Positions 1 through 64,000 of a DNA stretch of 64,000 nt are shown here, piece by piece; within the stretch, counting starts at the first letter, position 1; each line of letters begins with the position of its first letter. The notes beneath the pieces were generated by a model that saw only the letters and a list, made by a program, of their open reading frames with translations, was not told the DNA's origin and did no database searches. The position numbers and the translations under genes are program-made. The DNA is from a virus (lineage: Duplodnaviria > Caudoviricetes). The stretch lies in IMG/VR virus record IMGVR_UViG_3300044633_001982; one strand, given 5' to 3'.

Positions 1-12
1 TTTAAATCTACG

Positions 13-38
13 ATAAAGGTGACGAGAGTCACCTTTAT
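13..38. terminator. Intrinsic terminator-like hairpin downstream of the HNH gene
   Basis: ATAAAGGTGAC-GAGA-GTCACCTTTAT perfect 11-bp stem with A/T-rich ends. Confidence 0.7.
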
Positions 39-43
39 TGTTT

Positions 44-532
44 TTAAAAACTTTGTAAAAATTCTTCGTAAATTCTTTTTAATTTTTCAGTCGACGAATC
101 ATAAAAGATATTAGGTTCAGAAGGGAGTGTTATCATTTTTAATCCTGATTCATGAAGTAGTTTGTCACCTTTTTTTAAATTACACGGACTACAACAAGTT
201 ACAAGATTTGACCAAGTATTTCCTCCACCTTTACTTTTTGGTAAAATGTGGTCAATTGTTAAATTTTTTTTACTTCCACAATAAACGCAAGTGTGACCAT
301 CTCGTCTCATAATTCTATGACGGTTAACTCTCATTTTTCTGAATTTATACTTAACGTAATTATTTAAACGAATTATAATTGGTTTATTGATAACATATAA
401 ACCACAATAAATTAACTCATCAGAACTTTTAACCGCTTCAGCTTTACCTTTATATAATAAATTAAAACCTCTTTTAAAAGAAGTTACATTTATTGGGGAA
501 TAATCTGAGTTTAAAACTAAAACTGAATTCAT
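44..532 (-). CDS. HNH endonuclease (McrA-like family)
   Basis: CVYCG...LTIDHILPKSKGGGNTWSNLVTCCSPCNLKKG HNH/Zn motif. Start moved from 577 to ATG 532 (MNSVLVLN) because a host-type promoter lies at 541-571. Confidence 0.9.
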   Translation of the reverse strand: MNSVLVLNSDYSPINVTSFKRGFNLLYKGKAEAVKSSDELIYCGLYVINKPIIIRLNNYVKYKFRKMRVNRHRIMRRDGHTCVYCGSKKNLTIDHILPKSKGGGNTWSNLVTCCSPCNLKKGDKLLHESGLKMITLPSEPNIFYDSSTEKLKRIYEEFLQSF

Positions 533-540
533 AATTGATA

Positions 541-571
541 CAAATATAAAAACAATATTTGATTTTTCAAA
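541..571 (-). promoter_or_regulatory. Bacteroidota sigma-A type promoter (HNH gene)
   Basis: TTTG-N19-TATATTTG on the minus strand, 8 nt before the ATG. Confidence 0.7.
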
Positions 572-587
572 ATACACTTATCATTTA

Positions 588-594
588 TATTTAT
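588..594 (+). promoter_or_regulatory. Candidate late promoter TATTTAT
   Basis: 5 nt before ATG 600; same motif recurs before many late genes. Confidence 0.5.
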
Positions 595-599
595 TTGAT

Positions 600-1370
600 A
601 TGGATAAAAATAAATTAATTTCATTAGCAAATAGATTAGGAAAAACTATTCTAAAAAAATATTCAGGTAAAATGTTACCTGGTGATGCGTATAATCAACT
701 AAGAAAGGATGAACAATATAGTTTTTTATTTAGACAACCAAATGGCCACATTGTCATTATTTGTTTTTTAGTTTCAATACCTGAAAGTCAAAGAGAAACT
801 CAATTTGATAATATAATGTCAAGTTTATTCACATTTACGTATTATACAATTGAAAGTGACGAGGTTGATGAGGAGTGTTCTGACTGTTACGGTAATGGAA
901 CGGTCGATTGTAGTAATTGCGATGGTAATGGTAAGGTTGATTGTGATGAATGTGATGGTGATGGTGAAGATTCAGATGGTGATACTTGTGACAGATGTGA
1001 TGGTGAAGGTGATTTTCAATGTGACTATTGTGGTGGTAGTGGACAAGAGACTTGTGACAGATGTGAAGGCCAAGGATACATAAACATTGATGACACTTAT
1101 GAAATTGAACAGTATTATTGTGCATCATACGGCCCAAATACACTTGAAGTTTGTGAAATGTATGAGAAAGATGATGTTGTAACATCAGGAGATATTAATA
1201 CTATTGAGAATAGAAAAAAAACAATAGTATTATACACCGATACGAGAAATATTGTGGAAAACAGTGAGTTATATCGTAACGATATTCATTTTTATGAATA
1301 TAACAGGACTCCTGAATTTTATGGTAATGGTAACTATATTTCTGACACCCACATTAATGATAAAGATTAA
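600..1370 (+). CDS. Protein with DnaJ-type zinc-finger (CxxCxGxG) repeats, no J domain
   Basis: Six CxxCxGxG repeats (CSDCYGNG, CSNCDGNG, CDECDGDG, CDRCDGEG, CDYCGGSG, CDRCEGQG); no HPD motif. Confidence 0.75.
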   Translation: MDKNKLISLANRLGKTILKKYSGKMLPGDAYNQLRKDEQYSFLFRQPNGHIVIICFLVSIPESQRETQFDNIMSSLFTFTYYTIESDEVDEECSDCYGNGTVDCSNCDGNGKVDCDECDGDGEDSDGDTCDRCDGEGDFQCDYCGGSGQETCDRCEGQGYINIDDTYEIEQYYCASYGPNTLEVCEMYEKDDVVTSGDINTIENRKKTIVLYTDTRNIVENSELYRNDIHFYEYNRTPEFYGNGNYISDTHINDKD

Positions 1371-1396
1371 AAAAAGAGGACTTTGTCCTCTTTTTT
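1370..1396. terminator. Bidirectional intrinsic terminator
   Basis: AAAAAAGAGGAC-TTT-GTCCTCTTTTTT between a convergent CDS and tRNA. Confidence 0.75.
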
Positions 1397-1400
1397 GTTA

Positions 1401-1475
1401 TGGTACCCCCGTCTGGACTCGAACCAGAAATAACTGCTTAGAAGGCAGTGGGTATATCCCTTTACCTACAGGGGC
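1401..1475 (-). tRNA. tRNA-Arg (anticodon UCU), CCA encoded
   Basis: Cloverleaf: acceptor GCCCCTG/CGGGGGT, D stem GGTA/TACC, anticodon arm ACTGC-CTTCTAA-GCAGT, T arm TCTGG-TTCGAGT-CCAGA, 3' ACCA. Confidence 0.95.
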
Positions 1476-1488
1476 GATTTTATTAATA

Positions 1489-1519
1489 CAAATATAAATA
1501 AAAAAATAGAAGTATCAAA
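1489..1519 (-). promoter_or_regulatory. Bacteroidota sigma-A type promoter (tRNA)
   Basis: TTTG-N19-TATATTTG; an overlapping TATTTAT lies at 1494-1500. Confidence 0.65.
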
Positions 1520-1688
1520 TTTTTTTAATAGTATACCTATGTCCCGAATCTGAATTCATCTGAAGAATGTTTTTAAAATCTTCAGCTTGTTCACTTGAGT
1601 CAAATTCAAGAACTTCATCCTGAGAATTTAAAATTATTACAGGTAATTCTTTTTTATCAACTTTGATATATTTTACTATACAATACAT
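1515..1688 (-). CDS. Small hypothetical protein (57 aa, not in ORF track)
   Basis: Manual translation MYCIVKYIKVDKKELPVIILNSQDEVLEFDSSEQAEDFKNILQMNSDSGHRYTIKKI*; packed 2 nt behind the upstream ORF. Confidence 0.65.
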   Translation of the reverse strand: MYCIVKYIKVDKKELPVIILNSQDEVLEFDSSEQAEDFKNILQMNSDSGHRYTIKKI

Positions 1689-1690
1689 AT

Positions 1691-1882
1691 TTAAAAATGT
1701 GTTCCACTATAATTGTCCCATGGACAAGGGTCCACAGATATTTTTAATTTAGATTTTTTAATAATTTGAATATCTTTATCTTTTAAAAAATCAGAATCGT
1801 TTTTAAAATCTTTCCAAGTGTCAAAATCTTTTAAAGATTCTAACACCTCAACAGGTAAAATAACATATTCAGTACTATTCAT
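1691..1882 (-). CDS. Small hypothetical protein
   Basis: 63-aa ORF tightly packed in a minus-strand operon. Confidence 0.65.
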   Translation of the reverse strand: MNSTEYVILPVEVLESLKDFDTWKDFKNDSDFLKDKDIQIIKKSKLKISVDPCPWDNYSGTHF

Positions 1883-1886
1883 AATT

Positions 1887-2060
1887 CTATCTTGATGGTA
1901 GCATTATCCACATCACAATATAAATAGTAACAACTGGAATACTTGTAGAAAATAACAAATATAAAAAAATTAATCTAACAATAAATGAGGGTATTCCAAA
2001 TTTCTCAGAAATCCCTGAGCAAATCCCTCCTAATATTTTTCCATATGATGAACGATACAT
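1887..2060 (-). CDS. pspC: PspC-domain membrane mini-protein (57 aa, not in ORF track)
   Basis: Manual translation MYRSSYGKILGGICSGISEKFGIPSFIVRLIFLYLLFSTSIPVVTIYIVMWIMLPSR* fits the PspC pattern YRS...I.GVC.G.AE.FG.....VRL.F......Y...W...P. Confidence 0.8.
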   Translation of the reverse strand: MYRSSYGKILGGICSGISEKFGIPSFIVRLIFLYLLFSTSIPVVTIYIVMWIMLPSR

Positions 2061-2064
2061 ATTA

Positions 2065-2096
2065 CAAAGTTACAAAAAAAAAATGAAATACACAAC
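2065..2096 (-). promoter_or_regulatory. Bacteroidota sigma-A type promoter (pspC operon)
   Basis: GTTG-N20-TAACTTTG, only 4 nt before the ATG. Confidence 0.65.
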
Positions 2097-2113
2097 ATTT
2101 ATAATGAATAATA

Positions 2114-2120
2114 TATTTAT
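2114..2120 (+). promoter_or_regulatory. Candidate late promoter TATTTAT
   Basis: 5 nt before ATG 2126. Confidence 0.55.
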
Positions 2121-2125
2121 AATAT

Positions 2126-3358
2126 ATGAAATTCAACCAAGTTACAAATGCGGGTGAGAAAAAAATTACCAGAGGATATGGTATGAAAATGCACCCTATT
2201 CATAAAAGAATGAAAATGCACCATGGAATTGACATTCCAGTATCGACAGGTCATGACATTTATTCAATTGCGGATGGTATAATTATCGATAGTGAAATTA
2301 GAAGCGACGCTTGTGGAGGTACTATAAAAGTTTCTCACGGAGTTGTAAATGGTAAAAAATTATACACTAGATTTTGTCACTGTAGTAAACTTTTAAAGAA
2401 AAAAGGTGACATTGTCAAACAAGGTGATGTTATCGCAAAATCAGGTGGAGGTAAAGGTGACCCAGGACGAGGTGGGTCCACGGGTCCACATATTCATTTT
2501 GAAGTTTACGAAAATGGAAGTACTGTTGACCCAATGCCTTATTATAAAAATTCTGTAGGTGGGGAACAAACTGAGTTACCGAGTGAAGTTGATTTGGACA
2601 AATATAAAGATGAGTTAGAAAAGGATGGTGATTTAGATATGGACACAGGTGATACAAAGAAAACATCAAGACAAGTTGCTAAAGATTTAATAAAAAAATT
2701 ATTTGGAATAGATAAAAATTCGTCTATTGAAAATGAGGTTGTAAATGAAATATTTAGAGTTAGAGAAATTATAGAAGAACTAATTCCGACTTTTAAAATT
2801 GACACAGGTAGTAATAATGATAATAATGACGGTAAAACTTGCGGACCGTATGACCCTAATTCACTACCCGTTAAACCATGTACCTCAAGAGTTGCAAATG
2901 GTAACGTGATTACATATACAGGGTCAGATGTTATTGCTCAAGACACTGGTACTATCACGGGTGTCACTAAAGGAAGTTATACTCAGGCAATAAAAATTGG
3001 TAATACCGCTTATTATTGGAATGGTAGCTTAGATAAACAAATGGGTGTTAATATAAATAAGGGTGATAAATTAGGTATGACAGGGTCAGATAAAAAATTA
3101 ATTACCCAACCTTATAGTTCACAAACTCCAAATAAGACTCAAACTTCTACTCCTTCTAAAAATGATGGAAAGACAGTAAATCCTTTAGCTCAAACCTCAA
3201 GTGACTCTAGAAATCAGGCTAAAAATTACGTTAAAAATATTATTAACACATTAACAGGTACCCAAACACAAGCTCCAACTACAAAAAAGGAATCAATTGA
3301 AAAATTAAAACCTTTAATTGAAAACGAATTAAAAAGTTTTAAAAAATTTATAAAATGA
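2126..3358 (+). CDS. M23 family peptidoglycan endopeptidase with a degenerate second M23-like domain
   Basis: HHGID (HxxxD) and HIH (HxH) zinc ligands, VKQGDVIAKSG and VDPMPY; the C-terminal half has M23-like strands without these ligands. Confidence 0.85.
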   Translation: MKFNQVTNAGEKKITRGYGMKMHPIHKRMKMHHGIDIPVSTGHDIYSIADGIIIDSEIRSDACGGTIKVSHGVVNGKKLYTRFCHCSKLLKKKGDIVKQGDVIAKSGGGKGDPGRGGSTGPHIHFEVYENGSTVDPMPYYKNSVGGEQTELPSEVDLDKYKDELEKDGDLDMDTGDTKKTSRQVAKDLIKKLFGIDKNSSIENEVVNEIFRVREIIEELIPTFKIDTGSNNDNNDGKTCGPYDPNSLPVKPCTSRVANGNVITYTGSDVIAQDTGTITGVTKGSYTQAIKIGNTAYYWNGSLDKQMGVNINKGDKLGMTGSDKKLITQPYSSQTPNKTQTSTPSKNDGKTVNPLAQTSSDSRNQAKNYVKNIINTLTGTQTQAPTTKKESIEKLKPLIENELKSFKKFIK

Positions 3359-4098
3359 CAGGTAATTACAAAGTTAAAGCCCCGATAGGAGGTGTGGGAA
3401 TTAGACAAAAGGATACTTCAGATAAAGGAATTTTATTTGAGGTTACGGATGGTAATGATTATTCAGTGTACCCATGTTTACCTGGTATTGTGTCAAAAAT
3501 TGACGATGAGGAAGTAACAATTAAACATAAAGATTATGTTGGTAAAGACTTTATTTCAATATATGAGATTGACGGTAAAATTAAAGTAAAAGAAAAACAA
3601 GAAGTTACTCAGTCAACTGTAATTGGTAAAACCGATGAAGAAGTAATTTTTAAAGTTAAAGATGGTGGTTCATATACTAGCGCTAAAGATTTTATAGGTA
3701 AAGAATTTGGTAAGACAAAAGAAACTACATTATCATCAAAACAAAAAGCTAGATGTATTGCTAGAAGTATTGTTGGATTACCAGCTAAAGCCTTTGGTGT
3801 TGACGAATACGACCCATGTGCCGAGTTTTACGGAGAAAAATCTAAGGAACCATCTGAACCAGTTGATACTGAAATAAAAAAAGATGGGAAAAATAATAAT
3901 GTGGACAATAATGGGGGGAAAAAATCTAAAGATATTGACATTGACCCAAATAAATCATTACCTGACTCGACAGGTGGAGAAGAGGAAGAAGATGAACCAA
4001 GTTTACTGGGCACTGGAGTTAAAATGATTGGTGCAGTTACGGAGTCTAAAAAATTAAATGAAGAGATATTAAGGATAAAAGAATTATTAAGACTATAG
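3355..4098 (+). CDS. Degenerate M23-fold protein
   Basis: VYPCLPGIVSKI...VTIKH...KVKEKQEVTQSTVIGKT resembles the M23 barrel but lacks HxxxD and HxH. Confidence 0.5.
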   Translation: MTGNYKVKAPIGGVGIRQKDTSDKGILFEVTDGNDYSVYPCLPGIVSKIDDEEVTIKHKDYVGKDFISIYEIDGKIKVKEKQEVTQSTVIGKTDEEVIFKVKDGGSYTSAKDFIGKEFGKTKETTLSSKQKARCIARSIVGLPAKAFGVDEYDPCAEFYGEKSKEPSEPVDTEIKKDGKNNNVDNNGGKKSKDIDIDPNKSLPDSTGGEEEEDEPSLLGTGVKMIGAVTESKKLNEEILRIKELLRL

Positions 4099-4104
4099 TT
4101 TGTT

Positions 4105-4509
4105 ATGTTTGATAAAGAACAAATAAAAAGACTTAAAGAATTATTGTCTCAAATGGGATTTAGTAATGAAGATATTAAATCAGAGATGAGATATTTAAAA
4201 AAACATTTAGAAAATTTACCTGAAGAAATTATATTATATAGAATTATAAGTGTTGATAACAAAGAAGATATTAATACTAAATTACCTGGTTCTCACTACA
4301 GTCATTCTAAAAAAGATTTAATGAGTTCTCATAATTTTACCACAGGGTATGGTGAAAAAAAATTCTTAATAACTGTAAAGGCTAAAAGAAATCAGATTGA
4401 TTTTTTTTCAACACTTGAAAATAATATATTGTATCCTAACGAACAAGAAATTACCTTAAAAAATAAAGGTAAGGGTGTTGAGATAACGTCTATAAAAGAA
4501 ATAAAATAA
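4105..4509 (+). CDS. Putative ADP-ribosyltransferase (R-S-E clade)
   Basis: ILYR, HYSHS and NEQEITL in the order and spacing of the R, S-x-S and E-x-E ART motifs. Confidence 0.55.
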   Translation: MFDKEQIKRLKELLSQMGFSNEDIKSEMRYLKKHLENLPEEIILYRIISVDNKEDINTKLPGSHYSHSKKDLMSSHNFTTGYGEKKFLITVKAKRNQIDFFSTLENNILYPNEQEITLKNKGKGVEITSIKEIK

Positions 4510-4530
4510 AGGGACCGAAGTCCCTTTATT
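4505..4530. terminator. Bidirectional terminator after the tmRNA
   Basis: Minus strand AATAAAGGGAC-TTCG-GTCCCTTTATT, a C(UUCG)G tetraloop. Confidence 0.85.
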
Positions 4531-4533
4531 ATT

Positions 4534-4926
4534 TGGTGGAGATGCCGGGGGTCGAACCCGGGTCCAAATAAGTAAGACATAAAACACTACACGTTTAGGT
4601 CATTGTTTTTCTAAACAATCCGAAACTTCACAATTCCCTTATTTTATAGTGGTTCGGTTTACTGAGAACTAATCCTCCACTTTGTTTCTTTTTGGGTAGA
4701 AACCACACCACAACTACGACTTCTGTTGCAAGGTTGTATGTCTGCCGACCCCTAGTAGGTTAATTTTAAATTAAGCTACAGATACTTCTTCAGTACGGAT
4801 TAAACCGATTGTAGAAAGTTTGTTGATAACGTTGCCGTTTATAATTTGAATCAGTTTAACGGAGTTAACTCAGCTCCGACGTGCGTTTTATGGCGTATCA
4901 TACCTGTCAAAGCCAAAAACATCCCC
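4534..4926 (-). ncRNA. ssrA: tmRNA (393 nt)
   Basis: 5' GGGGATG...TTTGACAGG pairs with 3' CATCTCC-ACCA including the G3.U alanine identity pair; T arm CCGGGTTCGACCCCCGG; TAAACGTGTAG segment; internal tag ORF after ATAAAC. Confidence 0.95.
4771..4836 (-). other. tmRNA tag reading frame (A)GNVINKLSTIGLIRTEEVSVA*
   Basis: GGC resume codon after ATAAAC, 21 codons to TAA; resume codon assigned by analogy with Bacteroidota tmRNAs. Confidence 0.75.
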
Positions 4927-4979
4927 ATAAATCAAAGAACTATTGTGTAAAGATATAAATATATTCTTACTTATACAAG

Positions 4980-4986
4980 TATTTAT
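4980..4986 (+). promoter_or_regulatory. Candidate late promoter TATTTAT
   Basis: 9 nt before ATG 4996; a divergent copy at 4955-4961 faces the tmRNA. Confidence 0.55.
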
Positions 4987-4995
4987 TAAAAAAAT

Positions 4996-6078
4996 ATGAA
5001 ACTTTACGAAGCGTTAAAAAAATTTATTCAGGGTACGGCCGATGAATGGGACGTAAGGAGGAGTGATGATAACACTAGAATAGGTAGAGTGAATCAAAAT
5101 AGTTTAGGTAAATCGTTAGTTACATTAACATTTTATGAAGAGGAATTTGCAAAAATTTTCTTGGGGGACAATTCCGAATCTGATAATAACACCTATTATT
5201 TCAATGTAGCATTTAATAGAAGGGGATATTATGGAGGTTCAGTATTTGTCGACGCTCATTATTTTGGGGATGATGAGTGGAAATACGGTGCCTGTTGGTG
5301 GTATTTTAATGAAGACAACAGAAATTTATTTTTATCAATTTTAAAAATACTTAATCCGGGATTAGTTGAATTAGATGATAATGGAAAACCTGATGACGAG
5401 GCGTTTCAATTTTTACTAAGTAAATATACTGATGAAATTGAACAAATTAATTACGAATACGCTGAACTTTATGATGAGTCATTAGTTGTTGGTTTAAGGG
5501 AGTATATTTTAAAAAAAACTTGTGATGTATTTTCAGAATTTGGAATTTATGAGAAAGATTGTGCCCGTCAATACTTAACAACAGTTTCGGTATTAATGTC
5601 TTTATGGAAAATGACTAATACTGATGAAGACTCAAATGTTTTAGATTTATTACATAATTTAGCAATACAAAGAGATTTAATAATTGATGAAGATTTATAT
5701 GAAGATTATTACTCATATTTTGACGAAAAAAACTTTGACTCAGAATCATTTAATAGAACTGTAGAAAGACAATTAGAAAAAATAAAAGACAAAATTGATG
5801 AGGAAATAGATGAAGGTACATTACAAGATAGTATTAAAATACATAATCAATTATCAAAATTAGGTTATAATTTTGGTAGGTGGTATAGTTTACCTGACCA
5901 AAAACATTTTAATAAAATTGGAAAAAAGAACGAAAAATTTAAGTTACTTAACGTAATTGGGGGAAAAGTAGTATTCAATAGGTTAAATCCTGACAATGGA
6001 ATAGCACAGTCCGCAATGGGACCCGAAGATTTTTTTAATTATTTATACCATCCAGAATTGTTTGAATCAAAAAAATGA
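4996..6078 (+). CDS. Hypothetical protein
   Basis: 360-aa ORF, no motif recognised. Confidence 0.75.
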   Translation: MKLYEALKKFIQGTADEWDVRRSDDNTRIGRVNQNSLGKSLVTLTFYEEEFAKIFLGDNSESDNNTYYFNVAFNRRGYYGGSVFVDAHYFGDDEWKYGACWWYFNEDNRNLFLSILKILNPGLVELDDNGKPDDEAFQFLLSKYTDEIEQINYEYAELYDESLVVGLREYILKKTCDVFSEFGIYEKDCARQYLTTVSVLMSLWKMTNTDEDSNVLDLLHNLAIQRDLIIDEDLYEDYYSYFDEKNFDSESFNRTVERQLEKIKDKIDEEIDEGTLQDSIKIHNQLSKLGYNFGRWYSLPDQKHFNKIGKKNEKFKLLNVIGGKVVFNRLNPDNGIAQSAMGPEDFFNYLYHPELFESKK

Positions 6079-6087
6079 TTATCTTTG
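6057..6087 (+). promoter_or_regulatory. Bacteroidota sigma-A type promoter (peptidase)
   Basis: ATTG-N19-TATCTTTG, 5 nt before ATG 6093. Confidence 0.65.
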
Positions 6088-6092
6088 TCCTT

Positions 6093-6923
6093 ATGGATAA
6101 AAATATAGAATTTCTTAAAACAGTATTATCAATTCCAACTCACACTTATCATGAAGATAGGATGATTGATTTTTTAATTGATTATTTAAGTGAAAAAAAA
6201 TACCCTTTTAAAATTGATGAGTTGGGTAATATATACGTAACAAAAGGACTAATTTCAGAAAACGAATTTTATCCTTGTGTCGTTGCTCATACTGATACTG
6301 TACACCCTATTGACACTATCAATATTAGAGAAGAACAACGTAAAGATTCCAAAGGGAATTTAAATTTTAGTTTGAAAGCGTATAATGATGAAGGAGAACC
6401 TACAGGGATTGGGGGTGATGATAAATGTGGAGTATTTGCCTGTTTACAACTTTTAGAAGAATTTGAAGTTTTAAAAGTTGCATTTTTTGTGTCTGAGGAA
6501 GTTGGTTGTATTGGCTCAAAAGAGGCTGACCCTGTATTTTTTAATGATGTAGGGTACGCAATTCAATTTGATGCTCCTGATGATTATATGGTTACAGAAT
6601 ATTGTTTTGGTGTAAAAATGTTTGAAACTGATTCTCCGTTTCACACTACCGCTAAAACAGTATTAACTGAAAACATGTTATCAGAACCAAGATTTATGCA
6701 ACATCCTTATACAGATATTTGGCAATTAAAACAAAAATTTGATTTTTCATGTATCAATCTTTCTGTTGGTTATCACTCGTACCATACAAAACACGAATAT
6801 GTGGTTGTAGATGAAGTTTTTGCAGGTATTGAATCAGGTAAAAAATTAATTCAGGAGTTGGGAAATACAAAATATGTTTATAAACATATTCCTCGAGACT
6901 TAACAAAAGGATTTTTTAATTAA
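6093..6923 (+). CDS. M20/M28 family zinc peptidase
   Basis: AHTDTVH, GGDDKCG, SEEVG, FDAP and YHSYHT di-zinc motifs; start moved to ATG 6093, downstream of the promoter. Confidence 0.85.
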   Translation: MDKNIEFLKTVLSIPTHTYHEDRMIDFLIDYLSEKKYPFKIDELGNIYVTKGLISENEFYPCVVAHTDTVHPIDTINIREEQRKDSKGNLNFSLKAYNDEGEPTGIGGDDKCGVFACLQLLEEFEVLKVAFFVSEEVGCIGSKEADPVFFNDVGYAIQFDAPDDYMVTEYCFGVKMFETDSPFHTTAKTVLTENMLSEPRFMQHPYTDIWQLKQKFDFSCINLSVGYHSYHTKHEYVVVDEVFAGIESGKKLIQELGNTKYVYKHIPRDLTKGFFN

Positions 6924-6926
6924 AAT

Positions 6927-6953
6927 AAAAAAGGGGGTTTATTCCCCCTTTTT
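6927..6953. terminator. Bidirectional terminator overlapping the clpC 3' end
   Basis: AAAAAAGGGGG-TTTATT-CCCCCTTTTT at a convergent junction. Confidence 0.65.
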
Positions 6954-8981
6954 CTTTTTCCCTTTTTTAGTTGTTTTATTTTTTGTAAGGATAACATCTT
7001 CATCTTTAATTGAAATATTGTAGGATTCATTAATTTCAATATTATTCTTTAACACCTCATCCGACACAAAATCTTCAATTTTTTCTTGTATTGCTCTTTT
7101 TAATGGTCTTGCACCATATACCTCGTCAAATCCAACTTTAGAAATATATTCAATAACTGAATTATCAAATGTAATATCGTAACCAAGTTTAACTAACCTA
7201 TTTGTTAATTTTGATACCTCAACTAAAACAATTTTTTGAATGTCTTCGTCTTGTAATGTGTTGAATATTATAATTTCATCTAACCTATTAATAAACTCAG
7301 GGGCAAAATAGTTCTTTAACTCTTTAGTAAGAATTCCTTTTTTGGCTTCTTCATTTTTATAGACATTTTTTGATGAATCAAAACCAATTCCAGCACCAAA
7401 GTCTTGTAGTTTTTTAACTCCAATATTTGAAGTCATAATTATTAAACAATTCTTAAAATTAATCTTACGACCAAAACTATCAGTCATATATCCTTCGTCT
7501 AAAAGTTGAAGTAACGCTGAAAAAATATCTTTATGTGCTTTCTCAACTTCATCAAACAACACTACTGAATATGGTTTAGTTTTTACTTGTTCAGTTAATT
7601 GTCCTCCCTCGTCATAACCCACATATCCAGGAGGTGAACCAATCAATCGAGATACTGAGTGTTTTTCTTGGAATTCACTCATATCTACCCTTATCAGACT
7701 ATCTTCACTTCCAAATATTTGTTTTGCCAATTCTTTGGCCAATAAAGTTTTACCTACACCTGTTGACCCTAAAAATATAAATGAACCAATTGGTTTGTTT
7801 GGGTCTTTAATACCTAATCGATTTCTACGAATAGACTTTGCAATTTTGATAACCGCTTCTTTTTGACCTATTACAGACTTGTTAAGTTCTTCTTCTAAAT
7901 TAATTAAAACATTTTTATCGTCTAAACTTAATTTATTTAATGGGATTTTTGTCATGGTTGAAACCACATCATAAACTAATTCCTCAGGTACGTCTTTTCT
8001 ATTATGTAACAAATCCTCCTCAAATAACTTCTTTTCAATGTCTAAAAGATTTAAAACTTTTTTTTCTTTGTCCCTTAAACTAGCCGCTTCTTCATAATTT
8101 TGTTTTTTAACAACTAATAATTTTTGTTGTTTAATTTCCATCGCCTCTTTTTTTAATTCCTCAATAATCTCAGGGTTTTTAATATCAACTTGAGCTCTTG
8201 CTCCGACCTCGTCTAAAATGTCAAAAGCTTTATCTGGAAATTCTCTATCCGTAATATATCTCTCCGCCAAATCAACACATATTTGTAATATATTATCTGA
8301 AAATATTACTTTGTGGTAGTTTTCATATTTGTCTTTAACGTTTTTAAGAATTTGAAAAGTCTCCTCTTTAGTTGATGGACTAACTATTACTTTTTGAAAT
8401 CTTCTATCTAACGCCCCATCCTTCTCAATTTGTTTTTTGTATTCATCCAAAGTTGTAGCACCAATACATTGTATTTCACCACGAGATAACGCAGGTTTTA
8501 ATATGTTAGATGCGTCAAGGGAACCAGAAGCGTTACCTGCCCCGACAATTGTGTGGATTTCGTCAATGAATAGTATGACATTTGGATTCGCTTGAATTTC
8601 TTCTAAAATAACTTTTAACCTCTCTTCAAATTGACCACGATACTTGGTACCCGCAACAATTGAATTAATTTCTAAAGATAAAATTCGTTTATCTAAAAGA
8701 TTTCTTGGGCAGTCACCCTCAAATATTTTCATAGCTAAACCCTCAACTATTGCGGTCTTACCACATCCAGGTTCACCTATGATTATTGGGTTATTTTTTT
8801 TTCTTCGAGATAATATTTGGGCAATTCTAATAATTTCGTTTTCTCTACCAACAACGGGGTCTAATTTACCTTCCTCCGCTAATTTAATTAAGTCTCTACT
8901 AAAATTATCTAAAACAGGAGTATTGCTATTAGTCTCCACTTTTTTCGGATTTTTCATTCCGTCTTCAACTGAGTCTGTCAT
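6939..8981 (-). CDS. clpC: ClpC-type Hsp100 AAA+ unfoldase lacking the N-terminal domain
   Basis: GEPGCGKT and GSTGVGKT Walker A motifs, GTKYRGQFEERL, IDEIH, LFDEVEKAH, UVR-like M domain (QNYEEAASLRDKE), GAGIGF ClpP-docking loop, YGARPLKR; only ~20 aa precede LDNFSRDL. Confidence 0.9.
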   Translation of the reverse strand: MTDSVEDGMKNPKKVETNSNTPVLDNFSRDLIKLAEEGKLDPVVGRENEIIRIAQILSRRKKNNPIIIGEPGCGKTAIVEGLAMKIFEGDCPRNLLDKRILSLEINSIVAGTKYRGQFEERLKVILEEIQANPNVILFIDEIHTIVGAGNASGSLDASNILKPALSRGEIQCIGATTLDEYKKQIEKDGALDRRFQKVIVSPSTKEETFQILKNVKDKYENYHKVIFSDNILQICVDLAERYITDREFPDKAFDILDEVGARAQVDIKNPEIIEELKKEAMEIKQQKLLVVKKQNYEEAASLRDKEKKVLNLLDIEKKLFEEDLLHNRKDVPEELVYDVVSTMTKIPLNKLSLDDKNVLINLEEELNKSVIGQKEAVIKIAKSIRRNRLGIKDPNKPIGSFIFLGSTGVGKTLLAKELAKQIFGSEDSLIRVDMSEFQEKHSVSRLIGSPPGYVGYDEGGQLTEQVKTKPYSVVLFDEVEKAHKDIFSALLQLLDEGYMTDSFGRKINFKNCLIIMTSNIGVKKLQDFGAGIGFDSSKNVYKNEEAKKGILTKELKNYFAPEFINRLDEIIIFNTLQDEDIQKIVLVEVSKLTNRLVKLGYDITFDNSVIEYISKVGFDEVYGARPLKRAIQEKIEDFVSDEVLKNNIEINESYNISIKDEDVILTKNKTTKKGKKKKGE

Positions 8982-9057
8982 AAGTTTTTTTATAAGATTA
9001 AGTCTATTTTATTTAAAATTCAATAATTTGATGTTATGATTTAAAAAAAACAATATT

Positions 9058-9300
9058 ATGGCAATTAAAAGTGAAAAAATTGAGGGTACTAAAATAATTT
9101 GTGAGATAGAATCATCTAATCTTTCTAAGACAGATTATGATACAATAAGTAAAAAATTAATTGTGGAATTTAAAAATGGGTCGTCATACGAATACGAAAA
9201 TGTTCCCCATGAATTATATACACAGTTCAGAATGTCAGAATCTCAAGGTAGTTTTTTTAGTAAAAGTATTTCAAAAAAATTTAAGTATAAAAAATTGTAA
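9058..9300 (+). CDS. KTSC domain protein
   Basis: ESSNLSKTDYD...LIVEFKNGSSYEYENVP..LY..F..SESQGSFF. Confidence 0.85.
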   Translation: MAIKSEKIEGTKIICEIESSNLSKTDYDTISKKLIVEFKNGSSYEYENVPHELYTQFRMSESQGSFFSKSISKKFKYKKL

Positions 9301-9309
9301 AATTTTAAG

Positions 9310-9316
9310 TATTTAT
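9310..9316 (+). promoter_or_regulatory. Candidate late promoter TATTTAT
   Basis: 5 nt before GTG 9322. Confidence 0.55.
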
Positions 9317-9321
9317 TATTT

Positions 9322-10071
9322 GTGAAATTAGATAAAGAAATACTTCAAAGTTTTAATGTGAAAGATGAATTATGTCCTGACATTTGGGAGGGACAAGGTG
9401 AATCTACAAAATTAAAACCTAACGTAAGAAAAAAACTACTTCAAATTGCTGAATTATTTAGAGAATTTGTTGGAGTCAATTTTTTTGTTGACGACATTGT
9501 TCTAATGGGTTCATTGGTTAATTATAATTGGTCTAAATTTTCAGATGCTGATTTACATATAATCGTCGACTTTAGTGAGTTTGACCAAGATAAATTAGAT
9601 GTTTATCAAGAATTATTTGAGGTTAAGAAAAAAATATTCGCACAAATTCATAATATAAAAATTTACGGTTACGATGTTGAATTATATATTCAGGATAAAT
9701 CTACTGAAGCTGTGAGTTCAGGAGTTTACTCAGTATTAAATGATGAATGGTTATCTTTTCCCGAAAAAGAAGGATTCAAACTTGATAAGAAATTATTAAA
9801 ACAAAAAATATCACAGTGGGTTAACATTATTGATGGTGTTGAAGATATTGTAAAAGATTTAGACGATGAAGAGGCAATTGAACTAGTTAAAAGTTACAAG
9901 AAAAAATTAAAAAAATTTAGAACTTGTGGTTTAGAAAAGGGTGGAGAGTATTCATATGAAAATATAGTATTTAAATATTTAAGACGTTCTGGACAAATCG
10001 GTAAATTACACAATTTACAAACAAAAATTGAAGACGAATCTCTGTCTTTAAAAGAAAATTTAAAATTTTAA
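9322..10071 (+). CDS. Pol-beta superfamily nucleotidyltransferase
   Basis: IVLMGSLVNYNWSKFSDADLHII (GS...DxD) plus a third acidic strand DVELY. Confidence 0.75.
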   Translation: MKLDKEILQSFNVKDELCPDIWEGQGESTKLKPNVRKKLLQIAELFREFVGVNFFVDDIVLMGSLVNYNWSKFSDADLHIIVDFSEFDQDKLDVYQELFEVKKKIFAQIHNIKIYGYDVELYIQDKSTEAVSSGVYSVLNDEWLSFPEKEGFKLDKKLLKQKISQWVNIIDGVEDIVKDLDDEEAIELVKSYKKKLKKFRTCGLEKGGEYSYENIVFKYLRRSGQIGKLHNLQTKIEDESLSLKENLKF

Positions 10072-10153
10072 TCAATTTACATAATTCAAAGTATTTATTT
10101 ATAAAACACTAAATAAAACAGCATTTTACTGCCTTATTAAAAAGTAAAAAAAT

Positions 10154-11359
10154 ATGAGTAAGTTAAAACCGGTTGGTAGCGAAAAATTACAAGGGTTGGA
10201 TAAAATTCAACGTATTATGGAAATCGCTAGATATAAAGAGGTTATCCCACAATCAATAAATGAAGTATCATCTCGTGAATACCAAATAGTATTGGCAGAT
10301 GGTCAAACGTATTCAATCGACAAAGAAAAATTGGGATACGTAATTAAGAAAAAAGTTAATGAGGATTTTGATTATGTTGAACCTATGAAAAATAGGTCTC
10401 ATTATAGGTCTTATTCTCAGGCCTTTAAAAAACTTAATCTGATAGCTCAGGAAGTTAACAGATTAACTGAGACTGAAGAAAATATTTCTTTATTTAATGA
10501 AGACAAAAAATATTTGCTAAAAACACCAAAACCAAAAATGGAGGATGAACCTCAAGGTCCAGCACCTATGGGTCCACCATCAGCCGCGGCTGAACCATCA
10601 CCTGCACCGTCACCTGAACCTGAAATGGGTGGAGAAGATATGGGTGGAGAAGACATGGGACCTGAAATGGGAGGAGAAGATATGGGACCTGAAATGGGAG
10701 GAGAAGAAGGGGAAGATATGGGGCCTGAAATGGGTAACGAAGGGGAAGAAGAAACTTCTTTTAAGGATATTCAAAAATTGACAGGAAAACTATCTCAAAA
10801 AATTAGAGAAATTGAAGACGAACAACCTTTAACAGGTAAAGATGTTAAGTACGTAATTAATTCAATTTTGTCGGCTTTAAATTTAGATGAGTTATCGAGT
10901 GATGATAAAGAAGAAATCGTATCTAGATTTGAAGAAGAAGATGAGGATAATATGACATCAGATGATATGGATTTTTCATCAAGTGAGGAAGATATGGGAC
11001 CTGAAATGGGGTCTGAGGATGAGGAAGAACAGACTCAACCTGAAATGGGTGAATCGGCTCCGGCTCACAAATCGTCAATAGCATCGGACAATTTTGAAAT
11101 GTACAATATGAATGAATCTAAAATTGAAAACATTCTTAAAGGTTATTTCTTTGAGTCTAAAGATGAAAAACAATACAAAAAAAATAGATTTTCATATGTT
11201 ACAGATTTTGCTGTGACAAAAAAACAAGCTAATGTTGCTAAAAATTTAATGGAGGCAGCACCAAGTTTACATTTTGTTGGTAGAACAACAAAGAAAAATT
11301 TAATATTTGAAAATAACGGACAACAAGTAAAAGTTACTCCTAACGGTAATATTTTATGA
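10154..11359 (+). CDS. Acidic hypothetical protein with EMGGEDMGP repeats (probable head-associated)
   Basis: 401-aa ORF; TATTTAT at 10092-10098; internal repeats. Confidence 0.75.
   Translation: MSKLKPVGSEKLQGLDKIQRIMEIARYKEVIPQSINEVSSREYQIVLADGQTYSIDKEKLGYVIKKKVNEDFDYVEPMKNRSHYRSYSQAFKKLNLIAQEVNRLTETEENISLFNEDKKYLLKTPKPKMEDEPQGPAPMGPPSAAAEPSPAPSPEPEMGGEDMGGEDMGPEMGGEDMGPEMGGEEGEDMGPEMGNEGEEETSFKDIQKLTGKLSQKIREIEDEQPLTGKDVKYVINSILSALNLDELSSDDKEEIVSRFEEEDEDNMTSDDMDFSSSEEDMGPEMGSEDEEEQTQPEMGESAPAHKSSIASDNFEMYNMNESKIENILKGYFFESKDEKQYKKNRFSYVTDFAVTKKQANVAKNLMEAAPSLHFVGRTTKKNLIFENNGQQVKVTPNGNIL
10620..10740 (+). repeat. In-frame imperfect tandem repeat (P-E-M-G-G-E-D-M-G)
   Basis: Repeated cctgaaatggg(t/a)ggagaaga(t/c)atggg units; a further copy near 10990-11010. 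Confidence 0.85.
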
Positions 11360-11736
11360 GTTATTTAGTTTTTATAAATGGTCTTGGACCAAATTATAAA
11401 GGGGAAATGAGATATGAATTCATTTTCTCAAAAAATTTAGAAGTGTGGGGAGAGGATTGGGAACACGAGCCGGCAAACTCATATCCAAAACCACCTGAAC
11501 TTGAAGATATAGAAAGTGTTGGGGTATTATCTGAAGGGGGAATAGAATTAGAATTGATACAAAATTCAGATTATTTCTCAATGAAAGATGCGGTAGATGG
11601 GGTTGTTTGTTTAGGTTGGGAAAGTGATAAAGAAAAGGACGAAAGATTGGTGTTTAGATTTGGTGAGAAAGAAGAGGAAACAAAAAATAAATTATACTCC
11701 CAAGACATAATTTTGGGTTTTGAAAAAGTATTGTAA
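11356..11736 (+). CDS. Hypothetical protein
   Basis: 126-aa ORF, ATGA overlap with the upstream gene. Confidence 0.75.
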   Translation: MSYLVFINGLGPNYKGEMRYEFIFSKNLEVWGEDWEHEPANSYPKPPELEDIESVGVLSEGGIELELIQNSDYFSMKDAVDGVVCLGWESDKEKDERLVFRFGEKEEETKNKLYSQDIILGFEKVL

Positions 11737-11737
11737 A

Positions 11738-12529
11738 ATGAGCTTAGTCAACAAAAAACAAGTATTAACAAAAATGGGATTCAGTCCAAAAACATTGTCT
11801 CTTATGACTGAGTCTGAAATATCAAAATTATTCAAGACTTTTTTAATTGAAACAAAAAAAGAAAATAAAGAAGCAGTTCAGGTAACTAAAATTGTGTTGG
11901 ATAAAAATAATCCTACGGACGTTAAAACTGCGAATTTTTGTTTACAAAATCCTTCAGACTCAAAATGTAAAAATGTTGAGATGAAAGAGGGTAAAAAAAC
12001 AAAGAAAAAAAATCCATGGGCTATTTGTACTTCTGTAATGGGTGCTGAATTCGGTACGAAAGAAAGAAGTGACTGGACAAAAAAACAAATGGATAAATAT
12101 GAAAAATGTGTGGTTGGTGTAAAAAAATCAATTAAAGAAGGAAAAAATCCTATAGAAGTTTTGTTAGAAGATAAATTTAGAGGTATTATTGTAGAAAATT
12201 TAAGACCAAAAATAACAAAATCTGATATAATGAAAATGATTTTTGAAAACGTAGAAATGGCCGACCCTGCGGTTAAACCAAAAACAAAACCTGGAGTTAA
12301 ACCCGATACAGATTATGACCCATTTATATCACCTGACCCCGATGACCAACCTGAGGCTAATACACCTGAACCAAAAACAAAACCAAAACCTGGTGTAAAA
12401 CCTGATGTTGATTATGACCCATTTATTTCACCCGACCCAGATGACCAACCTGAGGCAGGTGCTAGAGGTTTAGAGAGTTTTATGTCGGCAGTTAAAAAAA
12501 TGGGAATGTTAAAAAAAGGTAAGAGATGA
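11738..12529 (+). CDS. Hypothetical protein with NPWAIC motif and duplicated Pro/Asp segment
   Basis: Start moved to ATG 11738, 1 nt after the upstream stop; KPKTKPGVKPD(T/V)DYDPFISPDPDDQPEA occurs twice. Confidence 0.75.
   Translation: MSLVNKKQVLTKMGFSPKTLSLMTESEISKLFKTFLIETKKENKEAVQVTKIVLDKNNPTDVKTANFCLQNPSDSKCKNVEMKEGKKTKKKNPWAICTSVMGAEFGTKERSDWTKKQMDKYEKCVVGVKKSIKEGKNPIEVLLEDKFRGIIVENLRPKITKSDIMKMIFENVEMADPAVKPKTKPGVKPDTDYDPFISPDPDDQPEANTPEPKTKPKPGVKPDVDYDPFISPDPDDQPEAGARGLESFMSAVKKMGMLKKGKR
12275..12460 (+). repeat. Two-copy in-frame direct repeat (~85 nt unit)
   Basis: aaacctgg(a/t)gt(t/a)aaacc...gattatgacccatttat(a/t)tcacc...gatgaccaacctgaggc twice. Confidence 0.85.
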
Positions 12530-14061
12530 ACAACAAAAAAATTTTAATAGAACGAGTTAAAAAACTACTCAATGAGGCACCACCTATGAGTTTTGGTCCT
12601 GAATTAGGAGGGGCTAGACCAAGTAAAGATTTACAATCAAAGATTGAAGGTGGTAAATTACCATTAAGTCAATTTGGATTAACTCAAGCTCAAGTAGATT
12701 TTTTTACATCACAAGCATTTAAAGAATCTGTTTTGAATTTAGAAAGATTAATGGACAGAAGTTCAGGAGTTATTCCTCGACTAACAAGAGGTAATCAAAA
12801 TTTAAAGAAGGACGCTCAAACCGCCTTTAGAGAATTATACTCTTTAGTCAGTGACCTATTAGGTGAGTTAATCCAACTACAAGGAAGAAATCAAGAAGAA
12901 TTAGAACAAATCGCCAATGAGTCAGTTGAAAAGGCGATGGGTATTGACAGAAAGTTTTTTGACAATAAGTTAACACTAGATGGTAAGTTTACTCAGGGAG
13001 CATTACGTCAACTACAAGGAATGAAAGCAAAAGTTCAAAAAATTTCTGATGAAGAAATTATGAAAAAATTTGCAAGTGTTGATGAAGAGAAAAAAGAAAA
13101 ACTTGAACAAATGAGACAGGAGTTTGAAAGTATGGGTGTCGAGTTTGATGAGGAGCAAGCTAAAAAGGCGATAGATTCTACTTTTAAAATGTCCCCTGAA
13201 GCGATTCAGGCGGCTAAAAAATCATTCTCAGATGAAGTTTCTAGAAGAATGATTATTAACTTATTCAGACGTGGTATGTCACTTTATTATGTAAACGCTT
13301 ATGAAATATGTAAAGATAAGATAGAGAGTTTACCTGGTGGTGATAGAATTATCGAATTATCTAACGTGTTACAACCGATAATGTTACATATGTATTGGTT
13401 ATTCCCTGATATTGGTTCTATGGGAACGACAGGAGGAGGACAAATCGGTCAGATTGAGGTTGTACCACCTAAGAGCGGAAACCAAGGTCAAAATGACGAT
13501 GAAGAAGAGGATGAAGAAGAGGATGAAACACCAAAACCAACACAGCAACAATCATCATCACAACAACCGACAGGACCATTTATTATTAGAGCAAGGGCAA
13601 TGACTTTACCATTATTAGTTCATGAATTAGTAAAAGGTGTTGCAATGTTCTTCACGTCAGCAGGTGGTGAAAAAACTGAACAAGGTAGATTGGCAAAACA
13701 ACAAGCAAGTTCATTAGAAATTGAAGCATACGATTTAGTTTATGGTGAAAAATTCTTTATGGAATTTTACAAAGTTTTTAATAAATTAGTACCCGATAAA
13801 CAAGAACAAAGAGATTTAACACCATTTGTACTTAAATTTTTATCTGAAGAAAAATATGAAGTTTTGGTTGAATTAGCTAAATCATTATTCACTTTAGGAT
13901 TAACTGACCAAAATTTCGCTGAAAATTTTATAACACAGTTAGTTGAAAAATCTAAAAAATTAGTAAATAAAATGCAACAAAACCCATCGTATGTTGAAAA
14001 GAAAAAATACGGTGAAGAACAGTTTGACGATGAAGATTTTCTATCAGGATTAGGATTCTAA
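12526..14061 (+). CDS. Hypothetical protein upstream of the terminase
   Basis: 511-aa ORF, ATGA overlap. Confidence 0.8.
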   Translation: MNNKKILIERVKKLLNEAPPMSFGPELGGARPSKDLQSKIEGGKLPLSQFGLTQAQVDFFTSQAFKESVLNLERLMDRSSGVIPRLTRGNQNLKKDAQTAFRELYSLVSDLLGELIQLQGRNQEELEQIANESVEKAMGIDRKFFDNKLTLDGKFTQGALRQLQGMKAKVQKISDEEIMKKFASVDEEKKEKLEQMRQEFESMGVEFDEEQAKKAIDSTFKMSPEAIQAAKKSFSDEVSRRMIINLFRRGMSLYYVNAYEICKDKIESLPGGDRIIELSNVLQPIMLHMYWLFPDIGSMGTTGGGQIGQIEVVPPKSGNQGQNDDEEEDEEEDETPKPTQQQSSSQQPTGPFIIRARAMTLPLLVHELVKGVAMFFTSAGGEKTEQGRLAKQQASSLEIEAYDLVYGEKFFMEFYKVFNKLVPDKQEQRDLTPFVLKFLSEEKYEVLVELAKSLFTLGLTDQNFAENFITQLVEKSKKLVNKMQQNPSYVEKKKYGEEQFDDEDFLSGLGF

Positions 14062-14073
14062 AAAAATATTTAA

Positions 14074-14094
14074 AAACCCCTCATTGAGGGGTTT
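14074..14094 (+). terminator. Terminator-like hairpin
   Basis: AAACCCCTC-ATT-GAGGGGTTT. Confidence 0.65.
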
Positions 14095-14115
14095 CTTATT
14101 TAATATCATTTCAGA

Positions 14116-14122
14116 TATTTAT
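14116..14122 (+). promoter_or_regulatory. Candidate late promoter TATTTAT
   Basis: 4 nt before the terminase ATG. Confidence 0.6.
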
Positions 14123-14126
14123 TATT

Positions 14127-15875
14127 ATGAATTTAACTAAAGAACAAGTTATTTTGGAATATACCAAGTGTATGAAATCAACTCCATACGCTTTAAAAAC
14201 ATATTTACAAACTTACGACAATACTGTTCAAAAATATGTACCATTAGAATTATTTCCTGACCAAATAGGTTTAGTAAATGATTATGAGACGTATAATGAA
14301 AACATTGCTTTAAAATATAGACAGGCTGGGGTATCCACTGTAACCGCGGCATGGTCTTCAAAAAAATTAATATTTGCTTCTAAAAACAAACCTGAGAAAA
14401 TATTAATTATTGCCAATAAATTAGATACTGCCGTTGAAGTGGCAAATAAAATTAGAGGATTTACCGAACAATGGCCTTCTTGGGTTGGTGTTACCTTTTC
14501 CTCTGAAAAAAATTCACAAAGACACTTTAAATTAACTAATGGTTGTGAGGTTAAGGCGGTTGCGACATCTAAGGATGCCCTACGTGGATATACTCCGACT
14601 ATTTTAATATTTGATGAGGCGGCGTATATTGAGGCTGACGGGGATTTTTGGGCGGCTTGTATGGCGTCGTTATCTACGGGGGGTAAAGTTATTGTGGTTT
14701 CTACTCCTAATGGATTTGACCCAATTTATTATGAAATTTATGACCAAGCGTTAAAAGGTATGAATGAGTTTAAAATTTCAGAAATGGTTTGGTGGAAAGA
14801 CCCAAGGTACGCTAAAGATTTACAATTATTAAATGTTAAAGACATAATACATTACTATTTGAATCGTAATGAATATCAAGATGTTGAAATAATTGATTAC
14901 TCTAATAAAGAAAAAGACTTCGATGAAATACGTAGATTAGTTAATGACGGATATCGACCTAGTTCTTCTTGGTACGAATCAATGGTTAAAAAATTGAAGT
15001 ACGATAAAAGAAAAGTTAACCAAGAATTAGAGTGTGCGTTTTTAGGTTCGGGTGATAACGTAATTGATTCAAACATTATTGAAAATATTAAATCAACAAT
15101 GATTAAAGACCCTGTCAATAAGATGATTGGTGGTTCTTTATGGATATGGAAAGAACCTGAAATTGGACATAAATACATTATGGGTGTTGACGTTTCAAGG
15201 GGAGATAGTGAGGATTATTCGACATTTCAAATTTTGGATTTTACAACACGTGAACAAGTTGCGGAATATGTTGGTAAAATACCACCTGATATTCTTGCGG
15301 AAATCTGTTATAAATGGGCGATGATGTATTCGGCATTTATTGTTGTGGATATAACTGGGGGTATGGGTGTTACAACATCTCGTAAATTACAAGAGTTAGG
15401 GTACAAAGATTTATATATTGATGGATTAGACTCAACAAATAGATGGAAATGGGACCCAAAATCTCAAGATAAAATACCAGGTCTAAACTTTAACAATAAA
15501 AGAGTACAAATTATTGCCATGTTTGAAGAATATTTGAGACATGGATTAATTATAAGGTCTAATAGATTACTTAATGAAATGAATACGTTCATTTATATTA
15601 ATGGTAGACCTGACCACCAAAAAGGACAACATGATGATTTAATTATGTCAATTGCAATGGCGGTGTACATTGGAGAATCTTCATTTGCTTCAATAACAAA
15701 AGTTAGTGAGCAGGCAAAAGTCATGATTGAAGCTTGGCAAGTTAATAATAATGAACCAACTTATAGGTCACAATTTTTTGACCCAATGACAGATTCAAAC
15801 AAAAAACAAACAAATAATCAACCAAGTAAAAGTGATTATCAGAATTATGGATGGTTATTTGGGGGTATGAGATAA
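14127..15875 (+). CDS. terL: Terminase large subunit (T4 gp17-like)
   Basis: LKYRQAGVST Walker A, ILIFDEAA Walker B, VIVVSTPNG, QELECAFLGS, YIMGVDVSRG and HDDLIMS nuclease motifs. Confidence 0.95.
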   Translation: MNLTKEQVILEYTKCMKSTPYALKTYLQTYDNTVQKYVPLELFPDQIGLVNDYETYNENIALKYRQAGVSTVTAAWSSKKLIFASKNKPEKILIIANKLDTAVEVANKIRGFTEQWPSWVGVTFSSEKNSQRHFKLTNGCEVKAVATSKDALRGYTPTILIFDEAAYIEADGDFWAACMASLSTGGKVIVVSTPNGFDPIYYEIYDQALKGMNEFKISEMVWWKDPRYAKDLQLLNVKDIIHYYLNRNEYQDVEIIDYSNKEKDFDEIRRLVNDGYRPSSSWYESMVKKLKYDKRKVNQELECAFLGSGDNVIDSNIIENIKSTMIKDPVNKMIGGSLWIWKEPEIGHKYIMGVDVSRGDSEDYSTFQILDFTTREQVAEYVGKIPPDILAEICYKWAMMYSAFIVVDITGGMGVTTSRKLQELGYKDLYIDGLDSTNRWKWDPKSQDKIPGLNFNNKRVQIIAMFEEYLRHGLIIRSNRLLNEMNTFIYINGRPDHQKGQHDDLIMSIAMAVYIGESSFASITKVSEQAKVMIEAWQVNNNEPTYRSQFFDPMTDSNKKQTNNQPSKSDYQNYGWLFGGMR

Positions 15876-15884
15876 TTATTCAAT

Positions 15885-17447
15885 ATGGGAGTAGAAGAAT
15901 TACCAAATAACGGAAATAAATTTACAGGTTCAAGAATGATTGTACCTGGTGTTGGTTTAAATATTTATAAAGTTCAAAAAAACGATAAATTTGCAGTCAA
16001 AAGAAACCAATATGCGAATTCAATAAACGCATCCCCAACACCAACTCCTTCGTTTACCCCAACAAACACTCCTACACCAACTATTACTCCAACAAACACA
16101 ATGACCCCATCTGTTACTCCAACTCTAACGCCAACACCTTCAAGTACTCCCCCACTCCCTCCACAAACATTTGTTTTAAGTGGTAATTCAACAACTACTG
16201 TTGCTGGGACATTTTCAGTATCCTCAAGTGGTGGGTATATTGATTATGGTGATGGGGCGACAACTTCATTAACATTAGGTACAAATGTAATTAATCATAC
16301 ATATTCGTCACCATATACAGGAGTAATAACTATAAACTATTTTGGTAATATCACTTCATTAAATATTAATAATTGTGTACCTGATAATAGTACAGTGATA
16401 AATGTTAGTACATCTGAAATTGTTAATCTTACAAATATTACACAGTTAATATTATCTAGTGGAAGATTAACGGGACAATTTAGTGATTTTACACCATTAA
16501 CATTATTGACTAATTTAAATATTAAAAATGATTATACTGCAAGTGTAATTTCAGATATACCGCAAAATATTACACAGTTGATTTTAGGGGCTCAAGGGTA
16601 TACCACAATTAGTGGTAACATAAGTGCTTTGTCAGGTAATAATTTAACATTCCTTGGAATCTATGGTACAAATACCGTAAGTGGTAACATATCAACTTTA
16701 CAATCAACACTAAGTACTATTGCTATTTGGGGTTCTAATACAGTATCAGGAAATACATCTTCATTTAATTTCCCATCTTTAGATAATATAAATATACGTG
16801 GAAATAATACAATTGGTGGGGATGTTGTTAACCTACCTTCATCATTAACCAATCTTTATATTACAGGTAGTAATACATTATTTGGAAATATATCCGATAT
16901 CCCGATATTAATTAACAATTTGACTATAGATTCTTCCACTGGTGGAAATTTAACAGGTAATTTATCTGATTTACAACGAACTGGGTTTTATCTTATAACT
17001 TTGTCAGCACCTAATCATACATTTGGTCTTGATATTGACACGATGCCTGTTGTTTCAGGAACATCATTTTATGCGAGAGTTAATGGAGACTTAACTGGAG
17101 ACATATCAAATTTATTTGATTCAGGTTTAAGTTTCCCATTTTGTTCAATAACTATACAAAACGATAGTGGTACATCTTCAAGTATTTCATATACCCCAAG
17201 TACCTATCCATGGGGTTCTGTTAACCTTAAAACCTTTACAATTAATAGAAATGGAGGGTTATCAAGCACAATTGTAAATAATTTATTGATAGATATCGAT
17301 TCGTTTGGAGGTGGAATTACTTGGGGAACAAATCCTGCGTGTGCTGGAGGTAGTAGTATAAACCTAAAAGGTACCAGAACTTCAGCTTCTGACGCAGCGG
17401 TTACGAGTTTAAATGGTAAAGGAGTTACAGTTACAATTACCCCTTAA
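15885..17447 (+). CDS. Thr/Pro linker plus LRR-like beta-solenoid protein (probable virion appendage)
   Basis: ASPTPTPSFTPTNTPTP linker; ~22-aa repeats LxxLxIxGxNTVSGxIxxL; Asn/Thr/Ser/Gly-rich. Confidence 0.6.
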   Translation: MGVEELPNNGNKFTGSRMIVPGVGLNIYKVQKNDKFAVKRNQYANSINASPTPTPSFTPTNTPTPTITPTNTMTPSVTPTLTPTPSSTPPLPPQTFVLSGNSTTTVAGTFSVSSSGGYIDYGDGATTSLTLGTNVINHTYSSPYTGVITINYFGNITSLNINNCVPDNSTVINVSTSEIVNLTNITQLILSSGRLTGQFSDFTPLTLLTNLNIKNDYTASVISDIPQNITQLILGAQGYTTISGNISALSGNNLTFLGIYGTNTVSGNISTLQSTLSTIAIWGSNTVSGNTSSFNFPSLDNINIRGNNTIGGDVVNLPSSLTNLYITGSNTLFGNISDIPILINNLTIDSSTGGNLTGNLSDLQRTGFYLITLSAPNHTFGLDIDTMPVVSGTSFYARVNGDLTGDISNLFDSGLSFPFCSITIQNDSGTSSSISYTPSTYPWGSVNLKTFTINRNGGLSSTIVNNLLIDIDSFGGGITWGTNPACAGGSSINLKGTRTSASDAAVTSLNGKGVTVTITP

Positions 17448-17467
17448 TCTTTAATTTAATTTGAAAG

Positions 17468-17474
17468 TATTTAT
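17468..17474 (+). promoter_or_regulatory. Candidate late promoter TATTTAT
   Basis: 8 nt before the portal ATG. Confidence 0.6.
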
Positions 17475-17482
17475 ATTTAAGT

Positions 17483-19297
17483 ATGGCAGAAAAAAATTTT
17501 ACAGTTTGGCAAAGATTGACACAGGCGTTTGGTCCAAATTCTTTATTGAATCAAGATTATCCTAGTTTAAAATTTGACAAAAAAGAACTTCTAAAAACAA
17601 CTTCAAAAAGAGAGTATGAAAAAGAGTTGTTACAAGCTCAACAAACTTTTTATCTTTCGAATCAATGGACTAAAATTGAAAATAATTTATATACTCAAGC
17701 AACATATTATGAGCCAACAAGATTATCGGCTTTTTATGATTATGAGTCTATGGAATTTACTCCTGAAATATCGGCAGCGTTAGATATCTACGCTGAGGAG
17801 TCAACAACTGTAAATGAGGATGGTTTTATGTTACAAATTTATTCTGAATCAAATAGAATAAAATCAATATTGGCCGATTTATTTAATAATATTTTAGACA
17901 TCAATACAAACTTACCAATGTGGACAAGAAACACATGTAAGTATGGTGATAACTTTGTATATATCAAATTAGACCCTGAAAAAGGTGTAATTGGTTGTAT
18001 GCAATTACCAATCATCGAAATCGAAAGATTAGAAAGAGGTATGATGGCTAAAGGTAAGTCAATTGACGAGGACCCAACTAAAAAACATTTAAAATTCACA
18101 TGGAAACACAAAGACATGGAATTTAATACTTGGGAAATTGCTCACTTTAGATTATTGGGTGATGACAGAAGATTACCTTATGGTACGTCTATGTTGGAAA
18201 AGGCTCGTCGTATATGGAAACAATTGTTATTATCTGAAGATGCTATGTTAATCTATAGAACTTCAAGAGCCCCTGAAAGACGTGTGTTTAAAGTATTTGT
18301 TGGAAACATGGATGATAAGGACGTTGAACCATATATCCAAAGAGTCGCAAATAAGTTTAAAAGAGACCAAGTAGTTGATTCTAAAACAGGTAACGTTGAT
18401 ATGAGATTTAATCAAATGGCGGTTGACCAAGATTATTTTATTCCTGTACGTGACCCTGCACAAGCGTCTCCAATTGAAACACTACCTGGAGCTCAAAACT
18501 TATCTGAAATTGCGGACATTGAGTATATCCAAAAGAAATTATTAACTGCGTTACGTGTACCTAAAGCTTTCTTAGGATTTGAGGAAGTTGTTGGTGATGG
18601 TAAAAACTTAGCGTTACAAGATATTCGTTTTGCAAGAACAATCAACAGAATTCAAAAGAGTATGTTGCAAGAACTTAACAAAATTGGTATTATTCACTTG
18701 TTTATGTTAGGATTTGAAGATGAATTATCTAATTTTAGATTATCATTAACAAACCCATCTAAACAAGCCGACTTGTTAATGGTGGACATTTGGAAAGAAA
18801 AAATACTTCTTTACAAAGATATGGTTGCAGACCCTGGTTCAGGAATTGCTGCGGTATCACAGTCTTGGGCTAAAAAACATATCCTTGGATTTTCTGATGA
18901 AGAAATTAAACTCGATATTCAACAACAACGTATTGAAAAAGCAGTTGGTGAGGAGCTTAAGAAAACTGCTGAAGTCATAGTTAAAACAGGTTTATTTGAT
19001 AATATAGATAAACTATACGGTAAAAAAGAAGGTGAACCTGGCGGGGCTCCATCTGCACCGTCTGAGGGTGGTACACCTTCAGATTTAGGAGGAGGTGGTC
19101 CAATTGGAGGAGAAACCCCTCCACCACCCCCACCTGGAGGAGAAGCTCCCCCAACGGTACCTGAAAATTTAAATCCTAAGAATAAAGATTTAATTCTTGA
19201 AAAAGTTCTCAGAGAGGACGATGAGTTTGTGGACTTTGAAAAAAACAAAGATTCTATGAAAGAAATAAATGACACTTTAGAAAGATTACTAAAGTAA
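17483..19297 (+). CDS. Portal protein (T4 gp20-like)
   Basis: PEISAALDIYAEES, YGTSMLEKARRIWKQL, EDAMLIYRTSRAPERRVFKVFVGNM, DYFIPVR, IETLPGAQNL..IADIEY..KKL..ALRVP. Confidence 0.95.
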   Translation: MAEKNFTVWQRLTQAFGPNSLLNQDYPSLKFDKKELLKTTSKREYEKELLQAQQTFYLSNQWTKIENNLYTQATYYEPTRLSAFYDYESMEFTPEISAALDIYAEESTTVNEDGFMLQIYSESNRIKSILADLFNNILDINTNLPMWTRNTCKYGDNFVYIKLDPEKGVIGCMQLPIIEIERLERGMMAKGKSIDEDPTKKHLKFTWKHKDMEFNTWEIAHFRLLGDDRRLPYGTSMLEKARRIWKQLLLSEDAMLIYRTSRAPERRVFKVFVGNMDDKDVEPYIQRVANKFKRDQVVDSKTGNVDMRFNQMAVDQDYFIPVRDPAQASPIETLPGAQNLSEIADIEYIQKKLLTALRVPKAFLGFEEVVGDGKNLALQDIRFARTINRIQKSMLQELNKIGIIHLFMLGFEDELSNFRLSLTNPSKQADLLMVDIWKEKILLYKDMVADPGSGIAAVSQSWAKKHILGFSDEEIKLDIQQQRIEKAVGEELKKTAEVIVKTGLFDNIDKLYGKKEGEPGGAPSAPSEGGTPSDLGGGGPIGGETPPPPPPGGEAPPTVPENLNPKNKDLILEKVLREDDEFVDFEKNKDSMKEINDTLERLLK

Positions 19298-19300
19298 TAA

Positions 19301-19307
19301 TATTTAT
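19301..19307 (+). promoter_or_regulatory. Candidate late promoter TATTTAT
   Basis: 4 nt before ATG 19312. Confidence 0.6.
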
Positions 19308-19311
19308 AGTT

Positions 19312-20028
19312 ATGAAATTTGGACTTTATAAAACAGCAATAGAAAAAAAATTAGTTAACTCATTTGTTAGTGAGAATTTAACTAAAGACATGAAACAATT
19401 CAAAGATTTAGTTTTGAATTCTGAAGAAACTAAAACTTTATTTTTCATTTATGATAAATTAAATGAAAATTTAGGTTTAGATAAAGATAGTGCAAATATT
19501 CTTGTTGATGAAGTTATCAAAGAAACTAAAGACATTATTATTCCAAATAACCATTTAGAAAAATTAAATAAATGGTTAAAAAATGAATTATCTGAGTCAG
19601 AATATTCTCACATAGATAAAATTTTAAACACAAATATTAATAAAATTGAAGAAAGGATTGAAAGTAGAAAAATTGTTGTTGAAAATCTAATGAAAGAAAA
19701 ACAAACAAAAAAAACTACCCCTAAATTACCTATATCATCTTTAAAGAAAATTGCAAACTCAGTAGCTTCAAAATATCTATCTAACTTAGACGAATCAACT
19801 CAAAAAGAAGTCATTTCATTACTTAAAGAAAATGAAGACGTTTTAGAAATTAAATTTAATGAGGAAAAAGAACAAGTTATATCTAAATTAAATTCCCTTA
19901 TTGAGTCAGAAACAGAAGAAGAGACTAAGAAAAAAATAAATGAGACTAAAGAAAAAGTCACATCTACAATTTTTTCAGTTAACGAATTAATTAAAATTAA
20001 AGAACTAAATTCACATTTGGTTCTCTAA
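19312..20028 (+). CDS. Hypothetical protein of the head module
   Basis: 238-aa ORF between portal and protease. Confidence 0.75.
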   Translation: MKFGLYKTAIEKKLVNSFVSENLTKDMKQFKDLVLNSEETKTLFFIYDKLNENLGLDKDSANILVDEVIKETKDIIIPNNHLEKLNKWLKNELSESEYSHIDKILNTNINKIEERIESRKIVVENLMKEKQTKKTTPKLPISSLKKIANSVASKYLSNLDESTQKEVISLLKENEDVLEIKFNEEKEQVISKLNSLIESETEEETKKKINETKEKVTSTIFSVNELIKIKELNSHLVL

Positions 20029-20199
20029 TTTTGATTGTAGGTAAATAGCCTTTCTTTTTTCCTCTCTTTTAGTTGTACTTTTCTTAGCAAAATACTTTCT
20101 TTTAGTTAATTCTTTAACTTGTTTAACTTTGATAACTTTACTTTTAAGTTCTTTCAAAGCCTTTTCAATGTTTTGATTTTTTACTTTTACAATTAGCAT
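20011..20199 (-). CDS. rpsU: Ribosomal protein bS21
   Basis: MLIVKVKNQNIEKALKELKSKV...ELTKRKYFAKKSTTKREEKRKAIYLQ follows the Bacteroidota bS21 pattern (MLII.V....IE.ALK..K.K......EL..R..F.K.S..RR...KA.Y). Confidence 0.88.
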   Translation of the reverse strand: MLIVKVKNQNIEKALKELKSKVIKVKQVKELTKRKYFAKKSTTKREEKRKAIYLQSKLENQM

Positions 20200-20212
20200 T
20201 TTTTCTTTTTGA

Positions 20213-20244
20213 CAAAAATATTAAAGTTTATTATATTTTCCAAA
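20213..20244 (-). promoter_or_regulatory. Bacteroidota sigma-A type promoter (rpsU)
   Basis: TTTG-N20-TATTTTTG, 13 nt before the ATG; overlaps a divergent TTGACA-N17-TATATT at 20209-20237. Confidence 0.6.
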
Positions 20245-20270
20245 AATAAACGTATGAATTATGAACACAA

Positions 20271-20729
20271 ATGAAGAAGGGAAAATCGGTATCTGTCAAA
20301 GGGTACAAAAAATTCAAGGCAAATTATGGAACAGTAGATTCTAAAAATTTAAAATCTTTTTATATAAATATACAATCATGGTTAACACCAAAGAAAGATG
20401 AGGAAAATTGGGAAAGAATTGTCATGAATTTTAATAGGTCAATTAGACACACAATTTATGAAATACTAAATTTTGATTTTATTGACACTAATTTTATAGT
20501 TGATACGGATTTAAGAAGTAGTGGACTTTCAGTCAATAAAAGTTCTTTTATGAACTTAGAAATAACTTTCTATATTAAAAATATAAATGATTTCAAATCT
20601 CCAATAATTAAAGATTTTGTTAAAACAATTATTGATTTAATTGATTCAGAAAATTTTAAAAACAACAAAAATTTTGTTTTTAACTTAACTAAAACAAACA
20701 AAACAAAAGTGAATAATATTTATTTATAA
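20271..20729 (+). CDS. Hypothetical protein
   Basis: 152-aa ORF divergent from rpsU. Confidence 0.75.
   Translation: MKKGKSVSVKGYKKFKANYGTVDSKNLKSFYINIQSWLTPKKDEENWERIVMNFNRSIRHTIYEILNFDFIDTNFIVDTDLRSSGLSVNKSSFMNLEITFYIKNINDFKSPIIKDFVKTIIDLIDSENFKNNKNFVFNLTKTNKTKVNNIYL
20721..20727 (+). promoter_or_regulatory. Candidate late promoter TATTTAT
   Basis: 10 nt before the protease ATG; overlapping copy at 20717. Confidence 0.55.
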
Positions 20730-20737
20730 AATTCACA

Positions 20738-21457
20738 ATGCAAGATTTGAAAATTTTAGGTCCAAAAGATTCAGGTAAAGGAATACTGATAGAAATGGAT
20801 GCGGGATATATCTCACCGACAGAGTCTCGTAACTTGGCGGTAATACAAGAAAGTAAATCGGCTTTAGACTATTCAAAACCTTTTGAGTTCTATGCTGTTT
20901 TACAAAAATATAATACACCAAACAGAAATGGTAGAATTTATCCTGAAAAAATATTAAAAAGAGAAGTTGAAAATTATAAAAAAAATTATATATCAAAAGG
21001 AACCGCTCTTTCGGAATTAAACCATCCTGAATCATCATTAATTGATTTAGATAGAGTTTCTCACATAATCACTGAAATGTGGTGGGATGGTCATATATTA
21101 CTTGGTAAATTAAAACTTTTAACATCACCTGGGTTTCACGAAAGAGGAATTGTATCAACAAAAGGAGACCAAGCCGCAAATCTTTTAAGACAAGGTGTTA
21201 CATTAGGGATATCATCAAGAGGAGTCGGTTCGTTAGTTAAAAAGGGGGAACAAAATGAAGTACAAGAAGATTTTGAACTAATTTGTTTTGACTTAGTATC
21301 ATCACCATCTACTCCAGGAGCATATCTTTTCCAAGATATGGCTGATAAACACAAGTACGAAGAAAATTTGCAAGAAGAACAATTACAAAAAGCTGAAAGG
21401 TCAACAACAAAATCACTTGATTTAATGAAAAAACTTAACGATTATTTATCAAAATAA
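20738..21457 (+). CDS. Prohead core protease (T4 gp21-like)
   Basis: NRNGRIYP, ALSELNHP, DLDRVSH, LGISSRGVGS, DLVSSPSTPGA. Confidence 0.95.
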   Translation: MQDLKILGPKDSGKGILIEMDAGYISPTESRNLAVIQESKSALDYSKPFEFYAVLQKYNTPNRNGRIYPEKILKREVENYKKNYISKGTALSELNHPESSLIDLDRVSHIITEMWWDGHILLGKLKLLTSPGFHERGIVSTKGDQAANLLRQGVTLGISSRGVGSLVKKGEQNEVQEDFELICFDLVSSPSTPGAYLFQDMADKHKYEENLQEEQLQKAERSTTKSLDLMKKLNDYLSK

Positions 21458-21463
21458 TTTATT

Positions 21464-21679
21464 ATGGAAATGGACGAAAAATATTTTGTTGCAAAAATTC
21501 AGTACGATTTACCCGATGAAAATTCAGGTAAAATAAAAAAAGTAAGAGAAGAGAAATTAGTTAAAGGTTACAACGTCACAGATGTTGAGGCTAAAGTAAC
21601 TAAAGCCTATGAATCGTTCTCTTATGATTGGAGAATTACATCAGTCGCTGAAAGTAAGATTGATGAAATTTTCGAATAA
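21464..21679 (+). CDS. Small hypothetical protein
   Basis: 71-aa ORF after the protease. Confidence 0.75.
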   Translation: MEMDEKYFVAKIQYDLPDENSGKIKKVREEKLVKGYNVTDVEAKVTKAYESFSYDWRITSVAESKIDEIFE

Positions 21680-21701
21680 GTATTAATTTTTAAAGTTTAT
21701 G

Positions 21702-21727
21702 AAAAAGGAGGGATTACCCTCCTTTTT
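21702..21727 (+). terminator. Intrinsic terminator
   Basis: AAAAAGGAGGG-ATTA-CCCTCCTTTTT. Confidence 0.8.
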
Positions 21728-21770
21728 TATTTTATTTACATTATGTGGTGAATTTTTCTAAAGTACTGAA

Positions 21771-21777
21771 TATTTAT
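21771..21777 (+). promoter_or_regulatory. Candidate late promoter TATTTAT
   Basis: 6 nt before ATG 21784, directly after a terminator. Confidence 0.6.
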
Positions 21778-21783
21778 CAAAAA

Positions 21784-23400
21784 ATGCAAAAAATGGCAGA
21801 AAATAAAAACTTAGTTGAAGAAGCGGTAATCCAATTAAAAAATTTGGAAGAAGCTATCAATGAAAACGCAAAAGAAATACTTGAGTCAACAATGAAGCAA
21901 GAAATTAGCGAGCTTGTAAAGGAGTCTTTAAAAGAGGCTGAAGAAGAAGAGGAAACTGAAGATTTTGAAGAAGAATCTGATGAATCGGAAGAAGAAGAAT
22001 CTGATGAATTTGAAATGGAAGACGAAGAAGGTTCTGAAGAAGAATTTGATGAGTTTGAAATGGATGATGAAGAAGAGTCTGACGAAGAAGGTTTTGAAGA
22101 TGAAATGGGACAGGATGATGAAGTAATTGATTTTACACAAATGCCTGATTCTGATGAAACTCAAGATTTGTTATTAACAGTTTTCAAAAAAATGAAACCA
22201 GAAGATGAAGTCGAAATCCAAAAAGACGGGGAGTATGCACATTTGAAAGACGGTGACGATGAGTACCTTATTCCAATGAACGAATCTCGTGAGGATGATG
22301 ACGATGACAATGACGACGAAGAATTTGAGTCAGAGTTAGAAGAAACTATCTATGAAATTTCTATGGACGACGAAACAGGTGAAATGGAAGAACAATGGCA
22401 AGGTTTGGCCGCTGATATGGCAATTGCCGCAGCACCAGTTATTGCTGACAAAATGTTTGGAGACGATGAAGAAGAAGAATTAGAAGAAACTATTTACGAA
22501 CTTCACATGGATGGTGAAGATGGTGAAGATGATGATGAACTTCCTTCTCCTCCAAAAGAAGAAAGACCTGGTGGGATGTTTTATGAAAGAGACATGGATG
22601 TTGAGTATGAAGAAGATGAAGATGATGATATGGAAGACGGATACGAAGAATTTCCAATGGATGATTTAGAAGAAATGGATTATCAATCTGAAGAATATAC
22701 AGAAGAAATGATGCATGAGACTACTAAACCAAAAGTTGGTAAGGGTGGTAAAATCGGAAAACCTAAATTTTCATACAAGAAAACTACTGGTGGTTTTAAA
22801 GAAAAAATGACAGCCGCTAATCCTACAAAAGGTACAGGTAAACCAAAGTTTGAATACAAAGAATCAACTAAAAAAATGAAGAAAGGTGAATTTAAAGAAG
22901 CTTCTCGTACATTAGGTTCAGGTTCAAAATTTAGAAAAGGTGGTCTACCGAAACCAGCCGCTCATTCGGCATTCAATATTAATATTGAAGAACACTATTC
23001 TTTGATGGAAGAAGTAGAAATGTTGAGAGCTAAAAATGAAGAGTACAGAAAAGCTTTGAATATTTTCAGAGACAAACTTAACGAAGTTGCTGTATTCAAT
23101 TCAAATTTAGCGTACACTACAAGATTATTTACTGAACACACAACATCAAAGCAAGAAAAAATAAATGTTTTAAGAAGATTTGATTCTGTAGAAACACTTA
23201 AAGAATCTAAAAATCTATATAAAACTATTAAGGACGAACTTTCATCAACTACTAAAGGAAAAATCACTGAGTCAATCGAAAAAGTAATGGACAACGAACC
23301 AGTAATTACAGGTTCTGCTCAAAACTTAATTGAATCTAAGACTTACGAAAATCCTCAGTTTATGAGAATGAAGGACTTAATGACAAAAATAATAAAATAA
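21784..23400 (+). CDS. Prohead scaffold/core protein (T4 gp22-like)
   Basis: Very acidic coiled-coil protein between protease and MCP; LNEVAVFNSNLAYTTRLF; start likely 21784 or 21793 rather than 21745. Confidence 0.75.
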   Translation: MQKMAENKNLVEEAVIQLKNLEEAINENAKEILESTMKQEISELVKESLKEAEEEEETEDFEEESDESEEEESDEFEMEDEEGSEEEFDEFEMDDEEESDEEGFEDEMGQDDEVIDFTQMPDSDETQDLLLTVFKKMKPEDEVEIQKDGEYAHLKDGDDEYLIPMNESREDDDDDNDDEEFESELEETIYEISMDDETGEMEEQWQGLAADMAIAAAPVIADKMFGDDEEEELEETIYELHMDGEDGEDDDELPSPPKEERPGGMFYERDMDVEYEEDEDDDMEDGYEEFPMDDLEEMDYQSEEYTEEMMHETTKPKVGKGGKIGKPKFSYKKTTGGFKEKMTAANPTKGTGKPKFEYKESTKKMKKGEFKEASRTLGSGSKFRKGGLPKPAAHSAFNINIEEHYSLMEEVEMLRAKNEEYRKALNIFRDKLNEVAVFNSNLAYTTRLFTEHTTSKQEKINVLRRFDSVETLKESKNLYKTIKDELSSTTKGKITESIEKVMDNEPVITGSAQNLIESKTYENPQFMRMKDLMTKIIK

Positions 23401-23426
23401 ACAATTAATAAAAATCCAAAAATAAA

Positions 23427-25220
23427 ATGGGAGCATTATTAGAATCAGGTCTTGTTGGTAACATCGGTCTTAAGCACCTTAAAGTTATCAAAGAAGATAC
23501 TATTAACAAATGGGACAAATTAGGGTTCCTTGAAGGTCTTCGTGGCCACCTAAAAGAAAACGTAGCACAATTATATGAGAACCAAGCTTCTCACTTAATC
23601 AACGAAGCTACTTCAGACGGAAATTCAGGTTCATTTGAAACTGTTGTTTTCCCGATTATCAGACGTGTATTCTCTAAATTATTAGCGAATGAAATCGTTT
23701 CTGTACAAGCGATGAACTTACCAATCGGTAAATTGTTCTTCTTTGTACCAAAAATCCAAGGTTACACTGGTACAACTCAGTTAACTAATGATACTACATC
23801 TCCATGGGCTCACAGAGCACCTGTAGGAGCACCTGGTAACTATCCTGGTGACCCAAATGCAGGTTATAATGATGCTGCAGCTTTCACTAAGAATCTTTAT
23901 GATTTGTATTATGAAGGTAATGAGGCGGCTTTAGACCCACCTGGATTGTATGATTACTCAAAAGGACGTTGGTCAGCGACTACTGCGGCGACTTTCACTC
24001 AAGTATGGACAGGACAAAGATTAGTACAATCAGGTTATCCAAGTACTACTTACAGAAAAGTAATCGTTTCTTTATCTGGTTTCAGTACTTCAGGTGAAGG
24101 TAGATTAGTTGGTCCTGAAGGTAACCAAATGGATACTGAGGATTTCTTAGCAAGTTTACGTTTAGTTTCTTCAGCAAATACACAAAACCCATTATTGTTC
24201 AGAGTTGTTACTCAAGTATACGGTCAAGGTATTGTTAACTACGGTTCACAATCACAAGCTGCTTGGCCAACTCAAGGTAACGGTGGTTACTACAATAACA
24301 TTTGTAGTGCATCTGGTGTTATCTACTTAGAAGTTGATTTAAGTGTACCTTGTTCTGTAACTGATAACAGTTTAGATGGTTATTCAGGTTCTACATTCGC
24401 AGCTGACACAGCCACTGGTTCTATCATTGCGGTTTATAAAATCTATGAAGAACTTGAGTTTGAAGACGCTATCGGTGAAGTTTCTTTTGAATTAGATTCA
24501 GTAACTGTTACTGTAACTGAAAGAAAGTTAAGAGCTCAGTGGTCTCCTGAATTGGCTCAAGACGTTGCGGCATTCCACAACATCGATGCTGAGGCTGAAT
24601 TAACAGCTTTATTATCTGAACAAGTTGCGGCTGAAATCGACCGTGAAATCTTACGTGACTTACGTAAAGGTGCAGCTTGGCAATTACGTTGGGATTACAA
24701 CGGATGGAAGAGAGGAACTGCAGCTAACCCATTAACTCAGTACACTCAAAAAGACTGGAACCAAACATTGATTACTGCAATCAACCAATTGTCAGCACAA
24801 ATCCACAAGTCAACACTTCGTGGTGGAGCTAACTGGATTGTTGTATCTTCTGAGGTTTCTGCAATCTTCGATGACTTAGAATACTTCCACGTATCTAACG
24901 CTTCTCCTGAGCAAGACCAATACAACATGGGTATTGAGAGAGTTGGTACTTTAGCTGGTCGTTACCAAGTATACCGTGACCCTTACTTCCCGCCAAACCA
25001 AGTTTTGATTGGACACAAGGGTACTTCATTACTTGACACTGGTTACGTTTACGCACCATATGTACCTCTACAATTAACTCCAACTATGTACAATCCATTC
25101 AACTTCACACCTATCAAAGGTATCATGACACGTTACGCTAAGAAGATGGTTAACAACCGTTTCTACGGACGTATCACAGTTGACGGTGTACGTACATTTG
25201 ACTTGAGAGAGTTAAGATAA
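23427..25220 (+). CDS. Major capsid protein (T4 gp23-like)
   Basis: FPIIRRVFSKLLANEIVSVQAMNLPIGKLF, RKLRAQWSPELAQD..AFH.IDAEAEL...LSEQVAAEIDREI, YAPYVPL, GIMTRY. Confidence 0.97.
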   Translation: MGALLESGLVGNIGLKHLKVIKEDTINKWDKLGFLEGLRGHLKENVAQLYENQASHLINEATSDGNSGSFETVVFPIIRRVFSKLLANEIVSVQAMNLPIGKLFFFVPKIQGYTGTTQLTNDTTSPWAHRAPVGAPGNYPGDPNAGYNDAAAFTKNLYDLYYEGNEAALDPPGLYDYSKGRWSATTAATFTQVWTGQRLVQSGYPSTTYRKVIVSLSGFSTSGEGRLVGPEGNQMDTEDFLASLRLVSSANTQNPLLFRVVTQVYGQGIVNYGSQSQAAWPTQGNGGYYNNICSASGVIYLEVDLSVPCSVTDNSLDGYSGSTFAADTATGSIIAVYKIYEELEFEDAIGEVSFELDSVTVTVTERKLRAQWSPELAQDVAAFHNIDAEAELTALLSEQVAAEIDREILRDLRKGAAWQLRWDYNGWKRGTAANPLTQYTQKDWNQTLITAINQLSAQIHKSTLRGGANWIVVSSEVSAIFDDLEYFHVSNASPEQDQYNMGIERVGTLAGRYQVYRDPYFPPNQVLIGHKGTSLLDTGYVYAPYVPLQLTPTMYNPFNFTPIKGIMTRYAKKMVNNRFYGRITVDGVRTFDLRELR

Positions 25221-25239
25221 TCTATCTTAAACCAAATAT

Positions 25240-25267
25240 AAAAAGGTCAGAGAAATCTGACCTTTTT
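25240..25267 (+). terminator. Intrinsic terminator after the MCP gene
   Basis: AAAAAGGTCAGA-GAAA-TCTGACCTTTTT. Confidence 0.85.
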
Positions 25268-25318
25268 TATTTATTAAACTATTTATAAAATATTAAATAA
25301 AAATTAAGAAATACAATT

Positions 25319-25507
25319 ATGGCAATATTAAGTGCAAATACATTCTATAACTACACTAATGAAAAACAAGGAGCGTTTAATGGAGGTGTTTACTCAGGTA
25401 GTACACAAGTTCCACATCCTATTGCGGGTAGTCCGACAAACTCTAATGACATTATAGTTGATTATAGTGCGGTTACTTTAGGAGGATTTAATGGTTTAAA
25501 TAGTTAA
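25319..25507 (+). CDS. Small hypothetical protein (possible capsid decoration)
   Basis: 62-aa Gly/Asn/Ser-rich ORF after the MCP; TATTTAT at 25268 and 25280. Confidence 0.6.
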   Translation: MAILSANTFYNYTNEKQGAFNGGVYSGSTQVPHPIAGSPTNSNDIIVDYSAVTLGGFNGLNS

Positions 25508-25524
25508 CAATTATAATTTAATTG

Positions 25525-26292
25525 TTAAGATAAACTATTCATTATATTTTCAATCTTAGATGCACTTCCAGAAACTGCACTATTTCTTCTTGACTGAACC
25601 GCAACTTTTTTAAGTTCAGATACTGACGTATTACCTTTTTCCACCTCTTCATTAATTGCGTTTGCAAATTTTTGAAAAAATCCTGAGCCATTCCAAGAAG
25701 CGTATATAAAGTGGAATAATAACGCGTTACTTTTCATAACAATATTTTTAGCCTCAGGAGATAAGTATTTATCAGCAAGTTTATTAAAATGAGGTTCCAT
25801 TATTTTAACCACCAGGTCTATTAGTTTTTGTTCTAAATTACCACCTCTATAATAACGTTTCCAAACTCTTCTATTTTTATTCCCATCAATCAAATTCCAA
25901 AATTCAACACCGGCATTGCTTGTATTTAATGTTCCTCCGTGTTTCCTATCAATTCCAAACATAGTTTCACCTGAGTCACCCATTCCTGAAGATTTATGCC
26001 ATTGTGGGTTAAAATATCCACCTTCTAATTTATTAATAACTAATTCAGTCATTTTTTTAAAATCTCCTGATATTGTACCAAATGAATTGTCTGAACCATT
26101 ATTGGTAGATGTGTCAGATGTATTAGAAGAATCTTTATCATCTTTGTTAATTAATTTACCCCCAATTCTTTTTTTCACCCTATCAAGCATTGCTTGTATG
26201 AACGAATCACCAACAATATTACTATCATTTTGTTCAGTGATATTATAATTTACAATTTTTTTTAATTGTTCTTCAGTAACTTTAATTTTCAT
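25525..26292 (-). CDS. GH108-like lysozyme
   Basis: NKLEGGYFNP...GDSGETMFGIDR matches the GH108 EGGY...D.G.T..GI pattern. Confidence 0.7.
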   Translation of the reverse strand: MKIKVTEEQLKKIVNYNITEQNDSNIVGDSFIQAMLDRVKKRIGGKLINKDDKDSSNTSDTSTNNGSDNSFGTISGDFKKMTELVINKLEGGYFNPQWHKSSGMGDSGETMFGIDRKHGGTLNTSNAGVEFWNLIDGNKNRRVWKRYYRGGNLEQKLIDLVVKIMEPHFNKLADKYLSPEAKNIVMKSNALLFHFIYASWNGSGFFQKFANAINEEVEKGNTSVSELKKVAVQSRRNSAVSGSASKIENIMNSLS

Positions 26293-27872
26293 ATCTTATC
26301 TCCAAATTTTTCATAGAAATATTTAAGGATTGCAAAATTCATATGAGCGTACCCTTTAGTACAGAATACGTGTCCTGAATAAGAACCTTTATCTTTATTT
26401 GAACAGTACCATTCTAATCTTTTTCTTGTTTGTCCATAAAATCCAGTAGTTCCCCAATTTTTTGGGTCACAAACCAAATAAGTATTTGGTCCAAAAGATA
26501 TTCCTGTTTCGTATGTTGATGGGTCAATTAAACCGACTAATTTTAAACTACTATCTTGAGCATAATTCCATGTTTCTCGTCCACCTTGTGAAAATCCTGC
26601 AATAGATGATACCACTCCACCAAATTTTTCTTTTACGTATTTTTTAACGTTGTTTAAATTATTAAAATGGTGAGTAATTACAATTATTTTATTATTACTG
26701 TAAGGTCTCAAATAAGGTATGTATTTTTCCATTGCGGAACGATTTGCGGTACCCTTTGAGTATCCTGAAGTATGAGCTCCCCCAAAAAATACGTGTACTT
26801 GATTACCTTTATATGAATCAGATTTAATAATCACATATTCATTATCTCCTGTCACTTCTGAATTAGTTTCTGATGGTTTTGTTTGAACTTTTTTAGGGTC
26901 TTGAAGTCTCTCCAAAGTTTTTTTATCTACTGATGATGATACAGTTAATGATTGGTCTTCTTGAAAAGTTTCTAATGCCTTTTTAGTTTTAGGACCAAAT
27001 AAACCATCAACTCCACACTTACCTAAGTCATAGTTCAAACGGTTCAAGATGTTCTGAATTTCGGTAACTGGTGACCCCATATGACCAATTCTCATTACAA
27101 CATCCCCTTTTTTAATTTGTTCTAACGTTGGGGACTCTGAATATGACTTTGTTGGTTGACAACCAGACTTCTTAAATTGTTTTACGGTTTCTTTTTCAAG
27201 TTTAGGGTCTACTTTATCACTTTTATAATAATCATCAATTTTAGAATTCGGTATAACTTCTGTTTTACCCCCACTATTTAAAGACTCTCCCCCGACATAA
27301 AATAAATGCCAAGGTTCTGCTTTACGCAGTACACCATCTCTTAAATAAGATACTTTAAAACCAAATTTTCCACAATTATTTTCAACCCATTTTTTAACAT
27401 CTGAATTCTGATTCCACCAAGACGGTTCAACACTTATTATATCAAATGCCTTTCCTGTATGATGTTGAGAAAATCCGGGTAACGCAGAATACTTTTGTCT
27501 TTGTGACACACCACCATCCCTTTTTATTTTACCACCAAATGTATCGACTTGTTTGGAATAACTTCTATATGATGAGACCACGGTAGCTTTAGATGACACC
27601 TCAGGAAATTCTTTTTTTAATGATGATAACAATTTTGATATTTGGATTTTTGCCTTTGAAACCTCCCCACCATTGTCTTCATAGTACTGACCTTCTTGTT
27701 TCATCTCATCATCCACATGTTTATCATTAATTGTAGTATTGTACTTTGATTCAACACTTGATAAAGATGATTTAATATCAGAAGGTAAATCTCTATTAAC
27801 TTTTTCAGTTAATAAACCATATTTTTTTAAAATATCATTTTTTTCAGATTCAGAAATAATTAACTTTCCCAT
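26289..27872 (-). CDS. M15B (VanY-like) peptidase + PG-binding domain + alpha/beta-hydrolase fusion
   Basis: SSYRSY..Q, ALPGFSQHHTGKAFD and EPWH (M15B); VTEIQNIL..LNY....VDGLFGPKTKKALETFQ (PG_binding_1); AGFSQGG nucleophile elbow, LIDPS and a late His. Confidence 0.8.
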   Translation of the reverse strand: MGKLIISESEKNDILKKYGLLTEKVNRDLPSDIKSSLSSVESKYNTTINDKHVDDEMKQEGQYYEDNGGEVSKAKIQISKLLSSLKKEFPEVSSKATVVSSYRSYSKQVDTFGGKIKRDGGVSQRQKYSALPGFSQHHTGKAFDIISVEPSWWNQNSDVKKWVENNCGKFGFKVSYLRDGVLRKAEPWHLFYVGGESLNSGGKTEVIPNSKIDDYYKSDKVDPKLEKETVKQFKKSGCQPTKSYSESPTLEQIKKGDVVMRIGHMGSPVTEIQNILNRLNYDLGKCGVDGLFGPKTKKALETFQEDQSLTVSSSVDKKTLERLQDPKKVQTKPSETNSEVTGDNEYVIIKSDSYKGNQVHVFFGGAHTSGYSKGTANRSAMEKYIPYLRPYSNNKIIVITHHFNNLNNVKKYVKEKFGGVVSSIAGFSQGGRETWNYAQDSSLKLVGLIDPSTYETGISFGPNTYLVCDPKNWGTTGFYGQTRKRLEWYCSNKDKGSYSGHVFCTKGYAHMNFAILKYFYEKFGDKI

Positions 27873-27875
27873 TAT

Positions 27876-28088
27876 TTATAAATATCTAATAAGTACGGAA
27901 ATAAATTCCGCCTCCGATAAACTATAAATACCCTGTTTGTAAGAATAATTTAGAATTCTTCGGATTAAGTCTTTTTTTTGGGGGTCAGTTAAATTTTGTA
28001 TTAAAAAGGATAAATCTTCATTTGGATTATAATTTATTGTTTCAAAAATTGTTTGATTTGGTATTTTTTCTTCATGAGTATTATCCAT
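27876..28088 (-). CDS. Small hypothetical protein
   Basis: Start moved to ATG 28088 (MDNTHEEK); the track's longer version overlaps the divergent gene. Confidence 0.6.
   Translation of the reverse strand: MDNTHEEKIPNQTIFETINYNPNEDLSFLIQNLTDPQKKDLIRRILNYSYKQGIYSLSEAEFISVLIRYL
27878..27884 (-). promoter_or_regulatory. Candidate late promoter TATTTAT
   Basis: 5 nt before ATG 27872 on the minus strand. Confidence 0.55.
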
Positions 28089-28096
28089 AGGTGATA

Positions 28097-28110
28097 TATT
28101 TATATAAATA
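28097..28110. promoter_or_regulatory. Palindromic pair of TATTTAT motifs serving divergent genes
   Basis: TATTTATATAAATA perfect 14-bp palindrome between 28088(-) and 28127(+). Confidence 0.5.
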
Positions 28111-28126
28111 GTAATATTGATTAATA

Positions 28127-29428
28127 ATGAAAGAAACCCATTTAATAAAAAAAATAAGGGAGATAATAAAAGAAACCAACTCAAGTTCAGCAGCAGGATT
28201 TTATAACGTACCAATGAGACCCGGATTAAGATTGTGGAAGAAAAAAGAAATGGGTGCGTTTACTGAAAAACTTAATGGGTACGATAACGCAGAATTATAT
28301 GTTGACGCGTTAGATGGAAATATTGACACTAAAAATGCAAAGGAAAAAGAGAGAATCTCAAGAAAAATATCTAAATATTATGATAAACACCCAACTCAAA
28401 ACGATGATGATGGTAATGTTTTAAATGATGTCAATATTAAAGAAGCAACATATAATGATGGAGGTGAATATAGCGCACCATTAAGTTTTGAGCCAATTAA
28501 ATGGGATAAACATACTATGGCACCATATGTATATCATTCCACTCATGACCATAATGAAAAAGGTAAATTAGGTAACATTGGTGGTAAAGTATCATTCAAA
28601 CATGGATATATGGAAAAACCACACCCAAAAAAAGGTAAGTCAAAAAAAATAATAACACCTAAAGAAAATAAAGATGTAGTTAATGAGGATTTAGCAGTTT
28701 GGTTTGGTAAAAAAAAGAAACCAAAAGGTAGTAAACAACCTAAAGGTCCTTGGGTTAATATTTGTAAAAAAGTAGATGGTAAACATCCACCTTGCGGAAG
28801 ACCTCAGGCAACTGATAGAGCTTACCCAAAATGTAGAGCTGCGGGCGTTGCTGGGAAAATGTCAGATTCAGAAAAAAGAAACGCGTGTCAACAAAAAAGA
28901 AGAGCAGAAAAAACTCATTCAAAATCAGGTACAGGTAATAAACCTAAAATGGTTTCTCATAAAACAAATGAAAATATGTCAAAAAAAATTAAAATTACAG
29001 AATCACAATTAAAGAACTTGGTTTATTATCTTAATGAACAAAATACATTACCAATAACTTTATCATGTATAGAACCTGATAACCCAAGTTCTCCAGGAAT
29101 ACAATTTAAAAATTTAAAATTTGTGAATAAAGGTACACAAACTTTAAATGATAAAGAAGAGACAATTTATGTTTTTGAGAAGACTAGTCTTGAACCTTAT
29201 AAACAAGAATCCGTACAACAAAAATTTACAACAGTAAAAATTGAAAACCCTGAGTTGGTTAAAGTTTTAGAACAACGAGGATATAAGAACGTATCAAATT
29301 TTAGTTTTTTAAAAACCTACCATCTAAATAGAAAGTTTTATTGTGGAGTCTTCTTCACAAAAGATAACGATAATTCAGATAATTTTGCAAAAACAAATGA
29401 TATTGTTTCATTAAAACCAACAAAGTAA
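28127..29428 (+). CDS. Multi-segment hypothetical protein (probable internal head protein)
   Basis: Basic Cys-containing segment WFG...PWVNIC...HPPCGR...YPKCR; segments bounded by (I/L/V)xE sites. Confidence 0.7.
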   Translation: MKETHLIKKIREIIKETNSSSAAGFYNVPMRPGLRLWKKKEMGAFTEKLNGYDNAELYVDALDGNIDTKNAKEKERISRKISKYYDKHPTQNDDDGNVLNDVNIKEATYNDGGEYSAPLSFEPIKWDKHTMAPYVYHSTHDHNEKGKLGNIGGKVSFKHGYMEKPHPKKGKSKKIITPKENKDVVNEDLAVWFGKKKKPKGSKQPKGPWVNICKKVDGKHPPCGRPQATDRAYPKCRAAGVAGKMSDSEKRNACQQKRRAEKTHSKSGTGNKPKMVSHKTNENMSKKIKITESQLKNLVYYLNEQNTLPITLSCIEPDNPSSPGIQFKNLKFVNKGTQTLNDKEETIYVFEKTSLEPYKQESVQQKFTTVKIENPELVKVLEQRGYKNVSNFSFLKTYHLNRKFYCGVFFTKDNDNSDNFAKTNDIVSLKPTK

Positions 29429-29433
29429 TTTTA

Positions 29434-29685
29434 TTATTTTGTAGTTAAAGAATCTAATTTTTGTAAATCATCATTAGTTGTAAAATACAAACCAACAAAT
29501 TTGTCAAACTCACCTTTAGGTAATTTTTTAAGGTGTCTCGCTAAAGTTTGTTGTGAGTACCAATCATCAGAATGTTTTTCTTGATTTTCAATAACACAAG
29601 TTTTTGTTTGTTTACAACATTCTTTGTTTGATGTACAAGAGGACAATAGAAAAACAACTGATAATAAAAAAATAAAAGATTTCAT
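29434..29685 (-). CDS. Putative lipoprotein
   Basis: MKSFIFLLSVVFLLSSC signal peptide II with lipobox; TATTTAT at 29690-29696, 4 nt upstream. Confidence 0.65.
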   Translation of the reverse strand: MKSFIFLLSVVFLLSSCTSNKECCKQTKTCVIENQEKHSDDWYSQQTLARHLKKLPKGEFDKFVGLYFTTNDDLQKLDSLTTK

Positions 29686-29757
29686 ACTTATAAATATTTA
29701 ATTTTATATTGTAAAGTTACTTAAAAATTTTGATTATTCAAAATATTTATTAAAAAA

Positions 29758-30150
29758 ATGAAAGTTTGTTTAAAATACCCAAAAAACACTTTAACTAGTA
29801 AGGAACTAAAAGTACTTGGTAAATTTATTCAGTTATTACAAAAAATAATGCCACTTTCAAACAAGATAAAAATTGTCTTTTTAGATGAGAGAGTTGGTAA
29901 AATGACAACAGGTTCTTATAAAAAGAGTAAACACATTATTAAAGTCTTAATTAAAAATAGGTTACTTGCCGATTTGTTAAGAACGTTATCCCATGAATGG
30001 GGGCACGCTTTTGATAACGAACATATTAATTTTGAAGATAGGAGAGAAGTTGGGGGAGAATCTGAAAATTTTGCAAATGCAATATCAGGAGCTGTAACCA
30101 AACACTTCATCAAAAAAAATCCTCAAGTTGAGGATATTATTTTTGAGTAA
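29758..30150 (+). CDS. Small HExxH zincin-like metallopeptidase
   Basis: LRTLSHEWGHAF and a later E..AN; TATTTAT at 29744-29750. Confidence 0.65.
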   Translation: MKVCLKYPKNTLTSKELKVLGKFIQLLQKIMPLSNKIKIVFLDERVGKMTTGSYKKSKHIIKVLIKNRLLADLLRTLSHEWGHAFDNEHINFEDRREVGGESENFANAISGAVTKHFIKKNPQVEDIIFE

Positions 30151-30549
30151 TTAATTACAAATTTTAGAATAGATAGTTTCTAAAGAATGTTTGATTTGTA
30201 CATCTAAATCTTTTTCCATCTGTAAAGCCCTTTCTTCCATCTCTTTTTTGAAAAAGTCTTTTAATTTTGACCAATCAATATCAGGTAGTTTAATAAAATA
30301 ACTATAAGTATGGTTAGTAATTGTTACCTCACCATCTTCCATAGTAATAAAAATACCATATTGCTCGTTTTTAATGTATTTTTTACGAGAAATCGGGGCA
30401 ATTAACAACTCAGAATTAGGATTGTGAATCAATCTTCTACAAATTGCGGTACATTGATTTATACGTGTCCTTTGAAGTTTTCTAAGTTCACTTTCATTGA
30501 TACTTCTAACAAAAATTTTGTAACGGGCAATTAATCTTTTTAGTGACAT
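30151..30549 (-). CDS. Hypothetical protein
   Basis: 132-aa ORF with a host-type promoter. Confidence 0.7.
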   Translation of the reverse strand: MSLKRLIARYKIFVRSINESELRKLQRTRINQCTAICRRLIHNPNSELLIAPISRKKYIKNEQYGIFITMEDGEVTITNHTYSYFIKLPDIDWSKLKDFFKKEMEERALQMEKDLDVQIKHSLETIYSKICN

Positions 30550-30569
30550 TTTTTATTTATTTATGTCTA

Positions 30570-30601
30570 CAAAGATATTGCAAAAATTTTAATTTAACAA
30601 T
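30570..30601 (-). promoter_or_regulatory. Bacteroidota sigma-A type promoter
   Basis: ATTG-N20-TATCTTTG, 20 nt before ATG 30549. Confidence 0.6.
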
Positions 30602-31118
30602 AAGGTGATGAACATTTTTTCTTACCATCTAAACCTGGCATTCTTCCTTTACAAACCTGAACTGCGTATCCGTTAGCGTATGCACTAGGGTAAACTTTAA
30701 ACTTTGATTTTGCTGCGGATTTACCACGAGAACAAAGTTTTGTTCCTGACTTTTTACGACCTTCATTCATTTGATATAACGCCAAGGCTTCATCAGGGTT
30801 TTCATTATCCATCGCCATTGACATATCGTCTAAAACATTGTCATTTTCCATCATATCACCATCATCTACATTCATAGACAATTCCATACCATCTTTTTTT
30901 GTTTCATTCATTAGAAAGTCAAATACTTGGTCCATATTGTTTTTTGCCTCAGCAATATGGTCTTGAGCCCAATCATGTCCATTAGATAGAATCTCCTCAA
31001 CCATATTACGGTCTAAATCTAACAATAAACCACATTGTCTTCTCATTTGTTCTAAATTACTGAAAAACATATATCTTTCAGATTCTTCTTTTAAAATTTT
31101 TTTAATTAATTTTTCCAT
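30594..31118 (-). CDS. Hypothetical protein with a basic C-terminal YPSAYA/Cys segment
   Basis: LCSRGKSAAKSKFKVYPSAYANGYAVQVCKG. Confidence 0.7.
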   Translation of the reverse strand: MEKLIKKILKEESERYMFFSNLEQMRRQCGLLLDLDRNMVEEILSNGHDWAQDHIAEAKNNMDQVFDFLMNETKKDGMELSMNVDDGDMMENDNVLDDMSMAMDNENPDEALALYQMNEGRKKSGTKLCSRGKSAAKSKFKVYPSAYANGYAVQVCKGRMPGLDGKKKCSSPYC

Positions 31119-31119
31119 A

Positions 31120-31626
31120 TTATCCTTTTAATTCTTCTTTTAATTGGTCACAAATTATAGAAAGAAAAGATTCTATTTCTCTTTCTAAACCCTCATATTT
31201 TTCAAACAAATTTTCACCATCATTAGATTCAAAATTACAAACTGAATATTCACCATCAGAAGTACAATAAATCTCACCATAATATTCATCACCACTAATT
31301 GTAAAATAACCTGAATGAATAATTTCATCTAAATTTTGTTCAGTTACCTCATACTTAAATGACATTGACGGAATTCCGGGAGATTCGTCAAATCTCCAAG
31401 TTTCACCACTTTTAACCAATTCTTTTGAAGTTGTTAATTCTTCATCGTCTAAAAACTCATTATTTAATGAATAGTGGTCAAGATATTTTTTTTCTTTATC
31501 GGTTAAAGATTTCATACCTGATGAATTAATTTTGTCAAGTATTGCGTCAATTTCTCCCATCCCCTCAGATAAAAATGTATCTATTATAAATTTTAATTGA
31601 GATTCTTTAAGTATTAATTTTCTCAT
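31120..31626 (-). CDS. Hypothetical protein with a DUF6576-like motif
   Basis: EIDAILDKINSSGMKSLTDKEKKYL resembles the motif at the C-terminus of Bacteroidota rhomboid proteases. Confidence 0.55.
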   Translation of the reverse strand: MRKLILKESQLKFIIDTFLSEGMGEIDAILDKINSSGMKSLTDKEKKYLDHYSLNNEFLDDEELTTSKELVKSGETWRFDESPGIPSMSFKYEVTEQNLDEIIHSGYFTISGDEYYGEIYCTSDGEYSVCNFESNDGENLFEKYEGLEREIESFLSIICDQLKEELKG

Positions 31627-33116
31627 TTTTTATTAACTATTTGAAACTTTAATGTTCTTTTATAAGTATCTATTTCACCTGAAGTTAATACTTTTATATC
31701 TACAAAATATTCGTTTGGTATTTTATCTCTAGTGTCGAAAATAAAATAAAATTCATTTGAAGTCCGATTAATTTGAGTCCAATCTTGTACTTGAACTTCT
31801 GTTTGTCCTTCTCTAACATAAATTCTATAATATGATTTTACTTTTTGTAACGTCTCATTATTTGAATAAGCCTTTTTAATAATCACACCTACTTTCCTTA
31901 CGTCAGTATTTAATATTTTTTCGTCTTGTTTAATTCCGTAAAAATCAAATCCATATAGTTTAGGGTCCTTACTTTGTATACCAATTTGAAAAGATTGTGA
32001 AAATGGTAAAGCAATAAAATCATTTGTTATTGACGGTAAATTATTATTATTGTATTCCAAATTTTTCCATACATCATTATATGTACAAGGACTATTAATT
32101 GTAATAGGAGGAATTTCAACTTTGTATATCCCTTTAGTAACTAAACAAGTTGATAAATCTTGGAATAAAACCGACCCATTGTTACTAATTATATCAACTA
32201 AAGGAGTTGTATCTAAATTTGTGAAATCACCATTAATATAAGAATATAAATATAAATTATTTGTTGTGTTACCATAAAAAGAATTTCTATCATCATCAAT
32301 TAAATCATTATAATTAGTTTCTAAATATGGTTCATAAAAAGTTTGAGTATGTCTTGTAAAAAAACCAACAACATAGTTTTCGGTTAAACCTGTTAACGTT
32401 TCTAAGTCAGGTAAAAATGCAATTCCCCAACCCGCAACTTCCGCACCATTTAAAATTGCATTTACCTCTGAGGTCATATTGAATTCAATATCTTCATTAC
32501 CAAATTCAAAATGTTGGGTATCAACAATTGTTATTGCGGAGTAATTTATACCATTACCTGTAGCTGAGTTAGTATTGTCGTATATACCTGGTGTTCTCCA
32601 AGTGGTTGTTGTAGTTAAATTATACCAATTTGATGGTCTTTCTGAAAAAGATTTATCATTAATTTCTTCACTCGGTGTTAAAACTCCTGTTGGGGTATTA
32701 GAAGTTTTATTAGTTGGATAAAAGTCGTACCCAACACCTTCATCCCAAGTTACAAAATTGTTATTTTGATTATAAGTTGGGGGTATTCTAAATAATATTA
32801 AATCAAAAGAAGTTGCTCTTTTTACCCCTTCGGAATCTTTGGTGTTTAATAACTCTTCATCAAAAGATGAAGTATTTGTCATTCTTAATGTATGAGTTAT
32901 TTGACCATTACAGTCAGTTGAAATTACTCCATTATTATATTTTTGTATTAAATCACTTAAATCTAAATTAAAAATAAATCTTGAATAAGATGTATTTGTG
33001 AATGAATCCGAGGTCGGTCCAAAATAAAGTTGGGTAACAGGATTCCTACCTGTGTTAGTATAACTATTATATAATAATGTATTATTCTTGCTAAAATAAG
33101 ATTTATGAACTGACAT
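31623..33116 (-). CDS. Probable virion structural protein
   Basis: 497 aa, Asn/Thr-rich; TATTTAT at 33134-33140. Confidence 0.6.
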   Translation of the reverse strand: MSVHKSYFSKNNTLLYNSYTNTGRNPVTQLYFGPTSDSFTNTSYSRFIFNLDLSDLIQKYNNGVISTDCNGQITHTLRMTNTSSFDEELLNTKDSEGVKRATSFDLILFRIPPTYNQNNNFVTWDEGVGYDFYPTNKTSNTPTGVLTPSEEINDKSFSERPSNWYNLTTTTTWRTPGIYDNTNSATGNGINYSAITIVDTQHFEFGNEDIEFNMTSEVNAILNGAEVAGWGIAFLPDLETLTGLTENYVVGFFTRHTQTFYEPYLETNYNDLIDDDRNSFYGNTTNNLYLYSYINGDFTNLDTTPLVDIISNNGSVLFQDLSTCLVTKGIYKVEIPPITINSPCTYNDVWKNLEYNNNNLPSITNDFIALPFSQSFQIGIQSKDPKLYGFDFYGIKQDEKILNTDVRKVGVIIKKAYSNNETLQKVKSYYRIYVREGQTEVQVQDWTQINRTSNEFYFIFDTRDKIPNEYFVDIKVLTSGEIDTYKRTLKFQIVNKK

Positions 33117-33140
33117 TTATAAATGGTTTATTTATAAATA

Positions 33141-34676
33141 TCAATTAATACGAATATTTTGGTTTAAAACAGTATTTCTAGCATCTGCTAAGGCATCTCT
33201 TAACTTTTGTTTAGTTAATTTTCTAACACCGTATGGACCTTCATCGGGGGCTTCGTTTGGGTTGTGTATATGGTCAGTAACAAAATCAACTATTAAATCT
33301 AATAAATCTAATAATTTTTCTCCCCTAACTGAAGAATTAGTCTTATCAACAAAAGATTCTAAATCTTCAATACCTAATGTATCAATACTTTTTGATAAAT
33401 TTACCTGCTCAGTACCGATTGACTGTAAATGACTTAATAAAAATATTGTGTCGGCACCTATGGTTGTATAAGTTTCATCTATTTTTTCAACTTCTTTTTC
33501 ATAAACTTCTTCTTTTTTGGGTTTTGGTGGTTGTACAAGTAAATTTTTACCATAAACAATTGACGATTCTGAAGATGTAAAATATTTTACAAAATTTTTA
33601 AAATCATTTGAATTTTTACTTATAATCGCATTTGAATTTCTTAACCCATCTGAAATATTTGGACCAAAACAGAAGAAAGATGGATATCTTGGCTCTTTTA
33701 TTTGGTAATTTGGCATTGGTGGTATATTAATCAATCCCAAATCACCAAACGATTTTTCTAAAAATGTATTAATTAATGTGGTTGCAGATATTAATGTCAA
33801 CGAGTTAAAATCGTACTCAAATAATGTGCGACCTATACAGTCTGAAAAATCAGTATCTTGATTAATATTATTAGATAAAGTTTTTTCATTTTCTAATAAT
33901 TCATAAATTTTAATACTACCCGTAAAAGTACCGTTAACTGGAGGATTTGGGTTACTTTCTAAATTATCAACATCGTAAATTATTAATTTTTTAACAGGTA
34001 TAGAATCTGTTTGGTTATATAAAAAAATTGTAGGTTCGGGATTTGTAGTGATTTTTTCTTTAAAATGTGATAAATTTACAAATGCTCTATTAAAATTTCT
34101 TTTTGGGATTTGATTAGGTACAAATTCATAAACTTTACCTGCTCTTAATAATAAACTATCGTCACCTAAAACCATATCTGAGGTACCTCTTCCCATAACC
34201 GCAACTTCTGAATTTTTAGGAAAAACTCCTTCGATGTTTTGGTTAATTAATTTTGGAGACCCGTAATTAAACGGTTTACCCTTTGTATTTGATGATGGAC
34301 CAACTAAAGATTTTGGTTGAGATATATTATCTCCCTGTCCTGTATTTGCTAAAGTTTGTTCATATGTCTCACCTCCAATATTTAAAATGTTTGACGGAGA
34401 AAATTGTATCCAATATTGGTCCTGAAAAGTACTCTCAAATGGATTTGCGTAAAACAATAAAACAGTCTCACCTTCTTGAGGTGCTTGATTAAAAAAAATA
34501 GGTAATAATGAAACAAAAACGTATGGGTCATTATCCGACCATTTTGTAAATGATGTTTTATTTAATGCCGTCTCATCAATTCCTTGCGGGTATGCCCTTA
34601 TTTTAAGAGTACCCGGTTGAGATGCTCCATCAACGTCTAATACCTTACCTAATTTTATTATTTTTTTATTTACCAT
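33141..34676 (-). CDS. Baseplate central spike/hub protein (gp5/gpV-like)
   Basis: N-terminal OB-fold-like LGKVLDVD....GTLKIR; GRGTSDMVLG; C-terminal RGEKLLDLL...HIH metal-binding tip motif. Confidence 0.6.
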   Translation of the reverse strand: MVNKKIIKLGKVLDVDGASQPGTLKIRAYPQGIDETALNKTSFTKWSDNDPYVFVSLLPIFFNQAPQEGETVLLFYANPFESTFQDQYWIQFSPSNILNIGGETYEQTLANTGQGDNISQPKSLVGPSSNTKGKPFNYGSPKLINQNIEGVFPKNSEVAVMGRGTSDMVLGDDSLLLRAGKVYEFVPNQIPKRNFNRAFVNLSHFKEKITTNPEPTIFLYNQTDSIPVKKLIIYDVDNLESNPNPPVNGTFTGSIKIYELLENEKTLSNNINQDTDFSDCIGRTLFEYDFNSLTLISATTLINTFLEKSFGDLGLINIPPMPNYQIKEPRYPSFFCFGPNISDGLRNSNAIISKNSNDFKNFVKYFTSSESSIVYGKNLLVQPPKPKKEEVYEKEVEKIDETYTTIGADTIFLLSHLQSIGTEQVNLSKSIDTLGIEDLESFVDKTNSSVRGEKLLDLLDLIVDFVTDHIHNPNEAPDEGPYGVRKLTKQKLRDALADARNTVLNQNIRIN

Positions 34677-34881
34677 TTCTATTTTGATATTCTTCTAAAA
34701 TTCTATTGTATAAAGATTCAACTTCGTCAAAATGAGTTGTCATTTTTAAAATAATTTGTTTTGTAGTTTCAAAATTATCTTTTAAAAAATCCATCGCAGT
34801 TTCTAACTCTTTATTACTCTTATTTTTATAATCTTTGATTATATCTAAAATTTTTTCTGTGCTTTTATCTGTCTGTATCAT
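34666..34881 (-). CDS. Small hypothetical protein
   Basis: 71-aa ORF in the operon. Confidence 0.7.
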   Translation of the reverse strand: MIQTDKSTEKILDIIKDYKNKSNKELETAMDFLKDNFETTKQIILKMTTHFDEVESLYNRILEEYQNRNGK

Positions 34882-34883
34882 AT

Positions 34884-36845
34884 TTAAAACTTTTTACCGT
34901 ATGCTGAAGATGGGATAGTAGTTCCTCCACCAAATGCCGCTACAGCGAGTGCTGGTATCGCAATCTGTACTTTACCATTTGCGGCCTCTTCTTCCGCCAT
35001 AGATTTCATTTGTGCCAATTTTGCTAATACAAATTTATTTGGAGCACCACTTGGTAAAGAACCTGTGGGTATACCTAATTTTTGTAACTCTTCTAATGTA
35101 TTTAAAAAGGCTCTAGTGTAAGAATACCCGTCTAAAGCTTGAGATGCAAAAAGTAATGGTAATGGTATTGCATTACCTAAACCAGTTGTCGCAATTCTAA
35201 ATAGTTTTAATAGTTCATCTATCACTGATTTACATTGTCGGTAATCAGATATAAAACTTGCTACAACAATTAGTAATTGAACTAATTTAGTTATCATTAT
35301 AATTTTCATAGACGCCTTTTCTTTAGCTAAATCTTTTACAATGACTTGTAGTAATTCAAAAATATCTTTTTTAATTTGTTCAAATAATTCTTTTATAAAA
35401 ATCGAAATAATTTTTGAAATTAAATTAACCACCAATTTTTTAAATTTTTTGAAAAAATCACTAACATTATCAATTAAATAATCAATATTTTCACCAGCCC
35501 CTTGAGTTAGTGATTTAATCATTATCATTAATGGTAATATTACTTTAGGTGATAAAATAGACATCACCAAACCAATTGGTAAATTTTTTAAAAAATCAGT
35601 ATTCAAACTTAATTGGTACGCGGGTAAATTTGCGGATAAATTAACGTATTTATCTTTTTCAAGATTACTTAATATTGAATCTGTTAAATTTTGAACTAAC
35701 TCAAGTTCATCATTTTTAGTTGTACCACTTAAAATTTCTTCTAATCCTTGAAATATTAATTCACTATCAATTGGTAATTGAACATTATCACAATCAGTTA
35801 ATTCAATAATACCGTTTAAAAATTTAGTTCTTTCTTCCTCAATCTGACGTATATTCAAAGAAGTTAACTCAAAAAAATCTTCTTCAATCCCATCCAACTC
35901 TGGTATTTTTGATGAGCCCTGAACGTCAATTTCAGTTGCTGAGTCAAAACACAATCCTAAAATTCTTGTAATAAATTTATTCATTTTAAGACTCGCGTCC
36001 AAAGTATTTGTACCCGCTTGTACTGATAATGCTCCGGTAAGTAAATCTGTTATTTTACCAGCGTATAGATGAGTTTCAACAATATCTATACTTTGATAAT
36101 AATCGACAATAAAACTAGATACTTTGTTTGCAACAGGACCTGAATTGTCTAACATCCTATTTGATAACTCAACTTTGAAAAATTGACCACTGTTACCTTG
36201 TCCGTCAGTTTGAACAAAAGTAATATTAAATAAATCTTGACCTGATGCTCCTTTATATAATAACCCTTGGTTATCTGGTGAACTTTGATAAGACTCGTCA
36301 GGATTTTGAGTTCTTTTAAATAACTCTTTATTTAAACTTTTTTTTGTATCTGATGCGTTAAATGATTTTTTTTCGTAATAAATTTTACCCCTTTTAGTTG
36401 ATGGGTCTATTTGAAGTTGTTTAAAAAAATCAATTGAATTTATATTAATATAAATAGGTTGGTTTGAAATGAACTCTTGTTCTGAATCACAATTAATTGC
36501 ATTTATAATTTCCTGTACAATTAAATTACGAATTTCAGGTTTTTTCTTTTCAATAGTTTGAATAAATTTATTTTTCAAATAATTGATTGTATTTTTACCT
36601 TTACCTTTAGTTAAAGTATTAATATCAAATAACTGTGAAAACTGACTTTTAGTGTCTTGTCTAATTTTTTCAGCATTTTTTTTAAGTTCCTCTAAACCTA
36701 CTTGACCTTTAGATAATAATGATTCTAAATTATCTCCTTGGTTTTTTAAAACTTCTTGTAACGAAGTTTTCGCCTCAGTGTACGATTTAACGGAACTAAT
36801 TTCCGACTTTAAATTTTCATAACTATCATCTAAATCTATTACCAT
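34884..36845 (-). CDS. Large hypothetical protein (probable baseplate/structural)
   Basis: 653-aa ORF in a late operon. Confidence 0.7.
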   Translation of the reverse strand: MVIDLDDSYENLKSEISSVKSYTEAKTSLQEVLKNQGDNLESLLSKGQVGLEELKKNAEKIRQDTKSQFSQLFDINTLTKGKGKNTINYLKNKFIQTIEKKKPEIRNLIVQEIINAINCDSEQEFISNQPIYININSIDFFKQLQIDPSTKRGKIYYEKKSFNASDTKKSLNKELFKRTQNPDESYQSSPDNQGLLYKGASGQDLFNITFVQTDGQGNSGQFFKVELSNRMLDNSGPVANKVSSFIVDYYQSIDIVETHLYAGKITDLLTGALSVQAGTNTLDASLKMNKFITRILGLCFDSATEIDVQGSSKIPELDGIEEDFFELTSLNIRQIEEERTKFLNGIIELTDCDNVQLPIDSELIFQGLEEILSGTTKNDELELVQNLTDSILSNLEKDKYVNLSANLPAYQLSLNTDFLKNLPIGLVMSILSPKVILPLMIMIKSLTQGAGENIDYLIDNVSDFFKKFKKLVVNLISKIISIFIKELFEQIKKDIFELLQVIVKDLAKEKASMKIIMITKLVQLLIVVASFISDYRQCKSVIDELLKLFRIATTGLGNAIPLPLLFASQALDGYSYTRAFLNTLEELQKLGIPTGSLPSGAPNKFVLAKLAQMKSMAEEEAANGKVQIAIPALAVAAFGGGTTIPSSAYGKKF

Positions 36846-37207
36846 TATAATGTTAGATTAATATTTGTGTCAGAGTCAACATCTTTTTCTATTAATCCTT
36901 TTAAAACCTCATCATCAAATTCTAATAAACTAAAAGATTCAGTTTGAGAATTTTTTTCCCAAATATTTGCTTGTAATTTTGAAAGACTTAATTTTTTCTC
37001 GACACACTCGTTAATTATTTTTTGTTGTTTTTCGATAACTGGACCAATTAAAGTCATGTCTTCAGGTTCTTTCATCATAGAAATCATCTTATTTTGAATC
37101 CTGAGAGCTGTTGACCTTTGTTCAACTAACTCATTATAGATTTCCTGCATCAGTGCTTGTAACGATTCTTTAGTGAAATTAATTTCTTTTTTTCTTGGCT
37201 TAGTCAT
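36845..37207 (-). CDS. Coiled-coil hypothetical protein
   Basis: 120 aa; TATTTAT at 37212-37218, 4 nt upstream. Confidence 0.7.
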   Translation of the reverse strand: MTKPRKKEINFTKESLQALMQEIYNELVEQRSTALRIQNKMISMMKEPEDMTLIGPVIEKQQKIINECVEKKLSLSKLQANIWEKNSQTESFSLLEFDDEVLKGLIEKDVDSDTNINLTL

Positions 37208-37232
37208 ATTAATAAATATAAAATTAAGAGTT

Positions 37233-37982
37233 TTATGATTCTTGCTCCGTTTTGATTATGTTATCATAAAGTATTTTATATTTTTTCATACTTGTTCTTA
37301 TTTCTTTTGTTGACAGATTTGTCATCTCTCTTAATGATAATAAAATTAAATTTTTGTTAAATTTATTATTATCGGATGTTTGAAAAATTTGTTTATAGTT
37401 TTCCAAAATATCACATAACGCAACCCCAAGTTTGTATTCATTTGTACCCTCGTCAAATTCATTAGATTTTTCTTTAACATTTTGTAACAATTTAATTAAA
37501 ATGTTTTCTTTATCATCTTCCTCATCATCTATATAATATGACATATTTGGGTTATTTTCTAAATCACTTGATATATCTTCATACGAAATTTTTCTATTTT
37601 GTTCTTTTTGGTCTTTTAAAATTTGACCCATTAAATAGTTTTTACAAATAGTTCCAAAATATGAATATGCCTTTTTTTCTTTTGACGGACTAAATTTTTC
37701 AATTTTAGTCATTAAAAAAGAATGAGTGTCGGTATGGATTTCATAAAAATCCATGTCTTTTCGATATAATTTATATCTTCTAATAATGGAAGATATCATT
37801 TTATCTAAAGGATGTCTTAAATAATCATTATATATCTTATTCTTTTCATCAAAAGTAGAAGCAGTTAGGAACATCCTAACTGCTAATTCTTCTCTTTGGT
37901 CAAAATAGTTTTCATTTTCAGATTTACTTTTTTTACCCTTTTGAATGATTATTGTTGTTTGTCCTGAATAATCATTGACCAT
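37233..37982 (-). CDS. Putative late-transcription sigma factor (T4 gp55-like)
   Basis: Sigma region-2-like LMTKIEKFSPSKEKKAYSYFGTICKNYLMGQILKDQKE, comparable to gp55 KFDP....FAYFT.I...FL.RI.KE. Confidence 0.55.
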   Translation of the reverse strand: MVNDYSGQTTIIIQKGKKSKSENENYFDQREELAVRMFLTASTFDEKNKIYNDYLRHPLDKMISSIIRRYKLYRKDMDFYEIHTDTHSFLMTKIEKFSPSKEKKAYSYFGTICKNYLMGQILKDQKEQNRKISYEDISSDLENNPNMSYYIDDEEDDKENILIKLLQNVKEKSNEFDEGTNEYKLGVALCDILENYKQIFQTSDNNKFNKNLILLSLREMTNLSTKEIRTSMKKYKILYDNIIKTEQES

Positions 37983-38788
37983 TAAACTTCTTGTGGTTCG
38001 TATTTTATTTGTCTGTCATCATTGAAAAAATATTCTTTTTTCGCAGAATTAATCCAAAATTTAACCTCATCTTCAGATAAAACATTGTCACCATTTTTGT
38101 AATTCCAAAAAATACCTCCATGTCTTAAATTAATATGTTTGTAACCTAATTTTGGGATTGTCATAATTTTTGAAGAATTATATGTTAAACGTAAGAATAA
38201 CTCATAAACAAATGTTAATTTTATTGAAGGCTTAAACCCTCCAAAATCAAGAAATGTACTTTTCTTAATCACCATTCCTGATGTTTGGAAATTTTGATAT
38301 GAGTGTAAGGTATCATTAGTTAGATACCCCATTTCTTGACTAAAATTAGATGCAAAAGTTGCCTCATTTGTGAATCCGGCAAACACACCCTTATCGTCAA
38401 CGTCAACTACGATTGGTAAAAAACAATCAACATCGTCATAAATTTCAGAATATTTTTTAACATTTTTAAACCAAATTTTAGAATACTCGTCATCAAACTC
38501 AAGAATTGATACCCATTTTGTTTTAGATTCTTTAATACCTAAATTAACTTGACTACAAAAATTAGGTTCTTCTGTGTACTCAATAAGTCTGATATTTAAA
38601 TCACCAAAGTCAAATGAGTTTAAATATTTAACTAAATTGTCTTCAAGTGTGTGAACTATAATTAGTTCAGATGGTTTAACTTCTTGGTTTTGTACAGATT
38701 GTATTGATTTTTCAAAAAAATCAGTAAAAAAAGATGCGATTGCGGATTTAATTGGTAATACTACCGTTAAGTCAAAATTGTTCTCCAT
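37982..38788 (-). CDS. Glycosyltransferase family 2
   Basis: LTVVLPI, QVNLGI, WVSILEFDD (DxD-like), YELFLRL. Confidence 0.8.
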   Translation of the reverse strand: MENNFDLTVVLPIKSAIASFFTDFFEKSIQSVQNQEVKPSELIIVHTLEDNLVKYLNSFDFGDLNIRLIEYTEEPNFCSQVNLGIKESKTKWVSILEFDDEYSKIWFKNVKKYSEIYDDVDCFLPIVVDVDDKGVFAGFTNEATFASNFSQEMGYLTNDTLHSYQNFQTSGMVIKKSTFLDFGGFKPSIKLTFVYELFLRLTYNSSKIMTIPKLGYKHINLRHGGIFWNYKNGDNVLSEDEVKFWINSAKKEYFFNDDRQIKYEPQEV

Positions 38789-38789
38789 A

Positions 38790-39848
38790 TTATGCTTCTA
38801 CTTTAAATTTATTAATTTGTTGTGAAAAATATTCTTCTCTTGAAGACAAATATTTTTTAAATAAGTCAACTATTGAATTATTGAACTTTTCAGTTGAACT
38901 ATATTTTTCTGCGGTAATAGTACCATTCTCATATAATTTTTCAGATATATTATCTTCTATCCAATTTTGGATAAAGTCAGCTACATAATCAACCAACTTA
39001 TCACTTTCTTTCACCCAAATACCATTATCTTGATTTAACCAATCAGGTACAATGTTAGGTACTATACCAATAACTGGACAATTTGAAGACATAGATTCGA
39101 TAGGATATGTTCCAAAAGAACTTTGAGGGTCTATCCATACTGATAAACAAGATTCTTTTAATGTGTTTGAAAATTCTTCTTCAGACAATGCTCTCATATC
39201 TCTAAACGATACCCATCTAAATTGAGGAAATTTCAAATAAAATTTCTTAATAAAATTAATTCCATCTCTTTGTTCTCTAGAATGTACCGCAACAATTGGT
39301 TTAGAAGGATATTTTGATGGACTAAATTTTTCAGATATAACTGGTTCAATAATATCGTATGACACATTTTTCATTATTGGTGCCACATAATTTTTTAACC
39401 ACTCACTTGTGATAATACATTTAGGAAACCCTAATGATGACCAAGATTGACCAGGCGATAAAGTTTCTGTAATCCAATCAGCCGATTGACATAATACAAT
39501 TTTAGCACATGGTAATTTTGTAATTTGAGGCATAACGTACCCAAAAATTTCAGGTATAATAATAAAATCTTCAGGAGAAATTTCAAGTTGTTGACCCTCA
39601 ACAGATGTGTGTGGAAGTTCCATAAACTCAGGACCTAACCATTCTGACACTCCAATGTAATCATTTTGTTCATGCAAGATAATTGGGTTAAATCCATTAT
39701 TTTTTAAAGTCATTGCCATTCTGTAAGTGTGGGCAACAGACGCTTTAGCATTACCTTTAGTGTCTTGAACAAAAAAATAAATTCTTGCGGTTTTATTTTT
39801 TAAATTTTCAACAGAGGTTTGTAATTTTTGTAAATTTGTTTGTTCCAT
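38790..39848 (-). CDS. GT-B fold glycosyltransferase (GT4-like)
   Basis: DFIIIPE, SFGTYPIESMSSNCPVIG (E.FG...EAM..G.PVI-like). Confidence 0.7.
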   Translation of the reverse strand: MEQTNLQKLQTSVENLKNKTARIYFFVQDTKGNAKASVAHTYRMAMTLKNNGFNPIILHEQNDYIGVSEWLGPEFMELPHTSVEGQQLEISPEDFIIIPEIFGYVMPQITKLPCAKIVLCQSADWITETLSPGQSWSSLGFPKCIITSEWLKNYVAPIMKNVSYDIIEPVISEKFSPSKYPSKPIVAVHSREQRDGINFIKKFYLKFPQFRWVSFRDMRALSEEEFSNTLKESCLSVWIDPQSSFGTYPIESMSSNCPVIGIVPNIVPDWLNQDNGIWVKESDKLVDYVADFIQNWIEDNISEKLYENGTITAEKYSSTEKFNNSIVDLFKKYLSSREEYFSQQINKFKVEA

Positions 39849-39860
39849 ATTTGTTTATTA

Positions 39861-40127
39861 TTAATATTTTTTTAATACTCCGATGTTAAGTAGAGTATTC
39901 CATGCAAGTTTATAAGGTAGACTAACTGCGCTTTTAGGACCAAGGGCCTCATCCGCGTCTTCTCTTTCGGTGATTAATACATCAATCATTGTTTTAATCA
40001 TTTCATATTTTACAACAGAAATATGTTGTTCAGTTTTACCCGACTCATCAATAGTCGGAGATAAATTTACTTGTGACTCAATCGTAGTGATGTCCAAGTA
40101 ATAGTGTTCATTAAATAAGGTCAACAT
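39861..40127 (-). CDS. Hypothetical protein
   Basis: 88-aa ORF. Confidence 0.7.
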   Translation of the reverse strand: MLTLFNEHYYLDITTIESQVNLSPTIDESGKTEQHISVVKYEMIKTMIDVLITEREDADEALGPKSAVSLPYKLAWNTLLNIGVLKKY

Positions 40128-40779
40128 ATTTTATTTTTTCAATTTTTTTAATTAAATCTTTTATTGTGTCAATTTCACAGTTCGCAATTACATCTTTATT
40201 ATATGAAGTTTTAAATTTTATACATTTTTCAGGATATAATTTAATTAATTCAGGGTTTGAAGTAATAATTACATCATAATTAGAAAGTTTTTTTTGTAAA
40301 TTGTTGTTATTATAAAAAATAACAGAATCAATTAAACATCCAAATTTAGATATAAAAAATAAAGATGCGGGTTTAGATTTACCCACGCATTTTGAAAATA
40401 TTGAAAAATCATATTTATTTTTTGTCGATTCAATTATTTCGTTTAAAGACACGAAAGTATCCATTTCAGTTGATGGTGAGTGACCAAAAATTTGCATTAC
40501 AAAATCTTCGTAAATAAAATTATAATAATCTTCTTCACTTGGAAATTTAAAATGATTTTCTAAATCCAAAGAGTTAACTGGTAAAATCATTTCATAAATA
40601 AATGAATCTTGATGTTCGTTAAGAACTGTATTCCCCGATTCATCTAAAGTGTACGTTTTAATTGGTTCCGAGAATTCGTCAGTTTGAGTTTCTAAATAAT
40701 TTTTTTCATATAATTGACTAATTTTTAAAATATTATCTCTTAAAACTCCGTCTAAATCAATACCAATTTTAGTTATCAT
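40111..40779 (-). CDS. HAD-family 5'(3')-deoxyribonucleotidase-like protein
   Basis: KIGIDLDGVLRD motif I; C-terminal KTSYNK..I. Confidence 0.65.
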   Translation of the reverse strand: MITKIGIDLDGVLRDNILKISQLYEKNYLETQTDEFSEPIKTYTLDESGNTVLNEHQDSFIYEMILPVNSLDLENHFKFPSEEDYYNFIYEDFVMQIFGHSPSTEMDTFVSLNEIIESTKNKYDFSIFSKCVGKSKPASLFFISKFGCLIDSVIFYNNNNLQKKLSNYDVIITSNPELIKLYPEKCIKFKTSYNKDVIANCEIDTIKDLIKKIEKIKYVDLI

Positions 40780-41506
40780 ATTTTTTTAAAATTTTAGAAA
40801 TTATTGGGTTACGGACAATATCTTCGTCTCCAAAAACATGGATTGCAATGTCATTAACATCTTTAAATTTATCTAAAGCGTCAAATAACCCCGAATGTTT
40901 CTTATCTTTATATCTATCAGTTTGCTCAATGTCACCTGAAATAAAAAACTTACTATTAAACCCTATACGAGTTAATAATAATTTCATTTGACCTGGAGAA
41001 GAATTTTGAGCCTCCTCAAAAATTAATATAGAATTATCTATATTCATTCCTCTCATATATGCCAATGCAAATACTTCAATTACCTCAATTTGTTTTAATT
41101 TTTCTCTATTTTCTTTACCAATAATTTTATTTAATAAATAAAAAGATGGAAAAATATAAGGGTCCAATTTTTCTTCTAAATTTCCAGGTAACGAACCTAA
41201 TTTTTCCTCAGCTTCAACAGCAGGTCTTACTATGATTATTTTTTCATATGGTGTCTTTGGGTCTTGTAATAAATCAACCGCACATTTCATTGCAATAAAA
41301 CTTTTACCAACACCAGCAGGACCTGAACAAATTGTAATTTGATTGTTAACTAATTTATCATAGTACTCTTCTTGTCCTTGTGACAAAAATTTATTTTTAG
41401 TCTTACCTTTAATGATTTGACTAATTTGTTCTTTCTTACTAATCTTTGATTTTACCTCTGTTTGAAAAGTTTGAGGTTCTTTAGTGGGTGTTTTTTTTCT
41501 AGTCAT
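40769..41506 (-). CDS. phoH: PhoH family ATPase
   Basis: GPAGVGKS, IVRPAVEAEEKLGSLPG, YMRGMNI, FEEAQN, MKLLLTRIG, GDIEQTD, DIVRNP. Confidence 0.95.
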   Translation of the reverse strand: MTRKKTPTKEPQTFQTEVKSKISKKEQISQIIKGKTKNKFLSQGQEEYYDKLVNNQITICSGPAGVGKSFIAMKCAVDLLQDPKTPYEKIIIVRPAVEAEEKLGSLPGNLEEKLDPYIFPSFYLLNKIIGKENREKLKQIEVIEVFALAYMRGMNIDNSILIFEEAQNSSPGQMKLLLTRIGFNSKFFISGDIEQTDRYKDKKHSGLFDALDKFKDVNDIAIHVFGDEDIVRNPIISKILKKYDN

Positions 41507-41521
41507 ATTTTTAATTTTAAA

Positions 41522-42520
41522 TTAATGGTTAACATTACCATCACTGTAATAAACAAACCAATAATTAATCATTTCATCTAACATTGTCTCAAATGTGTAA
41601 TCGTGAGACCATCCTGTTGATTTAATTAATTTAGATGAGTCTCCTTTTAAATCGTGTAGTTCTTCAGGCCTTAAAAATTTTTCGTCTTGTGCCACATATT
41701 CTTTATAGTCTAAACCTAATGATGTGAAAACATAATCACAAAGTTCTCTAACTGAATGTGAGATACCTGTGGCACAAACAAAATCATCAGGTTTGTCTAA
41801 TTGTAAAATTTCCCACATTGCTTTAACATAATCTTTGGCGTGTCCCCAATCTCGTGTTGCATCAAGATTACCCAATTTTAACTCATTAGATAGTCCTAAT
41901 TTAATCTTAACAGCTTCTTTACATACTTTATTGGTAACAAAGTTTGTTCCTCTTCTCGGTGATTCATGATTAAATAAAATTCCGTTTGAAATAAACATTC
42001 CGTAAGAATTTCTATAATTACGACAAATATTATAACTAAATACTTTGGAACAACCGTATGGTGATACAGGATTTAAAGGAGTAGTTTCTCTTTGAAACCC
42101 ATCTGAATCTATAGTGTTACCAAACATCTCAGATGATGACGCTTGATATATTTTGGTATTTGGTTTAATTAATTTAACCGCTTCTAATAAATTTAAAGTA
42201 CCTATACCTGTAACATTAGCGGTGTAAATTGGTTGGTCAAAAGATATTCTTACGTGGGATTGTGCTGCAAGATTGTAAATTTCATCCGGCATTACTTTTT
42301 GGATAATACTAATTAATGATGAAAGGTCAGTCATATCGGCGTAATGTAAAATTATTTTATCATATACGTTTTGTAATCTTGATGTTTGATTTTCGGAAAC
42401 TGAATTACGTTTAAGTGTTCCATGTACCTCATACCCCTTTTCTAATAAAAGTTCAGAAAGATATGACCCATCTTGACCATTAATACCTGTAATTAATGCA
42501 ATTTTTTTATCCATTTTCAT
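41522..42520 (-). CDS. gmd: GDP-mannose 4,6-dehydratase
   Basis: ALITGINGQDGSYL, YNLAAQSHV..SF, QASSSEMFG, SPYGCSK, LFNHESPRRG.NFVT.K, RDWGHAKDYV. Confidence 0.95.
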   Translation of the reverse strand: MKMDKKIALITGINGQDGSYLSELLLEKGYEVHGTLKRNSVSENQTSRLQNVYDKIILHYADMTDLSSLISIIQKVMPDEIYNLAAQSHVRISFDQPIYTANVTGIGTLNLLEAVKLIKPNTKIYQASSSEMFGNTIDSDGFQRETTPLNPVSPYGCSKVFSYNICRNYRNSYGMFISNGILFNHESPRRGTNFVTNKVCKEAVKIKLGLSNELKLGNLDATRDWGHAKDYVKAMWEILQLDKPDDFVCATGISHSVRELCDYVFTSLGLDYKEYVAQDEKFLRPEELHDLKGDSSKLIKSTGWSHDYTFETMLDEMINYWFVYYSDGNVNH

Positions 42521-43661
42521 TTATAATTTTACTTATTTTTTGAATTTCATTAATCGTTAAATCTTGATGATTTGGAATGTAAAATCCGTATTTATCAATT
42601 AATTCGCAATTTTTTAAATCAATTTTTCCGTAGTTTTCATACCACATTGGTTTATTTGACATGTTACCTGCAATAAGTGGTCTAACTTCAATATTATTTT
42701 TAATTAATTCATTAACAATTTTTTCTTTATTTTTGTTAACAATTGGTAACGCAAAATTTGATATAAAATTATTATCATCAATTTTTATATTTAAATCATT
42801 CACATTAATTAAATCTAAATAATTTTTAAAATTTTGATTTCTAATTAAACAATATTTGTCTAATTTATCAATAGCTCTAAGACCAATAAACGCTTGTAAA
42901 TCTGTAGACCGTAGATTGAACCCAGGTACGTAAAAGTTATATAAAGACGTGAAGTCATCTACAGAATATTTTTCACGTAATGATTTTTGTTTTTCTAACG
43001 GTAAATCTCTATCCCAACCGTGACTTCTCATCATTAATAATAAATGATAAAAATCTTCATCATTAGTATTAATAAACCCGCCTTCAATTGTACTTAAATG
43101 GTGTCCAAAATACATTGAAAAAAATGACGCAAACCCAAAAGAACCTAAATAATCGTTTTTATATTTTGACCCCATACTCTCACACACATCTTCAAATAGT
43201 ACAACGTCATATTTTTCACATAAACTTATAATTTTTTCCATGTCAGGAACTAAACCTAATGGAGATACTAAAATAAATGATGATGGGGACTCGGTTTTAA
43301 AAATATGTTCTAAGTGTTCTAAGTCACAAGACAAATCTTCTAAATTACAATCACACATAATTGGTTCCATACCAAGTAATATTGGAGAACTAACGTCTGT
43401 TGCCCAACTTAATGATGGAATTACTATTTTTTTATTTTTAATTTTTTTTGAATATAAAAAAGCGGCTAATGAAAGTAATATTGACGAGGACCCTGAATTA
43501 ACAAAAACCGAATATTTTGTCCCAATTTTTTTCGCCCATTTTTTTTCTAATTCAATAGTTAAATCACCTTTAGTTAACCTAGGTATCTCATCTTGAGATA
43601 ACCATTCTACAAGATACTTAATATCTTCTTTATTTATCGTATCACTTACTAATTTTATCAT
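42507..43661 (-). CDS. colD: GDP-4-keto-6-deoxy-D-mannose 3-dehydratase (ColD-type PLP enzyme)
   Basis: DegT-fold with His in place of the Schiff-base Lys (FSMYFGHHLSTIEGG); lacks the Cys cluster of E1/RfbH; flanked by gmd and an fcl-like gene. Confidence 0.8.
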   Translation of the reverse strand: MIKLVSDTINKEDIKYLVEWLSQDEIPRLTKGDLTIELEKKWAKKIGTKYSVFVNSGSSSILLSLAAFLYSKKIKNKKIVIPSLSWATDVSSPILLGMEPIMCDCNLEDLSCDLEHLEHIFKTESPSSFILVSPLGLVPDMEKIISLCEKYDVVLFEDVCESMGSKYKNDYLGSFGFASFFSMYFGHHLSTIEGGFINTNDEDFYHLLLMMRSHGWDRDLPLEKQKSLREKYSVDDFTSLYNFYVPGFNLRSTDLQAFIGLRAIDKLDKYCLIRNQNFKNYLDLINVNDLNIKIDDNNFISNFALPIVNKNKEKIVNELIKNNIEVRPLIAGNMSNKPMWYENYGKIDLKNCELIDKYGFYIPNHQDLTINEIQKISKIINENG

Positions 43662-44550
43662 AAACTTGTTTTATACCTTTTTCAAAAGGTAATGGACTAA
43701 AATTGGGAAGTAAATTATTTAACTTGTCTATTGACACATCTTTTCGGTATTGTCCATCAGGTTTTGTAGAATCAAAATTAATTTTAATATGTCCTAAGTT
43801 TAAAGAGTTTAACGAAATTTCAGCAATTTCTCTGATTGATAAATTTTCTTTATTTGCCACATTAAAACTTTCATATATATTCTTTGTTAAACATTCATTA
43901 ATAACCCAAGCTAAATCATCGGAATGCATAAATTGTCTTAATGGATTTCCTGAACCAAATAAAGTGATTTCACTTTGTGATAGTTTATTGGCTTGAATAA
44001 TCTTTTCAAGTAAGGCTGCGACAAAATGACTGTTTTCTCCCATTTTATCATTTTCACCGTATAAATTACAAGGTATTAAATATTGATAATTAGTACCATA
44101 TTGTTTGTTTAAAGAATCTATTTGGACTGCCAAACATCTTTTTGAATAACCGTAGGAAAAGTTAGTAATTGTTGGGGGACCTAAATGTAAATCAGTTTCA
44201 TTCATTGGATATTTTTCTACTGAATCAGGATAAATACACGTTGATAAAATTCCAATAAATTGAGTAACCCCAAATTTATATGAATACTCGACCATGTAAG
44301 TATTCATCTTAATATTTTCAATAAAATAATCGTATGGTTTTTTTATGTTGTCAATAATGCCCCCAACCTTAGCTGCTAAATGAACTATTTTGGTTGGTTT
44401 ATGTGTTTCAAACATACGTTTAACATCGTCTTCTTTAGTTAAATCATAATCTTTTGATGAAACGTATATTGAATGAGGTAGTAATTTTAAAAGTGATTTT
44501 CCTACCATTCCTGAACCACCAGTTATTAAAATTATTTCCTTATCTTTCAT
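43642..44550 (-). CDS. fcl: GDP-L-fucose synthase / GDP-colitose synthase (ColC-like) epimerase-reductase
   Basis: TGGSGMVG, HLAAKVGGI, LSTCIYP, YGYSKR, PCNLYGEND, SHFV, LRQFMHSDD, PDGQYRK. Confidence 0.9.
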   Translation of the reverse strand: MKDKEIILITGGSGMVGKSLLKLLPHSIYVSSKDYDLTKEDDVKRMFETHKPTKIVHLAAKVGGIIDNIKKPYDYFIENIKMNTYMVEYSYKFGVTQFIGILSTCIYPDSVEKYPMNETDLHLGPPTITNFSYGYSKRCLAVQIDSLNKQYGTNYQYLIPCNLYGENDKMGENSHFVAALLEKIIQANKLSQSEITLFGSGNPLRQFMHSDDLAWVINECLTKNIYESFNVANKENLSIREIAEISLNSLNLGHIKINFDSTKPDGQYRKDVSIDKLNNLLPNFSPLPFEKGIKQVYDKISK

Positions 44551-45211
44551 TTAAATAATCTATAATTTTATGCCTATCAATATCCATTAATCCCCTTTTG
44601 GTGTCAAATTCCCACTCAGTCTCCTCAAATCGTTTTAAAGTTTCTAATTTGTCCGATGTTAATTCATCATGTAATCTTATGTGATTAATAGATAAATCTA
44701 TTTGTTTAAATAAACTTAAACCATCTAACATAAAATATAAATAACCGTCATAAAAAACTGATTTAGATACACACCCAATAATGTCTAAAATACTTTTCGA
44801 TATTATTGGGAAATACCAAGTCTCGTTATGTGGGAATGCCGGATTATGATGTAAACAAATGAATTCACCCGAATACGGTTTAACTAAAGTATCCCATTTA
44901 TCAGTAATTATTGTCATATCGTCATTGGCACAAAATATAAATTCCCCTGAAGATTTTTCATAAAGTTCATTATAGAATTCATTAAGAGATGCGTACCCAT
45001 TTTTTCGCCCCGAAACAACTATAGTTATAAAATTAAATTTATCATATGATTTTAAACCATTAATTGTTTCAGTATCATCGTCGTCTACTTTAACTAATAT
45101 TTCAATATTATTTATATCATCACATTTATCAATTAAAGAATTTAATGTTTGTAATAAAAATTCGATTCTACCCCTACTTGGTAGAATTACACTAATTAAT
45201 TTTTTATTCAT
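44540..45211 (-). CDS. Glycosyltransferase family 2-like
   Basis: ISVILPSRGR, ILVKVDDDD, FCANDD. Confidence 0.75.
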   Translation of the reverse strand: MNKKLISVILPSRGRIEFLLQTLNSLIDKCDDINNIEILVKVDDDDTETINGLKSYDKFNFITIVVSGRKNGYASLNEFYNELYEKSSGEFIFCANDDMTIITDKWDTLVKPYSGEFICLHHNPAFPHNETWYFPIISKSILDIIGCVSKSVFYDGYLYFMLDGLSLFKQIDLSINHIRLHDELTSDKLETLKRFEETEWEFDTKRGLMDIDRHKIIDYLNER

Positions 45212-45510
45212 TTTTTATCAAAAAAAATATTGTCGTTTATTGCTTTATCGTCAATAAAAATATCGGCATTTAATTTAATTCCAACTCTTAATTTATGATA
45301 GTTAACTCCCCAATCTTTTAATTGGGAAGATGTAATATCCTCCCAATTAATTCCGGTTGTTGAACCTCTTGCAGTGTCTATAAGAATGGTATTTCCATCA
45401 TTATAAAGTTTATTTACTAAATTAATTCTTTCATGAAATGGTTTTGCGTTTAAATAATCACCGTCTGTATTGGTACAAAGAGTACCATCTAAATCAAAAC
45501 AATAAATCAT
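45208..45510 (-). CDS. Minimal HAD phosphatase (capsule-biosynthesis type)
   Basis: YCFDLDGTLC, TARG, K..ADIFIDDKA. Confidence 0.85.
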   Translation of the reverse strand: MIYCFDLDGTLCTNTDGDYLNAKPFHERINLVNKLYNDGNTILIDTARGSTTGINWEDITSSQLKDWGVNYHKLRVGIKLNADIFIDDKAINDNIFFDKK

Positions 45511-46347
45511 TTATTTTAAAATATTATTAACTTTTCTTAGTTTTTTTGCAATTGGTTTTTCAGTTTCGTATACCACTTTAACACCATCTCCCATAATTGA
45601 CTCAATTTTTCTAATTCCTGAAACTAATTCCTCAGAGTGTTCAATTGACGCCGCTTGGTCTGAACCATACATAGTTCTATCTTTTGTAATATGATACTCA
45701 ATACATTCAGAGCCTATTGATACTGCCGCAAAACAAGGAATTAATCCACTTGCGTGATTTGAAAAACCTATTTTATAATTTGGGTATTTTTGTTTTAAAG
45801 TTTTAATATAGTTAATATTAAGTTCTTCATCTTTAGTTGGATAGGTACTTGTACACGCCAATACGTACTCAACATTTTTTAAAATGGAAAGTGCCATATT
45901 AATTTCTTCTTCAGTTGACATCCCTGTTGAAACAATTACAGGTTTTCCTGTCTCATTAATACCATTTAAAAATTCTCTGTCGGTTAATAAGGCGGACGCT
46001 ATTTTATGGTACTTAACGTTACAATTTTCATTTATCAATTTTAAACTATTTAAATCCCAACATGAGACAATAAAATCCAAACCTAAATTATTAGAAAACG
46101 ATTCTAAAATTTTGTATTGTTCAATACTAAATTCTAAACCCATTTTTTGTTCACGATTAGTTGTCCCCCAAGGAGATTCTCTATATGCATCTAATTCTTC
46201 TTTAGTATATACTGAGTCAATATCTCTTTTTTGAAATTTGACTGCATCACATCCTGATGATTGTGCTTTAATAATTAATTCTTTGGCCAAATCTAAATCA
46301 CCATTATGATTAATTCCGATTTCTGCAATAATGTACGTTTTTTTCAT
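45511..46347 (-). CDS. neuB: N-acetylneuraminate synthase family protein (short, no AFP-like domain)
   Basis: IIAEIGINHNGD, DAVKFQKR, KIASA, STGM, CTSTYP, GFSNH, IEYHIT; start moved to ATG 46347. Confidence 0.9.
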   Translation of the reverse strand: MKKTYIIAEIGINHNGDLDLAKELIIKAQSSGCDAVKFQKRDIDSVYTKEELDAYRESPWGTTNREQKMGLEFSIEQYKILESFSNNLGLDFIVSCWDLNSLKLINENCNVKYHKIASALLTDREFLNGINETGKPVIVSTGMSTEEEINMALSILKNVEYVLACTSTYPTKDEELNINYIKTLKQKYPNYKIGFSNHASGLIPCFAAVSIGSECIEYHITKDRTMYGSDQAASIEHSEELVSGIRKIESIMGDGVKVVYETEKPIAKKLRKVNNILK

Positions 46348-46370
46348 TTTATTTGTTTTTTTTATTTTTA

Positions 46371-46949
46371 TTATTTTTTGAAAATTTGAGATTCGACTAA
46401 TTCTAATATTGTATGACCTAAAATCATATGACACTCTTGTATTCTTGCGGTATCATTTGAAGGAATGATAATTGATATATCTGAAATATCTTTAATTTCT
46501 CCCCCATCATTACCCAAAAAAGAAATAACGTGACCAAGTTCATTTTCAATAGATTTAATTGCCTTTATTACATTTTTAGATTTACCTGAAGTTGAGAATG
46601 ATATTAACACATCACCTTCATTAAAAGATGATTTAATCTCTCTTGAAAAGATTTCATCATATGAGTAGTCATTTGCTACTGCAGTTAAATATGAAAAATT
46701 AGAACCTAATAAAACAACTTCTAAAGGGTTCCTATCAAAATAGAATCGACCACTTAATTCCGCAGATAAATGTTGTGCATCTGAAAAACTACCACCATTA
46801 CCACAAAAATAAACTTTGTTACCTCTACCGTAACATTCGATTATTTTATTTGCAACTAACTCAATATTTTTTAACATGTTAACATCGTTTAAAATATTTT
46901 GTTTAAGTTCAATAGATTTTTTAATATTTTTAATAATTTTTTCTACCAT
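46371..46949 (-). CDS. gmhA: Sedoheptulose-7-phosphate isomerase (SIS)
   Basis: CGNGGSFSDAQHLSAEL.GRF, TAVANDY, FSTSGKSKNV, TARIQECH. Confidence 0.9.
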   Translation of the reverse strand: MVEKIIKNIKKSIELKQNILNDVNMLKNIELVANKIIECYGRGNKVYFCGNGGSFSDAQHLSAELSGRFYFDRNPLEVVLLGSNFSYLTAVANDYSYDEIFSREIKSSFNEGDVLISFSTSGKSKNVIKAIKSIENELGHVISFLGNDGGEIKDISDISIIIPSNDTARIQECHMILGHTILELVESQIFKK

Positions 46950-46953
46950 TTTT

Positions 46954-47841
46954 TTATTTTTGACAAATTGAAATTATTGTATCTGTTAAATTATTTTTAT
47001 TTAAAATTTTAAAATACTCTCGGTCAATTGACCCCCCATTAATCTCTTTAAAAATATTTTGACCACCTGGTTTACCGTCCTTTAACCAATATAAATGATT
47101 TGATAACCCATATCTTTGTAAACCATTTATTTTTATATTTTTAAATCCTGAGATTTTTAAATATTTTTTTAAACTGTTCTTTGTGTGAAGAATTAAATGT
47201 TCACTCCAAAAAGTATATTCTTTAAATGATTCCAAATTATACAATGTAATCAAAGCGTCATTTGCATTTGGTACTTCAATTATCAAATACCCATCAGGAT
47301 TAAGTATTGTATGTATTTTTTCTAAAATTTCAAGTGGGTTAGGAACATGTTCAAAAACATGAAATAAAGTAATTACGTCAAATTTTATATTATTATTAAT
47401 AATTTCTTCAATTGATTCAAATATGGTATAATTTAATTTTCTTAAATTATCTGCGATATTTTTTTGTGGCTCTAAACCACTAACATTGGTTGTCACTTGT
47501 TTTGCCATATCTAATACTCCACCTAAACCACACCCAAAATCTAAATAAGATTTATTTTCAATAAGATGGGATATTGATTTAAATCTTCTAATATCATCTC
47601 CGTATGTCAGTTCTAAAGCTTCATCTCTAGTTTTAGATTCCCAATATGAAAAATTTTCCATTTCTGTATAATGCTCATTTGATACGTGGTCTAAATTTTT
47701 AAGAAAAATAACTCCTGATTTTTTACACCTCATTACAGGTATGTTTTTGTTATCCCTTACATATGGATAAAATTCCTCAATCTTATTTTTATCGATTATT
47801 TTAAGGTCTATTAATTCTAAATATAAATTATTGTTTACCAT
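46954..47841 (-). CDS. Class I SAM-dependent methyltransferase
   Basis: YLDFGCGLGG, FDVITLFHVFEHV, GYLIIEVPN. Confidence 0.85.
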   Translation of the reverse strand: MVNNNLYLELIDLKIIDKNKIEEFYPYVRDNKNIPVMRCKKSGVIFLKNLDHVSNEHYTEMENFSYWESKTRDEALELTYGDDIRRFKSISHLIENKSYLDFGCGLGGVLDMAKQVTTNVSGLEPQKNIADNLRKLNYTIFESIEEIINNNIKFDVITLFHVFEHVPNPLEILEKIHTILNPDGYLIIEVPNANDALITLYNLESFKEYTFWSEHLILHTKNSLKKYLKISGFKNIKINGLQRYGLSNHLYWLKDGKPGGQNIFKEINGGSIDREYFKILNKNNLTDTIISICQK

Positions 47842-48653
47842 ACTGTTTTACCTCCATCAATTATTAAATTAGTTCCTGTCATATAAGAACTCGCGTCAGA
47901 ACACATAAAAACAATTGCCCCTTTGTATTCGTCAATATGGGCCATTCTTCCCATTGGGATAATATTACTTAGTTTATTTACAAAATCAATAGGATGGTCA
48001 TTATACACACCTGTTGGGCTTAAACAATTGACTCTTATATTGTTTTTTGCGAAATAAGTTGATAAGTATTTTGTCATCCCGACTACCGCCCATTTAGCTG
48101 CGGAATATGTTATTGGTTTAACGTTCTGTTCTTCTTCTTTTTTTGACTCATCACGATATATTCTTTGGTCAGGAGCAATTACACCTAAATCTGATGAAAT
48201 ATTTAAAACAACTCCCCCTCCTGTTTTTAACATCTTATTACAAATAACTTGAGAAGTCATAAACGTTCCATTTATAATTGCATCAATCCCTTCTTTAAAG
48301 TAAGATTCACTCATAACCTCAAATCTTGTTTCAGGAGTTAAACTATTATCATCTTTTGTTACCTTTGGGTCTTTAGCCGCATTATTAATTAATATGTCAA
48401 TTCTATCATATTTTTCACTAACAACTTCAATAGTGTCTTTTTTAGTGACATCCATATATTCTATACTGATATTTTCTATACCATATTTTTCTGAAAGATA
48501 CTGATACTTTTCTTTTAAATTATCCATATTAACATCTGTCAAAATTACTTTTGCTCCATACTCTAAGAGAGCTTCGGCGTGTTTTGGACCCAATAAACCA
48601 CCAGCACCTGTTATAAGTGCAATTTTACCATCTAAATCAAATAAGTTTCTCAT
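47835..48653 (-). CDS. SDR oxidoreductase
   Basis: ALITGAGGLLG, LINNAA, NISS..G, YSAAK, RVNCLSP, TGTNLIIDGG. Confidence 0.9.
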   Translation of the reverse strand: MRNLFDLDGKIALITGAGGLLGPKHAEALLEYGAKVILTDVNMDNLKEKYQYLSEKYGIENISIEYMDVTKKDTIEVVSEKYDRIDILINNAAKDPKVTKDDNSLTPETRFEVMSESYFKEGIDAIINGTFMTSQVICNKMLKTGGGVVLNISSDLGVIAPDQRIYRDESKKEEEQNVKPITYSAAKWAVVGMTKYLSTYFAKNNIRVNCLSPTGVYNDHPIDFVNKLSNIIPMGRMAHIDEYKGAIVFMCSDASSYMTGTNLIIDGGKTVW

Positions 48654-49420
48654 ATAATTTTATTAATTTTTTTTAACGTTTCGGATATGTAATTTACTTC
48701 GTTACATTCAACTTCTCTCGCGAGTTGTAAAATTACATTTTCATTATAGTTAATTTTTTTTAATATTTCAAATATTACTTTAAAATTTGTATCCCCAAAT
48801 CCAAACAATTTTGTTTCTCCTTGATAATTTCTATCTTTAATGTGAATATTTTTAATTTTATTACCAAAATACTGTATTAATTCTTGGTGATTAATATTTT
48901 CTTTATAAAAAGATGTAAAATTACCAGTGTCGTAGGTAATAAAAAAATTATCCATTCTATTCACAATTTTCATAACAATTTCTTTTTTACATTCAAATTC
49001 AAAACAAAAATCTATGTTTGGATATTTTACTGAAATAGGTACAAAATTCTTTAAAAATTTATATCTAATTGATATATCAGTAACTGAACTATCCTCAAGT
49101 AAAGGAATGACAACTTTTTTAATTTTTAATTCAGTCATTCTATTTAAAACAGGAATTAAATTTTTATTTAAAAATTTTTTTTTATAAAAATTTGTGTTAA
49201 CCATAGTGTCGACACATACGGATAAAATATTTTTAGGAAGATTATTATTAGTAAAAAATGGATTGGTTAAATTATCTTTTGGGGTAATTAACCACTCAAT
49301 ACCTGATATACCAATATGTTTAATATGATTAAATTCATTTTCCCAAGTATCTATTGGAAACTCTTGCATTTTATTATCGATAGGTTTACTTAACCTACCC
49401 TGTAATATCCCAATTTTCAT
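48650..49420 (-). CDS. Sugar-phosphate isomerase/epimerase (xylose-isomerase-like TIM barrel)
   Basis: GILQGRLS, FEFE, YDTGN, IHIKDR, LQ; xylose-isomerase-like metal-ligand pattern. Confidence 0.75.
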   Translation of the reverse strand: MKIGILQGRLSKPIDNKMQEFPIDTWENEFNHIKHIGISGIEWLITPKDNLTNPFFTNNNLPKNILSVCVDTMVNTNFYKKKFLNKNLIPVLNRMTELKIKKVVIPLLEDSSVTDISIRYKFLKNFVPISVKYPNIDFCFEFECKKEIVMKIVNRMDNFFITYDTGNFTSFYKENINHQELIQYFGNKIKNIHIKDRNYQGETKLFGFGDTNFKVIFEILKKINYNENVILQLAREVECNEVNYISETLKKINKII

Positions 49421-49830
49421 AATAACTCAACAAATTCAATTATATTATTTTCAGGGTCTTTTGCGAAAAAAACTTTAACGGTTTTTTCATCTGAAATTAT
49501 TGGATTATTTATCACTGATAAACCATTGTCTATCATTATTTTGTGTAAATTTTCAGAATCTTTTACTGTTAGTGCGAAATGAGTATACCCATTAGAAAAC
49601 AAATTTTTTTCAATTAACTCACAATTTTTAAAAAATAAAAGTTCAACAATTGTAGAGTTATCTTTACCTAACTTAATAATTCTTGGGGACAATTCTTTAG
49701 AATTTAATATATGGTTTAAAAAGTGTCCACTTTCAATTTTATCATACATTATATCTAATCCTAAAATTTTATGATAGAACCAAATCATTCTATCGATATC
49801 ATTTACTACAATTCCAACGTGTCTAAACAT
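49417..49830 (-). CDS. VOC/glyoxalase family protein
   Basis: RHVGIVV.D, VELL, THFALTV, FFAKDPENNIIE. Confidence 0.85.
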   Translation of the reverse strand: MFRHVGIVVNDIDRMIWFYHKILGLDIMYDKIESGHFLNHILNSKELSPRIIKLGKDNSTIVELLFFKNCELIEKNLFSNGYTHFALTVKDSENLHKIMIDNGLSVINNPIISDEKTVKVFFAKDPENNIIEFVELL

Positions 49831-51143
49831 TCTATTAAACTTTCTTTTAATACGTTAATACCTTCAATTAGTGCGTCATCTGAAATAGTAAGTGGGGGAC
49901 CTATTTTTAATGTCCCTGATTGAGTTCTAATTGATAACAATCCTTTTCTCATTGCAATTTCAATTAGTCTATCAACAAAATCAATATTATTACCGTCAGG
50001 TGATTCTATAAAAACTCCAGCTAACAAACCTTGGCAATTTACTTTCTTAACGTATTTTGACATTTGATGTTTCCATTCTAATAACTCAGACTCCATTAAT
50101 TTGCCCTTCCTCATTGATTCATTAATTAAATCATTTTCAATAAGGAATTTAACAGAGGCCTCAGACGCCGCAACCGCAACTGGATTCCCACCGTGAGTAC
50201 TATTATAAGACATATCAGTATTAATAATTTTATTGTTTGTTATGACACAAGATAGTGGTAATGACGATGAAATGCCTTTAGCACAAACAATAATATCAGG
50301 AATAATTTCAAAATGTTCATATGCAAAAAGTTTACCAGTTCTACCAAATCCTGATTGAATTTCATCTATGATTAATAAAACTTCATTTTTGGTACACCAT
50401 TCTCTTAGTAATTGTATGTATTCTTTAGACGCAAATTCCGCGGACCATCCTTGATATGGTTCCATTATGACTGCGGAATACTCATTAGGGTTGAGGTCTT
50501 TAAAATATTTTTCAAATAATTCTTTAGGAGATAAATTTTCATTTTTTATTGTGATTGAGTCAGGGTATGGTAAATGTGTTACGTAAGTTTTAACAGGTAT
50601 CCATTCTTGTGATTTGAATTTTCCCCCAACCATTGCGGAACCCATTGTTTTACCGTGATAACCATTATTAAATGAAATAACTTTGTTCTTATGGTTATAC
50701 TTAATTGACATCTTAATTGCACATTCAACTGATTCAGAGCCAGTTGATAAAAATAAAACCTTATCAAATTTTTCAGGGGTTATTTCAACAAGTAGTTTTG
50801 AAAACTCAGACCTTTCTTTTGTTGGGTAGTAGTAGGCGTTCAATAAGTTCCTATTTGTTTTTGAGATAATCGCCTCTTTTACTTTAGGGTTTGAGTGACC
50901 AACATTTGTAACAAATATTGAAGATGTAAAATCAATCCATTTATTACCTGAAACATCATAAACCGAATAATCAAGTGCCGAATCCCAAACAATTGGTAAT
51001 TGGTCATTCATTGAATTAGGTTCGTAATTAATACAATCCTGTATTATTTTGATAGTTTCCGGTGATGGAATTTTAGTTTGAATACATCTATTTTTTGTTT
51101 TTATTTTTACACATTCTATTGGGGTTTTTGAAAACTCATACAT
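49806..51143 (-). CDS. Class III PLP aminotransferase
   Basis: DVSGNKWIDF, NVGHSNP, STGSESVE, MEPYQG, DEIQSGFGRTG, AKGISS, STHGGNP. Confidence 0.9.
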   Translation of the reverse strand: MYEFSKTPIECVKIKTKNRCIQTKIPSPETIKIIQDCINYEPNSMNDQLPIVWDSALDYSVYDVSGNKWIDFTSSIFVTNVGHSNPKVKEAIISKTNRNLLNAYYYPTKERSEFSKLLVEITPEKFDKVLFLSTGSESVECAIKMSIKYNHKNKVISFNNGYHGKTMGSAMVGGKFKSQEWIPVKTYVTHLPYPDSITIKNENLSPKELFEKYFKDLNPNEYSAVIMEPYQGWSAEFASKEYIQLLREWCTKNEVLLIIDEIQSGFGRTGKLFAYEHFEIIPDIIVCAKGISSSLPLSCVITNNKIINTDMSYNSTHGGNPVAVAASEASVKFLIENDLINESMRKGKLMESELLEWKHQMSKYVKKVNCQGLLAGVFIESPDGNNIDFVDRLIEIAMRKGLLSIRTQSGTLKIGPPLTISDDALIEGINVLKESLIECLDTLEL

Positions 51144-51822
51144 ATTTTTTATTTTTAATTAGATATTCAATATACTCAAAATCTTCTATTGTGTCAATTT
51201 CTTGAGTTAAATTTGTTACATAAGAATATATTTTTTTCCCGTATAAGTTATCCCCTTTCATAAAAATTTCTGGTTTTACAATATCAATATAACCATTAGG
51301 GACATATGTTTTTGGATACGATTGTCTAGGATTATTTTGGTCCATATTTTCTACTATTGGATACCATAGTCCTCTTTTTTTAATAAAAAATTTATACGCG
51401 GATTCAGACATTTCATGTCCTGACCTAAGACTTGTAACCAAATGTTTATTTTTTTCAAATTCAAAAATTGCATCATCTAAAATATGTGGTTTTATAAGAG
51501 GGGTTGTGGCTCTTAAATGAACAATTGGGGAATTTATATTGGTAACATTACAAAAATGTTTAAATGCATCAATATCTAAAGAATTATCTTGACATAGTTC
51601 TAAAGGTCTATCAATAATTTTTACTCCATATGATAAAGAAATTTTTTTAATATCCTGACAATCTGTTGAGACATAAATTTCATTAATGTTACTTGTTTTT
51701 TTGGCGGCTTCAATTACGTAACCAATTAGTGGAACTCCATTTAATTCTTTAATATTTTTTTGAGGGACACCCTTACTTCCGCCCCGAGCTAAAATTAAAC
51801 AAACCATATTATTTTTCCGCAA
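51136..51822 (-). CDS. neuA: CMP-nonulosonic acid synthetase (acylneuraminate cytidylyltransferase)
   Basis: ILARGGSKGVPQKNI, VSTD, RPLEL..D, LRATTP, EIDTIEDF. Confidence 0.9.
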   Translation of the reverse strand: MRKNNMVCLILARGGSKGVPQKNIKELNGVPLIGYVIEAAKKTSNINEIYVSTDCQDIKKISLSYGVKIIDRPLELCQDNSLDIDAFKHFCNVTNINSPIVHLRATTPLIKPHILDDAIFEFEKNKHLVTSLRSGHEMSESAYKFFIKKRGLWYPIVENMDQNNPRQSYPKTYVPNGYIDIVKPEIFMKGDNLYGKKIYSYVTNLTQEIDTIEDFEYIEYLIKNKKYV

Positions 51823-52603
51823 TTATAATAAATTCAGTACCATCACAATTAAATTCACCTAACTCCCAATCTTGAAAAAAGATAATATTTTTAAAACCAA
51901 CCGACAACAACAAATTTTTTATTTGTTCTTTATTATAAATTTTTAAAATTACCGACGAATTACTCTTTTTATTTTCATCCCTTGAAATAAATGTTTTATC
52001 CCACGTTAAAAAATTATTTGAGTCGTCAAATTTACAATCCCAAAGAGAATATTGCCATGGGTCAGGATAATCAAACTCATCCCAAATTTTACCACCCATT
52101 TTAATAGAATCTAAAATTTTTTTACACCCATCGAGTTCAATTATTATCTTACCATTTTTTTTCAAAGTTTCATAAACATCCTTTAATAATTTAATTTCAA
52201 AACCTTCGGATATTGGTTCACAAAACTGAAAAGATAAATCTGACATATAACATAAATCAATATTAGAAAAATTATATTTTTTTAAATTTAAAAAATTATC
52301 ACATATATTTTTAACATTTTCTATGTTTAAATCACGTCTCCAATTTTCCGCAAAATTAAATCTGTCTTCACTTATTTCAAATCCGTACCCAAAATTGAGT
52401 AAATTTTTTAAATTCAAATTATATAATAATTTTGAATTACCTGAACCCAATTCTAAAATATTAATTTTTTCTTTAAAAAAAGAATTTATAAATTTTAAAT
52501 TTTTTTCACAATCGTTTAATTTATTTTGACGATATTTTTCCATTTCGTTTTTATCGTAAAATATTTCATACCCATTATAAGCTGTTAAATTTTTGTGTGA
52601 CAT
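51809..52603 (-). CDS. Class I SAM-dependent methyltransferase
   Basis: ILELGSGNSK, GFEIS, LKKNGKIIIE. Confidence 0.75.
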   Translation of the reverse strand: MSHKNLTAYNGYEIFYDKNEMEKYRQNKLNDCEKNLKFINSFFKEKINILELGSGNSKLLYNLNLKNLLNFGYGFEISEDRFNFAENWRRDLNIENVKNICDNFLNLKKYNFSNIDLCYMSDLSFQFCEPISEGFEIKLLKDVYETLKKNGKIIIELDGCKKILDSIKMGGKIWDEFDYPDPWQYSLWDCKFDDSNNFLTWDKTFISRDENKKSNSSVILKIYNKEQIKNLLLSVGFKNIIFFQDWELGEFNCDGTEFIIIAEK

Positions 52604-52606
52604 TTT

Positions 52607-53344
52607 TTATAAGATATTAGAAGTATTAAAAATTTTCTTTAAATGAGACATATCACTTAGATTTTGAATCTCGACATTTATTTTTTCGGCACTTTGTTTA
52701 ATTATTTCAAAATCGGTTAATATCTCATCAAGATGAGGATTAAAACTTGAGTAGTTGGTAAAGTCTGGTGAAACATACCCTAATGAGTAGTTTAACTCAA
52801 CTCCACAAATATATATTTTTTTACACCCAAGTAATATCGCTAAAGCCAACATGTGTACCGCAACTGTACTACCTGTACTATATATTTTTTCGTAATTTGT
52901 ATAATTTTTTAATAATTCTTGTATTGTTAAAAATTTTGGATTTAAATTATGACATTTATTTGGACAATTAGTACAAGTTTCTCCATTAAAATGTCTTTGG
53001 TCATATCTAAAGTAGTTCGTGTCTACATTTTCAACTATCCATTCCCAAGGGGTGGTGTCAACAGAATCGGCATGTACAACAGTAGTATTTGGAAATTTTT
53101 TAAAAGTTTCTACCATTGAATGTATAGTTTGGTGGGAATTTGCAAAAACCCAATAATTAGGGACTATTTTTGTCATAATGTTAATTTCATTACAACAAAT
53201 TTTAATGTAATCATTATTACTTTCTAAAATGTTTAAATAATTCCCCAAAGAAGGTCCTGTACCACAGATTATTGCCGTTTTACCAACTTCTTTATTAATT
53301 AATTTTGAAATATCTTGATTAGTCATTGTAGTATAATAATCCAT
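52607..53344 (-). CDS. Maf/DUF115-like putative nonulosonic-acid transferase
   Basis: TAIICGTGPSL, CCNE, STVAVHMLALAILLGCKKIYICGVEL. Confidence 0.7.
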   Translation of the reverse strand: MDYYTTMTNQDISKLINKEVGKTAIICGTGPSLGNYLNILESNNDYIKICCNEINIMTKIVPNYWVFANSHQTIHSMVETFKKFPNTTVVHADSVDTTPWEWIVENVDTNYFRYDQRHFNGETCTNCPNKCHNLNPKFLTIQELLKNYTNYEKIYSTGSTVAVHMLALAILLGCKKIYICGVELNYSLGYVSPDFTNYSSFNPHLDEILTDFEIIKQSAEKINVEIQNLSDMSHLKKIFNTSNIL

Positions 53345-54149
53345 TATTAAATTTTACATTTATTTTTTTCCACTCATTTTCATACACATTATTAAATTCT
53401 TTTTCACCTCTTGGGCCAAACCAAATATTAGGGACAAAAACTTTGTTATCTTTATTTTGGTTTAAAAAAGACCCCCACCAAGAAAAAGATGAGTTTGACA
53501 TTATATTATTTTTACAAAGACTAATCATCCATAGGTCTTCATAATCGTCATTATCTTCAACAAATATAACTTTATCAGATTTAATATTATTTTTTACCCA
53601 AGTAAAATCATCTGAAAAAATAAAAAATGTTTCAGTTTCAGGTAAAAGACTCATACAGTGTTTAATATATGAAATATCTATAACTGGTAGTATATCAGAT
53701 ATTGTTAGATAATCACCTCTTCTAATATGAATTGATGTCGTATTATTAGATAATAATTGAGGGTATTTTTTAAATATTTTTTCTTTAAATTCTTCAGAAG
53801 GTAAGAATAAATCAATTATTTCTTTGTCATACCCTAAAAAATTTTTACTACTTTGAAAATACCCATTAAACCCAACTGACTCGTCCCAATTAAAATTCAA
53901 GTTAGGTTCATTCCAACTATACTCACTAACTATTTTTTTAACATTTATATTATTAACAAAATTAATTTTTTTAAAAATATTATTAATATAATGTGTGGGT
54001 TGTTTTGCTTTACCCATTGGGGTGTATGCTTGTGGTAAAAAAACCGATGGTATTTTATTTTTTAACCCCTGAGAATACGAATGTGCAATTTGAAACATTT
54101 GGTTACCTAAACCTCCTTGTAACAATGCGGTAGATATTATATTATCCAT
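53319..54149 (-). CDS. GT11 alpha-1,2-fucosyl/colitosyltransferase
   Basis: LQGGLGNQMFQ, GYFQS, SIHIRRGDY, FSDD, NSSFSWWG. Confidence 0.92.
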   Translation of the reverse strand: MDNIISTALLQGGLGNQMFQIAHSYSQGLKNKIPSVFLPQAYTPMGKAKQPTHYINNIFKKINFVNNINVKKIVSEYSWNEPNLNFNWDESVGFNGYFQSSKNFLGYDKEIIDLFLPSEEFKEKIFKKYPQLLSNNTTSIHIRRGDYLTISDILPVIDISYIKHCMSLLPETETFFIFSDDFTWVKNNIKSDKVIFVEDNDDYEDLWMISLCKNNIMSNSSFSWWGSFLNQNKDNKVFVPNIWFGPRGEKEFNNVYENEWKKINVKFNNGLLYYND

Positions 54150-54957
54150 TAGTTTTTAATTTATTATAAATTATTGAGTCAGGTAAAATGTAAGATTTAG
54201 ATTTTTCGTAATTTTCAATTACAAAAGGTAACATTTTTTCATATAAATCTTTATTACAACTTGTTAAAATATCTTCTATTTCTTCTATTTTGTCAAAACA
54301 AATCATTCCTTTAGTGTTAAAAAAATCACCAATCGATGGACACCCCCAATAAATCGGGATAGTCCCAGTTGTAAAACAGTCTATTAATTTTTCAGTAAAC
54401 CAGTAATCTCTTTTACAGTTTTCAATTACTATTGAAAATCTATAATCTTTTAAACCTTCTATTTTTCTATCAATTGGTGAATAACCTCTACCATAAACAT
54501 CCATTTTATCTTTATATCTATCTATAACCAAATGACGTAATTGATGTCCGTCAGTTTGTCTTTTATTTGAAGATATAATTGATATGTCTTTTGATTTTTT
54601 ATAAACTTTTTGTTGTTCAGGGTCAATCCAACAACATCCAAAAGGTACTAATTCAAAATTCTTATTTAAATCAAGTAATGATTTTTCATGTGTAAAAACT
54701 TTATTAAAATTTTGGTGATTATTTAAAATATAGTTGTAGGTATTTGAGTTAATACACATTGGTTCAATTAACCAAGCATAGTTTTTTTCATAATTATCTA
54801 TTTTTTCATGTCCTAACATGAAATCTGTATATACACATGGAATACTTGAGTCTAAATTTGACCTATCCCAAAAAAACCTATTGTCTTTTTGAAAATCGCT
54901 ACAATAACCCAATACGCTATGTGAAAAAGTAATATCTTTTAAATTTATTTTATCCAT
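54142..54957 (-). CDS. GT10-like fucosyltransferase
   Basis: YRFSIVIEN...WFTEKLIDCF..GTIPIYWG. Confidence 0.8.
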   Translation of the reverse strand: MDKINLKDITFSHSVLGYCSDFQKDNRFFWDRSNLDSSIPCVYTDFMLGHEKIDNYEKNYAWLIEPMCINSNTYNYILNNHQNFNKVFTHEKSLLDLNKNFELVPFGCCWIDPEQQKVYKKSKDISIISSNKRQTDGHQLRHLVIDRYKDKMDVYGRGYSPIDRKIEGLKDYRFSIVIENCKRDYWFTEKLIDCFTTGTIPIYWGCPSIGDFFNTKGMICFDKIEEIEDILTSCNKDLYEKMLPFVIENYEKSKSYILPDSIIYNKLKTNG

Positions 54958-54959
54958 AA

Positions 54960-55607
54960 TTATTTTTTTAACAAATAGTCATAATTTACAATGTGTTCTT
55001 GTATGTCAGAATAATCTTGAATTTGCCAAGTTAAATGAGGTCTAATACAATAACAATTTAATTTTGGTTGTAATAAAGATAAATAAAAATCGGCAGCTAC
55101 TGATGGTTTAAAAGATACTTTTTTATCTAATACCTTATTAACTTTATCTTCTAAAAAATCTATAATTGTGTCGTATGATTTTGAATTAACTGCATACATT
55201 TGTAATGCATAAGTGTGAGACAATTTAAAAATGTTTTCGGAAATTTGTTTAATTGGACCTTGGTGGTTTCCACCAAAATATATAAGGTCCCAATCTTCAG
55301 GAATCTGAGGAATAATTGATTCAAATTTTTCAGAAATATTTGAATCAAATTCAACGTCATCTTCGTATATTAAAACGTTCTTTAAATTTAACTCTTTCGC
55401 CATTTTAATCACATTTAAATGAGATATGGTACCCCCTAATTCAGATGAATGAGGATATGGTAATGTTAAAGTTTTACCATCAAATGCGGAATACCTTTCA
55501 GCAACAATTCCAAAATCATTAAATTTTTTAGTAATAGTCGTCCATCTGTCTTGTCTTCTGTCTAAATTTATACAAAAGGATTTGGAAAAAAAATTGTTTA
55601 AAATCAT
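54960..55607 (-). CDS. GT25 glycosyltransferase
   Basis: FCINLDRRQDRW, RYSAFDG, G...SH, VLIYEDD, WDLIYFG. Confidence 0.88.
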   Translation of the reverse strand: MILNNFFSKSFCINLDRRQDRWTTITKKFNDFGIVAERYSAFDGKTLTLPYPHSSELGGTISHLNVIKMAKELNLKNVLIYEDDVEFDSNISEKFESIIPQIPEDWDLIYFGGNHQGPIKQISENIFKLSHTYALQMYAVNSKSYDTIIDFLEDKVNKVLDKKVSFKPSVAADFYLSLLQPKLNCYCIRPHLTWQIQDYSDIQEHIVNYDYLLKK

Positions 55608-57241
55608 AAATTAATTATGTCTATATAATTTTGTTTTATTTTTTTAGTAACATTTAATGAATCAAATCTTTCCACATCTAAAGGTGGCTCATGTAATTTT
55701 TTATCGATTATGTTACCTAAATTATCAATGTTGTATATCCAACCACTTTTACCGCACATCCAACCTTCAATTGTAGTTCTACCTAATAAAATACCAGCAG
55801 TTTCGGAACAATCTTTAACATATTTTTGTACATCAATCGTACTGTCAAAATATTTTACATGAGACTCATTTAAAATTGAATTTAAATAGTTTGATTGATT
55901 TTTACCTACAATATATAATGTTTTATTATTTTCTTTAGTGGTTTTAATTAAATCAAAAATGGTTTGTTTTCGTATCTCGTCAATTGTCCCAACAAATAAA
56001 GTGTAACCTAAATCTTTTGTATTTTTAATATTAAATTTTTCAGAATTAATTGGGTTGTAAATAACTTCAACAAGGTTTTCGGGTACGTTAAAATTTTTAA
56101 CAATACACTCTTTAATCTCAGGTCGAATTGCTATGTATTTTTTAACACTCTCATTAATTATTGGATTTTCTAAAGAAATGACTTCAGAATGTATAGTATA
56201 TATTTTTTTAATATCGGGATATAAATTATTTAACGTATTTACAACAGGTTGGTGTTGGTAATGAATAATATCAAACGTTTCATTTGAGATTCTATAATAT
56301 TTGTTTTTTTCAGTTGTTATTATCCCATTTGGTGTAGACATCCTCCAAATTCCGTCCCCCATTTTAAACCCTGGAGGTTCTGTAATATTATAAACTTTAA
56401 TCCCTTCTTTTTTAGCAATTTCAGATAATCTACCGACAGTTTCATAAGCAACAATAGAAACATCTACATTCATTTTTAGTAAATTTTTGGATAGTTCGTA
56501 AACGTACATTTCAGAACCTGTAAATTCTCTAAAAAATAAACAACCAATTAAAACTTTTAATTTGTCATTTTCGGTTACTTTTATTTTTGAAGGTAAGTTG
56601 TTTTTATACTTTTCAGAAAAAATTTTCCTATTTTCTTCCCATTTTTCATTTGTCATTCCTATTGACTTATGGGTGATTCTAATATTTGTAATTACTCCAA
56701 TCTTACACCCACTTAAATAATTTTTAAAACAAAAATTGACATCATAAAAATGGAATCCATCAACTGATTCATCAAAAGAGTCTTTAATTTTTTGTTTATT
56801 TAAACACATAAACAAACCGTCAACAAGTACAACTTCTTTAACATTGTTTTGTAAAGAATCCGAATACCTTGATTCCCATTTTTTACCATCATGTTCATGA
56901 TTCACAATACCAAACATTTTAGACCTATCTTCCCACCACATACCACTAATAGGTAAACTTGTTGTTCCTGCAACTCCTAAAATTGAAAACTCATTATTTC
57001 TATCAAAAACTTTTTTAAGTTTTTCCCCCCAATTTTTTGTATCAAAATAAATGTCATCATGACACAATACTACAATATCATTAGTTGACTCAGATAATAT
57101 TTCGTTATAAACAACTGAAAGATTTTTTTCACCATTGTTAACTTTTTCAATAATCTGTATTTTTGGGTTACCACATGATTTTTTTAAATATTCCTGAAAT
57201 TCAGGATTTGATTTTCTTGTACTATATCCAATTGTTATCAT
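55604..57241 (-). CDS. Two-domain glycosyltransferase (GT2-like + GT-B)
   Basis: YNE...DIVVLCHDD, LVDGLFM, FHFYDV (N-terminal); GSEMYVYELS, VIYNPIN, GRTTIEGWMCG (C-terminal). Confidence 0.8.
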   Translation of the reverse strand: MITIGYSTRKSNPEFQEYLKKSCGNPKIQIIEKVNNGEKNLSVVYNEILSESTNDIVVLCHDDIYFDTKNWGEKLKKVFDRNNEFSILGVAGTTSLPISGMWWEDRSKMFGIVNHEHDGKKWESRYSDSLQNNVKEVVLVDGLFMCLNKQKIKDSFDESVDGFHFYDVNFCFKNYLSGCKIGVITNIRITHKSIGMTNEKWEENRKIFSEKYKNNLPSKIKVTENDKLKVLIGCLFFREFTGSEMYVYELSKNLLKMNVDVSIVAYETVGRLSEIAKKEGIKVYNITEPPGFKMGDGIWRMSTPNGIITTEKNKYYRISNETFDIIHYQHQPVVNTLNNLYPDIKKIYTIHSEVISLENPIINESVKKYIAIRPEIKECIVKNFNVPENLVEVIYNPINSEKFNIKNTKDLGYTLFVGTIDEIRKQTIFDLIKTTKENNKTLYIVGKNQSNYLNSILNESHVKYFDSTIDVQKYVKDCSETAGILLGRTTIEGWMCGKSGWIYNIDNLGNIIDKKLHEPPLDVERFDSLNVTKKIKQNYIDIINL

Positions 57242-57837
57242 ATTCCTGTACTTCCAAATCCGTTTTCACCACGGTCTTTATTTTCAACTTTACTTACTTT
57301 AACCAAATTAACATTTCTACCGGGATAACATTTGGATAAAACCGCTTGAGCAATTTTCATACCTTTAGTAATTTTAAATGATTCTTTATTTGTATTAAAC
57401 ACTATTACTTGTACCTCACCAGTGTACCCCTCATCAACAGTACCTGGACTATTAAGAACCATTAACCCTTGTTTAAGAGCTAATCCACTTTTTGACCTAA
57501 CCTGAATTTCAAAACCTTCAGGTATCTCAAATCTAATGCCCGTAGGTATTAAAGCTCTTCCAAAAGCTTCAATTGAAATTTCCTCTGTTGAGTATAAATC
57601 AAACCCACTGTCGGATACGTAATTATACTTTAAATCTAAATCAGTTTCCGATGAATAAGGTAAGTCAAGTTTTTTCATAGACTCTATCATTTTGTCTTCA
57701 AAGTCTTTTAAATCAATACCATAATCATCCGAAATTTGTTTATATAAATTCAAATTAGATTCTTTATCTAAAGATTCTTGAATTTTTTTCATTTCCTCAT
57801 ATAAATCAAAATCCTCGTCGTTAATATCTAAATTCAT
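57238..57837 (-). CDS. dut: dUTPase
   Basis: SGFDL, IPTGI, RSKSG, NSPGTVDEGYTGE, KIAQ, RGENGFGSTG. Confidence 0.95.
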   Translation of the reverse strand: MNLDINDEDFDLYEEMKKIQESLDKESNLNLYKQISDDYGIDLKDFEDKMIESMKKLDLPYSSETDLDLKYNYVSDSGFDLYSTEEISIEAFGRALIPTGIRFEIPEGFEIQVRSKSGLALKQGLMVLNSPGTVDEGYTGEVQVIVFNTNKESFKITKGMKIAQAVLSKCYPGRNVNLVKVSKVENKDRGENGFGSTGI

Positions 57838-58535
57838 TTTAAATTTTTAATTTTTTTAACAACATTTATTAAAACCTCAACGTCTTTTTCACAGTAATCT
57901 TGTATCTCTTGGTATTTGTTTTCATTCCAAAAATAATAGTGTACTTTATTACCCGTAACTTCCATATTTTTAGATGATTCAATTCCTAAAGATATACACA
58001 TCAATTCTAAAGAACTGATTGCTCCAAATTGACCAAATTGCCAAATATCTTTAGTGTCAACCGCTTTAACTTCCCAAGGTTTTGTGTCGGGAGTTGGTAA
58101 AATTGATGATGGTAATATACCATTAATTATCATTCTTTTTCCTAACACAGGAATATCAAAATTCTTAATATTATGTCCACAAAGCACAAACCCTAATTTA
58201 TCAACACGATTTAATAGTGTGTTGACATCTTTTAATAATTGAGTTTCATCTGAATTAAAAAAAGTTTGTTTTTTAACTGTATTATCAGGTCCAATAAACC
58301 CTACTGAGACACAAATTATTTTACAAAATTCAGGTACTAAAGCGGCTCGGTTAACAAATATATCTTCTTTTGATTTATCTGAATCTTCAGTAAATCTTTT
58401 TTGAAACCAATCTAAATAATTATCAAATTGATAACAAAGAGACGGGTAGTCTCTTTTGAAAGTATCGTAATTACTTGAAACCCCAACAGTCTCAATATCT
58501 ATAAATAATAGTTTGTTTAATGGGTACTGTATCAT
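57834..58535 (-). CDS. DnaQ-like 3'-5' exonuclease (PolB-exo-related)
   Basis: LFIDIET, GHNIKNFDIP, YCEKDV. Confidence 0.85.
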   Translation of the reverse strand: MIQYPLNKLLFIDIETVGVSSNYDTFKRDYPSLCYQFDNYLDWFQKRFTEDSDKSKEDIFVNRAALVPEFCKIICVSVGFIGPDNTVKKQTFFNSDETQLLKDVNTLLNRVDKLGFVLCGHNIKNFDIPVLGKRMIINGILPSSILPTPDTKPWEVKAVDTKDIWQFGQFGAISSLELMCISLGIESSKNMEVTGNKVHYYFWNENKYQEIQDYCEKDVEVLINVVKKIKNLK

Positions 58536-58538
58536 AAA

Positions 58539-59756
58539 TTATTTTAATAAACTGAAATAAAGTTCTTTTCTATCTTTGGTTACGTTATTTAAATCGTATT
58601 TTTTTGAGACTGTTTCATACAATCTTTCACCTAAATCAACAATCATATTTGGATTATTGACTAATTTTTTAATGTTTTTTGACCAATCGGAGTGATTACG
58701 AGTTTCCTCAATTAATAAAGCGTTTCCGTCAACAAACTCACCATGATTAAGAGCGTGTTTTAAATCAACAGTGTAAGGTCCAACATTAGATGCAATTAAC
58801 GCTCTTTTGTAAAACCCCGCTTCAATAACTTTTAACTGTGATTTAACTTTATTAAAAATATGGTTTTTAATTGGGGCTAATGATATATCAAATTTTGAAT
58901 AATTTTTGGCGTAAGATGTTGTAGGTAATGTCCAAACTCTTCGGTACCCTTCATTTAATTCATTAAAGTAAGGTTCATCTTTAAATTTCATTAAATGTGA
59001 TTTATACTCAGGACTAATAATTTTATAATTATTTGTGAATATTTCTTCGTACTTTACCCATACTGTTTCTTCAGGTTTAATTGGTCGAACTTTCTTTTCA
59101 CCAGTCTCTTTGTTATACTCAGTCATTGACCCTCTAGTGTCAAATCCACATAAAACATATTGTAGTTTATCATTTAAAGAACCTAACTTATTTATCATCC
59201 CATCAAGTAAATTAAGGTCATGTAAATGTGAAGAACCCCCTAACCACCCAACTCTAATTCTGTCAGACTCAATTGATGGTTCCTTAAATTGAGGTTCATT
59301 AGGGTCAATTGCATTTGGTAATACTGACACATTTTTATTTATTTTAGACACCTCGTGTGCAAATATTGGGGTTGTAGTAGTGACATGTGACGCCACCTTT
59401 ATTTGTGCAATAATTCTCTCATTTATTTTTTCTTCAACAATGATTGAATGTAATGGATGTTCTTTGGTAGGTAACCAATAGTCATCTATGTCACAAATTG
59501 TAACCACCCCATCAGAATTTAGTTTATTAATTAATTCTAATGATTTATCATAATCAGTTCCTATTAATCTGTGAAAATGAACAATATCGTATTTTTTCCA
59601 AAATCTATCGTCATTGTAATCCACATCAAATTCAATGTCAACGTGTACTTCGTTTGGATATAATTTTTGTAAACATACGTGTGGGTCAACCGACCTAAAT
59701 TTACCAACACCACTTCTATCTGAAGGTAAAACTAAAATATTAATTTTTTTACTCAT
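58539..59756 (-). CDS. GT-B fold glycosyltransferase
   Basis: CDIDDYW, VLPNAID, RVGWLGG, DISLAP, KSQLKVIEAG; start moved to ATG 59756. Confidence 0.8.
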   Translation of the reverse strand: MSKKINILVLPSDRSGVGKFRSVDPHVCLQKLYPNEVHVDIEFDVDYNDDRFWKKYDIVHFHRLIGTDYDKSLELINKLNSDGVVTICDIDDYWLPTKEHPLHSIIVEEKINERIIAQIKVASHVTTTTPIFAHEVSKINKNVSVLPNAIDPNEPQFKEPSIESDRIRVGWLGGSSHLHDLNLLDGMINKLGSLNDKLQYVLCGFDTRGSMTEYNKETGEKKVRPIKPEETVWVKYEEIFTNNYKIISPEYKSHLMKFKDEPYFNELNEGYRRVWTLPTTSYAKNYSKFDISLAPIKNHIFNKVKSQLKVIEAGFYKRALIASNVGPYTVDLKHALNHGEFVDGNALLIEETRNHSDWSKNIKKLVNNPNMIVDLGERLYETVSKKYDLNNVTKDRKELYFSLLK

Positions 59757-59763
59757 AGAAATA

Positions 59764-59792
59764 ATTATAGTACTTAATCTACAATATTTCAA
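59764..59792 (-). promoter_or_regulatory. Candidate promoter of the glycosylation island
   Basis: TTGAAA-N17-TATAAT, 7 nt before ATG 59756 and immediately after a terminator. Confidence 0.45.
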
Positions 59793-59807
59793 CACATATG
59801 AATAAAA

Positions 59808-59826
59808 AACCCCCTAAGTGGGGGTT
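59808..59826. terminator. Terminator-like hairpin separating the late unit from the glycosylation island
   Basis: AACCCCC-TAAGT-GGGGGTT followed by a T run on the minus strand. Confidence 0.7.
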
Positions 59827-59829
59827 CAT

Positions 59830-60408
59830 TTATTTTAATTTTTTTATTTTAGTTATTTTACCTTCAAAAATGTGGTCGCCAACTTTAATTTGGACTACTT
59901 GTTGTGACTTTTGTTCTGATTCGTGTATTATTCCTTTTTCTGTCAAAACTTCGGTAACTACTTCTTTAAGCATTTTTCGTAAATCAGAATTGTTTGAAGT
60001 TTGAGGAACTGTGGATTTTTTGTTAGTAGATGTCTCAACAATAGACTCTTTATTTTGATTCATTAATCTGGCAGCTCTTTCAATAATGTCGTCTGAAATT
60101 GTAGGTGATGATGGTTGTGGTGATTGTATTGGGTGTTCAATCATTAATTGTTTAATTGCGTCAGGTAATTTAGAACTTAAAATTCTATCTTTTGTATTTG
60201 TAAATTGTTTTGATTGTACGGGTTTAGACTCAGTCATAAATTCCTGTGGAATATTATAACTAGCCTGGGGAATATTAAAATCTTGAATTTCAGGACTACT
60301 ATTAAAATTTGATTCTGAAATATTTCTAACATCTCCTCTTTTGATGTTATCACTTTTATCCATGATTTTTTTTGAAATCATGAGTTTTTGTATTAAATCT
60401 TCTGTCAT
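59830..60408 (-). CDS. Hypothetical protein
   Basis: 192-aa ORF. Confidence 0.75.
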   Translation of the reverse strand: MTEDLIQKLMISKKIMDKSDNIKRGDVRNISESNFNSSPEIQDFNIPQASYNIPQEFMTESKPVQSKQFTNTKDRILSSKLPDAIKQLMIEHPIQSPQPSSPTISDDIIERAARLMNQNKESIVETSTNKKSTVPQTSNNSDLRKMLKEVVTEVLTEKGIIHESEQKSQQVVQIKVGDHIFEGKITKIKKLK

Positions 60409-60418
60409 ATTCTTTATA

Positions 60419-60802
60419 TTAAATAAACTTTGCTAAAATGTCAATTGATATCATTCTTTTGTCTCCATTTGGATTAAAACCTGGTCTGACTTCAGAAAAC
60501 TCGATATCTGTTGGAGTCACACTTAAAATGTCTCTAACTTTAAAATATCTCCATCCTGGCATAGGACGTTGTCTTAAATATCCTCTATGAGACGCTCCTT
60601 CTCTTTCCCACGCACACAATACTTGATTACCTTTTTTATTAACTCCTAAGCACACTGGCTCAATAACACGAATACCTTTACCTCCGGGTTCATCACCATT
60701 ATATGTTATATAAATAACTTTGCGTTGGGATATGGCATCTCGTATATCACGAAAAGTAACAGTCTCAACCAATAGTGATTTTAATGAGTTTATTAATTTC
60801 AT
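60419..60802 (-). CDS. Stand-alone WYL-domain protein
   Basis: AISQRKVIYITY....GIRVIEPVCLG...VLCAW...GWRYFKVRDILSV follows the WYL pattern AI..r.v...Y...R.vEP..l....l.a....R.F...rI..v. Confidence 0.7.
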   Translation of the reverse strand: MKLINSLKSLLVETVTFRDIRDAISQRKVIYITYNGDEPGGKGIRVIEPVCLGVNKKGNQVLCAWEREGASHRGYLRQRPMPGWRYFKVRDILSVTPTDIEFSEVRPGFNPNGDKRMISIDILAKFI

Positions 60803-61104
60803 TATACTGATGGGGTAGTGTAAGGTACTTGAGCTTTATAGTAATTAATTGCAACTTCTGACGCTCTTTCTTGTACGTCTCTATTGTTACCTGCAACAAA
60901 ATCATAAGCGTTTAATAAACCATCGTTTCCTGTACCCTTACCTTGAGCATCGCCAGTTGCTAATGCGTCAGGATTTGTTGCACTGTATTGATTCGTTTGA
61001 AAATAATCATTAGTTGGAATTAATGTTCCTCTTTGTTGAACACCAATTTGACCTAGTTGGTTTAATTGTTGTTGCTCAAAATTAATTGGAATGTAACTTG
61101 GCAT
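60802..61104 (-). CDS. Hypothetical protein (possibly structural)
   Basis: 100 aa, Gln/Asn/Gly-rich. Confidence 0.7.
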   Translation of the reverse strand: MPSYIPINFEQQQLNQLGQIGVQQRGTLIPTNDYFQTNQYSATNPDALATGDAQGKGTGNDGLLNAYDFVAGNNRDVQERASEVAINYYKAQVPYTTPSV

Positions 61105-61108
61105 AATT

Positions 61109-61573
61109 TTAAATTATTATTTTTATTATTTCGTTTATTCTTTCTATATCTTCAAATATAGAAGATGCGTGTCTAAAGCTTGTTTTTTTGTGACTCAAAG
61201 ATGGTCTAACACCATTCAATGGGTTTTTAGTATGAGTTTTTATAAAAGAATTTGACAAACCTGAATCCATTCTATGTTTTTTAGAAGTTTTAAGTGTTTG
61301 TCTATCTTGGTTTAATAACATATTAACCCAATTTTTCATCCTATCTCCACCCATTAATTCATATCTTTCTTTACTTAAATTTCCACTTTCAAATTTGTTT
61401 TTATAATTTTTTAAAAGTTGATATGATATTTTTTTATTATCTCTTAAATTTATATTTTTTTTATAACCTGAAGTATTATAAAACCTAGTACTATGTTCAT
61501 CAAACCCTTTTTGTAAAGATTCAATAACATCACTTGGGATATCGTACTCTTTATTATATAAATCTTTATTCAT
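61109..61573 (-). CDS. Hypothetical protein
   Basis: 154 aa; ends IFEDIERINEIIKIII. Confidence 0.7.
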   Translation of the reverse strand: MNKDLYNKEYDIPSDVIESLQKGFDEHSTRFYNTSGYKKNINLRDNKKISYQLLKNYKNKFESGNLSKERYELMGGDRMKNWVNMLLNQDRQTLKTSKKHRMDSGLSNSFIKTHTKNPLNGVRPSLSHKKTSFRHASSIFEDIERINEIIKIII

Positions 61574-62426
61574 CCTTTTTTATCATTTTAACTAACTCAC
61601 CTAAACTAATACCTTCTTTGTCAGCCATCTTTTTTAAAGATTTTAGATTATTTAAAAAAGTTTTAGAAATTTTAGTTTCTTTTTTTGTGATATCTGAATC
61701 TTTTTTATTTTTTTGTACCAAAATATCCTCAATTAATTTCCTAGCGTCCTCATTCTTTTTTTCTTCAATTTTCCTTTTTTCAAAAAGATTAAAAGTCCCA
61801 ATAAAAGATTTTTTATTTTTAATTTTTTTGGGAGTATTTTTTTCTTTTTTATCTTTTATATCTTTACCAAATTTTTCAGTCCTGTCTTTTGCATCTTCAG
61901 GTTCCATCCCCATGTTTTTTACAAGATATTTGAATGTTTTTTTACCATCCATATTTTTGGTTTCATCCCAACCAAACGCACCATCCATATCAATTTCAAG
62001 TACAGGACCGTCCTCAATAGATTCTCCATAATAAACTCGATAACCTCTTGTTACGGGATTATTGGTTTGTCTTGTTGCAACAACTTCTTGGTCAGTAGTT
62101 TTAATTGGTGAAAGTTTTGGATTAATAATTGGTATTTTTGAACTTAAAAATGTTCCATCGTAATCAACTAATTCTCCAATCTCTCCTTTAAAATTTTTTA
62201 AATGAGATTTCATCTCATCAGTATTTTTTATTTTTTTTACTTTTTGTATTTTTTTAATTTCTTGTTTTACTTTTGGTAAATTTTTCTTTTCAAACAATAT
62301 AACTTTATCGTTTTTTCGTGCTTCACTTAAAGTATTTGAAACTGAATAATATAACGCAATATCATCTTCTCTTTCTTTTAAAAAGAAATAATAATTGTTA
62401 GAAAAAGTTTCAATTTTATTATTCAT
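61566..62426 (-). CDS. Hypothetical protein
   Basis: Start moved to ATG 62426, downstream of TATTTAT at 62440-62446. Confidence 0.7.
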   Translation of the reverse strand: MNNKIETFSNNYYFFLKEREDDIALYYSVSNTLSEARKNDKVILFEKKNLPKVKQEIKKIQKVKKIKNTDEMKSHLKNFKGEIGELVDYDGTFLSSKIPIINPKLSPIKTTDQEVVATRQTNNPVTRGYRVYYGESIEDGPVLEIDMDGAFGWDETKNMDGKKTFKYLVKNMGMEPEDAKDRTEKFGKDIKDKKEKNTPKKIKNKKSFIGTFNLFEKRKIEEKKNEDARKLIEDILVQKNKKDSDITKKETKISKTFLNNLKSLKKMADKEGISLGELVKMIKKDE

Positions 62427-62439
62427 AATGTTTTTACCT

Positions 62440-62465
62440 ATAAATACTTTGATTATTGTATTTAT
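62440..62465. promoter_or_regulatory. Back-to-back candidate late promoters
   Basis: TATTTAT on the minus strand (62440-62446) and plus strand (62459-62465, 6 nt before ATG 62472). Confidence 0.55.
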
Positions 62466-62471
62466 TAAAAG

Positions 62472-64000
62472 ATGAGTCAACAGAATATTAATCAATATGT
62501 CTTTAATAAGTGGAAATTAAATCCAAGTTGGAACAATTTGGACATGTCCTTAGCTTCTGATGAAAGAGATTTTAATGAAGAAGTTGTTTTTTCAACTCAA
62601 TTAATTGGAATAAACGATGGTAATAGATTACCAATTTATTTCGATTTAAATAACCCTAATTCTTCACAACAACCAACTTTAAATTATGGGGATTTCATGT
62701 CCGGAAATACTTTGGTTTCATTAAATTATTATAACCCAAATAATGAAAATATATCTTGTTTTACAGGTGATAGTTTATGTGATATTGGATTAGTTGGTAC
62801 CGATAATGGGTTAGTCCCTGAAATGTCAGGTGAAACAATATATTTTAGTATGGGATTATATAGTGGAACTACAAAATGGGATAGATATCATTTTGATAGA
62901 AGAACTAAATTAATTCCAATTACTGCATATACAACTGAAGATATTACTATAACACTTGAATCTATTATAGAACCAGGTTCTATTGTTGCGATATATAATT
63001 TAATATCTGAAGAAAATTTAGTTAATGATGTCACAATTAATTTTACAAATGTTTTAGGATATACTGGTGGGACTATTTTAGTTCAAACAGGTGTAACAAT
63101 ATCTTTAGGTAACTCTAGCGGGCAAACAATAGTAACTATTAATGAAAATTTCGATTCTTTAAATAGGACTTCATTGATAACAGGCGTGACCTCATCAGAA
63201 TCAGGAGGTGCGTACCAAATACAAGTAACCCCAAATCAAACGTTCGCCCCTGTCACTCCAACACCATTAATTACCCCAACAATTACTCCAACACCTAGCC
63301 AAACCCCAACACAAACTCCTAGTCAAACTGAAACCCCAACACAAACCCCAACACAAACTCCTAGTCAAACTGAAACTCCAACACAAACTCCAACACAAAC
63401 TCCTACACAAACCTCAACTCAGACTCCCACACAAACCTCAACTCAGACTCCCACACAAACTCCAACACAAACCTCAACTCAGACTCCTACACAAACCTCA
63501 ACTCAGACTCCTACACAGACACCAACACAAACTGAGACACCAACACAGACTCCTACACAGACACCAACACCTACACAGACACCAACACCTAGTATTACAC
63601 CAAGTATTACGCCTACAACTTATATAACTTATCATCTATTGGCACAAGATGGTTCAACAATCAGTATTCAAAACGGGGACAATATTACTTTATATAATTC
63701 GGCAATTACCCCAACACCGACTCAGACTCCAACTCAAACTCCAAGTCAAACTGCAACTCAAACTCAGACCCCAACTCAAACTCCAAGTCAAACTGCAACT
63801 CAAACTGCAACTCAAACCCCTACACAGACACAAACTCCTAGTCAAACTGCAACTCAAACCCCTACACAGACACAAACATCTACACCTACACAAACATTAG
63901 ACCTGTCTTCGACTCCAACACAAACTCCAACAACTACCCCAACTCCTACACCTGTTTATAATCGTATTTTGGTACAGGATGGGTCAACGTTAGCCGCACA
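62472..64000 (+). CDS. Large virion-type protein with mucin-like Thr/Pro/Gln repeats (3'-partial, not in ORF track)
   Basis: Manual translation MSQQNINQYVFNKWKLNP... stays open for 509 codons to the window edge. Confidence 0.85.
   Translation, partial: MSQQNINQYVFNKWKLNPSWNNLDMSLASDERDFNEEVVFSTQLIGINDGNRLPIYFDLNNPNSSQQPTLNYGDFMSGNTLVSLNYYNPNNENISCFTGDSLCDIGLVGTDNGLVPEMSGETIYFSMGLYSGTTKWDRYHFDRRTKLIPITAYTTEDITITLESIIEPGSIVAIYNLISEENLVNDVTINFTNVLGYTGGTILVQTGVTISLGNSSGQTIVTINENFDSLNRTSLITGVTSSESGGAYQIQVTPNQTFAPVTPTPLITPTITPTPSQTPTQTPSQTETPTQTPTQTPSQTETPTQTPTQTPTQTSTQTPTQTSTQTPTQTPTQTSTQTPTQTSTQTPTQTPTQTETPTQTPTQTPTPTQTPTPSITPSITPTTYITYHLLAQDGSTISIQNGDNITLYNSAITPTPTQTPTQTPSQTATQTQTPTQTPSQTATQTATQTPTQTQTPSQTATQTPTQTQTSTPTQTLDLSSTPTQTPTTTPTPTPVYNRILVQDGSTLAA
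63255..63955 (+). repeat. Two low-complexity in-frame (TPTQ)n arrays separated by a short spacer domain
   Basis: acacaaactcc/actcagactcc units; YHLLAQDGSTISIQNG after array 1 and NRILVQDGSTLAA after array 2. Confidence 0.9.

Follow-up and report, generated by a model that had tools for sequence, protein, structure and literature searches.

A phage gene cluster predicted to make a tailored, CMP-activated ulosonic acid

Eleven genes carried by a phage appear to form one late-expressed unit, in which a 3-deoxy-2-ulosonic acid would be made by a phosphorylated-sugar route, tailored, activated with CMP and passed to a Maf-type transferase. We put the probability of this reading at about 0.7.

Gene content and layout

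The cluster lies on the minus strand at positions 45208-53344 of a 64,000-nucleotide stretch of viral DNA (IMG/VR record IMGVR_UViG_3300044633_001982), called the window here. A preliminary description had placed gmhA, a short neuB, a HAD phosphatase, neuA, a Maf gene and tailoring genes in one unit, and all eleven genes were found, tightly coupled: neighbours overlap by up to 26 nt or stand at most 23 nt apart. The genes are:

45208..45510, minus strand: minimal capless HAD-type sugar-phosphate phosphatase (predicted), 100 aa; motifs, weak TIGR01689, PDB 9iqw
45511..46347, minus strand: SAF-less NeuB-family PEP-condensing ulosonate synthase, 278 aa; PF03102, 202 bits
46371..46949, minus strand: GmhA, sedoheptulose-7-phosphate isomerase family; gmhA models 171-174 bits, alignment to 2xbl
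46954..47841, minus strand: SAM methyltransferase 1 (Methyltransf_23); PF13489, 93 bits
47835..48653, minus strand: short-chain dehydrogenase (SDR), distantly PtmA-like; adh_short_C2, 126 bits
48650..49420, minus strand: xylose-isomerase-like TIM barrel, probable keto-sugar epimerase; PF01261, 38 bits
49417..49830, minus strand: VOC/glyoxalase-fold protein; PF00903, 35.6 bits
49806..51143, minus strand: class III (omega-type) aminotransferase; PF00202, 295 bits
51136..51822, minus strand: NeuA-type CMP-ulosonate synthetase, TTG start; PF02348, 83 bits
51809..52603, minus strand: SAM methyltransferase 2; PF13847, 32 bits
52607..53344, minus strand: Maf/MptE-like (DUF115) putative ulosonate transferase; PF01973, 60 bits

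The window also encodes a terminase, a portal, a major head protein and a prohead protease and is therefore assigned to a phage, in keeping with the earlier view of the carrier, which is a large lake phage. The gene leaders have no Shine-Dalgarno sequence, a hint that the host may belong to the Bacteroidota. Almost the same gene set is seen in viral loci L003-L010. Nor is the cluster confined to phages: an almost identical one is carried by a MAG of the Mariprofundaceae (L103).

Searches with Pfam, NCBIfam or PHROGs covered around 60 ORFs of the window. No NeuC, PseB/C or LegB/C was detected among them, and no heptose kinase, GmhB or heptose nucleotidyltransferase/adenylyltransferase, which agrees with what had been stated for the window before. 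A Leg/Pse set (4,6-dehydratase, aminotransferase, N-acetyltransferase, and hydrolysing 2-epimerase or PseG) was likewise not found in the window, where the sole dehydratase/DegT pair is Gmd and a ColD-type His variant. In this DegT protein the catalytic Lys is replaced by His (YFGHHLSTIEGG) and the top score is on RfbH; it is thus assigned as the ColD-type dehydratase of a GDP-colitose set, which is the Gmd/DegT/epimerase trio directly downstream of the eleven genes.

Synthase and phosphatase

The synthase belongs to the NeuB family by its PF03102 score (cut-off 22.1), and the metal and PEP ligands are kept. The description of a short neuB stands, but the listed start does not: the listed ORF (45511-46434, GTG) runs into gmhA, and the true start is the ATG at 46347. 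The protein ends approximately 13 residues past the start of the linker that leads to the SAF domain in canonical NeuB, and its best PDB match is 6ncs, a short NeuB of 290 aa. Equivalents of the N. meningitidis residues E25, K53, Q55, K129, S132, Y186, H215, E234, H236 and D247 are retained. The position of Glu134 is occupied by Leu120, and both the SAF domain and the equivalent of its arginine, R314, are missing. Because the Glu134 equivalent and the SAF arginine are absent, the sugar chemistry may differ from that of the characterised enzymes.

The HAD gene begins with an ATG immediately after the NeuB stop codon. Motifs I-IV (DxDxT, S/T, K, DD) are readable in its translation as FDLDGT, IDTARG, Lys and FIDDK. 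The proposed phosphatase is supported to that extent, but it has only 100 aa and no Pfam match, and its similarity to TIGR01689 ('capsule biosynthesis phosphatase') is weak (25.8 bits, E 8e-6, cut-off 162). PDB 9iqw ('capsule biosynthesis protein') is matched with E 5e-9. The protein falls below every curated cut-off and represents a small subfamily distinct from the Kdn-9-P/KdsC phosphatases.

Relatives of the SAF-less NeuB were found in at least 223 viral stretches (223/238) and at least 594 bacterial stretches (594/600), and roughly half of 162 retrieved loci have a HAD phosphatase gene next to NeuB. The viral partner is the TIGR01689/9iqw-like 100-aa type (40 of 82 NeuB loci). The bacterial partner resembles KdsC and Kdn-9-P phosphatase (32 of 80); it scores best on the Kdn-9-P phosphatase model NF058599, with 118 bits, and is above the cut-off of TIGR01670. 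Numerous family members, those of Streptomyces included, have no HAD nearby. Since members of this NeuB family so regularly have a HAD phosphatase as partner, a phosphosugar (Kdn-type) route has indirect support, and the Kdn/Kdo-type order suggested earlier, in which synthase, HAD phosphatase and CMP-transferase act in turn, fits these data.

Isomerase, activation and tailoring

GmhA aligns over 182 residues, with no gap, to B. pseudomallei GmhA (2xbl; E 4e-45). The motifs GNGGS, DAQH..AE, STSGKS and IQE.H...GH are retained, and with them the catalytic and Zn-binding His, Glu, Gln and His and the Ser/Thr phosphate loop. The gmhA models score below their cut-offs (TIGR00441, 171.5 against 209.45), so the earlier identification holds for the catalytic motifs but not at the equivalog threshold; that cut-off is also missed by 13 of the 14 GmhA proteins encoded in ten bacterial genomes, including second copies unlinked to NeuB. 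By its sequence, the protein looks like a genuine sedoheptulose-7-P isomerase.

NeuA has a cytidylyltransferase domain (PF02348, 82.9 bits, cut-off 22.6) and reaches 102 bits, under the cut-off, on the PseF model. Its nearest solved structures are the CMP-Neu5Ac synthetases 6ifd, 1qwj and 1eyr. The Maf protein scores 60.2 bits on DUF115 (cut-off 34.6) and weakly matches the CST-I sialyltransferase; in 19 viral loci NeuB has a Maf gene no more than 8 kb away, often immediately upstream.

No other gene of the cluster is as well conserved as that of the SDR (approximately 70% identity, against 48% for NeuB), which scores 163 bits on NF006619 and 100 bits on NF050062 (PtmA), both under the cut-off. 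The TIM barrel is probably a keto-sugar epimerase: its AlphaFold model (pLDDT 95.7) is nearest in fold to L-ketose 3-epimerase, the L-xylulose-5-P 3-epimerase UlaE, psicose/tagatose 3-epimerases and the 3-keto-glucoside 4-epimerase YcjR. The VOC protein nearly always accompanies the class III aminotransferase, whose nearest solved structures are GABA aminotransferase, acetylornithine aminotransferase and Ile 2-epimerase. As these relatives act on amino acids, not sugars, the aminotransferase module could make a side-chain substituent instead. Three families hold the aminotransferase position, with class III here, class IV in locus L011 and DegT in L080. Methyltransferase 1 is repeatedly present in related clusters, and homologues of methyltransferase 2 occur in L003, L008, L041-L044, L050 and L103. 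NeuB-HAD, NeuB-NeuA-aminotransferase-VOC and TIM-SDR recur as conserved modules.

Proposed pathway

All substrates, the order of tailoring and the acceptor are what we infer from here on. An isomerase, here GmhA, would convert a ketose phosphate to an aldose phosphate of the manno type, which the SAF-less NeuB would condense with PEP to an ulosonate phosphate. The 100-aa HAD would take off the phosphate, NeuA would add CMP, and Maf would transfer the finished sugar. At some stage, the SDR would oxidise a hydroxyl and the TIM-barrel epimerase would invert a centre next to it; an amine would be installed by the aminotransferase, working with the VOC protein, and the two methyltransferases would methylate.

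The Kdo pathway runs through the SIS isomerase KdsD, KdsA, the HAD phosphatase KdsC and KdsB. The phage set shares this four-step logic starting from a SIS-fold ketose-phosphate isomerase, but it uses a NeuB-family synthase in place of the KdsA/DAHP-synthase type, and its isomerase is of the GmhA type, not KdsD. The CMP-Kdn pathway of Bacteroides thetaiotaomicron and Prymnesium parvum, in which the route from Man-6-P via Kdn-9-P to a phosphatase is established, likewise has a NeuB-family synthase, then a HAD phosphatase and a CMP-transferase, and no NeuC (PMC6200933). The bacterial HAD partners add to this likeness; the phage set differs in its other HAD subfamily and in adding GmhA, the oxidise-epimerise-aminate-methylate tailoring and Maf. 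The E. coli YcjS/YcjR pair also combines a dehydrogenase with a xylose-isomerase-like TIM-barrel epimerase acting beside a keto group (a match of fold), whereas the phage dehydrogenase is an SDR (GFO-type in some relatives) and an aminotransferase follows.

Backbone length and alternatives

A nine-carbon, Kdn-like backbone made from a hexose-6-P has, in our estimate, slightly less than an even chance, and a length other than nine or ten carbons is unlikely. We regard ten carbons, the version of the preliminary description and one nested in the main reading, as a tentative and somewhat less likely option than nine. Here GmhA would make D-glycero-D-manno-heptose 7-phosphate, and NeuB would join PEP to this sugar phosphate, or to a form of it that has been epimerised or aminated, giving 3-deoxy-dec-2-ulosonic acid 10-phosphate; the product would be dephosphorylated, CMP-activated and transferred. 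Heptose-7-P and Man-6-P have the same manno configuration, which favours this version, and the gapless match of GmhA to a solved GmhA gives no sign of a shorter substrate.

The linkage of the two genes bears on the same question. The preliminary description had called for a search for conserved gmhA-neuB-HAD synteny, and 27 of 150 loci were found to have GmhA close to NeuB, as a recurrent component of such clusters. Among 80 bacterial loci, 22 have it within 10 kb of the SAF-less NeuB, far beyond chance (a random gene is expected in approximately 0.5% of genomes), and it adjoins NeuB and HAD in diverse bacteria and one archaeon. No HldE-type kinase or GmhB was detected in GmhA-bearing MAGs labelled Chloroflexus, Peregrinibacteria and Nitrosopelagicus, which speaks for ten carbons, although these MAGs are incomplete; these lineages are not known to make LPS. 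Five related viral records also have no HldE-type kinase. The coupling is nevertheless partial. Most NeuB+HAD clusters have no GmhA, among them that of the close relative L011, whose NeuB is 77% identical, and in 28 loci a small cupin, which almost never co-occurs with GmhA, takes its slot. In the NeuB tree the GmhA, cupin and 'none' contexts are interleaved; the GmhA-linked NeuBs form no clade, and supported branches force at least 11 context switches. No NeuB column was found to track GmhA (six supported pairs; low power), and the Streptomyces members come from known producers of nine-carbon Kdn. These points count against ten carbons.

CMP-linked ten-carbon ulosonic acids have been reported in Magnetospirillum gryphiswaldense by mass spectrometry (bioRxiv 10.64898/2026.04.20.719630). 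As in the ten-carbon version, which they favour, these are CMP-linked alpha-keto acid sugars with a backbone of more than nine carbons; that observation has no assigned genes. Against that version, the marker is +CH2, not +CH2O, and thus not simply a hydroxylated heptose-derived chain.

It is quite unlikely that GmhA serves solely to raise the host's production of heptose nucleotides for other, GT9-like phage transferases while NeuB, HAD and NeuA form a separate route that turns host Man-6-P into plain Kdn or something closely related. The island does combine several donor-sugar routes, with the GDP-colitose trio next door, and a close relative has a GT9 (heptosyltransferase-family) gene (PF01075, 50.7 bits) 40 kb from its NeuB cluster, an alternative use for heptose that also weakens the ten-carbon version. 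In a Melainabacteria MAG, GmhA lies 9 kb from NeuB and belongs to an ordinary heptose set, since a GmhB-like gene and a nucleotidyltransferase sit with it. In the phage, however, gmhA is part of the unit itself, an ulosonate operon, with 23 nt separating it from neuB downstream and 4 nt from methyltransferase 1 upstream. It differs from GmhA of the ADP-/GDP-heptose pathways, despite full-length similarity, in that the window shows no kinase, GmhB or nucleotidyltransferase among the scanned ORFs; unrelated bacteria in which no heptose-nucleotide genes are visible have gmhA embedded in the same way.

A Leg/Pse-type pathway with nucleotide-sugar precursor genes elsewhere in phage or host, and with HAD and GmhA unrelated to NeuB, is highly improbable: Maf, the PtmA-like SDR and the methyltransferases do resemble Campylobacter flagellin loci, and in many distant viral relatives genes for a 4,6-dehydratase and a DegT aminotransferase lie immediately upstream of Maf-NeuB, but no NeuC/LegG, PseG or N-acetyltransferase is seen in the window or among the annotated ORF families of those relatives, the window DegT belongs to the colitose set, NeuB scores far under the NeuB and PseI equivalog cut-offs (TIGR03569, 228 against 399.65; TIGR03586, 158 against 340.25), and the recurrent HAD would be left with no role.

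Proposed transfer of the finished sugar

For the proposed ulosonate pathway, the closing step recalls the Maf-dependent Pse/Leg glycosylation of flagellin in Campylobacter, Helicobacter and Aeromonas, where Maf/DUF115 also occurs beside NeuB and NeuA with a PtmA-like SDR and methyltransferases. PtmF of those systems is an oxidoreductase, not a SIS protein, and the phage set differs in having no PseB/C/H/G or LegB/C/H/G. Since the genes belong to a phage, a virion protein rather than flagellin would presumably be the acceptor; Maf would probably decorate the phage's own Thr/Pro-rich virion proteins.

The gene unit and its phage setting

The window is phage DNA, since it encodes a large terminase, a portal, a major head protein and a T4-type prohead protease. 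Upstream of the genes for terminase, portal and head protein, the phage encodes a 680-aa ClpB/Hsp104-like double AAA+ protein (6939–8981, minus strand). Family searches combined with motif reading recovered the gene set that the preliminary description had placed at 45208–53344. It consists of eleven co-directional genes on the minus strand, in which neighbours overlap by up to 26 nt or are separated by up to 23 nt, and the HAD start codon directly follows the NeuB stop codon. The true start of NeuB is the ATG at 46347, as opposed to the upstream GTG of the raw ORF list, which overlaps gmhA. The 100-aa HAD had zero Pfam matches.

Genes of the ulosonate unit in order of transcription, and the adjoining trio
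1, minus strand, Maf/MptE-like putative ulosonate transferase (Maf; PF01973, 60 bits)
2, minus strand, methyltransferase 2 (MT2)
3, minus strand, NeuA (PF02348, 83 bits)
4, minus strand, class III aminotransferase (AT3; 295 bits)
5, minus strand, VOC protein (glyoxalase fold)
6, minus strand, xylose-isomerase-like TIM barrel (TIM)
7, minus strand, SDR
8, minus strand, methyltransferase 1 (MT1)
9, minus strand, GmhA (sedoheptulose-7-phosphate isomerase family)
10, 45511–46347, minus strand, NeuB (278 aa)
11, minus strand, HAD phosphatase, 100 aa (four motifs; weak TIGR01689 match; PDB 9iqw)
Directly downstream of the unit, 41522–44550, minus strand, Gmd/DegT/epimerase trio

At 13 of the 13 gene starts examined (44540–54149, minus strand), the leader is A/T-rich and has no Shine–Dalgarno sequence, as is typical of Bacteroidota-type translation initiation. 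A scan for promoters and terminators gave the same counts as shuffled sequences and defined no unit boundaries. When the region was compared with phage records by megablast, there were no matches; the protein search matched three phage records and no others.

As claimed in the preliminary description, NeuC, PseB/C, LegB/C, a heptose kinase and a heptose nucleotidyltransferase are absent from the approximately 60 window ORFs scanned; an N-acetyltransferase and GmhB were likewise not found among them. The trio comprises Gmd (396 bits), a DegT protein and an Fcl-like reductase/epimerase. The DegT protein contains YFGHHLSTIEGG, in which the catalytic Lys is replaced by His, as well as SHGWDR, and its best model is RfbH. 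The trio is a GDP-colitose-type set, separate from the ulosonate unit. We considered it as a source of Leg/Pse-like precursor genes, and this was ruled out by the ColD-type His-for-Lys exchange, the RfbH match and the Fcl-like epimerase. Genes resembling GT11 and GT10 fucosyltransferases lie near the trio, at 53319–54957.

NeuB is a synthase without the SAF domain

NeuB consists of the barrel only. Compared with N. meningitidis NeuB, the chain stops 13 residues past the start of the linker, and therefore the SAF domain and Arg314 are missing. The equivalents of E25, K53, Q55, K129, S132, Y186, H215, E234, H236 and D247 are retained. Glu134 of the meningococcal enzyme corresponds to Leu120 in the window NeuB and to Met in the family consensus; the SAF-less family has the motif K-x-A-S-A-M/L-L-T at this site, where PseI and SpsE have Glu. 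The basic residues R41, R56, K68 and the tail K269-L-R271 are invariant and specific to the family, and R65 is almost invariant. We infer that some of these residues are putative phosphate ligands. The closest solved relative is 6ncs, a short NeuB of 290 aa. SAF-less enzymes make up approximately 30 % of the NeuB family and include environmental and Streptomyces members (PMC8208679); Kdn polymers are found in Streptomyces walls (PMC11481543).

GmhA

The window GmhA aligns with B. pseudomallei GmhA over 182 residues with no gaps (E 4e-45). It retains GNGGS, DAQH..AE, STSGKS and IQE.H...GH, which comprise the catalytic and zinc residues and the phosphate loop. In ten genomes, NeuB-linked GmhA copies scored 161–206 bits with the NCBIfam model and second copies 185–211 bits. 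The sub-threshold score of the window GmhA is uninformative, because only one of these 14 copies passes the cut-off.

The cluster members designated GmhA in loci L066, L088, L089 and L094 were set aside, as the catalytic Glu/Gln is absent (HFVTDM/RIEDGH). These SIS proteins lie near NeuB; L088 and L094 have them immediately upstream of it, on the other strand. Their neighbours in the Acidobacteriota loci L089 and L094 include a nucleotidyltransferase, a 4,6-dehydratase and a DegT aminotransferase. As a group they constitute a distinct, uncharacterised SIS subfamily. An analogy between GmhA and Campylobacter PtmF, regarded as the SIS isomerase partner of PtmA, was dropped since the literature lists PtmF as a 326-aa oxidoreductase. 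No link between a phosphoheptose isomerase and nonulosonic acid synthesis was found in the literature searched.

Tailoring enzymes

The predicted structure of the TIM barrel (pLDDT 95.7) matches ketose 3-epimerases, UlaE and the 3-keto-glucoside 4-epimerase YcjR. The predicted fold of a 121-aa cupin from related clusters resembles the CapF cupin, which epimerises keto sugars, as well as D-lyxose/mannose isomerases, and does not favour either; when its sequence was searched against solved structures, no match was significant. The nearest relatives of the class III aminotransferase are GABA and acetylornithine enzymes, and the SDR is strongly conserved across clusters. Taken together, these folds and relationships suggest a set for oxidation, epimerisation beside a ketone, transamination and methylation.

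Related NeuB loci

Of 238 viral stretches matched, 223 contained a NeuB relative, as did at least 594 bacterial or archaeal stretches (594 of 600 among the matches listed). ORFs were clustered from 82 viral loci and 80 cellular ones. Of the viral loci, 40 carry the 100-aa HAD no more than 8 kb from NeuB. A KdsC-like HAD adjoins NeuB in 32 bacterial loci among the 80 cellular ones; it scores highest with the model of the B. thetaiotaomicron Kdn-9-P phosphatase (118 bits), and TIGR01670 scores above its cut-off.

The recurrent modules are NeuB–NeuA, aminotransferase–VOC–methyltransferase, TIM–SDR (in some loci joined by a GFO oxidoreductase or a further SDR) and an isomerase slot ahead of the HAD. 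GmhA fills this slot in the window as well as in L003–L010 (TIM SDR GmhA NeuB HAD); the 121-aa cupin fills it in many other loci, among them L057, L062 and L059 (TIM SDR Cupin HAD). The GmhA–NeuB–HAD synteny raised in the preliminary description does recur. Across 150 loci, GmhA occurs without the cupin in 26, the cupin without GmhA in 27 and both in one. The set of L103, a Mariprofundaceae MAG, approximates that of the window (GmhA, HAD, NeuB, TIM, NeuA, AT3, VOC, MT2, MT1 and SDR). L011, with a NeuB 77 % identical to that of the window, keeps TIM, SDR, NeuB and HAD; a class IV aminotransferase replaces AT3/VOC, and GmhA is absent. In L080 the corresponding position in the gene order is taken by a DegT aminotransferase.

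Ten gut/rumen Melainabacteria/Gastranaerophilales loci (L085, L086, L097, L120, L123, L133, L150, L152–L154) carry a pair of SAF-less NeuB and KdsC-like HAD directly after fliO, followed in several by a long TPR protein; the fliO linkage suggests flagellar glycosylation with a Kdn-type sugar. In the marine viral loci L041–L044, L050 and L059 (approximately 2.4–6.8 kb of the locus), the DegT, dehydratase, Maf and NeuB genes are preceded by genes for an acetolactate-synthase-like TPP enzyme, a PanB-like ketopantoate hydroxymethyltransferase (326 bits) and an RmlD-like reductase. The preceding set may be a pathway for a pantoate-like acyl substituent.

A tree of 139 NeuBs shows the three contexts (GmhA, cupin and "none") interleaved, and supported branches force at least 11 changes for each. 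The window clade (six GmhA-linked NeuBs and L011) is nested among cupin-linked and unlinked NeuBs with 100 % support. No alignment column was found to track the presence of GmhA, in a comparison that holds only six well-supported independent contrasts. Because the contexts are interleaved and no column tracks GmhA, the NeuB sequences give no sign of specialisation for the GmhA product; a tolerant synthase would fit equally.

Pathway and alternatives

In the best-supported account, to which we assign a probability of approximately 0.7, a tailored CMP-ulosonic acid is made by a Kdn/Kdo-like phosphosugar route and transferred by Maf. The SDR would oxidise, the TIM barrel would epimerise next to the ketone, the aminotransferase would add an amine and the methyltransferases would methylate; Maf would then hand over the tailored CMP-ulosonic acid.

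As a special case, which we hold only tentatively, NeuB would condense D-glycero-D-manno-heptose 7-phosphate, or a tailored form of it, to a 3-deoxy-dec-2-ulosonic acid that is CMP-activated and placed on the virion. The intact GmhA and its embedding in the operon argue for this C10 product, as do CMP-linked C10 ulosonic acids recently reported from mass spectrometry (bioRxiv 10.64898/2026.04.20.719630). However, the cupin replaces GmhA in other clusters, L011 does without it, the NeuB tree is interleaved, Streptomyces relatives produce Kdn, and a GT9 gene of a close relative could use heptose.

An unlikely alternative to the tailored Kdn/Kdo-like route is a mosaic, in which GmhA boosts host heptose-nucleotide synthesis and NeuB, HAD and NeuA make plain Kdn or a near relative. 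HldE-type kinase and GmhB genes are present in the proteobacterial genomes checked, and one Melainabacteria GmhA, 9 kb from NeuB, is clearly part of an ordinary heptose set. Neither HldE-type kinase nor GmhB was detected in three incomplete MAGs with GmhA inside the NeuB cluster (Chloroflexus, Peregrinibacteria and Nitrosopelagicus), lineages that are not known to make LPS. An Acidobacteriota genome (G015) was rejected as an example free of heptose-nucleotide genes, owing to an RfaE-kinase-like gene (265 bits). The 316-kb viral record L053 encodes NeuA, NeuB, VOC, SDR, methyltransferase, SDR and GmhA. An NTP_transferase gene (161 bits) lies approximately 9 kb upstream, and an HldE-type kinase was not found in this record. 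A Leg/Pse-type pathway is very improbable beside the tailored Kdn/Kdo-like route.

Implications

Ulosonic acids cap surface glycans and steer recognition by phages, lectins and immune systems. To our knowledge, all characterised members have eight or nine carbons. The type of route is already known. The combined set of SAF-less NeuB, minimal HAD, embedded GmhA or cupin, tailoring genes and Maf, for which we found no description in the literature searched, occurs on the phage and in many uncultured bacteria. The SAF-less NeuB clusters form a large, biochemically uncharacterised family of hundreds of viral and bacterial loci, with a modular logic of isomerase slot, synthase, phosphatase, CMP-transferase and a set that oxidises, epimerises, aminates and methylates. 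A true-looking GmhA is repeatedly wired into them, and with four enzymes of the GmhA-linked clusters one could test concretely where the C10 CMP-ulosonic acids, seen so far only by mass spectrometry, come from. If the C10 product is true, the GmhA–NeuB–HAD module in bacteria and archaea would be the genetic basis of higher-carbon ulosonic acids. If the product is C9, the clusters would still make a sialic-like sugar, aminated and methylated, by a route independent of nucleotide sugars, and the phage would dress its own particle with it.
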